Shown: piece after piece, positions 1-64,000 of the stretch | Position numbering within the stretch: the stretch's first letter is position 1 | Layout of the letters: the number at the start of each line of letters is the position of its first letter | From: a virus | DNA length: 64,000 bases | IMG/VR virus record: IMGVR_UViG_3300020048_000056 | Coordinates: 32,001 to 96,000 of that record | Direction: 5' to 3' (one strand) | Made by a program: the position numbers and the translations under genes | Notes under the pieces: generated by a model | Told to the model about the DNA's origin: nothing | The model's database searches: none | Seen by the model: the letters and a program-made list of their open reading frames with translations, nothing else

Positions 1-2
1 AC

Positions 3-524
3 TTCTCTATTACGGCGGGGACTAGTTTCTCAGGTCCATCATCTAACTCTTTTGGTTTTGGAAATGAAAATTATATTGAGGTTGTGGTTTCTCCCTCTGC
101 AAATGGAGAGACTACTTTTTTTCAATGGGCAGCGACCCCATCTGTCGGTGTTGATCCTAGATCAATAAGTTCTCACCTTCCTTGGACCGATGGAAGTCTT
201 TTTTATGATACATATGGATGCTGTGACGTTACCCAAAGAATATCTGTTGGTGGACAAGTGCCATTAAATCAAAAGAAGCATTATTCCTTTATTACAAGAA
301 GAGCATATACCCCAAATAGAGAGGTATATAGAAATAATTCATCGATAGTCACATCTGGTACGAATAGTACTGGAACGTCTACTTGGAACTTAACTACTCC
401 TTCCTATCTGGCAGGATCGTGGTCTGGAACTTTTTATTGTATCAGAGCGTATAACCGAGCATTAACCGATTCAGAAAGATTAAAAAACTATACTTATGAT
501 CAAGTAAGATTTGGTTTAGTATGA
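3..524 (+). CDS. ConA/LamG-like lectin-domain virion protein, 5' truncated by window edge
   Basis: Frame is open back to position 3; C-terminal 'IRAYNRALTDSE' is a typical LamG ending. Confidence 0.7.
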   Translation, partial: FSITAGTSFSGPSSNSFGFGNENYIEVVVSPSANGETTFFQWAATPSVGVDPRSISSHLPWTDGSLFYDTYGCCDVTQRISVGGQVPLNQKKHYSFITRRAYTPNREVYRNNSSIVTSGTNSTGTSTWNLTTPSYLAGSWSGTFYCIRAYNRALTDSERLKNYTYDQVRFGLV

Positions 525-576
525 CATTGATTATCTTCGTTCTTAAATAATAGTTTTATTTAAAACTACTATTCGG

Positions 577-591
577 TGGTATACTTTTTAC
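577..591 (+). promoter_or_regulatory. Extended -10 promoter, leaderless start
   Basis: TGGTATACT (577-585), 6 nt, ATG 592; no SD. Confidence 0.65.
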
Positions 592-1110
592 ATGGCAATG
601 CTTTTCCCAACTAGCCCCACGATAGGTGAATCTTTTATCAATGGGAGCAAGATATGGATTTGGGATGGGGCATCTTGGTCACAGTCTGGCAGTTATGCAA
701 ACTATACTCACGCTACAACTCATAGCGCTGGAGGCGTAGATGCTATAACTGTTGCACAGAGCCAAGTAACTGATCTTGATACTACTTTGGCGACAAAGTT
801 AACCTCTAGTTCATCACAGGTTATTACTTTTTGTACCTCTGCTACCCGCCCTGATACTCCTGTAGATGGGCAAATGATTTATGAAACAGATACCGATAGG
901 TATTATGGATGGAAAACTTCTTTTTGGGCTAGCATTGGTGGAGGTGCTACTGGTGGGGGAAACGATGACGTATTTTATGAAAATAGTCAAACAGTAACTG
1001 CTAGTTATACAATTTCTACTAATAAGAACGCAATAACTGCTGGACCAGTAACGATTGCTAATGGAGTTACTTTAACAATTCCAACGGGATCTATTTGGGT
1101 TGTGGTGTAA
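592..1110 (+). CDS. Mosaic minor virion/fibre protein
   Basis: Chain of short phage fibre motifs (FPTSP..WIWDG, THATTH, RPDTPVDGQMIYETDT, VFYENSQTV..TIPTGS). Confidence 0.6.
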   Translation: MAMLFPTSPTIGESFINGSKIWIWDGASWSQSGSYANYTHATTHSAGGVDAITVAQSQVTDLDTTLATKLTSSSSQVITFCTSATRPDTPVDGQMIYETDTDRYYGWKTSFWASIGGGATGGGNDDVFYENSQTVTASYTISTNKNAITAGPVTIANGVTLTIPTGSIWVVV

Positions 1111-1670
1111 TGGGTAATATAAGACTTTATGGATCTACATCTGGATATACGGAGATTGCTCCCCCTGCCGTTGGATTAAACAATACTTTAACCTTACCTA
1201 CCGATTCTTTACAGTCAGGACTCGTGCTGATCACCACGCAGGCTTTCAGCGCGGTGTCGGCAGTGGCGATCAATTCGTGTTTCACCAGCACTTATGACAA
1301 TTACCGGATTGTTGCCCGGCTGAAGGGTTCGACAGCCTCGCAAGCACTCACTTGGAGGTTCCGTGCAGCAGGAGCGGATATTTACACCGCGTCCTACTAC
1401 TACAACCGCGGAGGCACGTACACGAATTCGGCAGGTTATGCCGTCCTAGGTGTTATTGGGGATGCGTCAAATTGGGGTGTTTGGACCGCTGACATGAACT
1501 TTGCCACACCACAAAGCCTTGTCGCTCTGTCCGGCGCATACACGAATGGGAACGTCTCCCAAGAATTGTGCAGCCTGTCATACAACGGTGCCACGCCAGA
1601 TGGTTTCGACGCCTACCCGTCCACCGGCAACATGACCGGCACCATCAGCATCTACGGCTACAGGAACTAG
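1110..1670 (+). CDS. Putative fibre/adhesin protein with GC-rich C-terminal domain (paralog of 2390-2995)
   Basis: TAATG overlap gives ATG 1110; LITTQAFS..CF..TYDNY..GTISIYGY. Confidence 0.7.
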   Translation: MGNIRLYGSTSGYTEIAPPAVGLNNTLTLPTDSLQSGLVLITTQAFSAVSAVAINSCFTSTYDNYRIVARLKGSTASQALTWRFRAAGADIYTASYYYNRGGTYTNSAGYAVLGVIGDASNWGVWTADMNFATPQSLVALSGAYTNGNVSQELCSLSYNGATPDGFDAYPSTGNMTGTISIYGYRN

Positions 1671-1684
1671 GGTATAATAAAACT

Positions 1685-1912
1685 ATGGCAGACATAATTG
1701 AAATAGATGCTTCTACAGGAGAGGTAATTCATCGTGATTTCACTGACACTGAACTTACTCAACGCGCACTTGACTTTGAGGCCGCTACAATAGCACAGAT
1801 TGCCGCTGATGAGGCCGCTGCATTAGCAATTGCGAATCGTGAGTCTGCTGTTTCCAAGTTGGCTGCACTCGGTTTGACTGCGGACGAGATCGCTGCACTG
1901 GGCGGTCGATGA
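1685..1912 (+). CDS. Small fibre-associated (chaperone-like) protein
   Basis: Start revised to ATG 1685, 6 nt after TATAAT (1673-1678); EIDASTGEV..SAVSKLAALGLTADEIAAL. Confidence 0.65.
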   Translation: MADIIEIDASTGEVIHRDFTDTELTQRALDFEAATIAQIAADEAAALAIANRESAVSKLAALGLTADEIAALGGR

Positions 1913-2352
1913 TGCCAATTATCCTTGATGGCACCGACAGTATTGGTGATCTTGGTGATGCACTAGCAGCCAAGTTCACTACCCCCACCGCTTGGACGAC
2001 ATACACGCCAGCAACGACGGGGATGGCTCTCGGGAACGCATCCGTGAGCGCAAGTTACACGCAAATTGGGAAAACGGTCCATGTGCAGGTCTTCATAAAA
2101 TTTGGATCTACAACAACGCTTGGTACTGATCCCAATATTGGTCTTCCTATTGCCGCAAGAGATATGGAGTTGACTACTGGAACTGCAATTTACGTAGACG
2201 TATCAGCAAACTCCGCGAAATACATGGGTGCGTGGCGTTACGGATACCTAACTCGTGAGGGTGGACCATGGGGTCAAGCCGGGGCGAGCAGCCCGTTCAT
2301 CTGGGCGGTTAACGACATTATCCTGCTGTCCCTGACTTACGAGGCGGCATGA
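1909..2352 (+). CDS. Tail-fibre tip-like protein
   Basis: WTTYTP..ASYTQIGKTVHV..GLPIAA fibre head motif; ATGA overlap with upstream gene. Confidence 0.6.
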   Translation: MMPIILDGTDSIGDLGDALAAKFTTPTAWTTYTPATTGMALGNASVSASYTQIGKTVHVQVFIKFGSTTTLGTDPNIGLPIAARDMELTTGTAIYVDVSANSAKYMGAWRYGYLTREGGPWGQAGASSPFIWAVNDIILLSLTYEAA

Positions 2353-2389
2353 TGACTGAACCGATGCGCGGCACTGAGATGAGGAACGC

Positions 2390-2995
2390 ATGAGCACTTT
2401 AAAAACCACAAACTTACAACACCCATCTTCTTCCATTAATAATATTACAATGTCTTCTACAGGTGCCACGGCAATTAATGGAACAATGATTGGTGCTGGA
2501 TTAGATTTAATCACAACGCAGTCTTTCAGCACGGTGGCGGCGGTGATCCTTGACAATTGCTTTTCATATACGTATCGGAATTACAAGGTGCTCCTAACTG
2601 TTGACGGCGTTACTGCTAGCAGTTGGATGCGTGGACGTTTGCGAATTGGTGGGACTGGCCCAGCGACCAATGACTATGAGAAGGCAGGGTTCCAGATGAA
2701 TGCATCTGGGGGGTACTCGGCGTATACCACGCTGACTGGTCCGCAGATGGATCTATTTAGTTCAGACGCTGGGTATGTCCCACTCACTGCGGAGATCACG
2801 TTCTTTAACCCTCAACGGGGCGGTCAAACTCGTATGCAATGGATCGCGTCGGGAGCCCTATCAGGAACATCTGGAACCATCACATATTTGAATACAACTA
2901 GATACGCATTGGCGACTCAGTTCGATGGTTGGTCCTTCTGGCCGGACTTTGGAACGATGAGTGGCTCAGTTTCCGTCTACGGCTACAAGAAATAA
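2390..2995 (+). CDS. Putative fibre/adhesin protein (paralog of 1110-1670)
   Basis: LITTQSFS..CF..TYRNY..GSVSVYGY. Confidence 0.7.
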   Translation: MSTLKTTNLQHPSSSINNITMSSTGATAINGTMIGAGLDLITTQSFSTVAAVILDNCFSYTYRNYKVLLTVDGVTASSWMRGRLRIGGTGPATNDYEKAGFQMNASGGYSAYTTLTGPQMDLFSSDAGYVPLTAEITFFNPQRGGQTRMQWIASGALSGTSGTITYLNTTRYALATQFDGWSFWPDFGTMSGSVSVYGYKK

Positions 2996-3060
2996 CATAT
3001 ACCTACATATCAAACATAAACTTTGGTATAATAGATAGGTAAGTAAAAAAGGAGATTAAT

Positions 3061-3294
3061 ATGACAACAAACTTTAAAGCAATACTTAAATCATGGACAA
3101 ACGTTTTTGTAGCAGCCGTTATTACCGCTGTTATTGTTTCAATAGGAGATGGACAACTTACTGCTAATGACCTTTGGTATGTACTTATTGCTGGTGCCGT
3201 CGCCGTTCTACCTGTAATCAAGAATTACTTTGATTCTCAAGATCCTCGTTATGGTAAAGGATCGGATGCAACAGCAGTAGACGCTTCAAAGTAA
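3061..3294 (+). CDS. Holin, actinophage-type, 2 TM
   Basis: 77 aa, two hydrophobic helices, charged C-terminal DPRYGKG; promoter TGGTATAAT at 3024 and SD AAGGAG. Confidence 0.7.
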   Translation: MTTNFKAILKSWTNVFVAAVITAVIVSIGDGQLTANDLWYVLIAGAVAVLPVIKNYFDSQDPRYGKGSDATAVDASK

Positions 3295-3295
3295 C

Positions 3296-3745
3296 ATGAA
3301 TAAGATCAAAGGGGTGATTAAAACCACTACTCATGATCGTCCCTTTGATTTCTATGTTGCAGCGTTACTCTTTTTTGCGGGTCTATACGGAATAATAGAC
3401 GATTCTTGGCCAGAAAGTATTGGCGTAGACCTAGCATCAACTATAATTGTTATCATATCGTTATATTTGATGTTTTCTGGTTTAGTTATCATGCTTGCAT
3501 TAGGATGTAATCGTAAAAAGTATCCAGTTATATCCCTTATTGCTGAAATGTACGGATGGCTTTTTGTTTCTTCAGCAAGTCTTGCCATTATCATAACTGA
3601 AATTGCTGCTATGACAGTTTTTGAGCCAAGGTCATGGTGGACTTGGGCAATTATTGTAGGTGTTTGGGGTGGGTTACTTGTCTCTAGCCTATTAAGATTC
3701 ATTGATCTATTTATCATCCATAGAGGACTATACAAAAATGGATAG
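3296..3745 (+). CDS. 4-TM membrane protein (lysis cassette)
   Basis: Four hydrophobic segments; adjacent to holin. Confidence 0.6.
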   Translation: MNKIKGVIKTTTHDRPFDFYVAALLFFAGLYGIIDDSWPESIGVDLASTIIVIISLYLMFSGLVIMLALGCNRKKYPVISLIAEMYGWLFVSSASLAIIITEIAAMTVFEPRSWWTWAIIVGVWGGLLVSSLLRFIDLFIIHRGLYKNG

Positions 3746-4091
3746 TGCGATAGTCATTGCAATTATTGGAGTTCTAGCCGCTCCAGTAGCAGGTACACTT
3801 ACTTGGTTACTTAATCGTAAGAAACATATTTCTGATATTTATACTGCTATCAGCGATTCTTCTCAAACAGCCGTCGAAACCATGCAATTGACGATGAAGG
3901 AACTTCGTGAAGAACTTGTTCACGCTCGTGAGAAGATTGAAGAGATGATCCGCGAAAACGAACTACTTCGACAAGATTTACAGGTTCTAAAGAAGCAGAA
4001 TGAGATGTTAATGGAGCAGATTCACGATATGCGAGTTTTCTACGAGCAGTCACAACAGAATGACAGTTCGAACACCTTACCTCGCATTTAG
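3738..4091 (+). CDS. Membrane-anchored coiled-coil protein (lysis cassette)
   Basis: N-terminal TM then heptad-rich helix; SD GAGGA before ATG 3738. Confidence 0.6.
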   Translation: MDSAIVIAIIGVLAAPVAGTLTWLLNRKKHISDIYTAISDSSQTAVETMQLTMKELREELVHAREKIEEMIRENELLRQDLQVLKKQNEMLMEQIHDMRVFYEQSQQNDSSNTLPRI

Positions 4092-4299
4092 ATATCTCTG
4101 TCATAATTGTTGACCAAGCATAATCAGAACGTATTAAATTAGACACACTAGCCTTCTTATCATCGTTTACATGGTCAAACTGTAAAGCAACTGCATGTTC
4201 ATTGTATCCACAATCGATACATCCAAGTTCCTTCTTAATTATTCCAGCAAGTCTCCACTTAGCAGCCCTCTTTCTGGCTCTAGGAGATACGAAATTCAT
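3850..4299 (-). CDS. HNH endonuclease
   Basis: CIDCGY..LQFDHV..KCEVRCSNCH Zn-binding HNH motifs. Confidence 0.8.
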   Translation of the reverse strand: MNFVSPRARKRAAKWRLAGIIKKELGCIDCGYNEHAVALQFDHVNDDKKASVSNLIRSDYAWSTIMTEISKCEVRCSNCHSVVTARRKLAYRESAPLTSHSASLEPVNLVEVVRFRGSSLQSSHEREQVLHEVPSSSIAWFRRLFEKNR

Positions 4300-4978
4300 T
4301 CCATGCCTTTACTGTGATTGGATAATGCTCTTTAACCATATCGTTAATCACTGTAGCATAGTCTACGATTTCACTTTGTGCCCCGTGACCTAAACGTAGG
4401 GAGCAGAAGTGAAGGAGAGCATTCAAACTAGCAGTCCATCTCCAACGCACATACATAGCGTATGCAGGAAGAAGGAGTCGTGCTTGCTCTGGTGCAATTC
4501 CATCTGCAAGCGCTTCTAAATAAAGACTGTGCCCCTCTGTAACCGTTCGGTTCATTGCTTGGTAGTACTTTGAGCCCTTGTACAGTCCAACGCTCTCACC
4601 GCTCCCCTGTTTGCGATCCTCAGGTGCTGAGCGCCATTGATCAGGACTCGGAACATAGAACTCTTCCTTCTCAGTAATGTACCTACGAGAAGACTCATTC
4701 CAACCAAGTTGATCGTCAAGATGAGTTGATGAAACTGCGTGCTTGTACCATTGCCGTGCTATCATCAGCGGGGCATAGACTTCAAAAGTCATAACACAAT
4801 GTCTCAAGGTAGAATCATGCTTATGTTTTACCAAGAAGTTGATTAACTTTTCATCTCCAAGAGATAATGAAGAGATTTCTTTATCAAAAGAAACCCTTGC
4901 ACTATTTACAACATCAAGATCAGATCCCATATTGTTAATTAGCCTTACATATCCATGATCAAGTACTGGAATTTCCAA
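4280..4978 (-). CDS. thyX: FAD-dependent thymidylate synthase
   Basis: VVNSARVSF, H-x-S..H, ARQWYKH..WNESSRRY, APEQARLLLP, LRL..GAQSEI. Confidence 0.95.
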   Translation of the reverse strand: MEIPVLDHGYVRLINNMGSDLDVVNSARVSFDKEISSLSLGDEKLINFLVKHKHDSTLRHCVMTFEVYAPLMIARQWYKHAVSSTHLDDQLGWNESSRRYITEKEEFYVPSPDQWRSAPEDRKQGSGESVGLYKGSKYYQAMNRTVTEGHSLYLEALADGIAPEQARLLLPAYAMYVRWRWTASLNALLHFCSLRLGHGAQSEIVDYATVINDMVKEHYPITVKAWNEFRIS

Positions 4979-5067
4979 GGAAATAACCTTTCATCTCTAG
5001 ACCCTTCGGGTCTTTATTGGTTTAACTAGGAAGAACATTCTCTTTTTTCTTTCTTCTCTTAAAGACA

Positions 5068-5097
5068 AGTATAGCCATCATTTGTAGAGGTTGTCAA
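5068..5097 (-). promoter_or_regulatory. Sigma-A/70 promoter for thyX-HNH
   Basis: Minus strand TTGACA-18 nt-TATACT. Confidence 0.75.
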
Positions 5098-5132
5098 GTT
5101 GAGAAGATAACATTTCTATAACGCTTATAACC

Positions 5133-5141
5133 TGATATAAT
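5133..5141 (+). promoter_or_regulatory. Extended -10 promoter of fibre cluster
   Basis: TGATATAAT, then SD AAGGAGG before ATG 5170. Confidence 0.6.
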
Positions 5142-5169
5142 TAAATTAAAATTAAGGAGGCTTTTCTAT

Positions 5170-5520
5170 ATGATACCAGGCAAGTATAACATTCTATGCC
5201 CTCAAGGGTCAACTCTTGACGACCTTGTTTTTACTTATAGCATCGACAGTGTAATTGTTGATCTTTTTGGTTGGACTGCAAGAATGCAAGTCAGGGAGAA
5301 GTATTCCAGTTACTCAGCAATTCTTAGTTTGACTACTGAAAATGATGGCATCTTCTTGGGTGGAGTAGATGGAACAATAATCTTGAATATTTCAGCACTT
5401 CAAACATCTGCAATAGTAGCCAAAGAATATGTGTATGATATTGAATTGATTAATCCAAGTACATATCCATATAGATTTTTAGAAGGCAAATTCATAGTAA
5501 CTCCAGAGGTGACTAGGTAG
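5170..5520 (+). CDS. Beta-sandwich virion protein (baseplate/fibre N-terminal-like)
   Basis: QGST..DLFGWTARMQVR..YVYDIEL..LEGKFIVTPEVT. Confidence 0.65.
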   Translation: MIPGKYNILCPQGSTLDDLVFTYSIDSVIVDLFGWTARMQVREKYSSYSAILSLTTENDGIFLGGVDGTIILNISALQTSAIVAKEYVYDIELINPSTYPYRFLEGKFIVTPEVTR

Positions 5521-5990
5521 TGACAAGTGTTGCAACTGTCTATCAACCAGAAGTTAACGTATCCTCAGAAGATTCTAAGGTAAGCGTAAACGTATGTGAA
5601 ACAGTTGTACAAATTACTACTGGCAATGCTGGTCCCCAAGGACCAAGAGGAACACAGGTTCTTTCTGGAGTTGAAGATCCATCAATAGTTATTGGATTAG
5701 TAGGGGACCAATACCTTAATGTAGAATCAGGTTTTCTGTTTGGACCAAAAACAGAATTAGGTTGGGGAGATGGCATTGCATTTGGTTTAACATTAAGTCA
5801 AGTCTCATATGTTCATTATCAAACTTCAGCCGCCTCAGTTTGGACTATTGAGCATGATTTGCTTTTTGTTCCAAACATAACAGTAGTCGATTTAGATGGG
5901 AAGGTTGTTGAGGGTGATTATCAGTACAGTGGAAGTACAATAATTGCTACGTTTTCTCAATCCATTCTGGGCGCGGCTTACTTATCATGA
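5520..5990 (+). CDS. Minor tail protein with short collagen-like GPQGPRG
   Basis: GPQGPRG, GDQYLN..FGPK, WTIEHDL..GAAYLS. Confidence 0.6.
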   Translation: MTSVATVYQPEVNVSSEDSKVSVNVCETVVQITTGNAGPQGPRGTQVLSGVEDPSIVIGLVGDQYLNVESGFLFGPKTELGWGDGIAFGLTLSQVSYVHYQTSAASVWTIEHDLLFVPNITVVDLDGKVVEGDYQYSGSTIIATFSQSILGAAYLS

Positions 5991-6006
5991 ATGGAGATGA
6001 ATAAAA

Positions 6007-7800
6007 ATGTCTAAAAGATTTCTTACACACATTGATTTAGCAGGAAATCAACTTATTAAGTCTTCCTTCGAAAAACTTTCTGCCGATCCAGTTGCAGATC
6101 TTTTTGAGGGAAGAATGTACTACAACACCACATCCGACACCATAAAAGTTTACACTGGTTCTGCTTGGGCTGGTATAGGTGCAGATCTTAGTGTAGTTGG
6201 AACAACCAATGAAGTTACAGTGTCTACAGTTTCAGGAGTTGCAACAGTAGGACTACCAAATACAATATATGCCGATGTTGTTGGTGCTTTAAGTGGAAAT
6301 GCTACGACAGCAACCACAGCAACCACAGCAAATGGAGTGGCCGTAAACTCCGTAGCATTGACTACCGACACAACTGGAGATTATGTTGCCACAATCGGAG
6401 GTACAGATGGAGTAAGTGTTTCTGGATCTGGAACTGAAGGAAGAGCAGCAACAATTGCCAACACAGATAAGGGTTCCTCACAGAATATTTTTAAGAATGT
6501 TGCTGTTGATGGAGTAACGCTTGTTGCAGATACCAATGATGATACTGTTACTTTTGCAGGAGGAACAGGAATAACTGTTTCTGGAAATGCAACAACGGAC
6601 ACTTTAACAATCACTAACTCTGGTGCTACATCTATCATTGGAACAGCAAATCAAATTGCTGCAAGTTCCTCTACTGGAGCAGTTACTTTATCACTTCCAA
6701 GTGCCGTTACCTTCCCAGGAACCGTAACCCTTAATGCTGATCCATTGTCTGCTCTACAAGCAGCAACAAAGCAGTATGTAGATACTGTTGCATCAGGTCT
6801 TAACCTTCATGCTCCAGTAGTTGCTGCTACCCCTGCAACATTGGCTAGCATTACAGGAGGATCAGTTACATATGCCAATGGAACTTCAGGAGTTGGAGCA
6901 ACCCTAACATTAGGAACTGCATTAACTACATTAGATTTAATTCCATTAACAAATGGTGCAAGAATCCTTGTAAAAAATGAAGCCACTCAAGCAAATAACG
7001 GTGTCTATACTTGGGCAACAGGAGGAACTGTATTAACAAGAGCAGATGATTTTGACCAAGTATCGGAAATTAAAGGTGGAGACTTTGTTTTCGTTCAAGG
7101 TGGAACAGTAAATAATAATACTGGTTGGGTTCAAGTAGAAACAGTTACTATTGTTGGCACTAGTAATGTTATCTTTGAACAATTCTCTGGTGCAGGTACT
7201 TATACCGCTGGAAATGGATTAACTCTAACTGGAACAGCATTTAGTATTAATACATCTATTACAGCAGATTTAAATACTGGACAAACATTTACAAACAAAA
7301 CTTTGACAAGTCCAGTAATCAATAATCCAACAGTTGCTGGCCTATACCTATCTGATAACAACATTGTTATTGAAGGAACAGCAGATGCATTTGAAACTAC
7401 ACTTACATTTACTGATCCAACAGCAGATAGATCAATAACATTTAAAAATGAAAGTGGAACTGTTGCATATACCGCAGACATTACTTCTGCTGTTGATGCC
7501 ATTACAACAACGGCTATTGAAGAAGGAACAAATTTATACTACACAGATACTCGTGTAAACAGCGTTCTTTCTACGGGATGGTATACCAAAAAAATATCTG
7601 CAAGCGTAGGTAATGCATCAGGTACATCTTTTGGTGTTTCTCATAATCTGGGAACAAGAGATGTTCAGGTACAAGTATATGACAATGCTACATGGGATAC
7701 TGTAGAATGTGATGTAGTTCGTACAGACACAAATACAGTGACAGTATCATTTGCAATTGCTCCAACGCTCAATGCTTATAGAGTGGTAGTCGTTGGATAA
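6007..7800 (+). CDS. Tail fibre protein
   Basis: Thr/Gly/Val-rich; AATKQYVD, RILVKNE..NGVY..TRADD, HNLGTRDVQV..YRVVVVG. Confidence 0.75.
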   Translation: MSKRFLTHIDLAGNQLIKSSFEKLSADPVADLFEGRMYYNTTSDTIKVYTGSAWAGIGADLSVVGTTNEVTVSTVSGVATVGLPNTIYADVVGALSGNATTATTATTANGVAVNSVALTTDTTGDYVATIGGTDGVSVSGSGTEGRAATIANTDKGSSQNIFKNVAVDGVTLVADTNDDTVTFAGGTGITVSGNATTDTLTITNSGATSIIGTANQIAASSSTGAVTLSLPSAVTFPGTVTLNADPLSALQAATKQYVDTVASGLNLHAPVVAATPATLASITGGSVTYANGTSGVGATLTLGTALTTLDLIPLTNGARILVKNEATQANNGVYTWATGGTVLTRADDFDQVSEIKGGDFVFVQGGTVNNNTGWVQVETVTIVGTSNVIFEQFSGAGTYTAGNGLTLTGTAFSINTSITADLNTGQTFTNKTLTSPVINNPTVAGLYLSDNNIVIEGTADAFETTLTFTDPTADRSITFKNESGTVAYTADITSAVDAITTTAIEEGTNLYYTDTRVNSVLSTGWYTKKISASVGNASGTSFGVSHNLGTRDVQVQVYDNATWDTVECDVVRTDTNTVTVSFAIAPTLNAYRVVVVG

Positions 7801-7809
7801 TCTTGATGA

Positions 7810-7839
7810 GAGGGGAGGATACTACTCTGTTCTCCCCTC
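7810..7839 (+). terminator. Terminator-like hairpin
   Basis: GAGGGGAGGA / TTCTCCCCTC inverted repeat after stop. Confidence 0.55.
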
Positions 7840-7864
7840 CACAAGAGAAAGGTATAATTAACTT

Positions 7865-9517
7865 ATGACAAAGAGATTACTTAGTACTCAGAAGACGGTA
7901 AACCTATCTACTGATCCAGCAACTGGCGTATCTGGAGAAACATATTTTAATACTACTAATAAAATATTCAGATACCATAATGGAACATCTTGGTTATCAA
8001 GTAGTGGAACAATAATATCCGATACTGCTCCATCTTCACCAGCAGAAGGAATGCTTTGGTTTGATAGTACAAATGGTAAAACCTATATTTATTATAGTTC
8101 TGCTTGGGTAGAAATTGGAAATACTACAGCCATTCCAGATCAAACAGGTAATGATGGATCACTGCTTATAACTAATGGATCATCAACTTCTTGGTCTAAA
8201 GCATTCTATGACCATACAGATCCAGACATTCCTTCAGAAATATTTATAGGAAGTGGTTATGCAACCATACAAGCAGCCAACATGATAACGGGATCTTTCC
8301 AATCAGTTGAACTCACTGCGGGCCGAATTAAAAATAGCGTTGATAGTTTAGATGCAATGGGAAATGGATATACTCATCTTCTAGCAAATGAATCTACAGT
8401 TGATTATGGAATATATTTATCAGAAGGAGGAATTGCAACTATATCTGCTGCAAATATAAATCTTGTAGGAATAGCAAGTTCTGCAACAGCAGCAGTAGAT
8501 ACAAATACAACTCAAGTAGCGACTACTGCTTATGTAGTAGGCCAAGGGTACTTAAAGTCTGCAACTGCTACTTCTACATATGCTCCCATTGCCTCTCCAG
8601 CAATTACTGGAAATGCCACAATATTGGATAATAGTTCAAGTCCTGCTTTAAAAATTACGCAAACTGGGGCAGGAGTTGCTTTATTAGTTGAAGATATTGC
8701 TAGTGTGGATTCTAGTCCATTTATTATTGATAAAGATGGAAAAGTTGGTATTGGAACAACATCCCCATCTACGCTTAAATCAGGAACGGTCCACCTCTCC
8801 TCAACAACTTCAGAAATTCGTATTGAATCATCAGATAGTACAACGGGTATTCCAAACTCATTATTAAATATTAAAAGAGCGGCTACTCGTTCAGGTGGTA
8901 TATCCTTTACTGACCTATCTGATACAGAGGTAGCCTTTATGGGAATACCATATAATGCTGGATCAACTTCTGATTCTATTATTATTCGTACTGCAACAGT
9001 TGAACGTATGCGTATTACAAGTACTGGCAATGTTGGTATTGGGACGGCTAATCCTCAAGCACAACTACATGTCCAAGGTACAAGTAATTACCGGCAATGG
9101 CTTCAATCCCATGCCACTAGCGTTAAAAGCCTATTCGTTCGGGCTAATGGGACTGCGGTTGCGCCTACTACCGTCTTGGCTGGTGAAGCAATTGGGTCAT
9201 TAGAGTTCTTTGGGTATGACGGAGCGGCTAATCAACCGGCGGCACAGATTGTTGCGGCGATTGATGGATCTCCCGGTGCTGGGGACATGCCGGGTCGTAT
9301 GGTGTTTAACACGACTCCTGATGGCTCGGCTACCCCTGCTGAACGAATGCGTATCACTGCCGCTGGCAATGTCGGTATTGGCATGACCCCTGTTTATAAA
9401 CTTGATGTAAATGGTACAATAAATGCGACAGAGATTCTTGTGAATGGCGCAGCAATAACTGCTGTTGTTAGTTATGAAACTGATCAAGCAGTTTTGTCAC
9501 AAAGAATATTTACATAG
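7865..9517 (+). CDS. Tail fibre/spike protein with ERMRI..GNVGIG repeats
   Basis: Repeated ERMRIT..GNVGIG; modules shared with 11006-12568; TATAAT-N6-ATG start. Confidence 0.75.
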   Translation: MTKRLLSTQKTVNLSTDPATGVSGETYFNTTNKIFRYHNGTSWLSSSGTIISDTAPSSPAEGMLWFDSTNGKTYIYYSSAWVEIGNTTAIPDQTGNDGSLLITNGSSTSWSKAFYDHTDPDIPSEIFIGSGYATIQAANMITGSFQSVELTAGRIKNSVDSLDAMGNGYTHLLANESTVDYGIYLSEGGIATISAANINLVGIASSATAAVDTNTTQVATTAYVVGQGYLKSATATSTYAPIASPAITGNATILDNSSSPALKITQTGAGVALLVEDIASVDSSPFIIDKDGKVGIGTTSPSTLKSGTVHLSSTTSEIRIESSDSTTGIPNSLLNIKRAATRSGGISFTDLSDTEVAFMGIPYNAGSTSDSIIIRTATVERMRITSTGNVGIGTANPQAQLHVQGTSNYRQWLQSHATSVKSLFVRANGTAVAPTTVLAGEAIGSLEFFGYDGAANQPAAQIVAAIDGSPGAGDMPGRMVFNTTPDGSATPAERMRITAAGNVGIGMTPVYKLDVNGTINATEILVNGAAITAVVSYETDQAVLSQRIFT

Positions 9518-9525
9518 GAGGAATA

Positions 9526-9885
9526 ATGGCTGTATTTAGTAAAACGATTCTTTCTGGTTCAACGGATGGTCGTGCCGTTAAGGTTGTTGCTACAGCAACT
9601 GCGGGTACAACAATTCATACTGGATCAGCGACTGCTGCAACGTTGCATGAGGTTTGGCTATATGCTCAAAACACTAGTACTGCTGCCGTTAAATTAACGG
9701 TTCAATGGGGTGGTACTACTTCGCCTGATGATGATATTGAGTTGACTGTGCAAGCGGAATCAGGACTTGTATTGGTTGCTCCAGGACTTCTAATTAAGGG
9801 AAATGCCACTCCGCTTGTGATTCGTGCATTTGCGGCAACGGCTAACGTTATTACTATTCATGGTTTTGTGAATGTTATTGCGTAA
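9526..9885 (+). CDS. Conserved phage beta-rich virion protein
   Basis: EVWLYAQN..VQWGGTTSPDD..HGFVN; SD AGGAGG. Confidence 0.6.
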   Translation: MAVFSKTILSGSTDGRAVKVVATATAGTTIHTGSATAATLHEVWLYAQNTSTAAVKLTVQWGGTTSPDDDIELTVQAESGLVLVAPGLLIKGNATPLVIRAFAATANVITIHGFVNVIA

Positions 9886-10880
9886 TGAGATATCCACGCA
9901 CACCATCGTTACCAGTTAGTGCTACGTCTTATGGGCGTGGAGTACAGCCAGCGTATGTTTCTATACCTTTAGTTGTTCAGTATTTGGTAATTGGTGGCGG
10001 GGCTTCTGGTGGTTTTGGAAATATCCAAGTTTCTGGAGGCGGGGGCGGTGCTGGTGGATATCGCTGTAGTTTTAATGGGGACAACTCTGGCACAAATGTT
10101 GGTGCTGAAATTGCTTTAGTTCTTTCCACAGGCTCATTTTTTCCAGTAAAAGTTGGAACTGGTGGGGCAACTGTTGGTCCAGCCACTGTACTTGCTGGCA
10201 ATATTGTTGCTGGCCTTAATGGAAATCCTTCTTCTTTCGGTCCCATTGAAAGCATCGGAGGTGGTGGCGGTGGAGCCGCTGCTAACGTAGCAACTCCTGC
10301 CTCAAACGGCGGTTCTGGTGGCGGCGGTGGTGCTGCTGCAACATCGGGTGTAGTTGGAAATGGGACCGTAGGCCAAGGGAAAATGGGCGGTACTGGATTT
10401 CCAAGCGCGACTGTAACTGTTAGATCGGCTGGTGGTGGTGGAGGAGCAGGCTTTGTTGGAGTTAATGGGGCAAGCACCGTTGGTGGAAATGGTGGCGCTG
10501 GAATAGCCTCATCTATTACTGGCACTTCTATAACCCGTGGCGGCGGTGGGGGCGGGTCTACCACGTTAAACGGTGGCGGTACTCAAGGAACTGGTGGCTC
10601 TGGCGGTGGTGGTGCTGCTTCGGTTGGTAACGTTTTGCCAGGTAACGGTTCCGCTAATACTGGTGGTGGTGGTGGTGGTATTTCTAATAATAATACCGTT
10701 GGTGGAGGAACGGTGGGAAGTGGATCGGGTGGATCAGGGGTAGTTATTATCAGGTATCCAGATGTTTATACTGCGATATTTTCTGCTGGTGTTACTCAGA
10801 CAACAGCAACTAGTGGACGTTTTAAAGTATCTACAATTACAGCGACTTCTACAATAAATGAAACGGTGACATTTAAATGA
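9885..10880 (+). CDS. Glycine-rich domain virion protein
   Basis: YLVIGGGASGG..GGGGAGG..GGSGVVIIRY. Confidence 0.75.
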   Translation: MRYPRTPSLPVSATSYGRGVQPAYVSIPLVVQYLVIGGGASGGFGNIQVSGGGGGAGGYRCSFNGDNSGTNVGAEIALVLSTGSFFPVKVGTGGATVGPATVLAGNIVAGLNGNPSSFGPIESIGGGGGGAAANVATPASNGGSGGGGGAAATSGVVGNGTVGQGKMGGTGFPSATVTVRSAGGGGGAGFVGVNGASTVGGNGGAGIASSITGTSITRGGGGGGSTTLNGGGTQGTGGSGGGGAASVGNVLPGNGSANTGGGGGGISNNNTVGGGTVGSGSGGSGVVIIRYPDVYTAIFSAGVTQTTATSGRFKVSTITATSTINETVTFK

Positions 10881-11005
10881 GAGTATCAGTATATGCCATT
10901 GCTAAGAATAAGTAGTAAAGAAGTTATCAGGCTTTATCTATTAAATCCATATGTGAGGGTAATATAAAAATATGAAATTCTATATGAGAATGGTATAATT
11001 TATTT

Positions 11006-12568
11006 ATGTCAGTTAGAATTCAAATGCGTAGGGATACCGCTGCCAATTGGACGGCAAATAATCCCATCCTTGCAGCAGGGGAAATGGGCCTAGATACCAC
11101 AAACAATACTTGGAAAATTGGTGATGGTGCTAAAACATGGTCATTGTTGACATACTCAAATGCCACATTTGGACCTTCATCATTAACTGGTAATACTACA
11201 ATTCCTGTTCTTTCAATTAGTCAAGTAGGTTCTGGTCCTGCCCTTCTTGTAGAAGATTCTACTTCTGTAGATACTGATCCTTTCATTATTACTTCATCAG
11301 GGGATGTTGGTATGGGTACACTAACTCCCTCAGCCAAACTAGATGTAGTTGGTAATGCAAGATTCTCAGGACAAATTACATCTCTAGTCGCTACAAGTTC
11401 TCCACCACTCATTGTTGCATCAACGACGGTAGTTACTAATCTTAATGCTGATCTATTAGATGGACAACATGGAAGTTATTATGCTCCCCTTGCTTCTCCA
11501 GCACTTACTGGAAGTCCAACAATCTTAGCAAACACAAGTACTCCAGCATTAACTATTACTCAGACTGGGGCAGGCGCAGCACTTTTGGTGGAAGATTCTG
11601 CATCTATTGATAGCACTCCTGTTGTTATTGATACAAATGGCAGGCTTGGTATTGGGACAACGACTCCCGCTTCTCTCCTGCATATTGAATCGGATGCGGC
11701 ACATCATGTTAGATTTATTAAGAACTCTACAGACGCACAACCTGTTTACCTGATGTTTAGGAAGCGTAGGGGCACGGCTGCCGCCCCAACAATTGTTGCT
11801 GCTAACGACTACTTGGGGATCACCCAATATCTTGCATATGACGGTGCATCTGATCAGGCTGTGGCATCAATTTCTGTGCAGGTTGATGGGACTCCTGCTG
11901 CTGGTGATGTACCTACTCGTATGTGGTTTGCTACGACTCCCGCTGGTTCTTCTACTCCAGTATCACGAATGAATATTGCTAGTACTGGAATAGTGACCAT
12001 TACTGGTACTGTTCCTGCTGTAGACACAAATACTACTCAGGTAGCGACTACTGCATTTGTGGTTGGTCAAGGGTACTTAAAGTCGGCCACGGCTTCTTCA
12101 ACCTATGCCCCACTTGCTTCTCCCACATTGACTGGTACTCCATTATCTACCACTGCTGCTATAGGTACAAATACAACACAGATAGCCACTACTGCATTTG
12201 TAAATCAACGTGAAGAATTTCTTGAGATTGCTCTTTCTGATGAAATTACCGCTATTACTACGGGGGTAGCCAAAGTAACATTACGTGCTCCATATGCTAT
12301 GACTCTTACCCAAATTCCAAGGTCAAACGTAAATACTGCTTCTTCTTCTGGTATTCCTACAGTAGACATTAAGGTTACTGGAACCACAATTCTAGGTGCC
12401 GCCAAATTAACTATCGATGCTACTGAAAAGACTTCTACTACAGCAGCAACTCCAACAACATTAGTCACATCAACTATTGCTGATGATGCTGAAATCACCT
12501 TTGATGTTACTGTCGCGGGTACAGGAACCAAGGGACTTAAAGTAATTATATATTACAGAAGGACATAA
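11006..12568 (+). CDS. Tail fibre with Mtd N-terminal-like domain
   Basis: RIQMRRDTAANWTANNPILAAGEMGLDT..KIGDG; TGGTATAAT-N6-ATG start. Confidence 0.75.
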   Translation: MSVRIQMRRDTAANWTANNPILAAGEMGLDTTNNTWKIGDGAKTWSLLTYSNATFGPSSLTGNTTIPVLSISQVGSGPALLVEDSTSVDTDPFIITSSGDVGMGTLTPSAKLDVVGNARFSGQITSLVATSSPPLIVASTTVVTNLNADLLDGQHGSYYAPLASPALTGSPTILANTSTPALTITQTGAGAALLVEDSASIDSTPVVIDTNGRLGIGTTTPASLLHIESDAAHHVRFIKNSTDAQPVYLMFRKRRGTAAAPTIVAANDYLGITQYLAYDGASDQAVASISVQVDGTPAAGDVPTRMWFATTPAGSSTPVSRMNIASTGIVTITGTVPAVDTNTTQVATTAFVVGQGYLKSATASSTYAPLASPTLTGTPLSTTAAIGTNTTQIATTAFVNQREEFLEIALSDEITAITTGVAKVTLRAPYAMTLTQIPRSNVNTASSSGIPTVDIKVTGTTILGAAKLTIDATEKTSTTAATPTTLVTSTIADDAEITFDVTVAGTGTKGLKVIIYYRRT

Positions 12569-12570
12569 TT

Positions 12571-13404
12571 ATGGGTGGAATTCTAATGAATCCTTATAGA
12601 CATAAATCTCCTTGGAATTTAGCAACTGGTGGTAATACAGTTAACACTGTGACTAATTACAATGGTACTGGACAAACTTGGAATGTTCATAGTTTTACCG
12701 ATACTGGCATTGGATCTTTTAATATTATTAATGGTCCAAATCCATTTACATATTTACTTATTGCTGGAGGCGGTGGGGCTCTTGGTAGTGGAACTTACGG
12801 TGGTGGAGGAGGAGCAGGAGGATACTTGACTGGATCAACATCATTAACTAATGGATCTATATCTTTGTCTGTTGGAATTGGAGGAGGTGGAAGCACACAA
12901 GGAGGTGGTAGCACTTTTGGATCTATCGTTACAATTGGAGGTGGATCTCAAGGAGGAGTCGGAGGCTCTGGAGGTGGGGGACAAGGATACTGGCCTTATG
13001 CTCCTGGCGTGGGTACTGCGGGGCAAGGTAATACAGGAGGAACAGGTGCCAGTGGAATTAAATCATCAGGTGGTGGTGGAGGAGCAGGGGCAGTAGGAGG
13101 TGCCGCCGCTTCTAGGGCAGGAAATGGAGGATCAGGTCTTTCTAGTTCAATAACTGGAATATCCGTAGTACGCGCAGGAGGAGGTGGAGGCGGATCAGAT
13201 GCAGAATCAGGAGCAGGAGGTACTGGTGCAGGATCTGGAGGATCTGGTGGCGGGGGTAACGGAGGATTTAATACTTTTCCGGCTGCCTCCAATGGTGGCA
13301 GCGGCGCTGCAAACACTGGTTCTGGTGGTGGAGGAGGAAGTCAGGCAGGATCAGGAGGTGTAGGAGGATCAGGAATAATTATAATTGCTTATCAGATAGC
13401 ATAA
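12571..13404 (+). CDS. Glycine-rich domain virion protein
   Basis: NLATGG..WNVHSFT..YLLIAGGGG..GGSGIIIIAY. Confidence 0.75.
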   Translation: MGGILMNPYRHKSPWNLATGGNTVNTVTNYNGTGQTWNVHSFTDTGIGSFNIINGPNPFTYLLIAGGGGALGSGTYGGGGGAGGYLTGSTSLTNGSISLSVGIGGGGSTQGGGSTFGSIVTIGGGSQGGVGGSGGGGQGYWPYAPGVGTAGQGNTGGTGASGIKSSGGGGGAGAVGGAAASRAGNGGSGLSSSITGISVVRAGGGGGGSDAESGAGGTGAGSGGSGGGGNGGFNTFPAASNGGSGAANTGSGGGGGSQAGSGGVGGSGIIIIAYQIA

Positions 13405-13435
13405 ACATAAGTGATATAATCTTATTAGGTAAATT

Positions 13436-14266
13436 ATGACTCAATCTATAGGAACAACCTATCTATCAACAATCGCTACTCTAAGCGATAAAGCAACCAT
13501 TGTTGAAGCATTTCAATATTATCATTTAGGTGGTCTTACAGGATCTGTAGAAGAGAACAGTATAGAGAAGCGACTTGTAGATATAAATGCCCGTGCAGGC
13601 ACAATAGAGACAAATTTGGGGTACGGAGAACTACCTTTGCCCTCTCCAGTAAACACAAGACTTACTGCTCTTGAAGTTGCAACTGGAGGAGGAACATTAT
13701 CCTCTACTTATCTTAAAATGATCCCCACTAGCATTAATCCAAACCTAGTCACTCCAGCAACAAGTTCAGTAGTTCCTATGACAATTCAAGGGGTAGTTGG
13801 TCAATCAGCAAACCTTCAAGAATGGAAAACTAGTGCTACCTCAGTAGCCTATGTAGATCCAATTGGAAAAATTTATTCAAGCAATGGGGGGGCAGTAGCA
13901 GAAGTAGCCACTATTTCTGGAACACAAACACTAACTGATAAAAGATATGTTGTTGGAATAAATCCAAGAACTGCATCCTATCTTTTACAACTAACAGATC
14001 AAAGTAAAGTTGTTGAAGTTAATTCATCATCAACAACATATGTTTCAATTCCTGGAAATGCAAACGTGGCTTTTCCAGTTGGAACATACATTGTTGTTTT
14101 GCAAACTGGTACAGGACAAGTAATAATAGATGGACAAATAAATGTTGGGTGGACGGTAGTTATTAATGCAACCCCAGGTCTTAAGGCCAGAACTCAATGG
14201 TCAATGATAACTTTAATTAAAAGAGCAACAAATACGTGGGTCGTTGCTGGAGATCTAGTAGCATAA
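13436..14266 (+). CDS. Minor tail/fibre protein
   Basis: GQSANLQEW, FPVGTYI..QTGTGQV..LIKRATNTWVVAGDL; TGATATAAT at 13412. Confidence 0.65.
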   Translation: MTQSIGTTYLSTIATLSDKATIVEAFQYYHLGGLTGSVEENSIEKRLVDINARAGTIETNLGYGELPLPSPVNTRLTALEVATGGGTLSSTYLKMIPTSINPNLVTPATSSVVPMTIQGVVGQSANLQEWKTSATSVAYVDPIGKIYSSNGGAVAEVATISGTQTLTDKRYVVGINPRTASYLLQLTDQSKVVEVNSSSTTYVSIPGNANVAFPVGTYIVVLQTGTGQVIIDGQINVGWTVVINATPGLKARTQWSMITLIKRATNTWVVAGDLVA

Positions 14267-14281
14267 TGGTATAATTTTACT

Positions 14282-15142
14282 ATGCTTTATACAGACCCAT
14301 ATCTCCTACCTTCCCCAGAGCAAACAGATCCAGTAGATGTATCCCTACACATTAATCTATTGGCTGAGGCGGTAGACCTAGAACTTGGTAAAAAGGCTGA
14401 CTTGACATCTCCAGAATTTACTGGAACACCTACATCAACTACTCCAAGTCCTGGAAATAATACAACATATATAGCCACAACAGCGTTTGTTAAAACAGCA
14501 ATTGATAATGATGTTATTGCAACTGGGGAAGTTGTAAATTCAATGCTTGCATCAGATTCAGTAACTAATATAAAGGTCAGTGCTTCAGCAGCCATAGCAC
14601 AATCAAAAATTAGTGGATTAACGACTGATTTAGGGTTAAAGGCTCCACTGGCTTCTCCAACTTTCACAGGGACAGTAGTTCTTCCAAGTACAACATCTAT
14701 AGGAACTGTTACAAGCACACATATTGGATATCTGTTTGCAGCAGCATCTAATATTCAAGATCAGATAAATGCTAAAGCAGAAAGAGTCAGAGAGCCATCT
14801 ACTGATTTAATAATTACTTCTAACATAACAACACTAGATGTTTCAAAATGGAGCATTGGTGTAGTTGCCCCATCTCCACCAGCAGCAAACTTTACGTTAA
14901 ACTTAACAAATGTATTAGTAACTGACAATACAACAATAACTATAACTCTAATGGTTACTCAAGGATCTACTGGGTATATTCCATCAGCATTGCAGATTGA
15001 TGGGGTAGGGCAGACTATTAAGTGGCAAGGGGGTGTAGCGCCAGTTCCAACATCAGGTGCAGGGAAAATTGATATATTCTCATTCACTATTGCCCGTCGT
15101 ACAACTTGGTCAGCATATGGATCTGCGTTACTAAACTTCTAA
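14282..15142 (+). CDS. Minor tail/fibre protein
   Basis: KADLTSPEFTGTP, IATTAFV, KAPLASPTFTG, IKWQGG..IDIFSF; TGGTATAAT-N6-ATG start. Confidence 0.65.
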   Translation: MLYTDPYLLPSPEQTDPVDVSLHINLLAEAVDLELGKKADLTSPEFTGTPTSTTPSPGNNTTYIATTAFVKTAIDNDVIATGEVVNSMLASDSVTNIKVSASAAIAQSKISGLTTDLGLKAPLASPTFTGTVVLPSTTSIGTVTSTHIGYLFAAASNIQDQINAKAERVREPSTDLIITSNITTLDVSKWSIGVVAPSPPAANFTLNLTNVLVTDNTTITITLMVTQGSTGYIPSALQIDGVGQTIKWQGGVAPVPTSGAGKIDIFSFTIARRTTWSAYGSALLNF

Positions 15143-15933
15143 TGCCAAGATTATCTAGCATGGGTGGCATATATGGACCAATATCTGGTAAAGCCAGAAG
15201 AATGTTTAATTTAGCAACTGGTGGATCAATTGCTGAAGTTCCAAACTACAATGGAACTATAGAAACTTGGAATGTTCACACAATTACTGCTAATAGTAAT
15301 TTTACAATTCTAAGATCAATAGATGCGTTCTCAATTCTTGCTGTTGCTGGTGGTGGGGCTGGTGGAGCGCAGATTGATGGGAATACTCGTTGCGGAACTG
15401 GTGGTGGTGGTGGGGTAATCCTTACTTCTGCTTCCATAAATCTTGGCACTTATCCAGTTGTTGTTGGTCTTGCTGGTCCTGGAATTTATCCGACACTCGC
15501 CAATAACGGTGGAAATACTACGTTCAATGGGCTTACTGCTATCGGAGGCGGCGGTGGTGGGAGAGCAGCAAATACAGGAAATTACAACGGCGCTAACGGT
15601 GGATCTGGAGGTGGAGGCGCTAATGATCCTGGTGGAAGTTATGGCAGCGGAGGAACTAATACTGCTGGCCAAGGCTACGCGGGTGGTAGTGGATGGAATA
15701 CAACGAATACTTGCAATGGTGGTGGTGGCGCTACAAGTGCTGGGGCGCAGAATTATGCTGGTAGAGCCAGAACGGTTACGATTACGGGGTCATCTTTGAA
15801 AGTCGGGGCAGGAGGCGCAGGAGACGGTGTTAACGCCGACACCTCAACATACGGACAAGGTGGGTACGGTGGTGTTGGATATCAGGGCATAGGGCAAAAT
15901 GGCGTTTTAATAGTTGCCTATAGAATAAGATAG
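15142..15933 (+). CDS. Glycine-rich domain virion protein
   Basis: TAATG overlap start; NLATGG..WNVHT..GVLIVAY. Confidence 0.7.
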   Translation: MPRLSSMGGIYGPISGKARRMFNLATGGSIAEVPNYNGTIETWNVHTITANSNFTILRSIDAFSILAVAGGGAGGAQIDGNTRCGTGGGGGVILTSASINLGTYPVVVGLAGPGIYPTLANNGGNTTFNGLTAIGGGGGGRAANTGNYNGANGGSGGGGANDPGGSYGSGGTNTAGQGYAGGSGWNTTNTCNGGGGATSAGAQNYAGRARTVTITGSSLKVGAGGAGDGVNADTSTYGQGGYGGVGYQGIGQNGVLIVAYRIR

Positions 15934-15966
15934 TATTTTTATTAAAATAATATGGAGGGTAAATAG

Positions 15967-16443
15967 ATGTTTGTAGCAGCAAGTAGTTCCTCTGGAGGTA
16001 GATTTATACCTATAAAACCAGTATTGGTCTTTATAGGTAATGGTCAATTTTCTATAGATCCATATGATTCATCATTAGACTATAGGGTGTCTTCAGGTAC
16101 AAGATCTGGATCAACTATTGTTCCAGTTGGAACATCAAGCCCAGTAACTTTAATAGCCTATGCTCCAAAAGGAATTATGCAATCAACATCTTCCATATGT
16201 GAGTGGAGAAACATTACTACAAGCCAAGTACCCTATTATGGATATGGACAAACTGGGTGGACATATACTTGGTGTACTGGAACTTGTCCAAATGGAGCAG
16301 GTTGTCGTTATTGGGCAAATGGAGATCCATTTTGCCAAAATGCAACTTATGGAAATGATGCACTTTTAGGATACAATGCGGTAGAGGATACACCCCCTAT
16401 GGGATTTGCTAAGGCTTATGGCCAATGGTGGTCTACTTCATGA
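15967..16443 (+). CDS. Cys/aromatic-rich putative virion protein
   Basis: SD GGAGG; WCTGTCPNGAGCRYW..FC. Confidence 0.55.
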   Translation: MFVAASSSSGGRFIPIKPVLVFIGNGQFSIDPYDSSLDYRVSSGTRSGSTIVPVGTSSPVTLIAYAPKGIMQSTSSICEWRNITTSQVPYYGYGQTGWTYTWCTGTCPNGAGCRYWANGDPFCQNATYGNDALLGYNAVEDTPPMGFAKAYGQWWSTS

Positions 16444-16787
16444 ACATTAAAGTTAGTCGGGGAAATCAACTTTTTATGGAATGGGAAATGAAGAACAGAA
16501 AATTTGAAAATATTAATGGTGAGGTGCTAGAATTTTCACTTAAAGATAATATATTAAGATCATTTAGCAGAACAATCTGGGATAATGATAAGAGAACTAC
16601 AGGACTATCAAAAGATATAGTTCTAATAAATAAGGATGAAGGAGTATCTATGGTTTTTATGACTTGGGATACATCATTCCTTCCAGTAGGAATAAGCAAT
16701 TATGAAATATTAATTGTGGGTAAGAATGAAGATGAAGTTCCTACGATGTTTTTAGAAGATTGTGGAACGGTAGAGATAGTTGAATAA
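16440..16787 (+). CDS. Hypothetical beta-sandwich protein
   Basis: ATGA overlap; weak resemblance to 5170-5520 (YEI..LE.G.V.I). Confidence 0.5.
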   Translation: MNIKVSRGNQLFMEWEMKNRKFENINGEVLEFSLKDNILRSFSRTIWDNDKRTTGLSKDIVLINKDEGVSMVFMTWDTSFLPVGISNYEILIVGKNEDEVPTMFLEDCGTVEIVE

Positions 16788-16968
16788 TTCACCTTTGCAG
16801 TTACTAAAAGACGCCATTAAACTAGCAGATACAGAACTATCCGATAAAAGAATGTCTATCTGTCAAGAATGTCCATTTTTTACTGGAGTTTTATGCACAT
16901 CTTGTGGCTGCATAATGAAAATTAAAACAAGATTGCTGAATATGAAATGTCCATTAGATAAATGGTAA
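16780..16968 (+). CDS. Small Cys-rich protein
   Basis: RMSICQECPFF..CTSCGCIM..KCPLDKW. Confidence 0.65.
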   Translation: MNNSPLQLLKDAIKLADTELSDKRMSICQECPFFTGVLCTSCGCIMKIKTRLLNMKCPLDKW

Positions 16969-17082
16969 CCGTAATCAAACTGTTACATTAATCACCTAAG
17001 TCTTTCCTCATAGCCACCTTGTTAAATATACAAAAAGTTGCTACAATAGAAGTTCACAAAAATTCAAAGAAGGTGGTGTTTT

Positions 17083-19047
17083 ATGTCATTTATTGACGAA
17101 AATGGATCGATTTCTGATCCCTATAGAAACTTTATCCATGTAAGTAGATACTCACGATGGATAGAGGAAAAAGGAAGACGAGAGACTTGGGTGGAGACTG
17201 TAGATCGATACATGTCATTTATGAAAAACCACCTTGTAAAGAATTATAATTACGATGAAAACGATATCAAATTTGATGAAGTGCGAGAGGCAATCCTCAA
17301 CCATAAGGTAATGGGCAGCATGAGAGCCCTAATGACCGCAGGGCCAGCATTAGACAGAGATCATATCGCAGCATACAATTGCTCTTTTATCGCGGTAGAC
17401 AGTCTGAGAGCCTTTGATGAGGCTATGTATATTCTAATGAATGGTACTGGTGTTGGATTCTCAGTAGAACAGAAATATGTTGCTCAACTACCCGTAATTG
17501 CAGAAGAACTATTTAAGACTCATACAACTATTATGGTTGAGGATTCCAAGTTGGGATGGGCTAAAGCATATAAGGAACTCGTTGGTTTACTTGTTACTGG
17601 TCAAATTCCAGAATGGGATATGTCAAAGATTCGTCCCGCAGGCGCACGACTAAAGACGTTCGGTGGCCGTGCATCAGGACCAGAGCCATTGAACGATCTT
17701 TTCAAGTTTACTGTTGAGCAATTCAAGATTGCTAAGGGACGTAGACTCAAATCAATTGAGGCACATGATCTTATGTGTAAGATTGGTGAGGTTGTTGTTG
17801 TCGGAGGCGTTCGTCGTTCTGCTCTCATTTCACTATCTAATCTGGATGACTTTGAAATGGCTAAGGCTAAGTCTGGTCAATGGTGGGAAACAGAAGGTCA
17901 ACGTGCGCTAGCCAATAACTCAGCGGTATATAATATGAAGCCTAATACTGCTCAGTTCCTCCGTGAATGGAGAAATCTATATGAGTCAAAGTCAGGTGAG
18001 CGTGGTATCTATAATATGGATTCCGTTCGTAAGCATATTGATAAATTCGGTCGCAGAGATTCATCTCTGGTCGCTGGCACTAATCCCTGCGGAGAAATCC
18101 TTCTACGGGCAAATCAGTTCTGTAACCTTACCGAAGTAGTTATCAGTGCTGATGACGATGCTAAGAGTCTTTCAGAGAAAGTTCGTATAGCAACAATCTT
18201 GGGTACTTGGCAAGCAACGCTAAGCAACTTTAAGTATATTCGTAAGTCTTGGAAAACTAATACAGAAGAAGAAAGACTATTGGGGGTGTCCTTAACAGGT
18301 ATCTTTGGCAATACTCTTACTGGAACAATTCATGATGGATTAGAAAAACTTCTCACGGATATGCGTGAAGTCGCTGTAGCAGTCAATGTTGATGAGGCAG
18401 ATATCCTAGGAATTCAGCATTCTGTAGCAATCACCACGGTGAAACCGTCAGGAACTGTTTCTCAACTCACGGGGGTATCTAGCGGTATTCACCCTTGGTA
18501 TTCAGAATACTATATTCGATCTGTTCGTGCTGACAATAAAGATCCTATGACAGTATTCCTAAAGGACTTTGGAGTACCAAGTGAGCCAGACGTTATGAAG
18601 CCTGATGCTACTACAGTATTTTACTTCCCAATCAAGGCTCCAGAAGGGGCAACGGTAACTTCAGATCTATCAGCAATTGATCACCTTGAGATCTGGAAGA
18701 TGTACAGAACTCATTGGACAGAGCATAATCCTTCAGTAACAATTAATATTGCAGAAGATGAATGGCTAGATGTAGGCGCTTGGGTTTATAAGAACTTTGA
18801 TCATATTGGTGGGGTATCATTCCTACCAGCATCTGAGCATTCTTACAAGCAGGCTCCATATCAAAAGATTAGCAAAGAAGAGTATGAAGAGGCTGTGGCA
18901 AAGATGCCAAAGCGTATTCCTTGGGAATCACTTCCTCTCTATGAATTAGAGGATTCAACAACTGGAAGTCAAGAATTGGCTTGTAGTGGATCTACTGGTT
19001 GTGAAGTTGTAGATATAACATATTCAGAACCAATTTTAGTTAAATAA
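17083..19047 (+). CDS. nrdJ: Class II (adenosylcobalamin-dependent) ribonucleotide reductase
   Basis: YNC, GTGVGFS, FGGRASGPEPL, GTNPCGEI, FCNLTEV, TTVKPSGT, EHNPS, C-terminal Cys pair; no small subunit nearby. Confidence 0.93.
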   Translation: MSFIDENGSISDPYRNFIHVSRYSRWIEEKGRRETWVETVDRYMSFMKNHLVKNYNYDENDIKFDEVREAILNHKVMGSMRALMTAGPALDRDHIAAYNCSFIAVDSLRAFDEAMYILMNGTGVGFSVEQKYVAQLPVIAEELFKTHTTIMVEDSKLGWAKAYKELVGLLVTGQIPEWDMSKIRPAGARLKTFGGRASGPEPLNDLFKFTVEQFKIAKGRRLKSIEAHDLMCKIGEVVVVGGVRRSALISLSNLDDFEMAKAKSGQWWETEGQRALANNSAVYNMKPNTAQFLREWRNLYESKSGERGIYNMDSVRKHIDKFGRRDSSLVAGTNPCGEILLRANQFCNLTEVVISADDDAKSLSEKVRIATILGTWQATLSNFKYIRKSWKTNTEEERLLGVSLTGIFGNTLTGTIHDGLEKLLTDMREVAVAVNVDEADILGIQHSVAITTVKPSGTVSQLTGVSSGIHPWYSEYYIRSVRADNKDPMTVFLKDFGVPSEPDVMKPDATTVFYFPIKAPEGATVTSDLSAIDHLEIWKMYRTHWTEHNPSVTINIAEDEWLDVGAWVYKNFDHIGGVSFLPASEHSYKQAPYQKISKEEYEEAVAKMPKRIPWESLPLYELEDSTTGSQELACSGSTGCEVVDITYSEPILVK

Positions 19048-19066
19048 ATAGATTAAGTATGGCATT

Positions 19067-19096
19067 GAGGGGAGGTAGTTTTTACTACCTCCCTTC
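19067..19096 (+). terminator. Intrinsic terminator hairpin
   Basis: GAGGGGAGGTAGT-tttt-ACTACCTCCCTTC. Confidence 0.7.
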
Positions 19097-19112
19097 TTGC
19101 TATAATTAGACT

Positions 19113-22100
19113 ATGACCACCACAATAAACCAATATGCCGAAAGGGTATATGCGGAGCATCCAATTGCCCTGTGGTCACTAGATGAAACTGCATACTATC
19201 TTGCTCTTGCCAATGACAACTCTAGACTCTTTTCAAATTGGTCATTAACTGAATGTACTTCTGACGATTCTCCAGATCTCACAGGAATCCCAGTATCCCC
19301 ATTTAAAAATAGTGCAATATATTCATCTATAACTAAAACAACATCATCAGCAGGATCGATAAGGGCTTTATCTCCAATGCTTTTTGGACCATCGGATATT
19401 AACACCTCTGTTAAAACATTTTGCGTAAATTTCTTTTTATATCAAAAACCAACATATATTAACTACTTTCAAATTGGCATCACTTATTGGAATTCTCTTG
19501 GCATTCAGAAAGAGGTATGGTTTGATGAAACCCCTCCACCAATTAATGAATCTTGGGCTAACTTTAATCAAATATTTGATATTCCTTTTAGTTGGTCAGG
19601 GGATTTACAACTAATGATCAAGGTAGACTTTAAGGATGGTGCAGATGTTTCAGCAAGGACTCTTATCCTGAATGGACTATCAATAGGTCAAGGATCAGAA
19701 ACAACATGTTACGAAAATCTTGGTAGTGAAGCAATAACTTTACCAAGTTCTACAAATATTGTGGGTCTTTCTGGTATACCTGCTGATCAGTATGGAATTC
19801 TATCGGATAACGCTTATTACCTTGTTAGAGAAAATAATCTTTTAGCCTATAATGATGGATTCCCCATAATTTTTGGTACAGGAAGTTCTACTAAGTTATA
19901 TCCTTCTGGAGTGAATCTTCCATCATTAATTTTTCCTGGTAAAGGAATGCTAAACGAAGCAGGTAGAAATAAAAAATATACCCTAGAGGCTTGGATTCAA
20001 ATTGATCCAAAAACAACATCTGCCATAAAGATCTTAGGACCATTATCAGGAACAGATGGAATCTATGTAAAAGAAGGTTTTATTACTTTAGTGGTTGGGG
20101 ACAACATATCCTCTCATTGTGTTTCTGAATGGTACAGGCCAATGCTTATTCATATTCAAATAAAAGACAACAATGTTGTTCTTCTTATTAATGGTGAAGA
20201 GGTTGCAAATGTTTTAATTGATAAGAAAACTATAAACCTACCAAATGATACAGATTGGTGGGGGGTATATTCTTATCCATCAATAAATATGTTTAAGATT
20301 GATGCTATATCTATCTATCCATACATAGTCTCAGCAATTGCTGCAAAAAGAAGGTTCGTTTATGGTCAAGGAACTCCTGCAATTCAATCGATAAATAATG
20401 GATTTTCTGGAACAGCCGTAACCATAGACTTCTCTACAGCAGAGTATAGTTCAAACATAATTTATCCAGACATTGCTCGTTGGGATGCAGGGTATTTCAA
20501 TAACCTAAATGCTACAAAGGACTATATATCAGTTCCAGATTATACACTTCCAGAAATAAATATTAACGGTAGAGATATTCAGGAATGGTATAGAGATAAT
20601 CGTGTCGTTTATGGACTAGAATATCCATTAAATAATAGTCCAAACTTTATTACATTCAGACCAAATATCACTTACGATATAGACGGAAATCCTATATCAT
20701 GGAGTACCGAAGGAATAAATTATACTTCTGACGAGCAATCCTATTTAAATTTTCCAAGTTTAAATGTTTTAAATGATCCAGTTTCAACAATATATGGAAT
20801 ATTTGAAGCAGAGCAAAACTTAACCATTGGAAGAACTTTAATGAGTTTTGTAAATATCACAAATGGAGAAACGTTTGAGATAACAATTACTTTCGATCCA
20901 GATACTGAATTAAACTTAATTAAATACTTTATAAATAACACTGAGTTAGAGTCAGCAAGGCAGTCAGTTACCACTGGAATAGAATGTCTTGTTGGAATTA
21001 ATATTGAAGCACTTGGTATAGAGTTTGGGTATGAAGTTTCTAAATTCTTTTCTTCTCCAACATCAATACAGTTGTTTGTTGGTGGTAATGGCAATAATAC
21101 CTTTGAAGGAAAGATATATTTGGTTGGATTTTCAAATCAAACGAATTACAATGAAATATCTACAAACTTTTTATCAAACGGTACAGCAATAAACGATAGG
21201 TATGAATTACTGTTCGATCATATTGCAAGTTACACATTAATACCAGAACTAGAGTATGGTCATCTGTTCCTAGACATATCGGTATCATCTTCTTGGGAAG
21301 AATATTTTCCCTTAACTTATTTTGCAAGTTACGTTAAAGATGAAAATGGAAACCCATATTATGACTTAGACATGTTGCAAATAAATTTGGGATATGTGTC
21401 CGTTGAGTCAAATGTTGTTTGGACATATCAAGAACTTAGAGATGCTTATGTGGGGCAAACCTACCAAGATCTAAAAGATTCAATCTATTCAAATTACTTT
21501 AATCTTAGTAAAAACAATACAACGGGGAACTCAGTAAACATCTCTAACTCATCCCTTCAATCATACATGACATTCCAATCACTTTCTGATGGAGCCAATT
21601 CACCAATATCTGATTTTCCATATACAAAAGAACTTATAAGCAGCAAGGTTATTGATCCAGATTTAGAGAATACAGAACTGTTTCCTCAAAGAGCATATGA
21701 AACAAAGTTTTCATTTAACGACAATGTAATTGTTTATCCACCTAAAACAAATAATTTTGAAGACTATGCCCTAGTCGTACATTTTCAGATAAATCAAAGA
21801 TCTATTCTGAAGAATCCATTAAAGGTTAAGAGTTTTGAAATAACATCTAAGAATCTTAATTATGCAAGCATAACTAATCCAAAAACCCAAAGGAATTATG
21901 TTGGAACAAAGTTTGGAACAAAGATAAATCCAGAAATAGATATATTTGGAGTGCTAGATGGAAAGAGCAAGAATCCATATCTAATATACAAGACAGCGAC
22001 TCCCTACATATATAAAACTGGAAAGTCTGGAATTAGAGTTATAAACCAGTCATCAATATCTCTTGAAACTTTAGATCAATATCAAGTAAGTATTCCAGTA

Positions 22101-22919
22101 AACTCTAATAGTTCATACGACTTTAAAGTAGCAGCATTAACGTTTTTCCTTATGGGGAATATTGCAGATGGATCAGATCAAATACCCCTTATTGAAATAA
22201 AACATAAAGATGGAATAATCACCTTAGTATTAAATAAAACAGAAACTGAGACTAACATAAAGGTATATAGTAGAGCGATTAATACATTTGTTAATGGAGG
22301 TTACTCAGATACTGTTTTATGGACAGACTATTGGGATTGTGGAACATCTAGTACTCTTCCAAATGTATTTATAGATGTATCAGTAGGATCTCTAGATCAA
22401 ACCAACATTCCAGATAATTACGTTGAAATTGATGGAGTCAGTTTCTATCAAAATGGAAGGTATGTCAAGAATCCTTCAATAAAAAATGATGAATGGAATT
22501 CTATAGGTCTTTCCTTTGCAGAGGAACTTAATTTTGATGGGTATCCCGATGGGAACATTAAGATATTCGGAGGGTTCACCTTTAATGACATATCATATTA
22601 CCTATCAGAAGGAATGGGCATTCAAAGAGATATTAATGCTCGTACATGGCAAAAGGTACTTGATAGTGATTATGCAGGAGATCCCATCATCCCTGACAAC
22701 CTTTGGTCATACTGGTCAGCAGAAGACAGAAAATGGCAAAGTGTGTATGAACTTAGTAAGTCATCTTCATACCTAAGTACCCCAGCAAATATTTATCAAG
22801 CATATACTGGTACGAATAGGTACATTATTGATGACAACTCAGGTATTGAGTTAAATCAAACACAAACTTCCGTATTGACAGACGTATCTTGGTCTGCATA
22901 TACTGGTAAACCCGTATAA
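19113..22919 (+). CDS. Large virion structural protein with ConA/LamG-like regions
   Basis: 1268 aa; AEHPIALWSLDE N-terminus, beta-rich; TGCTATAAT-N6-ATG start. Confidence 0.6.
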   Translation: MTTTINQYAERVYAEHPIALWSLDETAYYLALANDNSRLFSNWSLTECTSDDSPDLTGIPVSPFKNSAIYSSITKTTSSAGSIRALSPMLFGPSDINTSVKTFCVNFFLYQKPTYINYFQIGITYWNSLGIQKEVWFDETPPPINESWANFNQIFDIPFSWSGDLQLMIKVDFKDGADVSARTLILNGLSIGQGSETTCYENLGSEAITLPSSTNIVGLSGIPADQYGILSDNAYYLVRENNLLAYNDGFPIIFGTGSSTKLYPSGVNLPSLIFPGKGMLNEAGRNKKYTLEAWIQIDPKTTSAIKILGPLSGTDGIYVKEGFITLVVGDNISSHCVSEWYRPMLIHIQIKDNNVVLLINGEEVANVLIDKKTINLPNDTDWWGVYSYPSINMFKIDAISIYPYIVSAIAAKRRFVYGQGTPAIQSINNGFSGTAVTIDFSTAEYSSNIIYPDIARWDAGYFNNLNATKDYISVPDYTLPEININGRDIQEWYRDNRVVYGLEYPLNNSPNFITFRPNITYDIDGNPISWSTEGINYTSDEQSYLNFPSLNVLNDPVSTIYGIFEAEQNLTIGRTLMSFVNITNGETFEITITFDPDTELNLIKYFINNTELESARQSVTTGIECLVGINIEALGIEFGYEVSKFFSSPTSIQLFVGGNGNNTFEGKIYLVGFSNQTNYNEISTNFLSNGTAINDRYELLFDHIASYTLIPELEYGHLFLDISVSSSWEEYFPLTYFASYVKDENGNPYYDLDMLQINLGYVSVESNVVWTYQELRDAYVGQTYQDLKDSIYSNYFNLSKNNTTGNSVNISNSSLQSYMTFQSLSDGANSPISDFPYTKELISSKVIDPDLENTELFPQRAYETKFSFNDNVIVYPPKTNNFEDYALVVHFQINQRSILKNPLKVKSFEITSKNLNYASITNPKTQRNYVGTKFGTKINPEIDIFGVLDGKSKNPYLIYKTATPYIYKTGKSGIRVINQSSISLETLDQYQVSIPVNSNSSYDFKVAALTFFLMGNIADGSDQIPLIEIKHKDGIITLVLNKTETETNIKVYSRAINTFVNGGYSDTVLWTDYWDCGTSSTLPNVFIDVSVGSLDQTNIPDNYVEIDGVSFYQNGRYVKNPSIKNDEWNSIGLSFAEELNFDGYPDGNIKIFGGFTFNDISYYLSEGMGIQRDINARTWQKVLDSDYAGDPIIPDNLWSYWSAEDRKWQSVYELSKSSSYLSTPANIYQAYTGTNRYIIDDNSGIELNQTQTSVLTDVSWSAYTGKPV

Positions 22920-22937
22920 TCTGGTACAATTGTGGTT

Positions 22938-23330
22938 ATGAGTAATGAAAAAAGAGAAAAAGTTGGTAAGTCCAAGGTAACTGTAATGAATGTGGGAGAT
23001 GCCCAAAAGAAGCACTTTGGATATGAGTGGGGTATGTATTTTTGGAAACTACCAGATGGTCACTTATTTGGTGATGGAGAAGGAAGACTCCTTAATATTC
23101 CATCAGTTAAGGGAGACATTGGACAGATGGCAAAGATTAGATCAGAAGCAGCAATTAATGGTCAGCCAGATGGAGAAGCATGGTTCTATGCAGGGGCAGG
23201 AAGAGCAACTGATGAAGAATATAGCGAACAGTTAAATAGACTTGAGGAAGGACTCATCCCATCTCTTAATGATTTTGGGGCAGTCGCAGCAGCAAAGAGA
23301 TCCTTAGAAGTATATGGAGAGGTTGACTAA
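22938..23330 (+). CDS. Conserved hypothetical phage protein upstream of portal
   Basis: ATG 7 nt after TGGTACAAT; TAATG coupling to portal. Confidence 0.6.
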   Translation: MSNEKREKVGKSKVTVMNVGDAQKKHFGYEWGMYFWKLPDGHLFGDGEGRLLNIPSVKGDIGQMAKIRSEAAINGQPDGEAWFYAGAGRATDEEYSEQLNRLEEGLIPSLNDFGAVAAAKRSLEVYGEVD

Positions 23331-24958
23331 TGGCTGACTTCCTAATTGATGCAAAACTAGCAGACCAAATAATCCAGAACGAGTTTGCAGATTCAGATCC
23401 ATTTAATAAAACTGTAGATGATCTTCTTGGTCTTAGAGGAATAAATAAAAACTTTAAGAGAAGAATGACTAGAGTTGAAAAAGCAAATACCACAATTAAT
23501 AACGTCCCCCGTCAAGCAGATGGACAAATTTCTGAACGATATTTAAGTGACTCAAAGGCTGTAGGGCAGAATACAGATCATACTGTAGGGTCAAAGAAGA
23601 TTAATCCTGGCCAAGTGTATCGAAATGGATATGGAATCTTTGACCTTATTACTCCCCCATACAATCTTTATGAACTTTCAGCATATTACGATACATCATT
23701 TGCAAACCATGCGGCGGTAGATGCTAAGGTATCAAATACTGTTGGCCTTGGATATGACTTTGAAATGACAACCAACACTCTTATGAGAATTGAAGATACT
23801 AAAGATGATGCTAAAAAGTTAGGTGCTAAAAGAAAAATTGAAAGACTTAAGATTCAGATGGGTGATTGGGTTGAAAGTCTAAATGATGATGATAGTTTAA
23901 CTAAGACTCTTGAAAAAGTTGTAACAGATATGCAGGCTACAGGAAATGGCTTTATTGAAGTAGGCCGCACAGTAACAGGAGAGATTGGATATGTTGGACA
24001 TATCCCAGCAACCACAATGCGCGTTCGTCGTCTGCATGATGGATATATTCAGATCATTGCTGGAACCATCACATACTTCCGTAACTTTGGTGCAACCAAT
24101 CCTAATCCCGTTACAGATGACAATCGTCCAAATGAAGTTCTTCATCTTAAAGAATATTCACCACTTAATACATTCTATGGTGTTCCAGACATTATTGCCG
24201 CAATGACTTCCCTGCAAGGCGACCAGATGGCTGCACGATACAATATCGACTACTTTGAGAACAAAGCAGTACCACGTTACATCATTACAGTCAAGGGTGC
24301 AAAACTAACCCCAGAAGCAGAAGATAAGTTATTTAGATTCTTCCAAACGGGTTTAAAGGGGCAGTCACATAGAACTCTATACATTCCACTTCCTGGTGAT
24401 AGTGAAGGAAGTAAGATTGAGTTTGAAATGCATCCAGTAGAGAATGGTGTACAAGAAGCATCATTTAATGAATACCGTTTGCGTAATCGTGATGACATCC
24501 TTATGGCTCATCAAGTACCTCTTTCAAAACTAGGCGGGGTAGATACAGGATCTCTTGCATCAGCAATGACACAAGATAGAACCTTCCGTGATCAAGTAGC
24601 AAAGCCACTACAAGAATATGTTGAGAAGGCTGTAAATAAACTTATTAAAGAAAAGACAGACATCATTAGACTTAGATTTAAGCAAGTAAGTCTTACTGAC
24701 GAAATTGCTGAATCTCAGATTCTTGAGCGTTATGTTAAGAACAAGATTCTTGTTCCAAATGAGGCACGCGAAAAGATTGGTATGCCACAGATTGAGGGTG
24801 GAGATATTCCTTTAGAGTTAACTCCTCGTCAAGCAACTGATACTCGTGCGAACATGGCACAGAACAGAACAAGAGATACTGAGCGTTCTAACAATCAATC
24901 CGATGGAGCAGGAGCCGTTAGTGGAAGGAACCCTAAGGGTGCTGGACCAAAGGTTTAA
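23330..24958 (+). CDS. Portal protein
   Basis: TGNGFIEV, EVLHLKEY..YGVP, YFENKAVP, ILMAHQVP, PNEAREKIG..GGD. Confidence 0.92.
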   Translation: MADFLIDAKLADQIIQNEFADSDPFNKTVDDLLGLRGINKNFKRRMTRVEKANTTINNVPRQADGQISERYLSDSKAVGQNTDHTVGSKKINPGQVYRNGYGIFDLITPPYNLYELSAYYDTSFANHAAVDAKVSNTVGLGYDFEMTTNTLMRIEDTKDDAKKLGAKRKIERLKIQMGDWVESLNDDDSLTKTLEKVVTDMQATGNGFIEVGRTVTGEIGYVGHIPATTMRVRRLHDGYIQIIAGTITYFRNFGATNPNPVTDDNRPNEVLHLKEYSPLNTFYGVPDIIAAMTSLQGDQMAARYNIDYFENKAVPRYIITVKGAKLTPEAEDKLFRFFQTGLKGQSHRTLYIPLPGDSEGSKIEFEMHPVENGVQEASFNEYRLRNRDDILMAHQVPLSKLGGVDTGSLASAMTQDRTFRDQVAKPLQEYVEKAVNKLIKEKTDIIRLRFKQVSLTDEIAESQILERYVKNKILVPNEAREKIGMPQIEGGDIPLELTPRQATDTRANMAQNRTRDTERSNNQSDGAGAVSGRNPKGAGPKV

Positions 24959-24996
24959 TAACAATTGTATAAACATGATGTATAATAGAAAGTAAT

Positions 24997-26541
24997 ATGG
25001 ACATTAATAAGGCAAGTTGGTCTACAAATGACAATCATATTCGTCTTTCTATGCCAATTAATAAGATAGATAAGGAACGCAGAATCGTTACTGGTTTCGC
25101 TACTCTTGATAACCTTGATCGTCAAGGAGATGTTGTTCCAAAGGAAGCAAGCCTTAAGGCTTTTGAATCCTTTCGTGGAAACATTCGTGAGATGCATCAG
25201 CCTATCGCTGTTGGCAAGGTAGTTTCTTTTAAGGAAGACACTTATTTTGATCCAGAATCAAAGAGTTTCTATAATGGCATTGTTGTTTCTGCATACGTTA
25301 GTAAAGGGGCACAGGATACTTGGGAAAAGGTTCTTGATGGAACTCTTACAGGATTCTCTATTGGTGGAGAGATTCATGACTCAGAAAATGTATTTGATGA
25401 AGATATGGGTAAGACTTATCAAGTAATCAAAGAATATTCACTTAGTGAATTATCCTTGGTAGATAATCCAGCAAATCAATTTGCTAATGTATTTAGTATC
25501 GAAAAGGGTATTGCTACTGGATACCTTTCAAAGACAGCAACTGAAAATGTTTATTGGTGCAGGAAGTGTGACATTGTAAAAATGTCTTCTGCATCATCTT
25601 GCGTTTGCCCACAATGTGATGCATCAATGAATAGCATTGGTTTTGTTGAGAGCAATGACGCTGAAAAAGCAATGGTTGTTAAAACAATGGTTTCTGAAAT
25701 AAAGAAAAGTGAAATTCAAAAGGGAATAGAAGTTGGTTCGTATGTCAAATCAAGTGACGGATATGCTCGTGTATCTGAGATAATCTTCCATGGTGGAGCA
25801 AGACTATCATCCCAAGAAGTAGCAATAATGGCGAAGTCAAGTGATCCAGTTGTTGTGCTTAAGGTATATTCACAAAATGACGGTACAATAGTACCTACCA
25901 ATCGTCGTATTGTTAAAAATATTTCTTCATTAGAAAAGATTAATACGATTAGTAAATCAGAGGAGGTAAGTAATATGAACTCAGACATTATCATTGTAGA
26001 TGAGATTGAAAAGAGCATGAGTGAAGAGCAGGTTAATCCTCCAGAGGAGACTGCTATTCCCGTAACTGTAACAGATCACACAAATTCTGAAGCAGCAAAA
26101 GCAATCGAAGTCGAAATTGAAGAAGATGATTCAGAAGATTCTGCTGATGAAGCAGAGGACATGACTGAAGAAGATTCTATGGGAGAAGATATGAAAGAAG
26201 AGGTTGCCGTTAAAATGGATACACCTAGTGATGAAACTACCATGAAAATGGTTGGTGAAATTGCTGAGACTCTTTCAGCAACTCTCTCTACCCTTGCAGA
26301 AACAGTAAAGGCTCTTGATGCCAAGATTGAAGGCATTCATAAGTCAATTACTGGACTAAGTGGCGAGGTAGATGAAGTAAAAAATAGTTTTGGTAAGCGT
26401 GTCGATGCAGTCGAAAAAGACACCGCTTTCCGTAAATCTGCTGATCTTGGCGAGATCTTGCAGGAAGAACCAGTTATGGAGAAGTCAATGACTTCCACAT
26501 GGAACGGTCGTTTCCTCACAAATGCCGATCTATTTAACTAA
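24997..26541 (+). CDS. Prohead protease with C-terminal scaffold
   Basis: RIVTGFAT..DRQGD, IREMH, GFSIGG, ELSLVDNPAN; acidic and coiled-coil C-terminus. Confidence 0.88.
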   Translation: MDINKASWSTNDNHIRLSMPINKIDKERRIVTGFATLDNLDRQGDVVPKEASLKAFESFRGNIREMHQPIAVGKVVSFKEDTYFDPESKSFYNGIVVSAYVSKGAQDTWEKVLDGTLTGFSIGGEIHDSENVFDEDMGKTYQVIKEYSLSELSLVDNPANQFANVFSIEKGIATGYLSKTATENVYWCRKCDIVKMSSASSCVCPQCDASMNSIGFVESNDAEKAMVVKTMVSEIKKSEIQKGIEVGSYVKSSDGYARVSEIIFHGGARLSSQEVAIMAKSSDPVVVLKVYSQNDGTIVPTNRRIVKNISSLEKINTISKSEEVSNMNSDIIIVDEIEKSMSEEQVNPPEETAIPVTVTDHTNSEAAKAIEVEIEEDDSEDSADEAEDMTEEDSMGEDMKEEVAVKMDTPSDETTMKMVGEIAETLSATLSTLAETVKALDAKIEGIHKSITGLSGEVDEVKNSFGKRVDAVEKDTAFRKSADLGEILQEEPVMEKSMTSTWNGRFLTNADLFN

Positions 26542-26575
26542 AATAACAGAAAGAAATTCAGGAGGTGAAAGTCAA

Positions 26576-27712
26576 ATGACAGAAATTATTAAGAATCAGC
26601 CATCCGATACTGGTGAATACGGCGATCCAAGTCCAGGTTTATACCAAGGACAGGGCGCAGTTGCCAACCTCGGAATTGGTGGAACAGAAGGCGTCATGGG
26701 AGGCGATGCTTGGGGAACCCCAGGTAACATTCCTAACGCAAACTATGGAGATCTATCAGGACCAAACGCAGTTAATCCAACTGGCGTTCCTGGCGGTATC
26801 CTCAACCCAGAGCAGGCTCGTCGTTTTATCGACTACGTTTGGGATGCAACAGTTCTCGCACAAGATGGTCGTAGAGTTACAATGCGTGCAAACACGATTG
26901 AACTTGAGAAGGTCAATGTTGGAGAGCGCGTAATTCGTGCTGCAAATCAGGCACTTGGCGATTATGTCAATGCTGGTGCAACATTCACAAAGGTTGAGTT
27001 GACAACAAAGAAGATCCGTTTGGATTGGGAAGTTGCAACAGAGGCTCTTGAAGATAACATCGAAGGCTCAGCATTAGAGGATCACTTGGTCCGCTTGATG
27101 ACAAACGCATTCGGTAACGATCTTGAGGATCTTGCTATCAATGGCGATGGAGGTATTGATCCATTCCTAGGTATCATGAACGGCTTTGTTAATCAGGTCC
27201 AGTTCTCTGGCGATGCTCACGAAGCAGTTGTTGATGTTACAGGTGGATGGACCCCAGAGGTCATGCAAGAAATCATCTATGCACTTCCACGCAAGTACCG
27301 TGCAATCAAGACTGGCCTAAAGTTCTATGCAGGTACAGATGTATTCGCAAACATCGTTAGAAATAACGGTACACTTGCAGATGCTATCTCTGAGGCACTT
27401 ATGCCACGAGTCAGCGGTACTCCAGGCCGTCGTGAGGATTACCTTTCAGGTGGTGCTCAGACATTTGGTGGCGCTCGCACAACTCGCGTTCTTGGTATCG
27501 ATGTTCAGGAAGTTCCTTACTACCCTGCGGACTTTGTAGATCTTACATTCCCACAGAACCGTGTATGGGGATTCCAACGCGATATCACAGTTAATCGTGA
27601 GTACAAGCCAAAGAAGGACACAATTGAGTACACAGTATTCGTCCGTTTTGGTCTTACTTGGGAAGAACTAGACGCAGTTGCTTATGCAGATACAAACCCA
27701 TTCACATCCTAA
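26576..27712 (+). CDS. Major capsid protein (HK97 fold)
   Basis: SD GGAGGTG; GILNPEQARRFI, EALEDNIEG, DLEDLAINGDG; follows protease. Confidence 0.92.
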   Translation: MTEIIKNQPSDTGEYGDPSPGLYQGQGAVANLGIGGTEGVMGGDAWGTPGNIPNANYGDLSGPNAVNPTGVPGGILNPEQARRFIDYVWDATVLAQDGRRVTMRANTIELEKVNVGERVIRAANQALGDYVNAGATFTKVELTTKKIRLDWEVATEALEDNIEGSALEDHLVRLMTNAFGNDLEDLAINGDGGIDPFLGIMNGFVNQVQFSGDAHEAVVDVTGGWTPEVMQEIIYALPRKYRAIKTGLKFYAGTDVFANIVRNNGTLADAISEALMPRVSGTPGRREDYLSGGAQTFGGARTTRVLGIDVQEVPYYPADFVDLTFPQNRVWGFQRDITVNREYKPKKDTIEYTVFVRFGLTWEELDAVAYADTNPFTS

Positions 27713-27733
27713 TCAAGTGATGTGACTGTTTTT

Positions 27734-27761
27734 GGGGAGTAGCCTTTCGAGGTTGCTCCCC
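27734..27761 (+). terminator. Terminator hairpin after capsid gene
   Basis: GGGGAGTAGCCT-TTCG-AGGTTGCTCCCC. Confidence 0.75.
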
Positions 27762-27805
27762 TTAAGCATATAATGATATAATTACAATAAGAAAAGGAGT
27801 TGCAC

Positions 27806-28240
27806 ATGTCTGAAGAAATTTTAGAAGAATCACTGGAAGTACCAAAAGCCGATAAGGTAATGGAACCAGTTGAAGTCGTAGTTGGTAAACTTGTAGAAGT
27901 TAAAGAAGATGCTCCAGAACTGGTAACTCAAAAAGTTATCTCTGGTCCAAAAAAGACAAGAGCGCCAAAGAAGTCAAACGTTCAGGCAAAGAGCAATAAC
28001 GCTATTGGTTCAGGAGCAGCAGATAGAGCATTGGCAAGAAAGGTAGATACAACAAAGCCAAAGCGAGATGAATCTGAGATGATAGCGCTTTGGTCAGACA
28101 AGAATATTAGATGGTCAGATGTTGGAACTATCTGTAAGGGTTATAATATTGTATCTAAGGAGGCAGCCGTAAAGTGGACTTCAAAGGCTGGTATCCGCGA
28201 GGCTACCCCAGAAGAAGTTGCAACATACTACGGCGCATAA
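27806..28240 (+). CDS. Hypothetical head-region protein
   Basis: SD AAGGAG; C-terminal IREATPEEVA; TGATATAAT at 27774. Confidence 0.65.
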   Translation: MSEEILEESLEVPKADKVMEPVEVVVGKLVEVKEDAPELVTQKVISGPKKTRAPKKSNVQAKSNNAIGSGAADRALARKVDTTKPKRDESEMIALWSDKNIRWSDVGTICKGYNIVSKEAAVKWTSKAGIREATPEEVATYYGA

Positions 28241-28243
28241 TAT

Positions 28244-29233
28244 ATGGAGATTACCAGATTACAACCATTCCCATTAGTATTTAATCATTCAGGGTTTGAG
28301 CCAGAAACTGATTATGTTCTGGCCATCCTTGATGATCATGCAACTGATCTTGTAGAGATCGCTACGGCTAGTGATATAGATGGAAATATCATCACTCCTT
28401 TACCTGCTTATTTTTCTAGATATGATGATGAGTATCGTGGAGAAGTTTATTATAGTTTGGGGGTAGATCCAGTAACTGGACTAAATATTCGTGGAGATCT
28501 TCTTTGGATAGATACTATTACCATCATGCGACCATATGTTGACCCAGACGTATTGGCTGATACTCCAGATGATACTGCTGATGCAAAGATGTATGAAGCA
28601 ATTGCTCGTGCGATTATCAATTCAATTACTGGTGGATTCATGTATAAGCGTGAAGTTATTGAAACAGTTGGTTTAGGCGCTGATTATCTATCTGTACCAT
28701 TTAGACTTAATAAGATTATTAGAGTATACGAAAATGATGTTGTAGTTTATGATACAGAGCCTCTAGATCCCACAACTTGGGTTAATAGAAGAGAGTACTA
28801 CATCTCACCAGATAAGGCCACCATAAGCGTTGTAATGCCTAATACGACAGGATACAATCGTATGCAGTCCAAAGCGGTACAGCCACAAATGCCTGCATCA
28901 GATTCTTTTACCTTGTATAACACAAATGATTCACCAAATATTATTCAGAATATTACTGGAAGCCCCATGTTCCCTTCTGGCTGGGACTATACTGTAATAG
29001 TTGATGCTGGATGGCCAATCATTCCTCAAGATATTAAGCAAGCAACACTGTTGATTGTTAATGATCTCAAGTGTAATAATATTCCATACATCAACTCCTA
29101 CATTAAAAGTTACAAGAGTGATCAATTCACCCTACAATTCGCTGACGATGTTTTCACAGATACGGGAAATCGTATTGCAGATAAGATTCTTTCTGCATAC
29201 GTCCGACCAATCTATCGCCTAGGTGTACTGTAA
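28244..29233 (+). CDS. Head-tail adaptor
   Basis: ARAIINSITG..GW..IPQDIKQAT..DKIL..Y; synteny. Confidence 0.7.
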   Translation: MEITRLQPFPLVFNHSGFEPETDYVLAILDDHATDLVEIATASDIDGNIITPLPAYFSRYDDEYRGEVYYSLGVDPVTGLNIRGDLLWIDTITIMRPYVDPDVLADTPDDTADAKMYEAIARAIINSITGGFMYKREVIETVGLGADYLSVPFRLNKIIRVYENDVVVYDTEPLDPTTWVNRREYYISPDKATISVVMPNTTGYNRMQSKAVQPQMPASDSFTLYNTNDSPNIIQNITGSPMFPSGWDYTVIVDAGWPIIPQDIKQATLLIVNDLKCNNIPYINSYIKSYKSDQFTLQFADDVFTDTGNRIADKILSAYVRPIYRLGVL

Positions 29234-29721
29234 TGGCTGGATTATTTGGAACAAATGTATGCGATAGTCTATTTTTTCAAATGCAATCAGATATATATTA
29301 TGCAACTGAGTCACAGGATAAGTATGGAAAGATAGATAAGGATTGGTCCTTTGATATGGTTGAACCTTGCTCATTCTATACATTAGGAGATAAGAGCAAT
29401 GATGATAACTTTAATTTTGAGGATAAAAGATTCTATAAGTTAGAGACAATGCTTTATGGTAGATTTGCTACCGATCCCCGCAAAGATTCATCAGGCTTGT
29501 ATCATCCACTATCTCACATCCTTGTATCTAATATTCGTGGGGCAACCTGTAATGAAGAAACATTCTTTATTGAAAGTAATGGAGACTATGCAGGCAAGCC
29601 AACAATCTTTGAAATTAAGACCTGTCAGCCCTTTGTTGGACCCTTCAACACTGTTGAGTACTACAAGATCCAATTAGAAAGATCAGATACTCAGGAGTTG
29701 AATCCCATTGTTAACTGCTAA
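29233..29721 (+). CDS. Putative head closure protein
   Basis: Synteny; QDKYG motif. Confidence 0.5.
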   Translation: MAGLFGTNVCDSLFFQMQSDIYYATESQDKYGKIDKDWSFDMVEPCSFYTLGDKSNDDNFNFEDKRFYKLETMLYGRFATDPRKDSSGLYHPLSHILVSNIRGATCNEETFFIESNGDYAGKPTIFEIKTCQPFVGPFNTVEYYKIQLERSDTQELNPIVNC

Positions 29722-30382
29722 GATAGATACCATTAACTTTAATAAAACAATGAAAAATGTTGTCAACTATTCAGAAGGATTTTTAAGCGGAGTAGAGTTA
29801 GAAAGAGCAAACTTCAACAAGTTTCTAGGTGGATTTACAGCAGAAGCATTAGGAAAGTATATTGATTCTAAAGCCAGAATGAATAGCGGGGAGTTACATC
29901 ATGTGTACGAACCTGGGGAAACTGGGAATATTGGTGGAAGACTTTTTTCATTTAATGTAATTGCAACAAAAAGCCTAATCAATATTAATGGAAAGTTTTT
30001 ATTGTCAAAAAAGACTCCTACTAATGGTGGAGATCCTTTTATAAATAGAGCAGAAATAATGGAAAATGGAATTGCAATTACCATTGTTCCTAAAAATGGA
30101 GGAATGCTTGCTTTTGAGGACGGTGGAGAGATGGTCTTTACTAGAAAGTCAATCGTTATAGAGCATCCTGGTGGAGATGGAGTGGCTGGGAGTTTCGGAG
30201 CAGTTGTTGATGACTTCTTTCAGAATTTCTTTACTGGAGCAATGCTTAATCCAATACTTAATAAACTAAGCACTCCAAATGACTTTACTAGAAACTTAGC
30301 AGCGGGAGCAGTATCAGGAAAACCCATAGGAGTTAGAGCGGGAAGACAGTATCTTAATATGGTAGGATTGACAGTAGAATGA
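29708..30382 (+). CDS. Putative neck/tail-completion protein
   Basis: Synteny; LHHVYE, V.HPG. Confidence 0.5.
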   Translation: MLTAKIDTINFNKTMKNVVNYSEGFLSGVELERANFNKFLGGFTAEALGKYIDSKARMNSGELHHVYEPGETGNIGGRLFSFNVIATKSLININGKFLLSKKTPTNGGDPFINRAEIMENGIAITIVPKNGGMLAFEDGGEMVFTRKSIVIEHPGGDGVAGSFGAVVDDFFQNFFTGAMLNPILNKLSTPNDFTRNLAAGAVSGKPIGVRAGRQYLNMVGLTVE

Positions 30383-30891
30383 CATTTGCCAATTTCACCT
30401 TACCCGTAATTACTGTTAATAACTACCTCTGGTCTGTTATGAAGCAGATAGAGCCAACCTTTGTTAAGAAATATGGAACAGTCCTTCCATTCTTTCCAAT
30501 AAGTGATTCAGCATCTGGAACAAAGTCTTGGGAAACAAAAACTTATGTAATTTACGATAGAATGTTTCAATCAACATCAAGTCCCTTTTATCCAATTAAA
30601 AAGGAGCATATCTTATATGCTGTAAAGGGTAAAGAAGAAGAGACATTAGAGTGGGGAATGGCAATTCAATATATCCTAGATCGTATGGATGATGCAGCAC
30701 AAGATATTAACTCTTGGAATAGATTGCAAGACAATCCTTCAAATGTTTATTTTCATAATATGAGAGTTTTCCAGACAAGAAGCATGAATTCTCAAAGTAG
30801 AGATTTCAGCAATAGACCATTTTACATTACTGAGTTTATAGTTGAGGCAGAATATCACCTCACAGATTCCCTAGAATCATATTTGACATAA
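30379..30891 (+). CDS. Putative tail terminator
   Basis: Immediately upstream of tail tube gene. Confidence 0.5.
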   Translation: MTFANFTLPVITVNNYLWSVMKQIEPTFVKKYGTVLPFFPISDSASGTKSWETKTYVIYDRMFQSTSSPFYPIKKEHILYAVKGKEEETLEWGMAIQYILDRMDDAAQDINSWNRLQDNPSNVYFHNMRVFQTRSMNSQSRDFSNRPFYITEFIVEAEYHLTDSLESYLT

Positions 30892-30960
30892 ACTTAGAGT
30901 ATAATTGTATTTGAGGAAACACACGTTCAAAAATTCTAAAGAAAATAGAGGTGAAAAAAT

Positions 30961-31641
30961 ATGGCTTATACCCGTGGTGATTCAAAGCAGATTATTGTTG
31001 GTGCAGCATCCTTGTTTGTATCCAAAACTGCCGAATTTGATCCAACAAACGTTAGTCCAACACTACCAGATTTCGTAGCAGGTACTTCCTACCGCGAAAC
31101 ATTAACTGATGCTGTTGCTACCCCAGTAAGAAATGTTGGTTACACATCAAATGGTCTAGAAATTCAGTTCCAACCAGATTTTGGTGAGGTTCAGGTTGAC
31201 CAGTTGCTTGACGTTGCAAAACTATACAAGCAAGGAATGAAGGTTAACCTTAATACATCTTTCGCAGAGGCTACCCTTGAGAATCTTCTCATGGCAATTG
31301 CTGCACAAAGTGCAGATCTTACAAGAGATCTTAAGATGGACAACCCCCTTGAGGCAGGATCAGTCAACTATGCTGACGTTCTAGAACTCAAGTCAGGTGA
31401 ACTTGGCTCTTGCCCAGTTGAGCGAGGAATTATCGCAATTGGTCCAGGTACAGGTGACTGTGCAGCAGGTACTTCAATCGAACGTATCTATGTTGCATAC
31501 CGTGCCCTCTCAATTGAGAATGTAACAGTTTCCGCAAAGCGTGACGCTGCTTCAATGTTCGACGTATCCTTCCGTTTGCTTCCTGCAAACAACGGTTCAT
31601 ATGGAAAGATCGTTGATCGTCTAGTTGCAACTTCAACCTGA
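30961..31641 (+). CDS. Major tail (tube) protein
   Basis: IIVGAA..VGYTSNG..QVDQLLD..FAEATLENL; SD GAGGTG. Confidence 0.85.
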   Translation: MAYTRGDSKQIIVGAASLFVSKTAEFDPTNVSPTLPDFVAGTSYRETLTDAVATPVRNVGYTSNGLEIQFQPDFGEVQVDQLLDVAKLYKQGMKVNLNTSFAEATLENLLMAIAAQSADLTRDLKMDNPLEAGSVNYADVLELKSGELGSCPVERGIIAIGPGTGDCAAGTSIERIYVAYRALSIENVTVSAKRDAASMFDVSFRLLPANNGSYGKIVDRLVATST

Positions 31642-31662
31642 TAATTAAATAATAACTTAATA

Positions 31663-31697
31663 GATGATTGCCCTCCTATTTTAGGGGGGCAATTGTC
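31663..31697 (+). terminator. Terminator hairpin after tail tube gene
   Basis: GATGATTGCCCTCCTA / TAGGGGGGCAATTGTC. Confidence 0.7.
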
Positions 31698-31754
31698 ATT
31701 GTAAAGGTAGGCACTTAATGATACAATTATCATCTAACAGGAAGAGGATTAAAT

Positions 31755-32090
31755 ATGGCAACAACAGTTTATGAGACAGTAGAATTAGAACTGATGAATG
31801 GTGATAAGATTACCATGCGTCCATTAAAGATCTCACTACTTAGAGCATTTATGACTAAGTTTGATAGCATCGTGGACTCTTCAGGAAGTAACGTAGATTC
31901 AATGGATATTCTTGTTGAATGCGCCATGATTGCTATGAAGCAGTACGCTCCAGAACTATCAGAAGATAAAGATAAGTTTGAGGATGTTGCAGATATCAAG
32001 ATGGTCTATAAGATCATTGAGATTGCATCAGGCATCAAGTTGGACGCAGAGGGAAACGATCCAGCGGCGGGACTACTTGGAACGATCTAG
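31755..32090 (+). CDS. Tail assembly chaperone (G)
   Basis: Between tail tube and tape measure; slippery GGGAAAC near 3' end. Confidence 0.85.
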   Translation: MATTVYETVELELMNGDKITMRPLKISLLRAFMTKFDSIVDSSGSNVDSMDILVECAMIAMKQYAPELSEDKDKFEDVADIKMVYKIIEIASGIKLDAEGNDPAAGLLGTI

Positions 32091-32452
32091 ATCTTGCCAC
32101 AGTTGAGTCAGAAGTATTCCTTCTAGGTAACTGGAAAGACTACAAAGACTTAGAAGATAGTCTCTCTATGCCAGAACTCACAATGACCCTAGGGGCCATG
32201 AGAGAATCTGAGCATAGAGAGCATGTCTTTTTGGCTGCAATTCAGGGTATTGATTTTGATAACGATTCTGAAAGTAAGGGTGGGCAAAAAGAATGGGAAG
32301 ATATGAAGTCTCGGGTATTTAGCGGTGGAACAGCAACAGATTCTAATGACGTAATATCTCTACAAGGTCAGAATGCTGCAAATGCTGGATTCGGTATTGG
32401 TGCTGGACTAGATTATGTGAAATCAAAGAGTCTAGAAGATCTAACTTGGTAA
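32051..32452 (+). CDS. Tail assembly chaperone -1 frameshift extension (GT)
   Basis: G GGA AAC at 32051-32057; -1 frame is open through 32452. Confidence 0.8.
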   Translation, partial: GKRSSGGTTWNDLDLATVESEVFLLGNWKDYKDLEDSLSMPELTMTLGAMRESEHREHVFLAAIQGIDFDNDSESKGGQKEWEDMKSRVFSGGTATDSNDVISLQGQNAANAGFGIGAGLDYVKSKSLEDLTW

Positions 32453-32494
32453 AAGCCAACGTGCTAAATGATATAATAAACATAGTGATGATTA

Positions 32495-35400
32495 ATGACT
32501 GATGTTAATGCGAATATCAAAATCAATATTGATTCTTCTGCTGCGCTCGCAGGTTTAAGAAATCTTGAAACCAAGATAAACCAATTTCAACGAACAGTTG
32601 GATCAAGTGGCACGGCAGCGGCTGCAAGTCAGTCTGCCTACAACAAGGCTCTTCTTGACGGTATAAATAATACTGGATTATTCTCTGCAAAGCAAGTATC
32701 ATCTATTGACTCAATGGCTCGCTTTTCAAATGCATTAGATAAAAATAAACTAAGTCTTGGAGAATACTCAAGGTATGCTGCATCCCAACTTCCTGGGATG
32801 AGCAAGATGTTCCGCAAAGAATTTGACACAATGCAGCAAGTTGCTGTATCAAGAGTTAAGACCATCAACACTCAGTATCTTGCTCTAGGAAAGACCGTAG
32901 ACGGCGTTACAAAGGCTATCCAGTCAACTCCTACAGGTCTTTCTCAAGGTATGGCTACAAGCACTGCAATAGCCTCTCAGAAACAAATGATTTTTAATAA
33001 ATTAATTGATGATGGCTCCACTAAACTTTTGAACTGGGGTAAGAATACCCAATGGGCAGGCCGTCAGTTGATGGTAGGTTTAACACTTCCTTTGGCAGCA
33101 ATGGGTACGGCAGCAGCAAAAGCCTTCATGGAAATTGATAAAGCATCTACAGCGTTAAAGAGGGTATATGGAGATCTAAGCACAACAACTGCTGAGATCA
33201 ATACTAACGTGGAGGCAGTTAAGACACTAGGTGCAGAATATACTAAATACGGCATTGCAGTTTCAGACACAATCACTGTTGCTGCAAAGGCAGCGGCAAC
33301 GGGTGCCACTGGTCAAAAGTTAATGGACGTAACCAGACAGACTCTTAGATTTGCCACTTTGGGTCAGGTAGATTATAATGAGGCTTTAAGTACAACCATT
33401 GCTATGCAGACAGCATTTGGAATATCTAATGAAGATCTTGGTAAAAGTGTAGATTACCTTAACGCAGTTGAGAACCAGACAATCCTAACTATCCAAGACA
33501 TGTCTCTTGCAATTCCAAGAGTTGCAACAGTTGTTAAGGGGTTGGGTGGAGATGTAGAAGATCTCGCAATCATGATGACTGCCATGAGAGAGGGTGGAGT
33601 AACTGCTGAGAACGCTGCTAACGGACTAAAGTCTGGTTTAGCATCTATGATTAACCCTACAAAACAAGCGTCTGAATACCTTGGTAAATTTGGAATTAAT
33701 CTTAATGGAATTGTTGAGGGCAACTCAGGAGATCTCATTGGAACAGTAAAAGCCTTTGGCATAGAACTTAACAAGTTAAGCGACATGGATCGTCAGCGTG
33801 CCTTGGAAAAGACTTTTGGTAAATATCAATATGCAAGAATGTCTGCTCTATTTGACAACATGATTAAGAAAAATGGTCAGGCTGCCAGAGCAATGGACCT
33901 AACTGGAATGTCTGCAAAAGATCTTGCAGCAATTGCAGATAAAGAACTTGGGACTATCTCTGAATCAGCAACAGTTAAATTTCAGGCAGCCCTAGAGAAT
34001 CTTAAATTAACAATTGCTCCTTTAGGCGAGGCGTTCTTAAAGATTGCAACGCCAATTATGGGGGTAATCACTAAGATTGCAGAGGCATTTAATGCACTCC
34101 CTGATCCAATTAAGAATGCAATGGGTATTGCAACAGTTGCTATTGCGGGTCTTGGTCCAATCCTATTAATGGGTATTGGTCTTATGGGTAACTTAATAGC
34201 CAACGTAATTAAGGGTGTTCAGTGGTGGAGAAGACTCAGTGCAAGGATTAAGGGCAATGCTGCTGATTTTACTCATCTAAGCATGGCAGAACTTGAGGCT
34301 CAAGCAGCAACAAATGCCCTTGAAGGATCTACCACAAGTCTTACTGGAAAACTTCTTCTACAAAAGAGTGCAGTTAGCGCTCTTTCTGCGGAATATGAAA
34401 GATTCGCCAGTGTTGCAGGAATTGCTTCTGGAGCCATGGGTAGAGTTGGTGGCGGTGGAGGTAAGGCAATAGTAAGAAGATCTACTCCTAGAAAGATGGC
34501 TACTGGTGGAATAGTTCCTGGTAGTGGTAATGGAGATACTATTCCTGCATTGTTAACTCCTGGTGAATCTGTAGTAACCAAGAAAGCAAGTCAAAAGTAT
34601 GGACCCATTCTTGCAGCAATGAATGCTGGAACACTTTCTGGTTTTGCTAAGGGTGTAACATCTCTTGGTGGAGTCAATCTTCCAGAAGGCGCAATGGTCC
34701 GTTCTAATGCAAATACTCAAGCCATAGATAACTATATTCTAAAAACAAAGCAAGCAGCCTTGGCTATTGAAGATGAAACATTAAGAAAGAAGCAACTTGC
34801 AAAAATTGATGAAAAAATTATAGCATTATCTTCCAGAGAAAATGCAGATAAAAAAAGATATGCCATGTCTATGGGATCTATTGCTAAAGAATTAGACATG
34901 ATTGTTCCACACCTAAAGGAAGTATCTGTATCTGCGGCTCACCTTACACAATCCAGAGGGATTAGCAAAAGTGGAATTGAATTTTTAGAGTCAAGGCCAG
35001 GAAAGAAAAAAGGATCTAAATCTCAGGTAGCACAAGGATATTTGGATATTGCTAATGATCCTACTTTAAGTAAGCATCTTAAAGAATATAGTGGACTTAC
35101 TGCTAGTTTATCTCAAGGATTAAATACTCAATTACAAACTGGTGCAAAAGTGTCAGAATTTAATAAAGAATGGTCGCAAGAAGGAAGTAAACTTCTTCCA
35201 TCTCTAAGGAAATTTGGTGGATATACTGCAACATCTGCTCAAGATACTCAAGCCCTAGGTGAATTTGAAAGACTTCTAGGTCAAAGAATTAATAATAATG
35301 CAGAGGTTATACTAAATAAAACAGTTACAGATAAAATACTTGAAGCAGAAACAAAAGCCTTAATAGGTGAATATAAAAATGCTGGTGGAGCAATGGGAAG

Positions 35401-38400
35401 AGTTGCTATCGCTGCGAATACAGCATCAGAAACAGTTGCCCAAGTTGCTATTCAAATGAGTCTAGATGAAGCCAAAAGGCATAGTACTAGCGTTGTTACT
35501 ACAGAGAATGAGCGTCGTTATAAGAGAAATGGCGTTACTTTAGGAAGAGAAGACCTTAAAACTGGTAAGTTCCGACCAGAGAGATACGGAGAAGATCTTG
35601 CAAAATCTGCTGGAATAATGTCAGGTGGTACTGCTGCTAAGTCTCAAAGAGAAGCAATGGGGGTAAGAAGTCCTGGAAAAGAGGGAGAATATGTCTCTAA
35701 GATGAATGCTGAAGGACAACTTAAGGGAGCAAAAGAAAATGCTAAAGTATCTGCTGAGGCAGGAGCAGTTGCTGGAAAAGCACAAAAAACTGCTTTAAGA
35801 GAGGCAGCGGTTCTTACTCCTCAAGAACAATATAGGCTTGCTCAAGGACAACAGCGTCAAGAAGAAAAACAAATAAATCAAATTGCAGCAAAAAGACAAT
35901 CCATGGTTGCTACTCAAAGAACTGCTCCAATGCAAGGTAAAGATACTCATCGACTCCGCGCATCCTTAATTAATAAGATTCAAGCGACATCTGATGAAGA
36001 TATTCTTGTATTAATTAAACAAGAGCAAAGTACAAGAATTGCTGAAGAAAAAACAGCATCTACTCAAAGAAGAGAAATTAGAGCAAAATCTGATAGAGAA
36101 ATTGCCTTAGCAAGAAATACAGAGGCAGCAGATGATGTTAGAGTAGCAACAGCAAGAAGGCAAGCAAATCATGCACAAGCCATGAGGACCATGGACAATA
36201 TTGCTCTTCAAGCAGGGGCTGGTGCCGCATATGATATAGGCACAGAAACTCAAATCCAAGGTGGAGGACAAGCAATAAAGACTCAGCCTAAAACAAAAAC
36301 TCGAAGAAATATGACTGGAGGTATTAGGAAGGCTGGTGGTGTCTTGGGTATGGCATCGATGATTCCCTTTATGGCTCAAAATCAAGAGGGAAAGTTTATG
36401 GGCATGGATGCAAATATGCTAGGAATGGGCATGATGGGTGGAAGTATGGCAGCAGAACTTCTTCCTTCCATTCTTCCAAAGATTCTCCCAATGTTATTAA
36501 GTCCAGTAGGAATTGCTGCTGCTGCTTTTGCTGGCCTTGGCGTTGCAGCAGCAATTATGACAAATAAAATGAATGAGTCTATCAAGAAAACTCAAGAATA
36601 TACAGACGCCGCATCTGGATCTGCGAATGCTATGACAAATATGGCAAAAGCATTAAATAAGCAAAGTATTCTGTCTAGAGGGCAATCAAAAGCCCCAAAT
36701 ATTTCAGGACTCACTGCAAAACAATTATCTTATGGACAAGATTATTTAGCATCAGAGCAAGGTAAAGGATTGCAACAAACTATTGGACAACTTTCTGGAG
36801 CAGATAGACAACAAAGTCTTAAGGCACAAATGATACAAGGAGTAGCAGCAGGCTTTATAACTCAAAAGCAAGCAAAATCCATTACAATTGCCGTATCTAA
36901 AGCGTTGGGAGATCCACTTCTAGGTTCTTCTGTCGTTGCATCGATAAGTCAAGCATTCGTAAAAGATGGAGACAAACTTAGAAACACATTGGCTACCATA
37001 TTTGCTGATACTATTCCTGATTACAAGTCAGATCCATTAGTTCAAAAGGCTGAAGAGGCATTTAAGAAATATCAGAATGATCTTGAAGCACAGAAAAAGG
37101 CTTTAGCAGCAGAATCGGCTCCTGGAGGAATTCCTTCTGATGCAACAAATGCTCCAGAACTTGCATTAACACAAGAAGAAGTTGCGGGAGCCTTTCAAAA
37201 ATCTGCAACAGCAGGAATTAAGTTTAGAGAAGCGTTGGTTCTTCTAAAAGAAAGTTTTGATTCTGGACAAATTGGTCAAAAGAAATTTGAAAAGGGGCAG
37301 AAGGATCTACAGTCAAAGATTGATGAAACTACTAATGGAATTTTCTTGCTTTCAGATTCCGTAAGTAATGATAAATTAGGCGGCTATTTCTTAAACTTTG
37401 CAATGTCTATGGGGAAAACAGAAGAGCAGTTCAAGGCTACAGAAGATAATATTAAGGATATTACTAAGGCCATAGAAGTTTTTGACAGAGAAGACCAAGT
37501 GAAAGTTGAAACATTACTTAAAATATCCTATACTAGTGGAAGCCTTACCGAAGAAGATATTAGTAACCTTAGGACAAACCTAAATTCCCTTCCAGAAGAA
37601 CAATCAACAAGATATGAAATGCTCTTAAATAAAGAGCAGTGGACTCCAGAAGCAGTTAAGTTAATTAATTACCTAGTTAGCCTTCCTGATGAATTCGAAA
37701 AGAAGGGTACACTTGTTGCTGAAACACTTGGAATCCAAGCCGCTAATGACTGGATGACAGCCATGAGTGCAATTCAAATATTAAGTCCAAAAAAGATAGT
37801 AGTACTTGAGGCACTAATTGGGGGATCAGGACAAGCGGGACTTGAAACTGCTGCAAAGTATTTTGCATATCTTTCTGCCATTCCAAAAAGCCAAAGAAAA
37901 GAGTTTATTCTAGAAGTTAAAAAAATAATAACTACAGAGAATCAGGCTTCTTATGGTACAGGATCGCTCCTTCTTGGAACTCCTGAGAAAAGAGCCGCAG
38001 GTATGGCAGCAGACTCAGCAGCCGCTGAAAAAGAAGTTGCCGCTGCTAAGGCAAAACTAGATGCTCAAGCAAAGGCAGCATTAGATGCATTAGGTGGAGG
38101 CGGCGGTGGCGGCGGAGGAGGCGGCGGCGGCGGTGGTGGATCTGCAACAACAAACGCATTAACAGAGATGAATAAGGGTTTCATAGAACAAATTAAGATG
38201 TATACAAACATGGACGCAAACCTTAAACTTCTTAATGGAAAGCGTCAAGATTTTGTTAAAAATCTAACTAAAGGCCAAGGAATTATTACTAAGTTAAGAG
38301 CCTTAGGATTATCAGAAGGTATCATAACAGATCTTGCAGCACAAGGATTTGGTGCATTGAAAAATGCCTATACTAAATATCAAGGCAAAGGTAAGGCAAA

Positions 38401-40387
38401 TGCTATTGTGAACCAGAACCAACTTGGCATACAGACATCATTCGCAAAAACTATTGCAGATAATAGATCTGCAAACATAGTGGGAAGAACTAGAACAGCA
38501 GCAGCAGGAAAACTTCAGGGTACAGGTCTTACTGCTGACCAGATTTCAACTATGCTAGAAGATCCAAAAATAGCATATGGAATAGAAAATGTTGGTAAAA
38601 AGAGTGGATATACTCAAAGTCAATTAGATAAATTAGTAAACTCTATGAAGATTACAGGAAAGGTTTCTGATCAAGTAGCACGAGCAACAGATCCTCTTAC
38701 AGCAGCATTCGATGATATGTCCAGTGCAGTTGAATTAGCAAATACTCAAATTGCTGCACAGAATGCCCTAAAGGAAGAGGCTAGCAATCAAGCATTCCTT
38801 CTTGATACTGGAATATCAAAAGCAACAGCAGAATTACAGATGGCTCAAACTGATCAACAGATTAAGGATATTCAAAAGGTTATTGACGAAAAGCAAAGAT
38901 CTAATGATTTAGATCAACATAGTATTGATATGCTAGAGCGTAGCAAGAAGCAGTGGAATGATAATATTCAATTCCTTCAAGATAAAATTGATTTATCACA
39001 AAAGTCAGTTGATGTTTATCAAAGAGAAAACGATTTAAGAGATCAGCAGTCTAACGTTATCAATCATAGTCTTGATCAAATGTCAATTAAAGAAACAGCA
39101 ATCAACAAAGCCTATGATGACAGAATTAAGGCTTTAGATCAGGTTTCTTCAATTAACCAACACATCTTGGATCAGCAATCAGGTCAATTGAATATGGCTC
39201 AAGCATTAAGTTCTGGAGATATTTATGCTGCTGCTCAAGCACAACAAGAAATGCAGAATCAGAGTTATCAATATGCTCAGGAACAATTACGATCAAGCAT
39301 GGAAGTAGGAAAGAATAATGCTATTGCTGGGCTTACAACTGAAGGTGGATTAACAAGAGTCCAAGCAGAAAAGCAAATTGCAGATTTTAAAGAACAAAGT
39401 TACCAAAATGATCTTCTTGTCACTAAATTACAGAATGAGATTTATGCAACGACTCAATTAATGATTCCAAATAAAGAAGAAATTGCTAAGATTGATAAGA
39501 GTATTGCAGGATATACCCAAACTATTTCAGATAGAAATGACAATATCTATCTACTTCAAACAAATAGCATTGCTCCTCTAACTCAAGCAAACGCTTTAAT
39601 ACAAGAAAAATTAGATAAGAGCGCATTATCATTACGGGCTCAAGAAGCAGAAAGTAATTGGAATGGAAGAAATCAAGAGCAATGGGATAGCATTGGAAAG
39701 ATAACTTCTGCCGTTGGATTAGCAATCATCGCTCAAAGAGATGCAAGTGATGAAACATTGACATCAGTTACAAATCTAGCAAATGCTTGGAAAAATGTAG
39801 GCGTTAGTGCTGCTGCTGCACTAGATGCTACAAAGAGTGGAAAATTTGTTGCGCCAGAACTCACAGTTGTAAAGCCTTCAGATAAGCAAACAAAGGCTGT
39901 TGATTGGGCTGAATTAATAAAGAATGTCCCAGTATTAGAGGCGCTTGGAGTTGATCCATCACTAATAGCAGAAATGACTGCTGGATCTGCAACACAAAAT
40001 AGATATGCTGGTGGATCTATTCGTAAATATGCATCAGGCAACTTTGTCAAGGGTTCAGGCGGTATGGATTCAGTATCAACTAGGCTAACCCCTGGAGAAT
40101 ATGTGATTAGAAAGTCAATGGTAAACAAGTATGGTCCTGCAATGTTTGATCAGATTAACCAAGGCTCATTCTCTATGCCAAAATACAACATGAATTCTGG
40201 AAGGAATACAGGAACCATGCAGGCTGCTCCACCTTCTACAAACATCTCTGCCCCAGTGTATAATACATATAGCGTTACAGTTCCTGTAACATATCCTGGT
40301 GCATCTGCTAATGACATTGCCAATCAGGTTATGACAAGAATCAAAAACGTTGACAATAGTTCAATTAGGAGAATCAATGGATATTAA
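32495..40387 (+). CDS. Tape measure protein
   Basis: 2630 aa, Ala-rich helical, TP901-like core (..GVTAENAANGLKS..), follows chaperones. Confidence 0.93.
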   Translation: MTDVNANIKINIDSSAALAGLRNLETKINQFQRTVGSSGTAAAASQSAYNKALLDGINNTGLFSAKQVSSIDSMARFSNALDKNKLSLGEYSRYAASQLPGMSKMFRKEFDTMQQVAVSRVKTINTQYLALGKTVDGVTKAIQSTPTGLSQGMATSTAIASQKQMIFNKLIDDGSTKLLNWGKNTQWAGRQLMVGLTLPLAAMGTAAAKAFMEIDKASTALKRVYGDLSTTTAEINTNVEAVKTLGAEYTKYGIAVSDTITVAAKAAATGATGQKLMDVTRQTLRFATLGQVDYNEALSTTIAMQTAFGISNEDLGKSVDYLNAVENQTILTIQDMSLAIPRVATVVKGLGGDVEDLAIMMTAMREGGVTAENAANGLKSGLASMINPTKQASEYLGKFGINLNGIVEGNSGDLIGTVKAFGIELNKLSDMDRQRALEKTFGKYQYARMSALFDNMIKKNGQAARAMDLTGMSAKDLAAIADKELGTISESATVKFQAALENLKLTIAPLGEAFLKIATPIMGVITKIAEAFNALPDPIKNAMGIATVAIAGLGPILLMGIGLMGNLIANVIKGVQWWRRLSARIKGNAADFTHLSMAELEAQAATNALEGSTTSLTGKLLLQKSAVSALSAEYERFASVAGIASGAMGRVGGGGGKAIVRRSTPRKMATGGIVPGSGNGDTIPALLTPGESVVTKKASQKYGPILAAMNAGTLSGFAKGVTSLGGVNLPEGAMVRSNANTQAIDNYILKTKQAALAIEDETLRKKQLAKIDEKIIALSSRENADKKRYAMSMGSIAKELDMIVPHLKEVSVSAAHLTQSRGISKSGIEFLESRPGKKKGSKSQVAQGYLDIANDPTLSKHLKEYSGLTASLSQGLNTQLQTGAKVSEFNKEWSQEGSKLLPSLRKFGGYTATSAQDTQALGEFERLLGQRINNNAEVILNKTVTDKILEAETKALIGEYKNAGGAMGRVAIAANTASETVAQVAIQMSLDEAKRHSTSVVTTENERRYKRNGVTLGREDLKTGKFRPERYGEDLAKSAGIMSGGTAAKSQREAMGVRSPGKEGEYVSKMNAEGQLKGAKENAKVSAEAGAVAGKAQKTALREAAVLTPQEQYRLAQGQQRQEEKQINQIAAKRQSMVATQRTAPMQGKDTHRLRASLINKIQATSDEDILVLIKQEQSTRIAEEKTASTQRREIRAKSDREIALARNTEAADDVRVATARRQANHAQAMRTMDNIALQAGAGAAYDIGTETQIQGGGQAIKTQPKTKTRRNMTGGIRKAGGVLGMASMIPFMAQNQEGKFMGMDANMLGMGMMGGSMAAELLPSILPKILPMLLSPVGIAAAAFAGLGVAAAIMTNKMNESIKKTQEYTDAASGSANAMTNMAKALNKQSILSRGQSKAPNISGLTAKQLSYGQDYLASEQGKGLQQTIGQLSGADRQQSLKAQMIQGVAAGFITQKQAKSITIAVSKALGDPLLGSSVVASISQAFVKDGDKLRNTLATIFADTIPDYKSDPLVQKAEEAFKKYQNDLEAQKKALAAESAPGGIPSDATNAPELALTQEEVAGAFQKSATAGIKFREALVLLKESFDSGQIGQKKFEKGQKDLQSKIDETTNGIFLLSDSVSNDKLGGYFLNFAMSMGKTEEQFKATEDNIKDITKAIEVFDREDQVKVETLLKISYTSGSLTEEDISNLRTNLNSLPEEQSTRYEMLLNKEQWTPEAVKLINYLVSLPDEFEKKGTLVAETLGIQAANDWMTAMSAIQILSPKKIVVLEALIGGSGQAGLETAAKYFAYLSAIPKSQRKEFILEVKKIITTENQASYGTGSLLLGTPEKRAAGMAADSAAAEKEVAAAKAKLDAQAKAALDALGGGGGGGGGGGGGGGGSATTNALTEMNKGFIEQIKMYTNMDANLKLLNGKRQDFVKNLTKGQGIITKLRALGLSEGIITDLAAQGFGALKNAYTKYQGKGKANAIVNQNQLGIQTSFAKTIADNRSANIVGRTRTAAAGKLQGTGLTADQISTMLEDPKIAYGIENVGKKSGYTQSQLDKLVNSMKITGKVSDQVARATDPLTAAFDDMSSAVELANTQIAAQNALKEEASNQAFLLDTGISKATAELQMAQTDQQIKDIQKVIDEKQRSNDLDQHSIDMLERSKKQWNDNIQFLQDKIDLSQKSVDVYQRENDLRDQQSNVINHSLDQMSIKETAINKAYDDRIKALDQVSSINQHILDQQSGQLNMAQALSSGDIYAAAQAQQEMQNQSYQYAQEQLRSSMEVGKNNAIAGLTTEGGLTRVQAEKQIADFKEQSYQNDLLVTKLQNEIYATTQLMIPNKEEIAKIDKSIAGYTQTISDRNDNIYLLQTNSIAPLTQANALIQEKLDKSALSLRAQEAESNWNGRNQEQWDSIGKITSAVGLAIIAQRDASDETLTSVTNLANAWKNVGVSAAAALDATKSGKFVAPELTVVKPSDKQTKAVDWAELIKNVPVLEALGVDPSLIAEMTAGSATQNRYAGGSIRKYASGNFVKGSGGMDSVSTRLTPGEYVIRKSMVNKYGPAMFDQINQGSFSMPKYNMNSGRNTGTMQAAPPSTNISAPVYNTYSVTVPVTYPGASANDIANQVMTRIKNVDNSSIRRINGY

Positions 40388-41033
40388 TCCCAGTAATCCC
40401 ACAAGTACTAGTGCCTATATGTCTGGTAGAAAGCGTTATGCCAGACCACAAGGAATGCTTTGGTCTGATAATGCTGGAACAATCATTGATGGAGTAAGAT
40501 TTCCCGAAGGAACTGAGAAATCAGAGTTTATAGTTTTATCTGATCACAATAGAGCACCTATGAGTTTATCTCAACAGCGTATTGAAAATAGACAAAGAAT
40601 GGTTAATGGAACAATGCGTTCATACCATATTGCAGACAAGGTTTCAATATCTTGCTCTTGGAATAGAATTCCTTCTAGATCTTATTCAAGAAATGTTCTT
40701 TTTGACGATCTTGGTAATCCAACAACTCTCGTATCAGAGGGGGTATATGCAGAGTACTCTGAATACACCGTTGACGGTGGCGCTGGAGGAGTAGAACTGC
40801 TAGACTGGTACGAGAATCATTCAGGACCATTCTATGTCTACCTTGCCTATGACAAGTACAATAATGCATCATTTCAGGTAGGTGGTAAAGTAGAGGACAC
40901 ATCCTTTGACTTCTTATCAGTCTATAACGATGTTCGATTAATGTACTTTGCTAGTTTTGAATATTCAGTAGAAAAAAGAGGCGGGACAAATTTTGATTTC
41001 TGGTCAGTCAGCGTATCTTTGGAAGAGGTCTGA
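40377..41033 (+). CDS. Putative distal tail protein
   Basis: Directly after TMP; RMVNGTMRSY..WSVSVSLEEV. Confidence 0.6.
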   Translation: MDINPSNPTSTSAYMSGRKRYARPQGMLWSDNAGTIIDGVRFPEGTEKSEFIVLSDHNRAPMSLSQQRIENRQRMVNGTMRSYHIADKVSISCSWNRIPSRSYSRNVLFDDLGNPTTLVSEGVYAEYSEYTVDGGAGGVELLDWYENHSGPFYVYLAYDKYNNASFQVGGKVEDTSFDFLSVYNDVRLMYFASFEYSVEKRGGTNFDFWSVSVSLEEV

Positions 41034-44000
41034 TGTTTAACGATCCAACTCTAGAAACATTCCTAAAGACATCTCATACAATTGATAATGAACAGGCAGT
41101 CTGGGTGGAATGGAACCTTAATCAATCAGAGAATATTAAGAGGGTAGGGAACTATCGATACCGTCCTGGAACAAGTGACGCATACTATGGAACTATTAAA
41201 TCTATCTATCAAGACGTAGATCCAATAATTTCTGAAACAGGGTTTGGCTATTACACAGGAGCAACGGATTCAGACATTGTAATTAATGCTGGCTTTGATG
41301 ACTCAGACAATCCAGCATATTTTATTGCTCCAAAGAAGAAGATGAACCTTTTATATTCCTTGGATGATTGCTTTAAGCAAAACAGACCAAGATCTGGTAT
41401 CAATAAATTACTATACTTAGGTATTGTTGGTAAGGATTCTGGGGGGCAATATGTAGATAGCATCAACACCTTCAGAGAAATTAAATCAGCATTAATAACT
41501 GATGCTCAGTCTATTGATGGATCAATACTTTACACAGCAACAAATAACTTTATTATAGGAGATTTAGTAAAGATTACTGGAACTAGCCCATCCTCATACG
41601 ATTACCTAACTCCTCAAGCGATTACTGGTGCAGATGAAAATGGTTTTAGTATATCTGGAACAAATGCATCAGAATATATAAGTGGTGGATTAGCACAAAT
41701 GGGGTATCTTTCAACAAGTAATATTGCTCGTAGACCAAGATATTACATGGCTTCACGGTATGATGACTTTAAATATTGGACTTCCTACAGAACTCAAGCC
41801 AAAGAGCAAGTAGATGAAACTACCCTTTTGATAAAAAATGTAACAGAAGAGTTTGGTATTGCTTTAAATAACAGCACTGGCACATCATCCCCCTCTTATT
41901 ATATTTATGATACGGCACCCTTTGTAGTTTATAATGAACAAGTTCCAGCAAATAGAATTACAATAAAGATGCAAACAAACGTAGGGGAAATAAACAATGG
42001 TCCTTATCGAATGGGAGCGAGTACTCTACTGTCAGATCCATTTTATGGGGAACAGAATAAAACTGTTCCAAAGAGATGGGCCATACAGACATTAGATATA
42101 GATAATAATTGGACAGAGGTTATCTCATTTTCAGAGGATTCTTTGAGAAATGACGGTAGCCCCATTGTTGGTACAGATGGACAAGTAGAACTTGACTATG
42201 GGTTAATAATTCCAGAACTGTATAAAAATAATTTTACCTTTGTTGAAGAACTTTATTCATTATCATTGCTTCCAGATTTAGCACCATATGGATATGCTTA
42301 CCTATACAAAGAATCATCCACAGATAAAGGTGAGTTATATGTTAGTGACGGTGGATCTTGGATTCACGATCCTGCACAATACGCTTGGTCAATAGCAGAA
42401 TTAGACATTACCAAAAATACCAAGGTAATCAAAAAACTTTCAAACCCAGATTATTATATACAAGATGAAGTAACTATCTTTAGAGAATTTCAATTTATAT
42501 CTGGAATAAGAATTGTTGTTGATACGATGAATAGGATTAACTCAACATTTGATCTTATAGAAATGTCTCCTAGATTAGTTTCAGATATAACAAAAAAGGT
42601 AATTTCTTTTTCAGTAACAAAGACTTTATCAGACTTAGGCACTTATTCAATGCCGACAGGAAACCTATTGGCATCTACTGGAAATATTAGTATCTTTGAT
42701 GAGGATCTATCCTTCAATGAGAATAACCTGTTTGACCTTGAAACAAACCAAGGAAGCATTATCAGTCAGTATTCTAATACAAAGATTAAGTTTTTATTCT
42801 ATGACATTATAAAGAATATTAATGGATACGATTACTATATTCCAGTAAAAACATTATTCTCTGAGAGAATTCCACAAGTTAGTGATTCAGCAGCGGTTAT
42901 TTCAATGGACCTAAGAGACTTATTCTACTTGCTTGAATCAAAGAAATCTCCAGAACTATTATTAACGAACGTATCACTTAGTTATGCCATTACAGTATTG
43001 CTGGATAATATTGGATTTAGTAACTATGTATTTAAAAGAACAGAGGAAGATGAAGAATTAATCATTCCTTATTTCTTTGTTGGTCCAGATCAGAATATTG
43101 CAGAAACACTTCAGCAACTAGCGGTATCATCACAAACTGCAATGTTCTTTGATGAATTTAATGATCTTGTAATTATGTCAAAAAACTATCTCCTTCCATC
43201 AGCAGAGGCTAGGCCAACAGACCTAACTCTTTATGGTCAAGAGGAATTGATAGAAGGAGAAGTACTTTTACCAAACATTATGAATATATCTTCTCAAGAA
43301 AAAAAGGTATACAACGGTGGAGAAATCAATTACACTACAAGATATATCCAGAAGTCTATTGGGTCAATCTCTCAAGCACCATACATACAAGACTATAAAA
43401 CATTTATATATAAGCCAGTACTTCTTTGGGAGGTAGCAGGACAAGAAAATACAACAACTGTCAACGAGTCTGCTGGTCAGCAGTCAGGATACTCCCTATC
43501 AGCCATGCCACTAAGAACAGATCTATCTGGAGATATTCCAGCAATTGTTAATGGGCAGATAGTTAACAACTATATGGACTTTGGAGAAAGTATTTTCTGG
43601 ATGGTAAACTACAATGGATACTTTTATTCTGGTGGGGAAGTTATTAAATATGATTCAGTTGAGTATTCTGTAGCAGGAGTGGGTAATGTTTGGATATCAA
43701 ACAATCAAGAATATCAAAACTACTTTAGCAAATTAAAGTTCAATGGAAAAATGTATCCTACTGGTAGAGTTAGAATCTACGTTAACGCTCAAAACAATAT
43801 TATTAACGAGCATGGACGAGGGCAATTTGGAACAACGATTGTAGAGCATAAGGCTGGACTATCAGATTCCCCTTGGACTGATGATATACAAGTTAGAGGA
43901 TCTATTCAAAATGCAAAAGAATATTTATTTAATACAAATACAATTATCTCCTATCCAAATAACTTGGGTATAGAAAAGGCTGGAGACACTAAGATTATTA

Positions 44001-46420
44001 ATGGCGTCCCCTATACCTCAGAGTCTTATGCCATAAAATCAACAAGGAATGGCATCATTAAAAACTTTATGGCCAATACAAATATTACAGAAAATGCTGT
44101 AAATTATTACAAGACTGCTTTTTCAGGATCTGTTCAAACTTCTGCATTAATATTTAATGGACCAACTCTTCCTATAGAGATTGATCCAGTAGATTTTATA
44201 ACATACGCATACAAGGAATGTGACAAGCCGTATAAGCATTTTGGGACAAGAATGAGAATTGTTGGAAAGATTGAATCGGGCACTAACAAGGTTCAAAGTC
44301 CTATTGGATCGTTTGATTTATTCTCATCAAGCGGTACAGTATCGGGAGATCCAACTCAGCAAGTATCTATTACTGGAGGCAGTGGCGGTCTTGCCTTTGG
44401 ATTGAATAAAGACACCAACGTGGGTTATTACTTTGAGATTGCAGCCTTATCACAAAACAATTTCTCATCATATGTAAACAATTCAAATGTTGACTCCTAC
44501 ACTATTCTAAAAAGCCCAGTTGTAAGTTCAACTAGTGATACTGTTACAGTAACATTAAACAGACAACATGACTTTGAAATAGGAACAATCGTTGTAGTTT
44601 CTGGATTAGTTGATGACGATAAAAAATCAAATGATAATACAAGACTAAACGGAGAGTTTGTCGTAACAGAAATATCTACAAATAGAAAGCAGTTCAAGTA
44701 TAAAATTACTTCTGCTCCCAATGCTACAATTACCGCAGTATCTAGAATAGGATCTGGATCTAATTGGGTAGTAACCTATACTGCAAATAATTCATTTGTT
44801 GCTGGGCAGATTGTGAATATATCAGGACTATTGCCAGTAGCCTACAACATGACTGGTGCGGTAATAAGTTCTTCAACAGAGACATCCTTTAACGTAGCCG
44901 TATCATCAGACTTTGGTGCATTATCTGATCAATCAGGAACTGCAACCTATGTTCCATTAACTACGCTATCATCAAATGGAGGAACAACAACAAAAAGTCT
45001 TTCCAGTGATACGATTATTTCTAATGTATTTTTCTATAAGGTTCAATCTGGATCAAATACTGCTGATATTATTAGTAAGCAAAAAACTGGATCAACTCTA
45101 ATATTAAATACTCTCAGAGATCATAAACTAGTGGTTGGTGAAGTTATTGTGGTATCTGGTGTGGGCGGAGAATTTGACGGTAGTCATCAGATCACAGCAA
45201 TTGGATCAAAGTCTATTCAATATACTAGTACTTCATCAGGAACTATTGCTGTCACAGATTTAGATCCATTAGGACTAGCAACAAGTGTAAATAAGGTTGC
45301 AATTCCAAAGATACTGTGGAGAGGGTTTGCAGAAATCATTGCAGACGATGGAAAGTTTACAACCCAGTCAAGACTTACTACTGCTGGAGGAACAACCGTA
45401 TATGACCTTTCCGCAGAATATATAGATATTGGAACTAGTCGTCAGTTCTACTTATACTTAAATAATAAGCAGGTAGCCGTAGTTACAGATGAAAGTCCAT
45501 TACCACAATACAATAACCTAGCATTGTTTGTTCGCGGATCTTCCCGTGCAATGTTTGAGAATGTCTTTGCTCTTTCAGATGACCTTGCAACTAATACGGC
45601 GAGAGCATTACAACTACCAATATCTAAGATCTTTGGAGATAGCCTTATTACTGAATCAGAGGCAATTAAAAAGTTTGCCATTAGTGGAATAGTTCAGAAT
45701 ACATACCTATCTGGAATCAGTTCAGAGAGTCCTCCAGCATATAGTTTGTATTATGAAGAATTTGGAACAATCATGCGTGAAGCAGCATACTTTAATATTA
45801 GATATGATCGTGCATACCCTGCACTTTATGCCAAATTAGCAGAAACCATGAACAGGGTTCGTGGATATACATTATCAGGATTCATTGCTGGATCTTATGG
45901 AGCAGAGTTTTTAATCTTCAACGCTATAGACAAGAATCTACTTTTAGATGATACTTCTGGAAACTATTTAAGAATCCTAGGAATTGCCTTTACCCAAAAC
46001 ACAACACACAGTTTAAAGGTGGATGACTTCTTTAAAAAGAATAGCAATTTTGCAGAAGGTATGTATAATGGGACATCTAATGCTGGACAATACCAACAGA
46101 TGTATACTGACATACAAAATAGTAGAAATAAGTATGGTAGAAATGACTTTACAATTGACACTCAATATGTTCAGACAGATGCGGCGGCAGAATCAATGAT
46201 GGACTGGATCATCAAGAAAGTCATTAGTCCAAGAAAGACGGTAGGAGTTACAGTCTTTGGAACTCCACACTTACAACTAGGAGATATTGTAAACCTTAAT
46301 TACAAGAGTAGTGGAATAGATATTGTTACACCTCCCACAACTAGGTTCGTTGTGTACAATATAGAATATCAGAAGAGTAGTGGTTCAGTTTCAACTACAA
46401 TTCATTTAGCGGAGGTTTAA
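41033..46420 (+). CDS. Large tail tip/hub protein
   Basis: 1795 aa; hub-like LQQLAV..MFFDEFN and PHLQLGDIV; internal repeated beta domains. Confidence 0.7.
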   Translation: MFNDPTLETFLKTSHTIDNEQAVWVEWNLNQSENIKRVGNYRYRPGTSDAYYGTIKSIYQDVDPIISETGFGYYTGATDSDIVINAGFDDSDNPAYFIAPKKKMNLLYSLDDCFKQNRPRSGINKLLYLGIVGKDSGGQYVDSINTFREIKSALITDAQSIDGSILYTATNNFIIGDLVKITGTSPSSYDYLTPQAITGADENGFSISGTNASEYISGGLAQMGYLSTSNIARRPRYYMASRYDDFKYWTSYRTQAKEQVDETTLLIKNVTEEFGIALNNSTGTSSPSYYIYDTAPFVVYNEQVPANRITIKMQTNVGEINNGPYRMGASTLLSDPFYGEQNKTVPKRWAIQTLDIDNNWTEVISFSEDSLRNDGSPIVGTDGQVELDYGLIIPELYKNNFTFVEELYSLSLLPDLAPYGYAYLYKESSTDKGELYVSDGGSWIHDPAQYAWSIAELDITKNTKVIKKLSNPDYYIQDEVTIFREFQFISGIRIVVDTMNRINSTFDLIEMSPRLVSDITKKVISFSVTKTLSDLGTYSMPTGNLLASTGNISIFDEDLSFNENNLFDLETNQGSIISQYSNTKIKFLFYDIIKNINGYDYYIPVKTLFSERIPQVSDSAAVISMDLRDLFYLLESKKSPELLLTNVSLSYAITVLLDNIGFSNYVFKRTEEDEELIIPYFFVGPDQNIAETLQQLAVSSQTAMFFDEFNDLVIMSKNYLLPSAEARPTDLTLYGQEELIEGEVLLPNIMNISSQEKKVYNGGEINYTTRYIQKSIGSISQAPYIQDYKTFIYKPVLLWEVAGQENTTTVNESAGQQSGYSLSAMPLRTDLSGDIPAIVNGQIVNNYMDFGESIFWMVNYNGYFYSGGEVIKYDSVEYSVAGVGNVWISNNQEYQNYFSKLKFNGKMYPTGRVRIYVNAQNNIINEHGRGQFGTTIVEHKAGLSDSPWTDDIQVRGSIQNAKEYLFNTNTIISYPNNLGIEKAGDTKIINGVPYTSESYAIKSTRNGIIKNFMANTNITENAVNYYKTAFSGSVQTSALIFNGPTLPIEIDPVDFITYAYKECDKPYKHFGTRMRIVGKIESGTNKVQSPIGSFDLFSSSGTVSGDPTQQVSITGGSGGLAFGLNKDTNVGYYFEIAALSQNNFSSYVNNSNVDSYTILKSPVVSSTSDTVTVTLNRQHDFEIGTIVVVSGLVDDDKKSNDNTRLNGEFVVTEISTNRKQFKYKITSAPNATITAVSRIGSGSNWVVTYTANNSFVAGQIVNISGLLPVAYNMTGAVISSSTETSFNVAVSSDFGALSDQSGTATYVPLTTLSSNGGTTTKSLSSDTIISNVFFYKVQSGSNTADIISKQKTGSTLILNTLRDHKLVVGEVIVVSGVGGEFDGSHQITAIGSKSIQYTSTSSGTIAVTDLDPLGLATSVNKVAIPKILWRGFAEIIADDGKFTTQSRLTTAGGTTVYDLSAEYIDIGTSRQFYLYLNNKQVAVVTDESPLPQYNNLALFVRGSSRAMFENVFALSDDLATNTARALQLPISKIFGDSLITESEAIKKFAISGIVQNTYLSGISSESPPAYSLYYEEFGTIMREAAYFNIRYDRAYPALYAKLAETMNRVRGYTLSGFIAGSYGAEFLIFNAIDKNLLLDDTSGNYLRILGIAFTQNTTHSLKVDDFFKKNSNFAEGMYNGTSNAGQYQQMYTDIQNSRNKYGRNDFTIDTQYVQTDAAAESMMDWIIKKVISPRKTVGVTVFGTPHLQLGDIVNLNYKSSGIDIVTPPTTRFVVYNIEYQKSSGSVSTTIHLAEV

Positions 46421-46421
46421 T

Positions 46422-47123
46422 ATGGGCGCTTGGCAAGATATGGTCAATGCGGTAGCCGCAGCAAACACTGCATATGAAAATGCTCAAAACGCTAGAGTTA
46501 TCAATGGCCAGCAAGGTATGCTTGCTACCTATGGACCAGATACTGCTGGCATGAGAGCGGCAGTTGAAGCCAGAGATGCTGCTCAGAGAGCATATGATGC
46601 TAGTCAGGCATCTGTGTCAGTTAATCAAGCATCTCCTGCGCCACCCCCTGCTGCATCAGCACCTATCCCTGCCCCTCCTCCAGCACCAGTACTTCCCCAA
46701 TTCAGACAGATGCAGCCAAACTACAAGACTTTTAAAGTTGCTCCCATAGACACTATTCAGTTTGATGATAATGCCGTAGAAATAGCAATGATAACTGATC
46801 TATTGTTTGAAGATATTGGGGCAGTCGAATTAGCCAATATTTCTCGTACAGATCTTATTGACGGAATAGAAGTCCTCTATGCACCAATTAAAAATCTTTC
46901 AATAATGAGAAGAGACTATAATCCAAACAACATTGTTGCTACGTCCTACTCTACTGACTATTTCTCAAGGTTCGGAATAGATCTATCGACTAAGGGTATC
47001 CATGAACCCTACTTTGATGATAATGGAAACCTTGTTGTAGAGATTGATATTGTATCAAGTGAAGAGGAAATTCAAGTTCAAATATTGACGAATGGTACAA
47101 TTAGCGAGGTGAATGACATATGA
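46422..47123 (+). CDS. Minor tail protein with Ala/Pro-rich N-terminus
   Basis: Synteny; LLFEDIGAVEL. Confidence 0.55.
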   Translation: MGAWQDMVNAVAAANTAYENAQNARVINGQQGMLATYGPDTAGMRAAVEARDAAQRAYDASQASVSVNQASPAPPPAASAPIPAPPPAPVLPQFRQMQPNYKTFKVAPIDTIQFDDNAVEIAMITDLLFEDIGAVELANISRTDLIDGIEVLYAPIKNLSIMRRDYNPNNIVATSYSTDYFSRFGIDLSTKGIHEPYFDDNGNLVVEIDIVSSEEEIQVQILTNGTISEVNDI

Positions 47124-48550
47124 TTACAAACGATGGTAAAGAAATTATCTCGAAATTCTTATTAGGACAAGTTCCTTCTTATGCAACGCATCTATCAATC
47201 GGATGTGGTGCAGTGCCTTTAGCATTAGATGAAAATCTTCCAGTAAACCTTCATGCAAAGCAGATGATGGATTTTGAAATGACTCGTGTTCCTATCTCAT
47301 CAAAAGGATTTACCGATGATTCTAAAACTTATTCCATCAGTTTTAAAGCAGTGGATTCAAATGTTGTAACCTTGACGACATCTACAGCCCATGACATTGT
47401 TGCTGGGGAAACAGTTATTATATCTGGGGTAGATTCTATACTTGATGGACAGTATAGAGTAACTGGAACAAATTATCCAACTAATACTACATTTAGTTAT
47501 TCTTTAGTTACAGTAGATATTCTTTCTCCTTTGCCAGTATCTCCAGTAGGCTCAGTAATAGTTTCAAGAACAAAGATATCTCTTACCGCAGAAATACCAA
47601 GTGATAATAGATACGAAATAACCGAGGTTGCCATATGGTCTGCGGGAAGTAATAGTTTGGCATCTCAATATGAAAGTAGAGTTATGTTTAATTTTACTCA
47701 ATCTTGGCAGAAGCATTTTGGTGTCGCTGGTGCAGGTTCAACTATCGAATCTATCCCATTGAATACTAACTTGGGCTATGATTCTGAAACTAAATTAACA
47801 GGTGTAGATATTAAGGAGCCCTCGAATCTATTTTTTGCAGAAACTAACGACCCAATATTTCAAACAACTGATCGTAAGGATAGGAAGGAAGGCCCAAGGC
47901 ATCTAAATAGAACGCTAATGGCCAAGGGGAACCTTTCAGTAATAAATATGCCAGATGGATTAGATGGTAATTGGGTAGTAGATCCTGAGAATGCTACACA
48001 CGCACAATTAGACAATATTAACTTTGATATATCTGGAAACAATACTGCGGACATCCTAAAGTTAGCATTCTCTCTAGTTGATAAAACATCAATAGATATG
48101 GCTCCCGTTTCAGATATAAAGATACTAATAGAATTTTATAAAACTAGGGTAAATACTACAAGTGGCTACGCTAAAGCACAGATTTATATTCCTGGATCGT
48201 ATTTTGCTACAGATAGATATAATGTTTCTTCTTGGGAAATATCTCAGAGCATTGATTATAGCAATGAGGCGGCAAGTTTGAGTCTTCCTTATACTCGTTT
48301 CTTTACTTCAGCAGATTTTAGTTCATCAGAAGTAAGACTATGTAGAATCTTTGTTGATGTAACAGAAACTTCAGAGGAAGATGGAAGTCATTATATTGCT
48401 TTTGATGGTTTTAGAATTGAAAATACAACAGAAAATCCAGTATATAAGATGTCTGGATACTCTGTAATTAAGTATGATGGATATCCCATTATTAAATCTG
48501 CAAATACAAATAATTATGTTGACTTTAGATTCTCTCTTGGAGTATCATAA
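47120..48550 (+). CDS. Minor tail/baseplate protein
   Basis: MITNDGKEIISKFL..DFEMTRVP..YEITEV. Confidence 0.6.
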   Translation: MITNDGKEIISKFLLGQVPSYATHLSIGCGAVPLALDENLPVNLHAKQMMDFEMTRVPISSKGFTDDSKTYSISFKAVDSNVVTLTTSTAHDIVAGETVIISGVDSILDGQYRVTGTNYPTNTTFSYSLVTVDILSPLPVSPVGSVIVSRTKISLTAEIPSDNRYEITEVAIWSAGSNSLASQYESRVMFNFTQSWQKHFGVAGAGSTIESIPLNTNLGYDSETKLTGVDIKEPSNLFFAETNDPIFQTTDRKDRKEGPRHLNRTLMAKGNLSVINMPDGLDGNWVVDPENATHAQLDNINFDISGNNTADILKLAFSLVDKTSIDMAPVSDIKILIEFYKTRVNTTSGYAKAQIYIPGSYFATDRYNVSSWEISQSIDYSNEAASLSLPYTRFFTSADFSSSEVRLCRIFVDVTETSEEDGSHYIAFDGFRIENTTENPVYKMSGYSVIKYDGYPIIKSANTNNYVDFRFSLGVS

Positions 48551-49368
48551 TGGCAAGGATCATAATTCCTAAAGAGAACTTTCCAGATCCAAGTATATAC
48601 AACCCTTCATATCAAATTAGATTTAGGTTACTAGCAGAGAATAAGAATAGAACGTCTGCTTGGAGTCCAATATTTCCTGTAAATCCAGAAGTATTTTTTG
48701 AAAGAGGTACAAGAGAATTACGGGGGTATATAGAGATAGAAAAGGTAGGATCAAAACAAGTAAACATTGTATGGGACTTTGTAACAGGATACAGAGATAG
48801 TGGGACTGAGATTTTAGACGTAGGAAAGGTCCAAGAATATGACCTTTGGATTAGGTGGGCCGTCGCAGGTGGGGCTACGCCAAGTGAATGGATATATAGG
48901 GGAAGAATTTCATCAACTTCCTTAAACATCACAATACCATCAGAATACCCATACAAAGATCCTATAACTGGAATAATAACACTAATAGATAATCCAAAAT
49001 ACCTTTATGCAGAAGTGTATCGCCCATCAAGAGAAATTACAAGATATGAGCAAACTGCAACATTTCCTCAAAATGCTTCAACAGTAGATATTAGTAGTGA
49101 CACTTTTATATTTCCTCAAGGTCATGGATCAAGTACTGGAACTCCAGGTCTTTATACATCGACAACGCCTGTAGGTGGACTAACAAGCGGTGTCACTTAT
49201 TATACAAGAACTATAGATTACTATAAAATCTCCTTGTATCCAACCTTAGCAGATGCCATGGCGTATACAGAAACAAATAAGATAAACCTAACAGGAACTC
49301 CTGCGGGGTATGGGTCATTTACAGGATACCCATTAAGAATGTACAATGACCTAATTACCACCCTATGA
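48550..49368 (+). CDS. Minor tail protein
   Basis: RFRL..NRTSAWSPI; C-terminal GLTSGVTYY domain. Confidence 0.55.
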   Translation: MARIIIPKENFPDPSIYNPSYQIRFRLLAENKNRTSAWSPIFPVNPEVFFERGTRELRGYIEIEKVGSKQVNIVWDFVTGYRDSGTEILDVGKVQEYDLWIRWAVAGGATPSEWIYRGRISSTSLNITIPSEYPYKDPITGIITLIDNPKYLYAEVYRPSREITRYEQTATFPQNASTVDISSDTFIFPQGHGSSTGTPGLYTSTTPVGGLTSGVTYYTRTIDYYKISLYPTLADAMAYTETNKINLTGTPAGYGSFTGYPLRMYNDLITTL

Positions 49369-49383
49369 TGGTATAATTTTCAC

Positions 49384-49827
49384 ATGGCTAAAATTCCTCT
49401 TCCAGACCGTGGGCAACCCCTAGACGTTACATATATCTATCAGATTGCTAACGCTATTAATGAGGTTTCAAATGAAATATCCTCAGCAACCTATAATTAC
49501 ACAACTATCTCAACAAGAGATGCTGGTAATCAGGTCATTCAAACTAGGGCTGCAAGAATAATTGCAGGATTCGTAGACATTGTAACTAATGAATCTATTA
49601 CTGCTGGAACAACTAGATCATTCTCATTTCCTTATCCATCAGACTTCAAGTATCCCCCAGTTGCTACTGCAACAGTCGTTAACAGAGGCACAAGTGATAT
49701 TGGAGATGATGTTACAGTTGTCATTAGATCAATTACGACATCTCGTATCGAAGGAGTAGTTAAGTTTAACTCTTCTGGACAAGTAACAACTACAGTAAAC
49801 ATTACCGCAATCGGTATTCCTACATGA
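49384..49827 (+). CDS. Minor tail protein (H-type-lectin-like C-terminus)
   Basis: PLPDRGQPLD..FKYPPVAT..AIG; TGGTATAAT-N6-ATG start. Confidence 0.55.
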   Translation: MAKIPLPDRGQPLDVTYIYQIANAINEVSNEISSATYNYTTISTRDAGNQVIQTRAARIIAGFVDIVTNESITAGTTRSFSFPYPSDFKYPPVATATVVNRGTSDIGDDVTVVIRSITTSRIEGVVKFNSSGQVTTTVNITAIGIPT

Positions 49828-49842
49828 TATAATTTTTACATT

Positions 49843-50034
49843 ATGTTGACATGTGTAAAATGCACAGGAAGAATGTTTTTAGATAGAGCGTTTTCTGAAG
49901 TAAATCACATGGAATCCTTTTGCATTCGTTGTGGAGCAAGAAACTTTTATCATAATTTTAATAAGACAAGTGGAGAGACAGCATGGCTTTGGCTAATGGA
50001 GAAGAAGAGGAAGGCAGCCTCAATATCCCAGTAA
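49843..50034 (+). CDS. Zn-ribbon protein
   Basis: CVKC..CIRCG. Confidence 0.65.
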   Translation: MLTCVKCTGRMFLDRAFSEVNHMESFCIRCGARNFYHNFNKTSGETAWLWLMEKKRKAASISQ

Positions 50035-50525
50035 TACAAAGGCCAAGAAGGAAAACCTTCTTCCTTAATGGGGATATAGTTAGAATTACTCACGTTAGTC
50101 GTGCCCAAGGGTTAGTAACCTTATGGAATTGCACAAAGATGAATTCTATGATGATTGATATGTTAGAATTTAAACGCAAGAGAAGGCGTGCATATACTGT
50201 ATCTGAAACTGCCAAACTTCTAAACTATCACAAGAAAACAATTCCAAGACTAATTAGGATAGGGATGTTGCCAGTTCCAATGGGGGAACTTCCAAATGGA
50301 GAACGAGCATTTCATTACTTATCTTATTATTCTGAAGATCATATACGGGATGCAAGAAATCTTATGGCTCAAACTCACATGGGTAGGCAAAGAAAAGATG
50401 GATTAATAACCAATAATAAAACACCTACAGAGCAAGAATTGCGCTTTGCAATGGGTGATGGTATGATCTTTTATGTCAAGAATGAAGAGGGTAAGTTTAT
50501 CCCCACATTCTCTGAAACCGTTTAG
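49983..50525 (+). CDS. MerR-like HTH DNA-binding protein
   Basis: YTVSETAKLLNYHKKTIPRLIRIGMLP..YYSEDHI. Confidence 0.7.
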   Translation: MALANGEEEEGSLNIPVIQRPRRKTFFLNGDIVRITHVSRAQGLVTLWNCTKMNSMMIDMLEFKRKRRRAYTVSETAKLLNYHKKTIPRLIRIGMLPVPMGELPNGERAFHYLSYYSEDHIRDARNLMAQTHMGRQRKDGLITNNKTPTEQELRFAMGDGMIFYVKNEEGKFIPTFSETV

Positions 50526-50529
50526 GGTA

Positions 50530-50559
50530 TTGACAGAACCATAACAGTAGTGTTATGCT
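50530..50559 (+). promoter_or_regulatory. Sigma-A promoter of replication module
   Basis: TTGACA-18-TATGCT with TG extension. Confidence 0.7.
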
Positions 50560-50586
50560 TTTACCACAACAACAGAAAGGACTCCA

Positions 50587-50784
50587 ATGGAGCCTACAAA
50601 AATTTCATGGTCCGTGGGATATACCTACAATACTGGAAACTTCCAGAATCTACGGCTTGATTGTTCAGTAACAGATTACAAGCATGAGGATGAGACAATG
50701 ACTCAGGCATCCAATCGGGTGTATGCTTTCGTAGAGAATCAACTTATGGCAAAGTTGAATGAGGCAAAGAAGGATCTAGGATGA
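50587..50784 (+). CDS. Conserved hypothetical protein
   Basis: GYTYNTGNFQNLRLD motif; SD AAAGGA. Confidence 0.65.
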   Translation: MEPTKISWSVGYTYNTGNFQNLRLDCSVTDYKHEDETMTQASNRVYAFVENQLMAKLNEAKKDLG

Positions 50785-50966
50785 GTTTAGCGTATGAGGC
50801 AGTGAATGAAAACTCTCGTGTGTTTGTTGCATATGGGGAGTCACCAGTAAAGGTACTCAAGAATATGGCAAGGCTCCTAAGGAAGAACAATATTGTTTGG
50901 TGGTCAGCATCAGCAGTTTACTATGATGAGTCTGAAAATATCTTTTATATGAATATCTACGTCTAG
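50781..50966 (+). CDS. Hypothetical protein
   Basis: Coupled overlap; fills the gap. Confidence 0.5.
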   Translation: MSLAYEAVNENSRVFVAYGESPVKVLKNMARLLRKNNIVWWSASAVYYDESENIFYMNIYV

Positions 50967-50974
50967 GGGTTACA

Positions 50975-51292
50975 ATGGCAGATCGCAAGGAACGATTCGC
51001 ACTTATTACTCGCTTTGAAAAGCATTGCAAGATAAATAATGTGTCATCCCCCATCATCAATAAATATGGTGAGCAATGGGCGGCAGATGCACTGATTGAA
51101 TCATTTACAATCGATGACTTGTATGCAGCAATAGAGTATTACTTTAGTATCAACTCCCATCCTTCTTGGAAGGGATTTGCTAACAATGCGGGTCGTCTGC
51201 TAGAATCCATGAAAGCAAAGCAAGAGGATGAAGAGTTTCGCGCAGATATGCGCCAGAAAGCAAAGGAGTGGCTAAATGAATCTAGAGGCTAA
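50975..51292 (+). CDS. Hypothetical replication-associated protein
   Basis: Directly upstream of and overlapping helicase. Confidence 0.55.
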   Translation: MADRKERFALITRFEKHCKINNVSSPIINKYGEQWAADALIESFTIDDLYAAIEYYFSINSHPSWKGFANNAGRLLESMKAKQEDEEFRADMRQKAKEWLNESRG

Positions 51293-52493
51293 GACAATAT
51301 CGGCAGTACTGAATGATAAGCAGATGCATGTATTGCTACAGGCAAATGTTGGACAGATGTTACGAACACACACCGATATTTGGAACTTTGTTCGTGAGTA
51401 CTATGAGTCAAATCAGACAGTGCCTCCCGTTAGCATTGTCAAGCAGAAGTTCTCAGACTTTGATTATACTTCTGAGACTGGTGCGACAAAGCATCATCTT
51501 GATGAGTTGCGTGGAGAATTCCTTAACGATAACGTAAAACTCATGCTGCGCTCTGCTGCAAGTCAGGTGCAAGACGGAGACTCAGGTCTGGCTATTGACA
51601 CGCTTATGTCAGAGACAGCACGACTCAAGCACATCACATCTACTGCACGCGATCTTGATGTATCTAATGTTGAAGATGCTGTCGCATATTATGAGAACGT
51701 CAAGCGTATGCAGGATGCGGGAGCCTATGGAATCTACACAGGTCTAGCAGGATTTGATGATTATATGCCAACAGGCATCACTCCAGGACAGTTCGGCATC
51801 CTTCTTGCTTACCCTGCCATCGGAAAGTCATGGATGGCTCTGTACATGGCTGTACAGGCTTGGAAGAGGGGTAAGTCACCTCTCGTAGTCAGTCTTGAGA
51901 TGGCTGAGGCAGAAGTTCGTAACCGTATCTTTGCCATTATTGGCGAGGGACTGTGGAGTCATAGAAAACTATCTAGTGGAGAAGTAGAACTAGATATGTT
52001 CCGTAAGTGGTCAGAAAAAACTTTCACAGGAAAGCCACCGTTCCATATCGTATCTAGTGATGGAATGGGAGAAGTTTCTCCATCAGTTCTTAGAGGAAAG
52101 ATCGATCAGTATAAGCCTGATATTGTTTTCGTAGACTATCTTAACCTTATGACAAGTAATCAGCGCACAGATAACGAGGTAGTCAAGATGAAGAATCTAT
52201 CTCGTGAACTAAAGTTGCTTGCCATGTCTGAGCAGATTCCAGTAATCGCTATTTCATCAGCAACTCCAGATGACGTTAGCAATATGAATACTGTTCCAAC
52301 ACTTGGTCAGACATCATGGTCACGACAGATTGCTTATGATGCCGATTTCCTTCTAGCACTAGGGCGTGCTGCTAACTCTGATGTTCTGGAATGTGTGTTT
52401 AGGAAGAACCGAAATGGATTCTTGGGTGAGTTTATGGTTCAGGTAGATTTTGATCGGGGAATCTTTAGGTATAAGGATTTTGCTCAAGGCTAA
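51276..52493 (+). CDS. dnaB: DnaB-like replicative helicase
   Basis: AYPAIGKS Walker A, SLEM, VFVDYL, SRELKLLA, YDAD, KNRNG. Confidence 0.92.
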   Translation: MNLEAKTISAVLNDKQMHVLLQANVGQMLRTHTDIWNFVREYYESNQTVPPVSIVKQKFSDFDYTSETGATKHHLDELRGEFLNDNVKLMLRSAASQVQDGDSGLAIDTLMSETARLKHITSTARDLDVSNVEDAVAYYENVKRMQDAGAYGIYTGLAGFDDYMPTGITPGQFGILLAYPAIGKSWMALYMAVQAWKRGKSPLVVSLEMAEAEVRNRIFAIIGEGLWSHRKLSSGEVELDMFRKWSEKTFTGKPPFHIVSSDGMGEVSPSVLRGKIDQYKPDIVFVDYLNLMTSNQRTDNEVVKMKNLSRELKLLAMSEQIPVIAISSATPDDVSNMNTVPTLGQTSWSRQIAYDADFLLALGRAANSDVLECVFRKNRNGFLGEFMVQVDFDRGIFRYKDFAQG

Positions 52494-52526
52494 GACTGAA
52501 AGCAATAGTACTGTATAATTTCTCAT

Positions 52527-52865
52527 ATGCAGTCATTTCTACATAAAAGGATAAGGAGATTCCATCTTGATGGTCAAATATCAGATGATATCTTCATCCC
52601 CCGTATGAGACAAGAGTATATTAGACTGCTTGCTGATTCTATGAAAGAGGATGGATACGTCATACGTCTTGACATAGAGCCAGATTGGTCGCTATCATAT
52701 ACAGGTAACTATTATGAATTTAATTTAAGCGTATATGGGTCTTTTATAGGAAAGAAGAATGCTGCATGTATAGAGGGTTTAGACAAAAACAGGCCAATTT
52801 ATATTCACCAGAGCAAGTTAGGCGAGTCCTCAATTGGTCGGGAATCGACATTGAATCAGAAGTAG
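52527..52865 (+). CDS. Conserved hypothetical protein
   Basis: TATAAT-N7-ATG start; GYVIRLDIEPDW. Confidence 0.6.
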   Translation: MQSFLHKRIRRFHLDGQISDDIFIPRMRQEYIRLLADSMKEDGYVIRLDIEPDWSLSYTGNYYEFNLSVYGSFIGKKNAACIEGLDKNRPIYIHQSKLGESSIGRESTLNQK

Positions 52866-53710
52866 ATTCTGACTTCCTTATCTTTTGTCCTTATCACAAT
52901 AACTATCGCACTCCAGCAGGAGAGGTTAGTAAGGATACGGGTATATTCTTTTGTTTCTCCTGCCACGAGTCAAGATCAATGACTGAGTTAGTCATGCATA
53001 CAACAAGCAAGACTTATTTTGAGGTATGTAGGGTTATCGATTCTGCAAAGACAGATGTTGATATCATTGGAAATATTGATAAACTCCTTGAAGTAGAGCC
53101 AGAGTATATTCCTTTTGATGAGATCGTCATCAAGAGACTAAATAATCAGGCTTTAGAGTCTCCTAGGGCAACGAGATGTTTTGAAGGACGTTTGATAACC
53201 AAAGACTCAATCAAGAAGTTCTCCCTTGGATATTCAGAGAAGCAAGACATGGTAACAATCCCCATGACGACTCCTGATGGCCAGACATTTGTTGGATTTG
53301 TAGGACGTTCTATTGAAGGTAAAGAGTTTAAGAATACTCCTGGACTTCCTAAATCAAAGATTCTATTTAATCTTCATCGTGCAAAAATGTATAGTACTGT
53401 CCACGTTGTTGAGTCAGCATTTGATGCAATTAGACTTCATCAATGTGGTGTAGCAGCAGTTGCAACCTTGGGGGCAAATGTTTCAAAAAAGCAGGTAGAA
53501 TTATTGACAAAGTACTTCAACGATGTTATAATTATTCCAGATAACGATGAGGCAGGAAGGTCTATGTCTCAGAGGATTATCGATAAAATGGGTCCAAGGG
53601 CTATATCAATTGGACTCCCAAGTAGATTCAAGGATATCGGTGATCTAACAGATTCCGACATTGGAGAACTCACAAAAAGAATGAAAGACCCACTATTAGC
53701 AATGAATTAA
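52766..53710 (+). CDS. dnaG: DnaG-type primase
   Basis: CPYH..CFSC Zn finger, GFVGR, VESAFD and DNDEAG Toprim motifs. Confidence 0.9.
   Translation: MYRGFRQKQANLYSPEQVRRVLNWSGIDIESEVDSDFLIFCPYHNNYRTPAGEVSKDTGIFFCFSCHESRSMTELVMHTTSKTYFEVCRVIDSAKTDVDIIGNIDKLLEVEPEYIPFDEIVIKRLNNQALESPRATRCFEGRLITKDSIKKFSLGYSEKQDMVTIPMTTPDGQTFVGFVGRSIEGKEFKNTPGLPKSKILFNLHRAKMYSTVHVVESAFDAIRLHQCGVAAVATLGANVSKKQVELLTKYFNDVIIIPDNDEAGRSMSQRIIDKMGPRAISIGLPSRFKDIGDLTDSDIGELTKRMKDPLLAMN
53504..53532 (+). promoter_or_regulatory. Consensus sigma-A promoter inside primase CDS
   Basis: TTGACA-17-TATAAT with TG extension. Confidence 0.7.
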
Positions 53711-53734
53711 ACTAAAAAATAAGGAGAATATAAG

Positions 53735-54412
53735 ATGAGTATTATTAGAGGATTGAAGGCAATGGAACAACTTGAGCGCCCATCAGCAGCAGCAGGAGAT
53801 GGTACAAAGGTTCGCTGGCTTAAGTTGGAAGATTCACAGAGCGCAAAGGTTCGCTTTGTAAACGAGATGGATGAAGACTCACCACATTTTGATGCGGTAC
53901 GAGATCTTGCAATTGTTATTTCAGAGCATACTAATCCAAAGGATTATAAGCGTAAGGCTGTTTGTACCGTAGAGTCAGAAGGCCGTTGTTTCGGTTGTGA
54001 AATGGCTCGTAAGGAGACTATGGAGGATCGTAAGCGTGGTGGCTCGTGGCGTGCCCGTTTCCGTTTCTACACTAACCTCCTCGTTGATGATGGTATCGAC
54101 ACTCCCTATGTCGCAGTTTGGTCACAGGGTGTAGGAAAGCAGTCTGCGTTTAATACTCTCAAGGAGTATGCAATTGATACGGGCAGTATCAGCAATCGTC
54201 AGTGGCGCATGAAGCGTCAGGGAAGCGGTACAGATACAACGTACATTCTTCTTCCTGGCGATCCTGATACAGAGAAGTTTGATTGGAAGGACGTAGAGCC
54301 ATTCAATCTAGAGAAGGTTGTTCGTGAGGTTACTTATGCAGAACAGGAATCCTATTACTTGGGATTTGATGGTCCTGCACCAAATAGCAACACTACAAAC
54401 GCTGAGTGGTAA
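53735..54412 (+). CDS. Single-stranded DNA-binding protein (gp32-like)
   Basis: WLKL..VRF, C..CFGC, KRQGSGTDTTY; lies between primase and polymerase. Confidence 0.7.
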   Translation: MSIIRGLKAMEQLERPSAAAGDGTKVRWLKLEDSQSAKVRFVNEMDEDSPHFDAVRDLAIVISEHTNPKDYKRKAVCTVESEGRCFGCEMARKETMEDRKRGGSWRARFRFYTNLLVDDGIDTPYVAVWSQGVGKQSAFNTLKEYAIDTGSISNRQWRMKRQGSGTDTTYILLPGDPDTEKFDWKDVEPFNLEKVVREVTYAEQESYYLGFDGPAPNSNTTNAEW

Positions 54413-54425
54413 TTTATTACTAGAG

Positions 54426-54454
54426 AGGGGGGAGGCCCATAAAGCCTCCCCCTT
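54426..54454 (+). terminator. Terminator hairpin
   Basis: AGGGGGGAGGC / GCCTCCCCCTT. Confidence 0.7.
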
Positions 54455-54470
54455 ATTCTCATTTGTACTA

Positions 54471-54500
54471 TTGACAATCAACCATCTCTCATGAGATACT
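54471..54500 (+). promoter_or_regulatory. Probable promoter for dnaE
   Basis: TTGACA-18-GATACT with TG extension; argues against ATG 54491 as the start. Confidence 0.5.
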
Positions 54501-54547
54501 TATCAAATAGCAACCACATATCACAAGTAGAAACGGAATCCCAATTC

Positions 54548-57500
54548 ATGTCTAGCACAAACCCTAACGACTACGCAGCCCTCCACCTACACACAGATAT
54601 GGGCTCGCTCATGGATGGGGTAGCAACTCCAGAAGAGTATGCAGAACGTGCCAAAGACATCGGTATGACTTCCCTAGGAATTACAGATCATGGATCGCTT
54701 GCTGCTCATCGTAGGTTCGTGCGTGCAACCACTTCACGAGGGATTAAGCCTATCCTTGGCATTGAGGCATATTTCTCTCCTGACCGCTTTGATAAGCGTG
54801 ACAAGAAGGAGCGAGTGGGACCACTAGACAAGAATTACCACCACCTCATTATCCTTGCTAAGAACGATCAGGGCTTAGAGAATCTTAATCGCCTCAATGA
54901 GATTGCTTGGAACGAGGGGTTCTACAGTAAGCCTCGCATGGACTTTGATCTTCTTGATAAGTTTGGTGAGGGACTAATCATCTCCTCTGCCTGCATGGGT
55001 GGGCTTCTTAATCAGGCTATTGAGAATAATGAGTTTGCTGTTGCTAAGGATCATCTTAAGAAGTTTAGTGATCGTTTTGGTGAGGACTTCTATGTTGAGG
55101 TTATGCCACATAATCCACCAGAGATGAATCGCATCCTTATCGAACTTGCAGATACAAGTGGACTTAAGATTATTGTCACACCTGACTGCCACCATGCGAC
55201 GGTAGATCAGAAGGTTATCCAAGAGATCATGCTTATTACTAATACTCACGCTAAGTTTGAGAAGGATATCTCTTATGGGGAATCTCGTAAGATTGAAGAT
55301 CCTTTGGCAAGACTAGACTACCTATACGGTGAGGGCCGTATGATGAGTTTCAACAAGTTTGATATTCATCTTCTTAGTGGTGATGAGATGAGTATCGCCA
55401 TGGGGGAGAACTCAAGGCCAGACATGTTCTCTAATACTCTATCTCTTGCAGACAAGGTTGAGGAGTATACGATTCAGAGGAACCTTAATCTTCTTCCTGT
55501 TGAGCATAAAGATCCTGACAAGCAGATCCGAAAGTATGCAGAATCTTGGCTTAAAGCCAACAACCTAGATACTAATGAAGAGTATGTAGATCGGATGAAC
55601 GTAGAACTTGAACTCATTAAGGATAAGAAGTTTGCTTCATACTTCATCGTAGTTCAGAATATGATTAACTGGGCAAAGAAGCAGGACATTATGGTTGGTC
55701 CTGGTCGTGGATCTTCTGCTGGATCACTCGTCTGCTATGCGCTTGGTATCACAGAGATTGATCCCATCAAGTATGGACTACTCTTCTTCCGATTCATCGA
55801 CATTGATCGTGATGACTTTCCAGATATTGACTCTGATATTCAGGATAACCGACGCGAGGAAGTTAAGCAGTATCTAGAGGATCAGTATAAGCACGTTGCA
55901 TCAATTGCCACGTTCCTTCAGTTCAAGGATAAGGGAGTTGTGCGTGACGTTGCACGATGCTTCAACATTCCATTGGCTGATGTTAATCGTGTACTTAAGA
56001 CTGTAGACTCTTGGGAAGATTATGTATTCTCTAAGAATTCTGAGTGGTTTCGGGAGAAGTATCCAGAGGTAGAGATCTATGCTGGTCAACTCCGTGGCCG
56101 TGTCCGTGGTACAGGAGTCCATGCAGCAGGCGTTGTAACCTCAAAGATTCCTATCTCAAAGGTTGCTCCAATGGAGACTCGTAGCATTACGGGAAGTGAT
56201 ACAAGAATCCCTGTAGTTTCAGTTGACATGGAGGAGGCAGCAGACATTGGTCTAATTAAGATTGATGCTCTTGGCCTAAAGACCCTCACAGTCATCCACG
56301 ACACATTGGATATCATTCATGACCGTACTGGAAATCGTATTGATCTGAATAAGATTGATCTAGAAGACAAGGATGTTTACAACATGTTGTCTGATGGATA
56401 TACAAAGGGTGTGTTCCAATGTGAGGCAACCCCTTACACTAGCCTTCTCATCAAGATGGGGGTCCATAAGTTTGATGAACTCGTAGCCTCTAATGCCCTT
56501 GTACGTCCTGGTGCTATGAATACTATTGGTAAGGAATATATTGCTCGTAAGCAAGGTCGAAGTGGTACTGTATACTCTAATACAATACTGAAAGAATTTA
56601 CAGAAGATACTTACGGGTGCATTCTCTATCAGGAACAGGTCATGCTTGCTTGTACTAAGTTGGGCGGGATGACGATGGGAGAGGCAAATAAGGTTCGTAA
56701 GATCATTGGAAAGAAGCAGGATGCAACAGAATTCGACCAATTCAAAGAGTTATTTGTTCGGAATGCGACTGGGCCACTTGGTGGGGCGGCTGCTGAAAAG
56801 ATGTGGTCTGATTTCGAAGCACATGCAGGATACTCATTCAATAAGTCTCATGCTGTGGCTTATTCAACAGTGTCGTACTGGACGGCGTGGCTAAAGTACT
56901 ACTACCCTCTAGAGTTTATGTTCTCTCTCTTTAAGAACGAGAAGGATAAGGATGGCCGCACAGAGTACATGATTGAGGCTAAGCGCATGGGTATTCCCCT
57001 AAGACTGCCACATGTCAATGACTCAGATGTTGACTTTAAGATTGAAGGGAAGGGTATTCGCTTTGGGCTATCTAGCATTAAGTATATTTCTGATAAGATC
57101 TCTGAACGATATATCGAAGGCCGTCCTTTCAGTTCCTTTAAAGAAGTTGAAGAGTTTACTTTCACCAAGGGAAATGGAGTAAACTCACGAGCCCTTGAGT
57201 CTATGCGAAAGGTTGGGGCACTAACCTTCCCAGATAACCCTAGAAACCCAGAAGAGGTTAAGGAGAACATGTATGAGTATCTTAATCTTCCAGAGTTTAA
57301 TATTCAGGTTCCTCAGCATTATCACGCATATATCACAAGCGTAGATGACTTTGATGAGCAGGGTGCTTATGTCCTTATGGGTATTGTTCGTAGCGTAAAG
57401 CGTGGTAAAGGTTGGAGCCGTGTAGAGATTCTGGACGGTACAGGATCGATTGGAGTGTTTGATGCAGAGGAAACTACTATTGAGCCTGGAAGAACTTATA

Positions 57501-57835
57501 TTGTTCTTGTTGGTTCTAACAGAATCGTGGAAGCGGTTCCTATCGATGAGATATCGGAAACTACATCGCCGCTTATCAGATTCCTAAACTATAAGCAACT
57601 ACCCTATGGTGAGGGTGAGTATTATGTGCTATCCTTCAAGTCAAGGCTAACAAAGGCCAATAAAAGAATGGGCACGTTAGTGGTTGCTGATGGGGGCAGA
57701 GATCTATTATCAATGATCGTCTTCCCATCTAACTTTGCAATGGCATACACAAGACTAGAAGAGGGTAGTGCCTATAAGATCAACTATAGTATCTCAAAAG
57801 ATGAGGACTTAGTATTTCAAGAGGTGGTAGTGTGA
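54548..57835 (+). CDS. dnaE: DNA polymerase III alpha subunit
   Basis: PHP HLHT/TDHG, GPGRGSSAGS, PDIDSD, HAAG, KIDALGL, YSFNKSHA. Confidence 0.95.
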   Translation: MSSTNPNDYAALHLHTDMGSLMDGVATPEEYAERAKDIGMTSLGITDHGSLAAHRRFVRATTSRGIKPILGIEAYFSPDRFDKRDKKERVGPLDKNYHHLIILAKNDQGLENLNRLNEIAWNEGFYSKPRMDFDLLDKFGEGLIISSACMGGLLNQAIENNEFAVAKDHLKKFSDRFGEDFYVEVMPHNPPEMNRILIELADTSGLKIIVTPDCHHATVDQKVIQEIMLITNTHAKFEKDISYGESRKIEDPLARLDYLYGEGRMMSFNKFDIHLLSGDEMSIAMGENSRPDMFSNTLSLADKVEEYTIQRNLNLLPVEHKDPDKQIRKYAESWLKANNLDTNEEYVDRMNVELELIKDKKFASYFIVVQNMINWAKKQDIMVGPGRGSSAGSLVCYALGITEIDPIKYGLLFFRFIDIDRDDFPDIDSDIQDNRREEVKQYLEDQYKHVASIATFLQFKDKGVVRDVARCFNIPLADVNRVLKTVDSWEDYVFSKNSEWFREKYPEVEIYAGQLRGRVRGTGVHAAGVVTSKIPISKVAPMETRSITGSDTRIPVVSVDMEEAADIGLIKIDALGLKTLTVIHDTLDIIHDRTGNRIDLNKIDLEDKDVYNMLSDGYTKGVFQCEATPYTSLLIKMGVHKFDELVASNALVRPGAMNTIGKEYIARKQGRSGTVYSNTILKEFTEDTYGCILYQEQVMLACTKLGGMTMGEANKVRKIIGKKQDATEFDQFKELFVRNATGPLGGAAAEKMWSDFEAHAGYSFNKSHAVAYSTVSYWTAWLKYYYPLEFMFSLFKNEKDKDGRTEYMIEAKRMGIPLRLPHVNDSDVDFKIEGKGIRFGLSSIKYISDKISERYIEGRPFSSFKEVEEFTFTKGNGVNSRALESMRKVGALTFPDNPRNPEEVKENMYEYLNLPEFNIQVPQHYHAYITSVDDFDEQGAYVLMGIVRSVKRGKGWSRVEILDGTGSIGVFDAEETTIEPGRTYIVLVGSNRIVEAVPIDEISETTSPLIRFLNYKQLPYGEGEYYVLSFKSRLTKANKRMGTLVVADGGRDLLSMIVFPSNFAMAYTRLEEGSAYKINYSISKDEDLVFQEVVV

Positions 57836-58263
57836 ATCCTTTTGATATAGCGGTAGATGCAATAAATAATGGATACTTTACACCAATAACTAAAGGTAAA
57901 AGGAAAAGAAATAATACTATGGAGGAGATTGAAATGAATTTTGATACATGGGCCAAAGAAATCCATGAGACATCAGTAGAGAAAGGATTTTGGGAGCCTA
58001 ATAACGAAGAGACTCACATCATCTTTTATCTAAAGCAGATTGCAATGATCCATTCAGAGTGTTCTGAGGTTTTGGAGGCAATTAGAAAAGAAAAGGGTGA
58101 CGATCAAGTAGTTGAAGAACTAGCAGACATTATCATTCGTACTCTTGATCTCTATGAAGGCTTGAAGGTAGATGGATATACAGAAGAGTCCCTTCATCAG
58201 GTCATGCGTAGGAAAACCACCATTAACCGACAGAGAGGGCAGATGCACGGGGTGCTAGCCTGA
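57832..58263 (+). CDS. MazG-like NTP pyrophosphohydrolase
   Basis: IHSECSEVLEAIRK..EELADIIIR; alternative start at ATG 57934. Confidence 0.8.
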   Translation: MNPFDIAVDAINNGYFTPITKGKRKRNNTMEEIEMNFDTWAKEIHETSVEKGFWEPNNEETHIIFYLKQIAMIHSECSEVLEAIRKEKGDDQVVEELADIIIRTLDLYEGLKVDGYTEESLHQVMRRKTTINRQRGQMHGVLA

Positions 58264-59279
58264 TGACTGACATTAATGAGATCCTTGCACAACTTAATCC
58301 AAAATTGCGTAAGAGACTCACCCTTGGATCAGAGGTAGAGGCAACAACATTTGCAAAGACTCCATCATTTGGACTCAATCGTGCGCTCAACGGTGGACTC
58401 CCATACGGAAGGCAAGTCCTTATTTATGGGAATAAGTCTGCTGGGAAGTCATCATTCTGCCTACAACTCATTGCAGATGCTCAAAAGGAAGGTAAGGTGT
58501 GTGCATGGATCGACGCAGAAATGTCATATTCCACAGAATGGGCTTCAGCATTAGGCGTAGACAACGAAACGCTTATTCACTCAACAGCACGCACCATGAA
58601 CGATATGGTAGATGTTGGTACAGAACTTATGAAGGCAGGAGTAGACATCATTGTCGTGGATAGTATTTCTGCTCTTCTTCCTGCTATCTATTTTGAGAAG
58701 GACTCTAATGATCTCAAACAACTGGAGAATACTAAGCAGATTGGTGCTGAATCAAGAGATATGGCTAATGCAGTAAAGATGCTTAACTATGCAAATAATC
58801 GTGGTAATCAAACATTGCTTATCTTTATCTCTCAGATTAGAAATAGTTTCGGATCAATGCATGTGTCTCATGAACCTACTGGTGGTCATGCCACAAAGTT
58901 CTACTCATCAACGATCATTAAGTTATTCTCTAGTCAGTCAGACAACCAAGCAATCAAGGGGAAGATATACATTAACGATAAAGTCCTTGAGGAAAAGGTT
59001 GGTCGTAAGGTTCGTTGGGATGTTCAATTCTCAAAGACAAGTCCTGCATTCCAAAGTGGGGAGTATGACTTTTATTTCCGTGGAGATGATGTTGGCATCG
59101 ATACTATTGCAGATCTAGTTGACACAGCAGAAGGAATTGGGGTTATTGAAAGAGGTGGTGCTTGGTATACCGTCGAAGGAGAACGTTTCCAAGGAAGAGA
59201 CAAGTTAGTCTTGGGAGTTAAAGAAAACCTAGATCTCCAAGATCTATTAATCAAGAAGGTAAATGATGAACAAGTATAG
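58263..59279 (+). CDS. recA: RecA/UvsX-like recombinase
   Basis: GGLPYGR, GNKSAGKS, WIDAE, VVDSI, ISQIR, TGGHA. Confidence 0.93.
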   Translation: MTDINEILAQLNPKLRKRLTLGSEVEATTFAKTPSFGLNRALNGGLPYGRQVLIYGNKSAGKSSFCLQLIADAQKEGKVCAWIDAEMSYSTEWASALGVDNETLIHSTARTMNDMVDVGTELMKAGVDIIVVDSISALLPAIYFEKDSNDLKQLENTKQIGAESRDMANAVKMLNYANNRGNQTLLIFISQIRNSFGSMHVSHEPTGGHATKFYSSTIIKLFSSQSDNQAIKGKIYINDKVLEEKVGRKVRWDVQFSKTSPAFQSGEYDFYFRGDDVGIDTIADLVDTAEGIGVIERGGAWYTVEGERFQGRDKLVLGVKENLDLQDLLIKKVNDEQV

Positions 59280-59460
59280 TAATCCTACAAAAAAGATTCC
59301 ATCTGCACCAAAGTTTACTGTTTATGATGGAGTTTTTCCTTGTCAAAAATGCAAAGTCGATGTTGATAAGGCTAGATTTTGGAAGGATACATTTGACTTT
59401 ACTTGGATGTGCGAATGTAGATTCGTATCAAAGGTAAATCTTTATGGGCGAGGATACTAA
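59263..59460 (+). CDS. Small Zn-binding protein
   Basis: CQKC..CEC. Confidence 0.55.
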   Translation: MMNKYSNPTKKIPSAPKFTVYDGVFPCQKCKVDVDKARFWKDTFDFTWMCECRFVSKVNLYGRGY

Positions 59461-59789
59461 TGGCTGACTACAAGGCAAGCAATAAGACTGAAGCCTCAGA
59501 ACTTAAGCGTATGGGGGCCAAGGTCCACAAAAATAGTGGGAGGGGACAGGTTAAGGGTGATGGAAGTACGGATGAGTTTGTGGTTGATGTAAAAGAATAC
59601 AGTAAGTCATATTCTATATCAATTGATAACTGGGCAAAAATCTGTACAGATTCGATGAAGGTCGATAAAAGTAAGTCACCAATGCTGCAACTCGTTCTAC
59701 GAGATGGAAATAGGGTAATTCGATTATCGGTGATAGAATGGTCTATCCTAGAAGATCTAATAGAGAGGGCAAACCGTGACGACGCTTGA
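59460..59789 (+). CDS. PD-(D/E)xK nuclease, Holliday-junction-resolvase-like
   Basis: NSGRG..KGD..VDVK..W.KI. Confidence 0.65.
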   Translation: MADYKASNKTEASELKRMGAKVHKNSGRGQVKGDGSTDEFVVDVKEYSKSYSISIDNWAKICTDSMKVDKSKSPMLQLVLRDGNRVIRLSVIEWSILEDLIERANRDDA

Positions 59790-60072
59790 ACAACTTAGTG
59801 ATCTATATGATATTGCTGAGTATATGAATGATCCAGATCTAACCTTGGCGCTTGAGTTTATTGCAAAGGTAGTAATTAAACCAGATATTCCTATTCAAGT
59901 TGTTGCAGTTGAGTTAGTTAGACTGCAAGCCATAGCCGCAAAGATGGCTATGAAGGCTACATGGATGGCTAATGTCGATAAGAGTGATAGAGCCAAAAAA
60001 AATATGTACTACACAGCATCATCAGAAATTGATAAACTTGTAGGATCACTTAAGTATTTGGTCCGTTTGTGA
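59776..60072 (+). CDS. Conserved helical hypothetical protein
   Basis: LQAIAAK..KNMYY..LKY. Confidence 0.6.
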   Translation: MTTLEQLSDLYDIAEYMNDPDLTLALEFIAKVVIKPDIPIQVVAVELVRLQAIAAKMAMKATWMANVDKSDRAKKNMYYTASSEIDKLVGSLKYLVRL

Positions 60073-60155
60073 TATAGTGTTATCCGTATAGATAATAACC
60101 AAATAACGCCTACCTCTTGGATATCCCACAGGTAGCATACAACAGAAGGAATCAC

Positions 60156-60923
60156 ATGGCTAAGAATTTTCTAAAGCAGGTTATCAATAAGCCACCAGAG
60201 TCAGCGATTGACACTAAGGCATTTATTGAAAGAGTTGAATCAGGATACACAGCAGGTAATGGATATAGTTTTAAGACTAAGAAGACATTCAGCCCATCAG
60301 CACTTGTGTATGGCAATGGAGCATGTCCTCGTTACTGGTTCCTAGCGTTCACAGGGGTAGAGTTTCTTAATGATAACGATGCCTATTCAATTGCTAACAT
60401 GGCAAGTGGAACACTAGGCCACGAGCGTATCCAGAAAGCAATTACAGACGCAGGAATCATGGTTGAGATGGAGAAGCGTATCGTTGCTCAAGATCCTCCA
60501 ATCTTTGGTTTTGCTGATGCCATTGTTCAGTGGGGTGAAGAGCAGCCTGTAGTTGAAATTAAGACTATGCGTGAAGAATCATTCGCGTATCGCAAGTATG
60601 CAAAGCCACCGTCTTACCACCTTATGCAGTTGGCTATTTACATGAAGGTTCTTGGAAAGAAGTTAGGCATCCTTCTTTATGAGAATAAGAACTCTCATGA
60701 ACTGCACGCCATTACTGTTGAGCCAACACCAGAACTCATTGCTTGGGGCGAGTATGCTTTCCAGTGGATGCGTGATGTTCGTTCACAGTGGGAAAGCGGA
60801 GACATTCCCAAGAAGACCTATCGATCAAACTCAAAGGTCTGTGGTGGATGCCCCGTCAGAGAGGCTTGTACAGCCGCTGACAAGGGTACAGTTAAGATTG
60901 AGCCCTTGGAGTACCTTGCATGA
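60156..60923 (+). CDS. Cas4-like/PD-(D/E)xK exonuclease
   Basis: CPRY, GTLGHE, GFAD..EIKT, QLAIY, C..CP..C; start revised to ATG 60156 after SD. Confidence 0.85.
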   Translation: MAKNFLKQVINKPPESAIDTKAFIERVESGYTAGNGYSFKTKKTFSPSALVYGNGACPRYWFLAFTGVEFLNDNDAYSIANMASGTLGHERIQKAITDAGIMVEMEKRIVAQDPPIFGFADAIVQWGEEQPVVEIKTMREESFAYRKYAKPPSYHLMQLAIYMKVLGKKLGILLYENKNSHELHAITVEPTPELIAWGEYAFQWMRDVRSQWESGDIPKKTYRSNSKVCGGCPVREACTAADKGTVKIEPLEYLA

Positions 60924-61213
60924 AGGTGTGCGACTGGTGTTCCCATGAATTCCAGCCTAATGTAAGTTATCAGATTTACTGCTCAGTTGAGTGTAGGGCT
61001 TCTGCTACAAAGGAAAAAGTAAAAGAACTCTATAAAACAAAACGTACTAAAAGACTTATGGTAAAAGAGCGCAGATGTTCTAACGGATGTGGAACACTTC
61101 TTAGTGGATACAACAGTTCTACCATCTGTAGTTCTTGTAATATTAATAGAAAGCAAGTTGACAAGACTCTAAAAGAATTAAGGGGGTTTATAGATTATGA
61201 AAGGCTTGATTAA
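60920..61213 (+). CDS. Cys-rich Zn-finger protein
   Basis: CDWC, YCSVEC, CSNGC, CSSC. Confidence 0.65.
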   Translation: MKVCDWCSHEFQPNVSYQIYCSVECRASATKEKVKELYKTKRTKRLMVKERRCSNGCGTLLSGYNSSTICSSCNINRKQVDKTLKELRGFIDYERLD

Positions 61214-61763
61214 TAAACCAGATAGTTTTGTCAGTATCGATGCCAGTACGAATAGTTTAGCCTTTGCATATTTTAAGCAGGATAGTTTAATAAGGTATGG
61301 AAAGATAAAGTATTTTGGTAATGACATCTATGAAAAGATTTCAGATACATCACACAAAACTCAAGCATTTTTTAAGCAATTCTCTGAACTAGAGTATCTT
61401 CTCATTGAGCAACCTATTTACCTTAACTCACCAAAGACAGCAGCCAACTTATCTATGAGTCATGGGGCTCTTGTTGGATCTGCTGCTTTGGCTGGGGTAA
61501 AGCATATGGCTAGCGTAAGCCCTATGCAATGGCAAAATTGGATAGGCAATGGAAGACTTACTATTGTAGAAAAGGATATTATCCGTAAAGAGACTCCAAA
61601 CAAATCAGAGTCTTGGTATAAATCTAAAGAAAGAGAATTTCGAAAGAGCAGAACTATTAAATTTGTCAATGAGAAGTTTAATCTAAAAGTTGATGATGAC
61701 GATATTGCAGATTCAATTGCTATTGGATCTTGGGCTGTTGACAATTGGAACAAGGTATTCTAA
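61197..61763 (+). CDS. ruvC: RuvC-like Holliday junction resolvase
   Basis: SIDAST, LIEQP, DDDIADSIAI. Confidence 0.75.
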   Translation: MKGLINKPDSFVSIDASTNSLAFAYFKQDSLIRYGKIKYFGNDIYEKISDTSHKTQAFFKQFSELEYLLIEQPIYLNSPKTAANLSMSHGALVGSAALAGVKHMASVSPMQWQNWIGNGRLTIVEKDIIRKETPNKSESWYKSKEREFRKSRTIKFVNEKFNLKVDDDDIADSIAIGSWAVDNWNKVF

Positions 61764-61767
61764 GATT

Positions 61768-61917
61768 ATGGCTAAGAACGCAGGACTTCATCACTCTGAA
61801 TCATACTTAAGAAAGCGTTTGTATCTGGATAAGAAAACACCAGAGCAGATTGCCATTGAGTGTGGGGTAAGTTTACAAATCATCTATCGACAACTAAAAA
61901 AGTTTGGATTAAAATGA
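61768..61917 (+). CDS. Small HTH protein
   Basis: KTPEQIAIECGVSLQIIYRQLKKFG. Confidence 0.7.
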   Translation: MAKNAGLHHSESYLRKRLYLDKKTPEQIAIECGVSLQIIYRQLKKFGLK

Positions 61918-62120
61918 GTGATCAGGTAAATCATCCTATCCATTACACGAGTCACCCCTCTGGAATAGAGGTAATTCAAATTACTGAGCATATGAATTTT
62001 TGTCTTGGTAATGCTATTAAATATATTCTAAGGTCTGATTTAAAAGGTAAGCAAATTGAGGACTTAAAGAAGGCTGTTTGGTATATTAATCGGGAGATTA
62101 ATCGCCTAGAACAAACCTAA
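61914..62120 (+). CDS. DUF3310-type phage protein
   Basis: DQVNHPIHY..FCLGNAIKYILR..EDLKKAVWYI. Confidence 0.85.
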   Translation: MSDQVNHPIHYTSHPSGIEVIQITEHMNFCLGNAIKYILRSDLKGKQIEDLKKAVWYINREINRLEQT

Positions 62121-62135
62121 AATAAATAAACATCG

Positions 62136-62151
62136 TGTGATTCATTTCACA
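62136..62151. promoter_or_regulatory. CRP/GlxR-type operator
   Basis: TGTGA-ttcatt-TCACA, 10/10 consensus, intergenic. Confidence 0.65.
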
Positions 62152-62229
62152 TTTTGCTAAAATACCTATCAATCGTGCATAATTGCTGTTATGCTAGAAC
62201 CTGTTGCCGCCGCTATAGGAGGAAATAAC

Positions 62230-62778
62230 ATGACGAAAACGAAACTGGTAGGAGGAGTTATGGCTAGCATTATGGCAGTAGCATTAGTTACCGCATCTGC
62301 AAGTTCTGCTTCAACCGAACAGGTATATGCTAAGTCAAATATACCTATTGCGACGGAGGCTTTGCTAAAGCCTGTCGTTAATAAAACAAAGGCTAAATCA
62401 AAGCCAAACAATGTCTGTAAAAGCTGGCTCGCCAAGGAATTGAAGAGTGCAGGATTTAAAGACAAGGGATTGAAGATCGCATGGTCAATTGCTATGCGTG
62501 AAAGTGGAGGAAGGGCTAACGCAATTTCTTCCACTGGAGACTACGGAGTCTTCCAGTTCAACCGCGCAGCGTGGTCAGGGCAACCTTGGTGGAATACACA
62601 TAAGTTGCTCACACGCAAATACAATATCATGGTTGCCTACAAGATATCTCAACATGGCACAACATGGTATCCCTGGGACATAAATGGTCAAGGGAAGCAC
62701 CTTAAGAGGTATACACCTAACAGTGTTTACCACAAGTACGAGGCTTGGTACAGTAAGTATCCAAGCAACTGTAAGTAA
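62230..62778 (+). CDS. Secreted lytic transglycosylase (SLT/Rpf-like lysozyme fold)
   Basis: Sec signal peptide (MTKTK, hydrophobic core, ASA), AMRESGG catalytic Glu, DYGVFQF, WYPW; SD AGGAGG. Confidence 0.8.
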   Translation: MTKTKLVGGVMASIMAVALVTASASSASTEQVYAKSNIPIATEALLKPVVNKTKAKSKPNNVCKSWLAKELKSAGFKDKGLKIAWSIAMRESGGRANAISSTGDYGVFQFNRAAWSGQPWWNTHKLLTRKYNIMVAYKISQHGTTWYPWDINGQGKHLKRYTPNSVYHKYEAWYSKYPSNCK

Positions 62779-62856
62779 GTAGTGAGCAGGGCAGGAACCC
62801 TAAGTTATCTATTGGTGGCAACAATCCTGCCCTGCCACTGCTATAATTGGAGTCTT

Positions 62857-63381
62857 ATGAGCGAAATAGTAGATCACATTGAAGAAGTCAATAGAGTTGC
62901 ATCAGAGTACATTAAGGGGTCTAATGAGTCTGAAATATCTAAGCAACTGGATATCCCACGAGCAAGAGTCTCATCTCTTCTTAGAGAGTGGAAGAGCATG
63001 GCAAGCAATTCAGAGGCTGTCAGAGCACGAGCGCGTGAGGCTCTATCAGGAGCAGATCAACACTATTCTAAACTCATCAAGCAAGCATATGAAGTTATCG
63101 ATGAAGCAACTTTTAACAGCAACCTATCTGCAAAGACTGCTGCAATTAAACTCATCCTTGATATAGAATCTAAGCGTATTGATATGCTTCAAAAGGCGGG
63201 ACTCCTAGAAAATAAGGAACTTGCAGATCAGTTACTAGAAACAGAACGTAAGCAGGAACTGTTGATGAAGGTTCTTGTTGAAGTGTCAGGGTCATGTGCG
63301 GTATGTAAGCCCAAGGTTCTTAAGCGCCTAGCAGAGGTTTCTGGTCCCAATGGAGAAGCCGTGGTTATCAATGGCGATTGA
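62857..63381 (+). CDS. terS: Terminase small subunit
   Basis: N-terminal HTH (EISKQLDIPRARV), helical, overlaps terL; TGCTATAAT at 62839. Confidence 0.7.
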   Translation: MSEIVDHIEEVNRVASEYIKGSNESEISKQLDIPRARVSSLLREWKSMASNSEAVRARAREALSGADQHYSKLIKQAYEVIDEATFNSNLSAKTAAIKLILDIESKRIDMLQKAGLLENKELADQLLETERKQELLMKVLVEVSGSCAVCKPKVLKRLAEVSGPNGEAVVINGD

Positions 63382-64000
63382 TCTCTCTGATTTTCTTGGG
63401 GCACTTGATGATTCCCCATTTGAAGAAGTTCCCGTAGACTTAGATACCTTTCTTCATGATGTGAACTACCTAGATCAGCCAGAACTGTCACAGATTCAGC
63501 GTGACCTTGTAGAGGCTATGAGTCAGATCTATAAAGAAGAAGATCTGATTAGATTCATGGGCGATAAAGAAGGCCATGATCACTACAAGAAGTATACTAA
63601 GGCAGAGGTTATCCTCCAGTTGGGCAAGGGATCAGGTAAGGATCATACCTCTACCATTGGTTGCGCTTACCTAGTATACAAACTCTTATGTCTAAAAGAC
63701 CCTGCACGCTACTTTGGTAAGCCTCCTGGTGACGCTATTGATATTATTAACGTTGCAATCAATGCACAGCAGGCAAAGAACGTCTTCTTCAAGGGATTTA
63801 AGAATAAGATTACTCGCTCTCCTTGGTTTGCAGGGAAGTTTGATGCAAAGGCAGATAGTATTGAGTTTGATAAGGCTATAACCGTTTACTCAGGTCACTC
63901 AGAACGAGAGAGTCATGAGGGACTTAACCTTATTCTAGCAATCCTTGATGAGATCTCAGGATTTGCCCAAGACTCTGCATCTGGAAATGAAGGTGCTAAG
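63371..64000 (+). CDS. terL: Terminase large subunit, 3' truncated
   Basis: Hand translation MAIDLSDF..; Walker A GKGSGKD and Walker B AILDEISGF. Confidence 0.9.
   Translation, partial: MAIDLSDFLGALDDSPFEEVPVDLDTFLHDVNYLDQPELSQIQRDLVEAMSQIYKEEDLIRFMGDKEGHDHYKKYTKAEVILQLGKGSGKDHTSTIGCAYLVYKLLCLKDPARYFGKPPGDAIDIINVAINAQQAKNVFFKGFKNKITRSPWFAGKFDAKADSIEFDKAITVYSGHSERESHEGLNLILAILDEISGFAQDSASGNEGAK

Follow-up and report, generated by a model that had tools for sequence, protein, structure and literature searches.

A conserved CRP/GlxR-type box in an accessory cassette for a predicted secreted lysozyme-like enzyme in a clade of uncultured actinophages

Why would a phage place what looks like the binding site of a bacterial global metabolic regulator in front of a gene for a secreted cell-wall enzyme, and does that site behave like an operator? 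We examined this question in a 64-kb stretch of DNA (the window) that comprises bases 32001–96000 of a 105,797-bp IMG/VR virus record. Between a DUF3310 gene (61914..62120, + strand; Pfam E = 7e-17) and a gene for a 182-aa protein with an SLT_3 domain and a signal-peptide-like N-terminus (62230..62778, + strand) lies the palindrome TGTGA-TTCATT-TCACA (TGTGATTCATTTCACA; 62136..62151, no strand assigned, centre 62143.5), which matches the sequence of a CRP/GlxR-type operator exactly and begins 16 nt past the DUF3310 stop codon. The first-pass annotation had described it as an exact CRP consensus and the only one noticed, and this was borne out, as neither the window nor the rest of the 105,797-bp genome had another exact match to TGTGA-N6-TCACA besides TGTGATTCATTTCACA. 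Approximately 0.07 exact matches per genome were expected in shuffled sequence. The single window taken alone gave a post-hoc p of only ~0.06, and thus the real support for the box comes from comparison with relatives. Sites with one mismatch were also seen: one at 28517 overlaps a TTATACACA repeat array, two at 30070 and 30965 may represent a variant motif, and one at 103879 precedes a small soluble protein.

Relatives were collected by searching viral contigs with the encoded protein, which gave 40 loci, and two more were added from contigs binned in metagenome-assembled genomes (MAGs); counts on the box and promoter refer to 34 non-redundant upstream regions. The first-pass annotation had staked its reading on conservation of the box upstream of orthologous genes, and such conservation was observed, with a box of no more than one mismatch located 60–130 nt before the ATG at 28 of the 34 loci and just one such box elsewhere in the remaining ~186 kb of those loci. 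Approximately one-sixth of the cassettes had no box. When the sites were aligned on the box, the half-sites carried 1.6–2.0 bits per position, while the six spacer positions and the flanks mostly carried 0.1–0.5 bits, with spacers that included ACTTTG, CAAGAA, CTGACT and GAAGGC. All one-mismatch variants broke the palindrome on one side, and there were no compensatory changes (0 cases). Conserved half-sites around a variable spacer, with one-sided mismatches, are the signature of a protein-binding site and not of an RNA stem. The 16-bp palindrome thus resembles a CRP operator both in its sequence and in the selective conservation of its half-sites, and we consider it very probable, from this comparison of related sequences, that the box is a functional operator.

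An inverted repeat at this location might also be read as an RNA hairpin that terminates the upstream DUF3310 transcript, given that it starts 16 nt past the DUF3310 stop, has a folding energy of −7.5 kcal/mol (z = −2.7) and, in the window, precedes a TTTT run. However, a terminator scan called no terminator at the box, relatives had no T-run after the repeat, and the sequence of the stem was itself conserved, with variants that broke pairing one-sidedly and none that compensated. Moreover, the repeat stayed with the enzyme gene where other genes separated the two from DUF3310. The terminator reading was rejected on these grounds, and we regard it as highly improbable. An operator that serves the enzyme gene agrees better with the spacing: with other genes inserted, the distance from DUF3310 to the enzyme gene ranged from 311 to 1346 nt, and despite this variation ~93 nt were kept between the box and the ATG. 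Since the box keeps its spacing to the ATG while the upstream genes differ, it belongs to the promoter of the enzyme gene.

With respect to the protein that might occupy such an operator, both the lineage of the phage and its candidate host were considered. The record has a GC content of 40.5% and a terminal overlap of 55 bp, from which we infer a circular assembly. It was previously proposed to be an actinophage, and this proposal was upheld by a WhiB match of 51 bits (cut-off 23.6), WhiB being used as an actinophage marker (PMC10914622), together with collinearity of the genome with Streptomyces phage Gilson (BE cluster, Stanwilliamsviridae). Genes shared with Gilson included those for ribonucleotide reductase, portal, protease, capsid, tape measure and helicase, as well as primase, polymerase, RecA, a Cas4-like nuclease, RuvC, gp88 and terminase. 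The cassette and its box were also present on phage-like contigs of 40% GC binned in one Aquiluna MAG and one Nanopelagicales MAG, which points weakly to a host among the Nanopelagicales or Aquiluna; a tRNA search of the window for host clues found none. The phage clade is uncultured, widespread and probably from freshwater; bacteria of the type of these candidate hosts grow slowly and dominate lakes.

A CRP-family protein encoded by the phage was not found when all frames were searched for cNMP_binding or HTH_Crp_2 domains (E ≤ 1). The Nanopelagicales MAG encodes an orthologue of Rv3676 (E = 3e-82 to M. tuberculosis CRP structures), the recognition helix of which, ASRETVNKALADF (RE..(R/K) type), is identical to that of Rv3676/GlxR, and the gene is flanked by nth and an MBL hydrolase, as is the gene for Rv3676. 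Of the 61 genomes sampled in the candidate host order, 59 encoded an orthologue, which, with no such protein in the phage, is in line with the earlier proposal of a host-side CRP-family regulator of the Rv3676/GlxR type. In M. tuberculosis, rpfA and whiB1 are controlled by Rv3676, which recognizes a CAP-like site (PMC4117774, PMC10187061). Because the phage encodes no protein of this family, the most likely binder is the host Crp/GlxR, and we think it probable that host Crp binds the box.

Alternatively, the palindrome could be the operator of another dimeric protein, such as a 49-aa helix-turn-helix (HTH) protein of the phage or some other host factor, and its match to CRP sites could be coincidental. 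The HTH gene (61768–61917) lies 220 nt upstream of the box, and two related sites in the early region, TGTGAGGTACACCACA and TGTGATGTACCCCACA, resemble a variant motif. Furthermore, perfect boxes were not enriched in candidate host genomes: five small genomes from the candidate order contained 0–2 each, equal to the control pattern, so the hosts provide no enrichment evidence. On the other hand, ten of ten half-site positions are those of the CRP consensus, and it is this pattern that is conserved. The gene for the 49-aa protein was also found at loci without a box (L018, L021 and L026) and in Gilson, where 100 kb of sequence lack an exact box and have just three sites with one mismatch. Together with the lack of a CRP-family protein in the phage, these observations make another dimer an unlikely occupant.

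The first-pass annotation had also listed two extended −10 candidates and a Shine–Dalgarno (SD) sequence, all of which were confirmed, namely TGCTAAAAT (62155..62163, + strand), TGTTATGCT (62187..62195, + strand) and GGAGG (62218–62222, + strand), the last preceding the ATG at 62230. The second candidate, TGTTATGCT, is part of a conserved sigma-A-type promoter with a predicted transcription start near 62201–62203: the extended −10 TGnTAnnnT was found at 34 of 34 loci, and most relatives had TTGACA or TTGGCA 17–18 nt upstream of it. In the window, the −35 hexamer is the weak CTATCA (62166..62171, + strand), which agrees with TTGACA at 3/6 positions and has an 18-nt spacer. The first candidate, TGCTAAAAT, is probably not a conserved promoter, as relatives had CCC(C/T)ATAAA at this position, without the TG and the final T. 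This element kept its spacing to the −35 hexamer and not to the box, and could be an UP-like site for the alpha subunit of RNA polymerase. The proposal that the box may repress the first promoter consequently lost its footing; since TGCTAAAAT is not conserved, its repression is unlikely. Promoters of the form TTGACA-N17-TGnTAnnnT were concentrated in the leftward early block and also occurred at a few other sites, and this host-type pattern suggests that the cassette may be read by host RNA polymerase carrying sigma-A.

At every locus with a box, the box was upstream of the −35. Measured from the centre of the box to the first T of the −10 hexamer, the distance was 48.5 nt at 12 loci (approximately −60.5 to −61.5; all positions assume a predicted start 6–7 nt after the −10 hexamer), 58.5 nt, or one extra helical turn, at four loci (~−70.5), 54.5 nt at four loci (~−66.5), and 46.5 nt at three loci, including the window (~−58.5). 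Two loci had 41.5 nt and others 51.5 or 56.5 nt, and a position near −53.5 also occurred. This agrees with the earlier placement of the box centre near −58 of the second promoter, for which we obtained −58 to −61, and TGTTATGCT is the conserved one of the two −10 candidates. Helical phasing of the box relative to the promoter was not strict among loci. The commonest position and the position one turn further away fit class-I CRP activation, whereas the 54.5-nt class does not, so that the geometry is suggestive of such activation.

The −35 hexamers also bear on activation. Five loci had no box (at least three mismatches), and in four of them the −35 matched TTGACA at 5–6 of 6 positions, whereas several box-bearing loci, including the window, matched at only 3/6; a stronger −35 where the box is missing is weakly consistent with an activator. 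As a counterpoint, the near-consensus promoter of most relatives should work without an activator. Judged from these promoter sequences, the case that Crp binding would activate the cassette promoter is evenly balanced.

The box and promoter are part of a cassette that occupies a defined slot, the left border of which is DUF3310. On the right, the enzyme gene was always directly upstream of a gp88-like gene (62857–63381, + strand; matching Gilson gp88) and the gene for the terminase large subunit (from 63350, + strand; matching the Gilson terminase). A search with the gp88-like protein gave at least 599 contigs, and in relatives at 55–58% identity DUF3310 abutted the gp88-like gene, leaving the slot empty of the cassette. 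Other loci carried alternative cargo in the same slot (L085, L091, L098, L099, L102, L104–L106 and L112). These alternative cassettes shared the promoter, leader, signal peptide and a QVYAKSAPTAT motif, and instead had the C-terminal domain KCIMxRESRFSY...SSARGAYQFLD, for which no Pfam match was found. Many of the alternative cassettes also had the box, which was perfect in L085 and had one mismatch in L091, L092, L094, L099, L100, L104, L105, L106 and L110. As these parts are shared while the catalytic domain differs, what is conserved as a unit is the module for regulation and export. The cassette is moron-like in having its own promoter and a co-varying 3′ hairpin, and in being present or absent between conserved neighbours.

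The encoded protein matched Pfam SLT_3 (PF18896) with 45.6 bits (cut-off 27, E = 1e-11) and the SLT family with 22.2 bits, just over the cut-off of 21.3, and the Rpf family PF06737 (Transglycosylase-like) with 23.9 bits, below the cut-off of 27; a few homologues carry PF06737 in precomputed annotation. It contains the motifs RESGG, DYGVFQF and WYPW. Glu91 (E91-S92 in RESGG) was invariant in 22 aligned sequences, as were Cys63 and Cys181 in the alignment, and the motif EQVYAKSN-PIATEA was conserved just after the signal peptide. The N-terminus (MTKTK-LVGGVMASIMAVALVTA-SASSAS) had, by eye, the charged n-region, hydrophobic h-region and AxA-like c-region of an export signal in all homologues, and given its high Gly/Ala/Ser content it is possible that it acts as a SAR-type anchor instead of a cleaved signal. 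Thus, of the original description as a Sec-signal enzyme with a lysozyme fold and Rpf/SLT-like character, the SLT part was backed by the SLT_3 score and the motifs, and the Rpf part was not, at 23.9 bits against 27. The AlphaFold2 model of the protein was poor (pLDDT 62), and Foldseek matched it only weakly, to members of the lysozyme superfamily. Homologues numbered 179, many of them on phage contigs of 90–117 kb, and none was found in 50,697 deposited phage genomes. Chromosomal homologues with 35–46% identity formed the C-terminal domain of 380–540-aa coiled-coil proteins of high-GC Actinomycetota (GC 62–71%), upstream of which the box was not found.

Could this enzyme simply be the phage's own Sec-exported endolysin, with the box merely tuning the supply of lysin? 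Six-frame family searches of the genome found no Amidase_2, M23, GH25 or NlpC/P60 domain, the only SLT match in the genome was the cassette enzyme gene, and Pfam and PHROG scans of ~60 other ORFs found no further named peptidoglycan hydrolase. Moreover, Amidase_2 was present in none of eight cassette-bearing records and in all three of the closest relatives without the cassette, where it belongs to a cytoplasmic endolysin encoded just after the terminase. The scans of ~60 ORFs also returned tail-fibre, glycosyltransferase, ice-binding, ferritin and other domains. The enzyme was considered as the sole endolysin while no other lysin had been found, and this candidacy was downgraded by a 235-aa ORF at genome positions 103176–103883, ~8.4 kb downstream and outside the window, which is the likely endolysin.

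The C-terminal 64 aa of this ORF were shared with the Amidase_2 endolysins (E = 4e-15). It had no signal peptide, it had conserved H..D and HxH motifs, and its model (pLDDT 94.6) resembled the zinc L,D-endopeptidase VldE joined to a SleB-type peptidoglycan-binding domain. Contigs that carry the cassette also carried members of its family, some of which had PF01471 (PG_binding_1). According to the model, the ORF would encode a LAS zinc peptidase with a peptidoglycan-binding domain and is likely the cytoplasmic endolysin. It looks like an endolysin with a swapped catalytic domain, and such a swap would explain the anti-correlation between the cassette and Amidase_2. The SLT_3 enzyme itself has a signal-peptide-like N-terminus and lies away from the holin-like genes, in which it departs from a canonical endolysin; the holin-like membrane proteins (window 3061–4091) adjoin neither the cassette nor the 235-aa ORF. 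Given this separate LAS-peptidase/peptidoglycan-binding ORF, without a signal peptide and on the same contigs, and given a cassette with a host-type promoter, the SLT_3 enzyme is unlikely to be the phage's own endolysin, and the earlier view that it stands apart from the ordinary endolysin is retained. With a separate likely endolysin present, the SLT_3 enzyme is most likely a second, exported wall enzyme.

RNA elements flank the gene on both sides. The 5′ UTR (62202..62222, + strand) contains the conserved TGTTGCCGCC (62202–62211), and its CCGCC can pair with the SD sequence GGAGG. Among loci, the loop between leader and SD varied (GCAA, GCTATA, GCGTA or GTCA) and both arms were constant; the fold of the leader in the window copy alone was not significant (z = −1.0). 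Downstream of the gene is a 3′ hairpin (62779..62841, + strand; dG = −36.9 kcal/mol, z = −7.2) that is probably a terminator and whose stem co-varied among relatives. An extended −10 for the next gene, TGCTATAAT, is found at 62839..62847 (+ strand), and in relatives CTGCTATAAT or CTGCTATACT directly followed the hairpin. The hairpin loop (TGGTGGCAACA, 62813–62823) always held GGTGGCAAC(A), which is complementary to the leader. This complementarity was conserved among relatives and was maintained by compensatory changes, as in L035 (leader ATTGCCGCC, loop GGTGGCAAT) and in L099 and L105 (leader GUUGUUGCC, loop GGUAACAAC).

Overall, we are inclined to favour, on the sequence evidence, a host-Crp operator that acts with class-I geometry on the promoter of an accessory cassette for a secreted enzyme. 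The operator would be one for a dimer of the CRP/FNR family, bound by the host Crp/GlxR (the Rv3676 orthologue), on an autonomous cassette between DUF3310 and the gp88-like and terminase genes in a subclade of WhiB-encoding actinophages related to the BE cluster. Bound upstream of the −35, CRP would contact the alpha subunit of RNA polymerase, as in class-I activation. If host Crp does bind and activate, then the output of enzyme would follow the cAMP or energy state of the host. The SLT_3 enzyme would supply a second muralytic activity beside the likely cytoplasmic endolysin and might pre-weaken the wall, remodel it or have an Rpf-like effect. A layer of RNA control may be added by the anti-SD arm of the leader and by pairing of the 3′ hairpin loop with the leader. 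We offer more tentatively, as a possible reading of these pairings, a portable module of three layers in which the Crp operator is combined with an anti-SD leader that blocks translation and a 3′ loop whose pairing releases translation or protects the message. If this were true, the phage could adjust the dose of a wall-remodelling or Rpf-like enzyme to the physiological state of its host, such as slow growth or dormancy, and do so separately from the holin–endolysin clock.

The locus is of interest as a compact natural expression module in which an operator, promoter, leader, signal peptide and terminator are combined with exchangeable catalytic domains. That a predicted secreted muralytic enzyme occurs in addition to a likely endolysin also leads one to ask how a lytic phage would benefit from exporting a wall hydrolase under the control of host state. 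From its sequence and conservation, which are those of a CRP operator, the box appears to be a site for a global regulator of the host that has become fixed in a phage cassette, the product of which is a predicted secreted muralytic enzyme. The comparative support is unusually strong for an uncultured group, and the proposed connection between cAMP/CRP signalling in the host and the effect of the phage on the wall is therefore concrete and open to experiment.

Among known systems, signal-peptide and SAR endolysins, such as Lys44 of Oenococcus phage fOg44, undergo Sec export ahead of lysis. The SLT_3 enzyme is likewise a phage muralytic enzyme with a Sec-type N-terminus (by eye), but here the better endolysin candidate is a separate cytoplasmic LAS-peptidase/peptidoglycan-binding protein, and the holin-like genes are not adjacent. 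Phage morons have their own host-type promoter and terminator hairpin, are inserted between conserved neighbours and have exchangeable cargo, all of which is seen here, as is the absence of the cassette from more distant relatives. Morons classically come from temperate phages and are expressed from the prophage; the phages that this lineage is similar to, those of the Streptomyces BE cluster, are by contrast lytic.

The nearest regulatory parallels are the rpfA and whiB1 promoters under M. tuberculosis Rv3676 and the GlxR regulon of C. glutamicum. As in these systems, a site of the type TGTGA-N6-TCACA precedes a sigma-A-type promoter, the putative target gene encodes a predicted secreted, lysozyme-like wall enzyme, and the recognition helix is shared by the candidate binder. 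They differ in that the putative target here is on a phage, the SLT_3 enzyme falls below the Rpf cut-off, and its chromosomal homologues lack the box. Borrowing of host global regulators is known in phages, and marine T4-like cyanophages place sites for NtcA, a host global regulator of the CRP family, before their own genes, which presumably couples these genes to host physiology (PMC3037559); a literature search for use of a host global-regulator site by an actinophage found no case. The cyanophage sites differ from the box in their motif (GTA-N8-TAC), in their link to 2-oxoglutarate and nitrogen sensing, in their number (many per genome) and in the phylum of the host. The phages described here instead have one strongly conserved site on one cassette, by which they probably tie the enzyme to a global metabolic regulator of the host.

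The 3' hairpin that follows the SLT_3 lysozyme-like enzyme gene (window positions 62779-62841) carries a loop segment (62813-62823) that is complementary to the 5' leader of the same gene (TGTTGCCGCC, 62202-62211). Of about 40 non-redundant relatives, nearly all keep this complementarity; in three lineages (the related loci L035, L099 and L105) the changes in leader and loop were compensatory. The leader also contains an anti-SD arm, CCGCC, which can pair with the SD GGAGG. Together, these sequence features suggest a long-range 5'-3' mRNA switch or, as an alternative, protection of the transcript ends.

In three related loci the cassette slot holds other cargos (L085:1387-1941, L091:1905-2432 and L108:1951-2460), which keep the signal peptide and the QVYAKSAPTAT motif. 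Their C-terminal domains are unrelated, bear an ES...GAYQF motif and were assigned to no family in Pfam; they look like new lysozyme-like families. Host homologues of SLT_3 were also found in Actinomycetota MAG chromosomes (L046-L054), as the C-terminal domains of secreted proteins of 380-540 aa with long Ala-rich coiled coils; the phage may have acquired its own domain from this cellular source.

Two near-CRP palindromes that resemble each other, TGTGAGGTACACCACA and TGTGATGTACCCCACA, are located in the early leftward block (genome positions 30070 and 30965, i.e., 14070 and 14965 of L069, a part of the phage genome outside the window), within or adjoining the short spacers that separate small early genes. 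Both may be CRP sites of lower strength, or else belong to a separate motif, TGTGA-N6-CCACA.

The phage's endolysin is probably a 235-aa ORF outside the window (genome 103176-103883; L068:7176-7883), which had no match in Pfam or PHROG; its confident model (pLDDT 94.6) joins a VldE-like zinc peptidase fold of the LAS type to a PG-binding domain. At the C-terminus the protein matches Amidase_2 endolysins encoded by close relatives, pointing to a swap of the catalytic domain. The same part of the genome encodes a ferritin-like protein (L068:5804-6244) and a pyrimidine-dimer glycosylase (L068:8176-8688), and an ice-binding-like protein (PF11999, E = 1.5e-25) is encoded at genome 8454-9311 (L067).

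Within the window, 9885-15933 encodes a run of paralogous glycine-rich proteins (PF21722) along with one protein that bears Mtd_N, the N-terminal domain of the major tropism determinant; this combination suggests a variable receptor-binding module. A 1268-aa ORF (19113-22919), flanked by the ribonucleotide reductase and portal genes, had no match whatever in Pfam or PHROG; at this position the collinear Streptomyces phage Gilson encodes its endolysin and a lectin-like protein.
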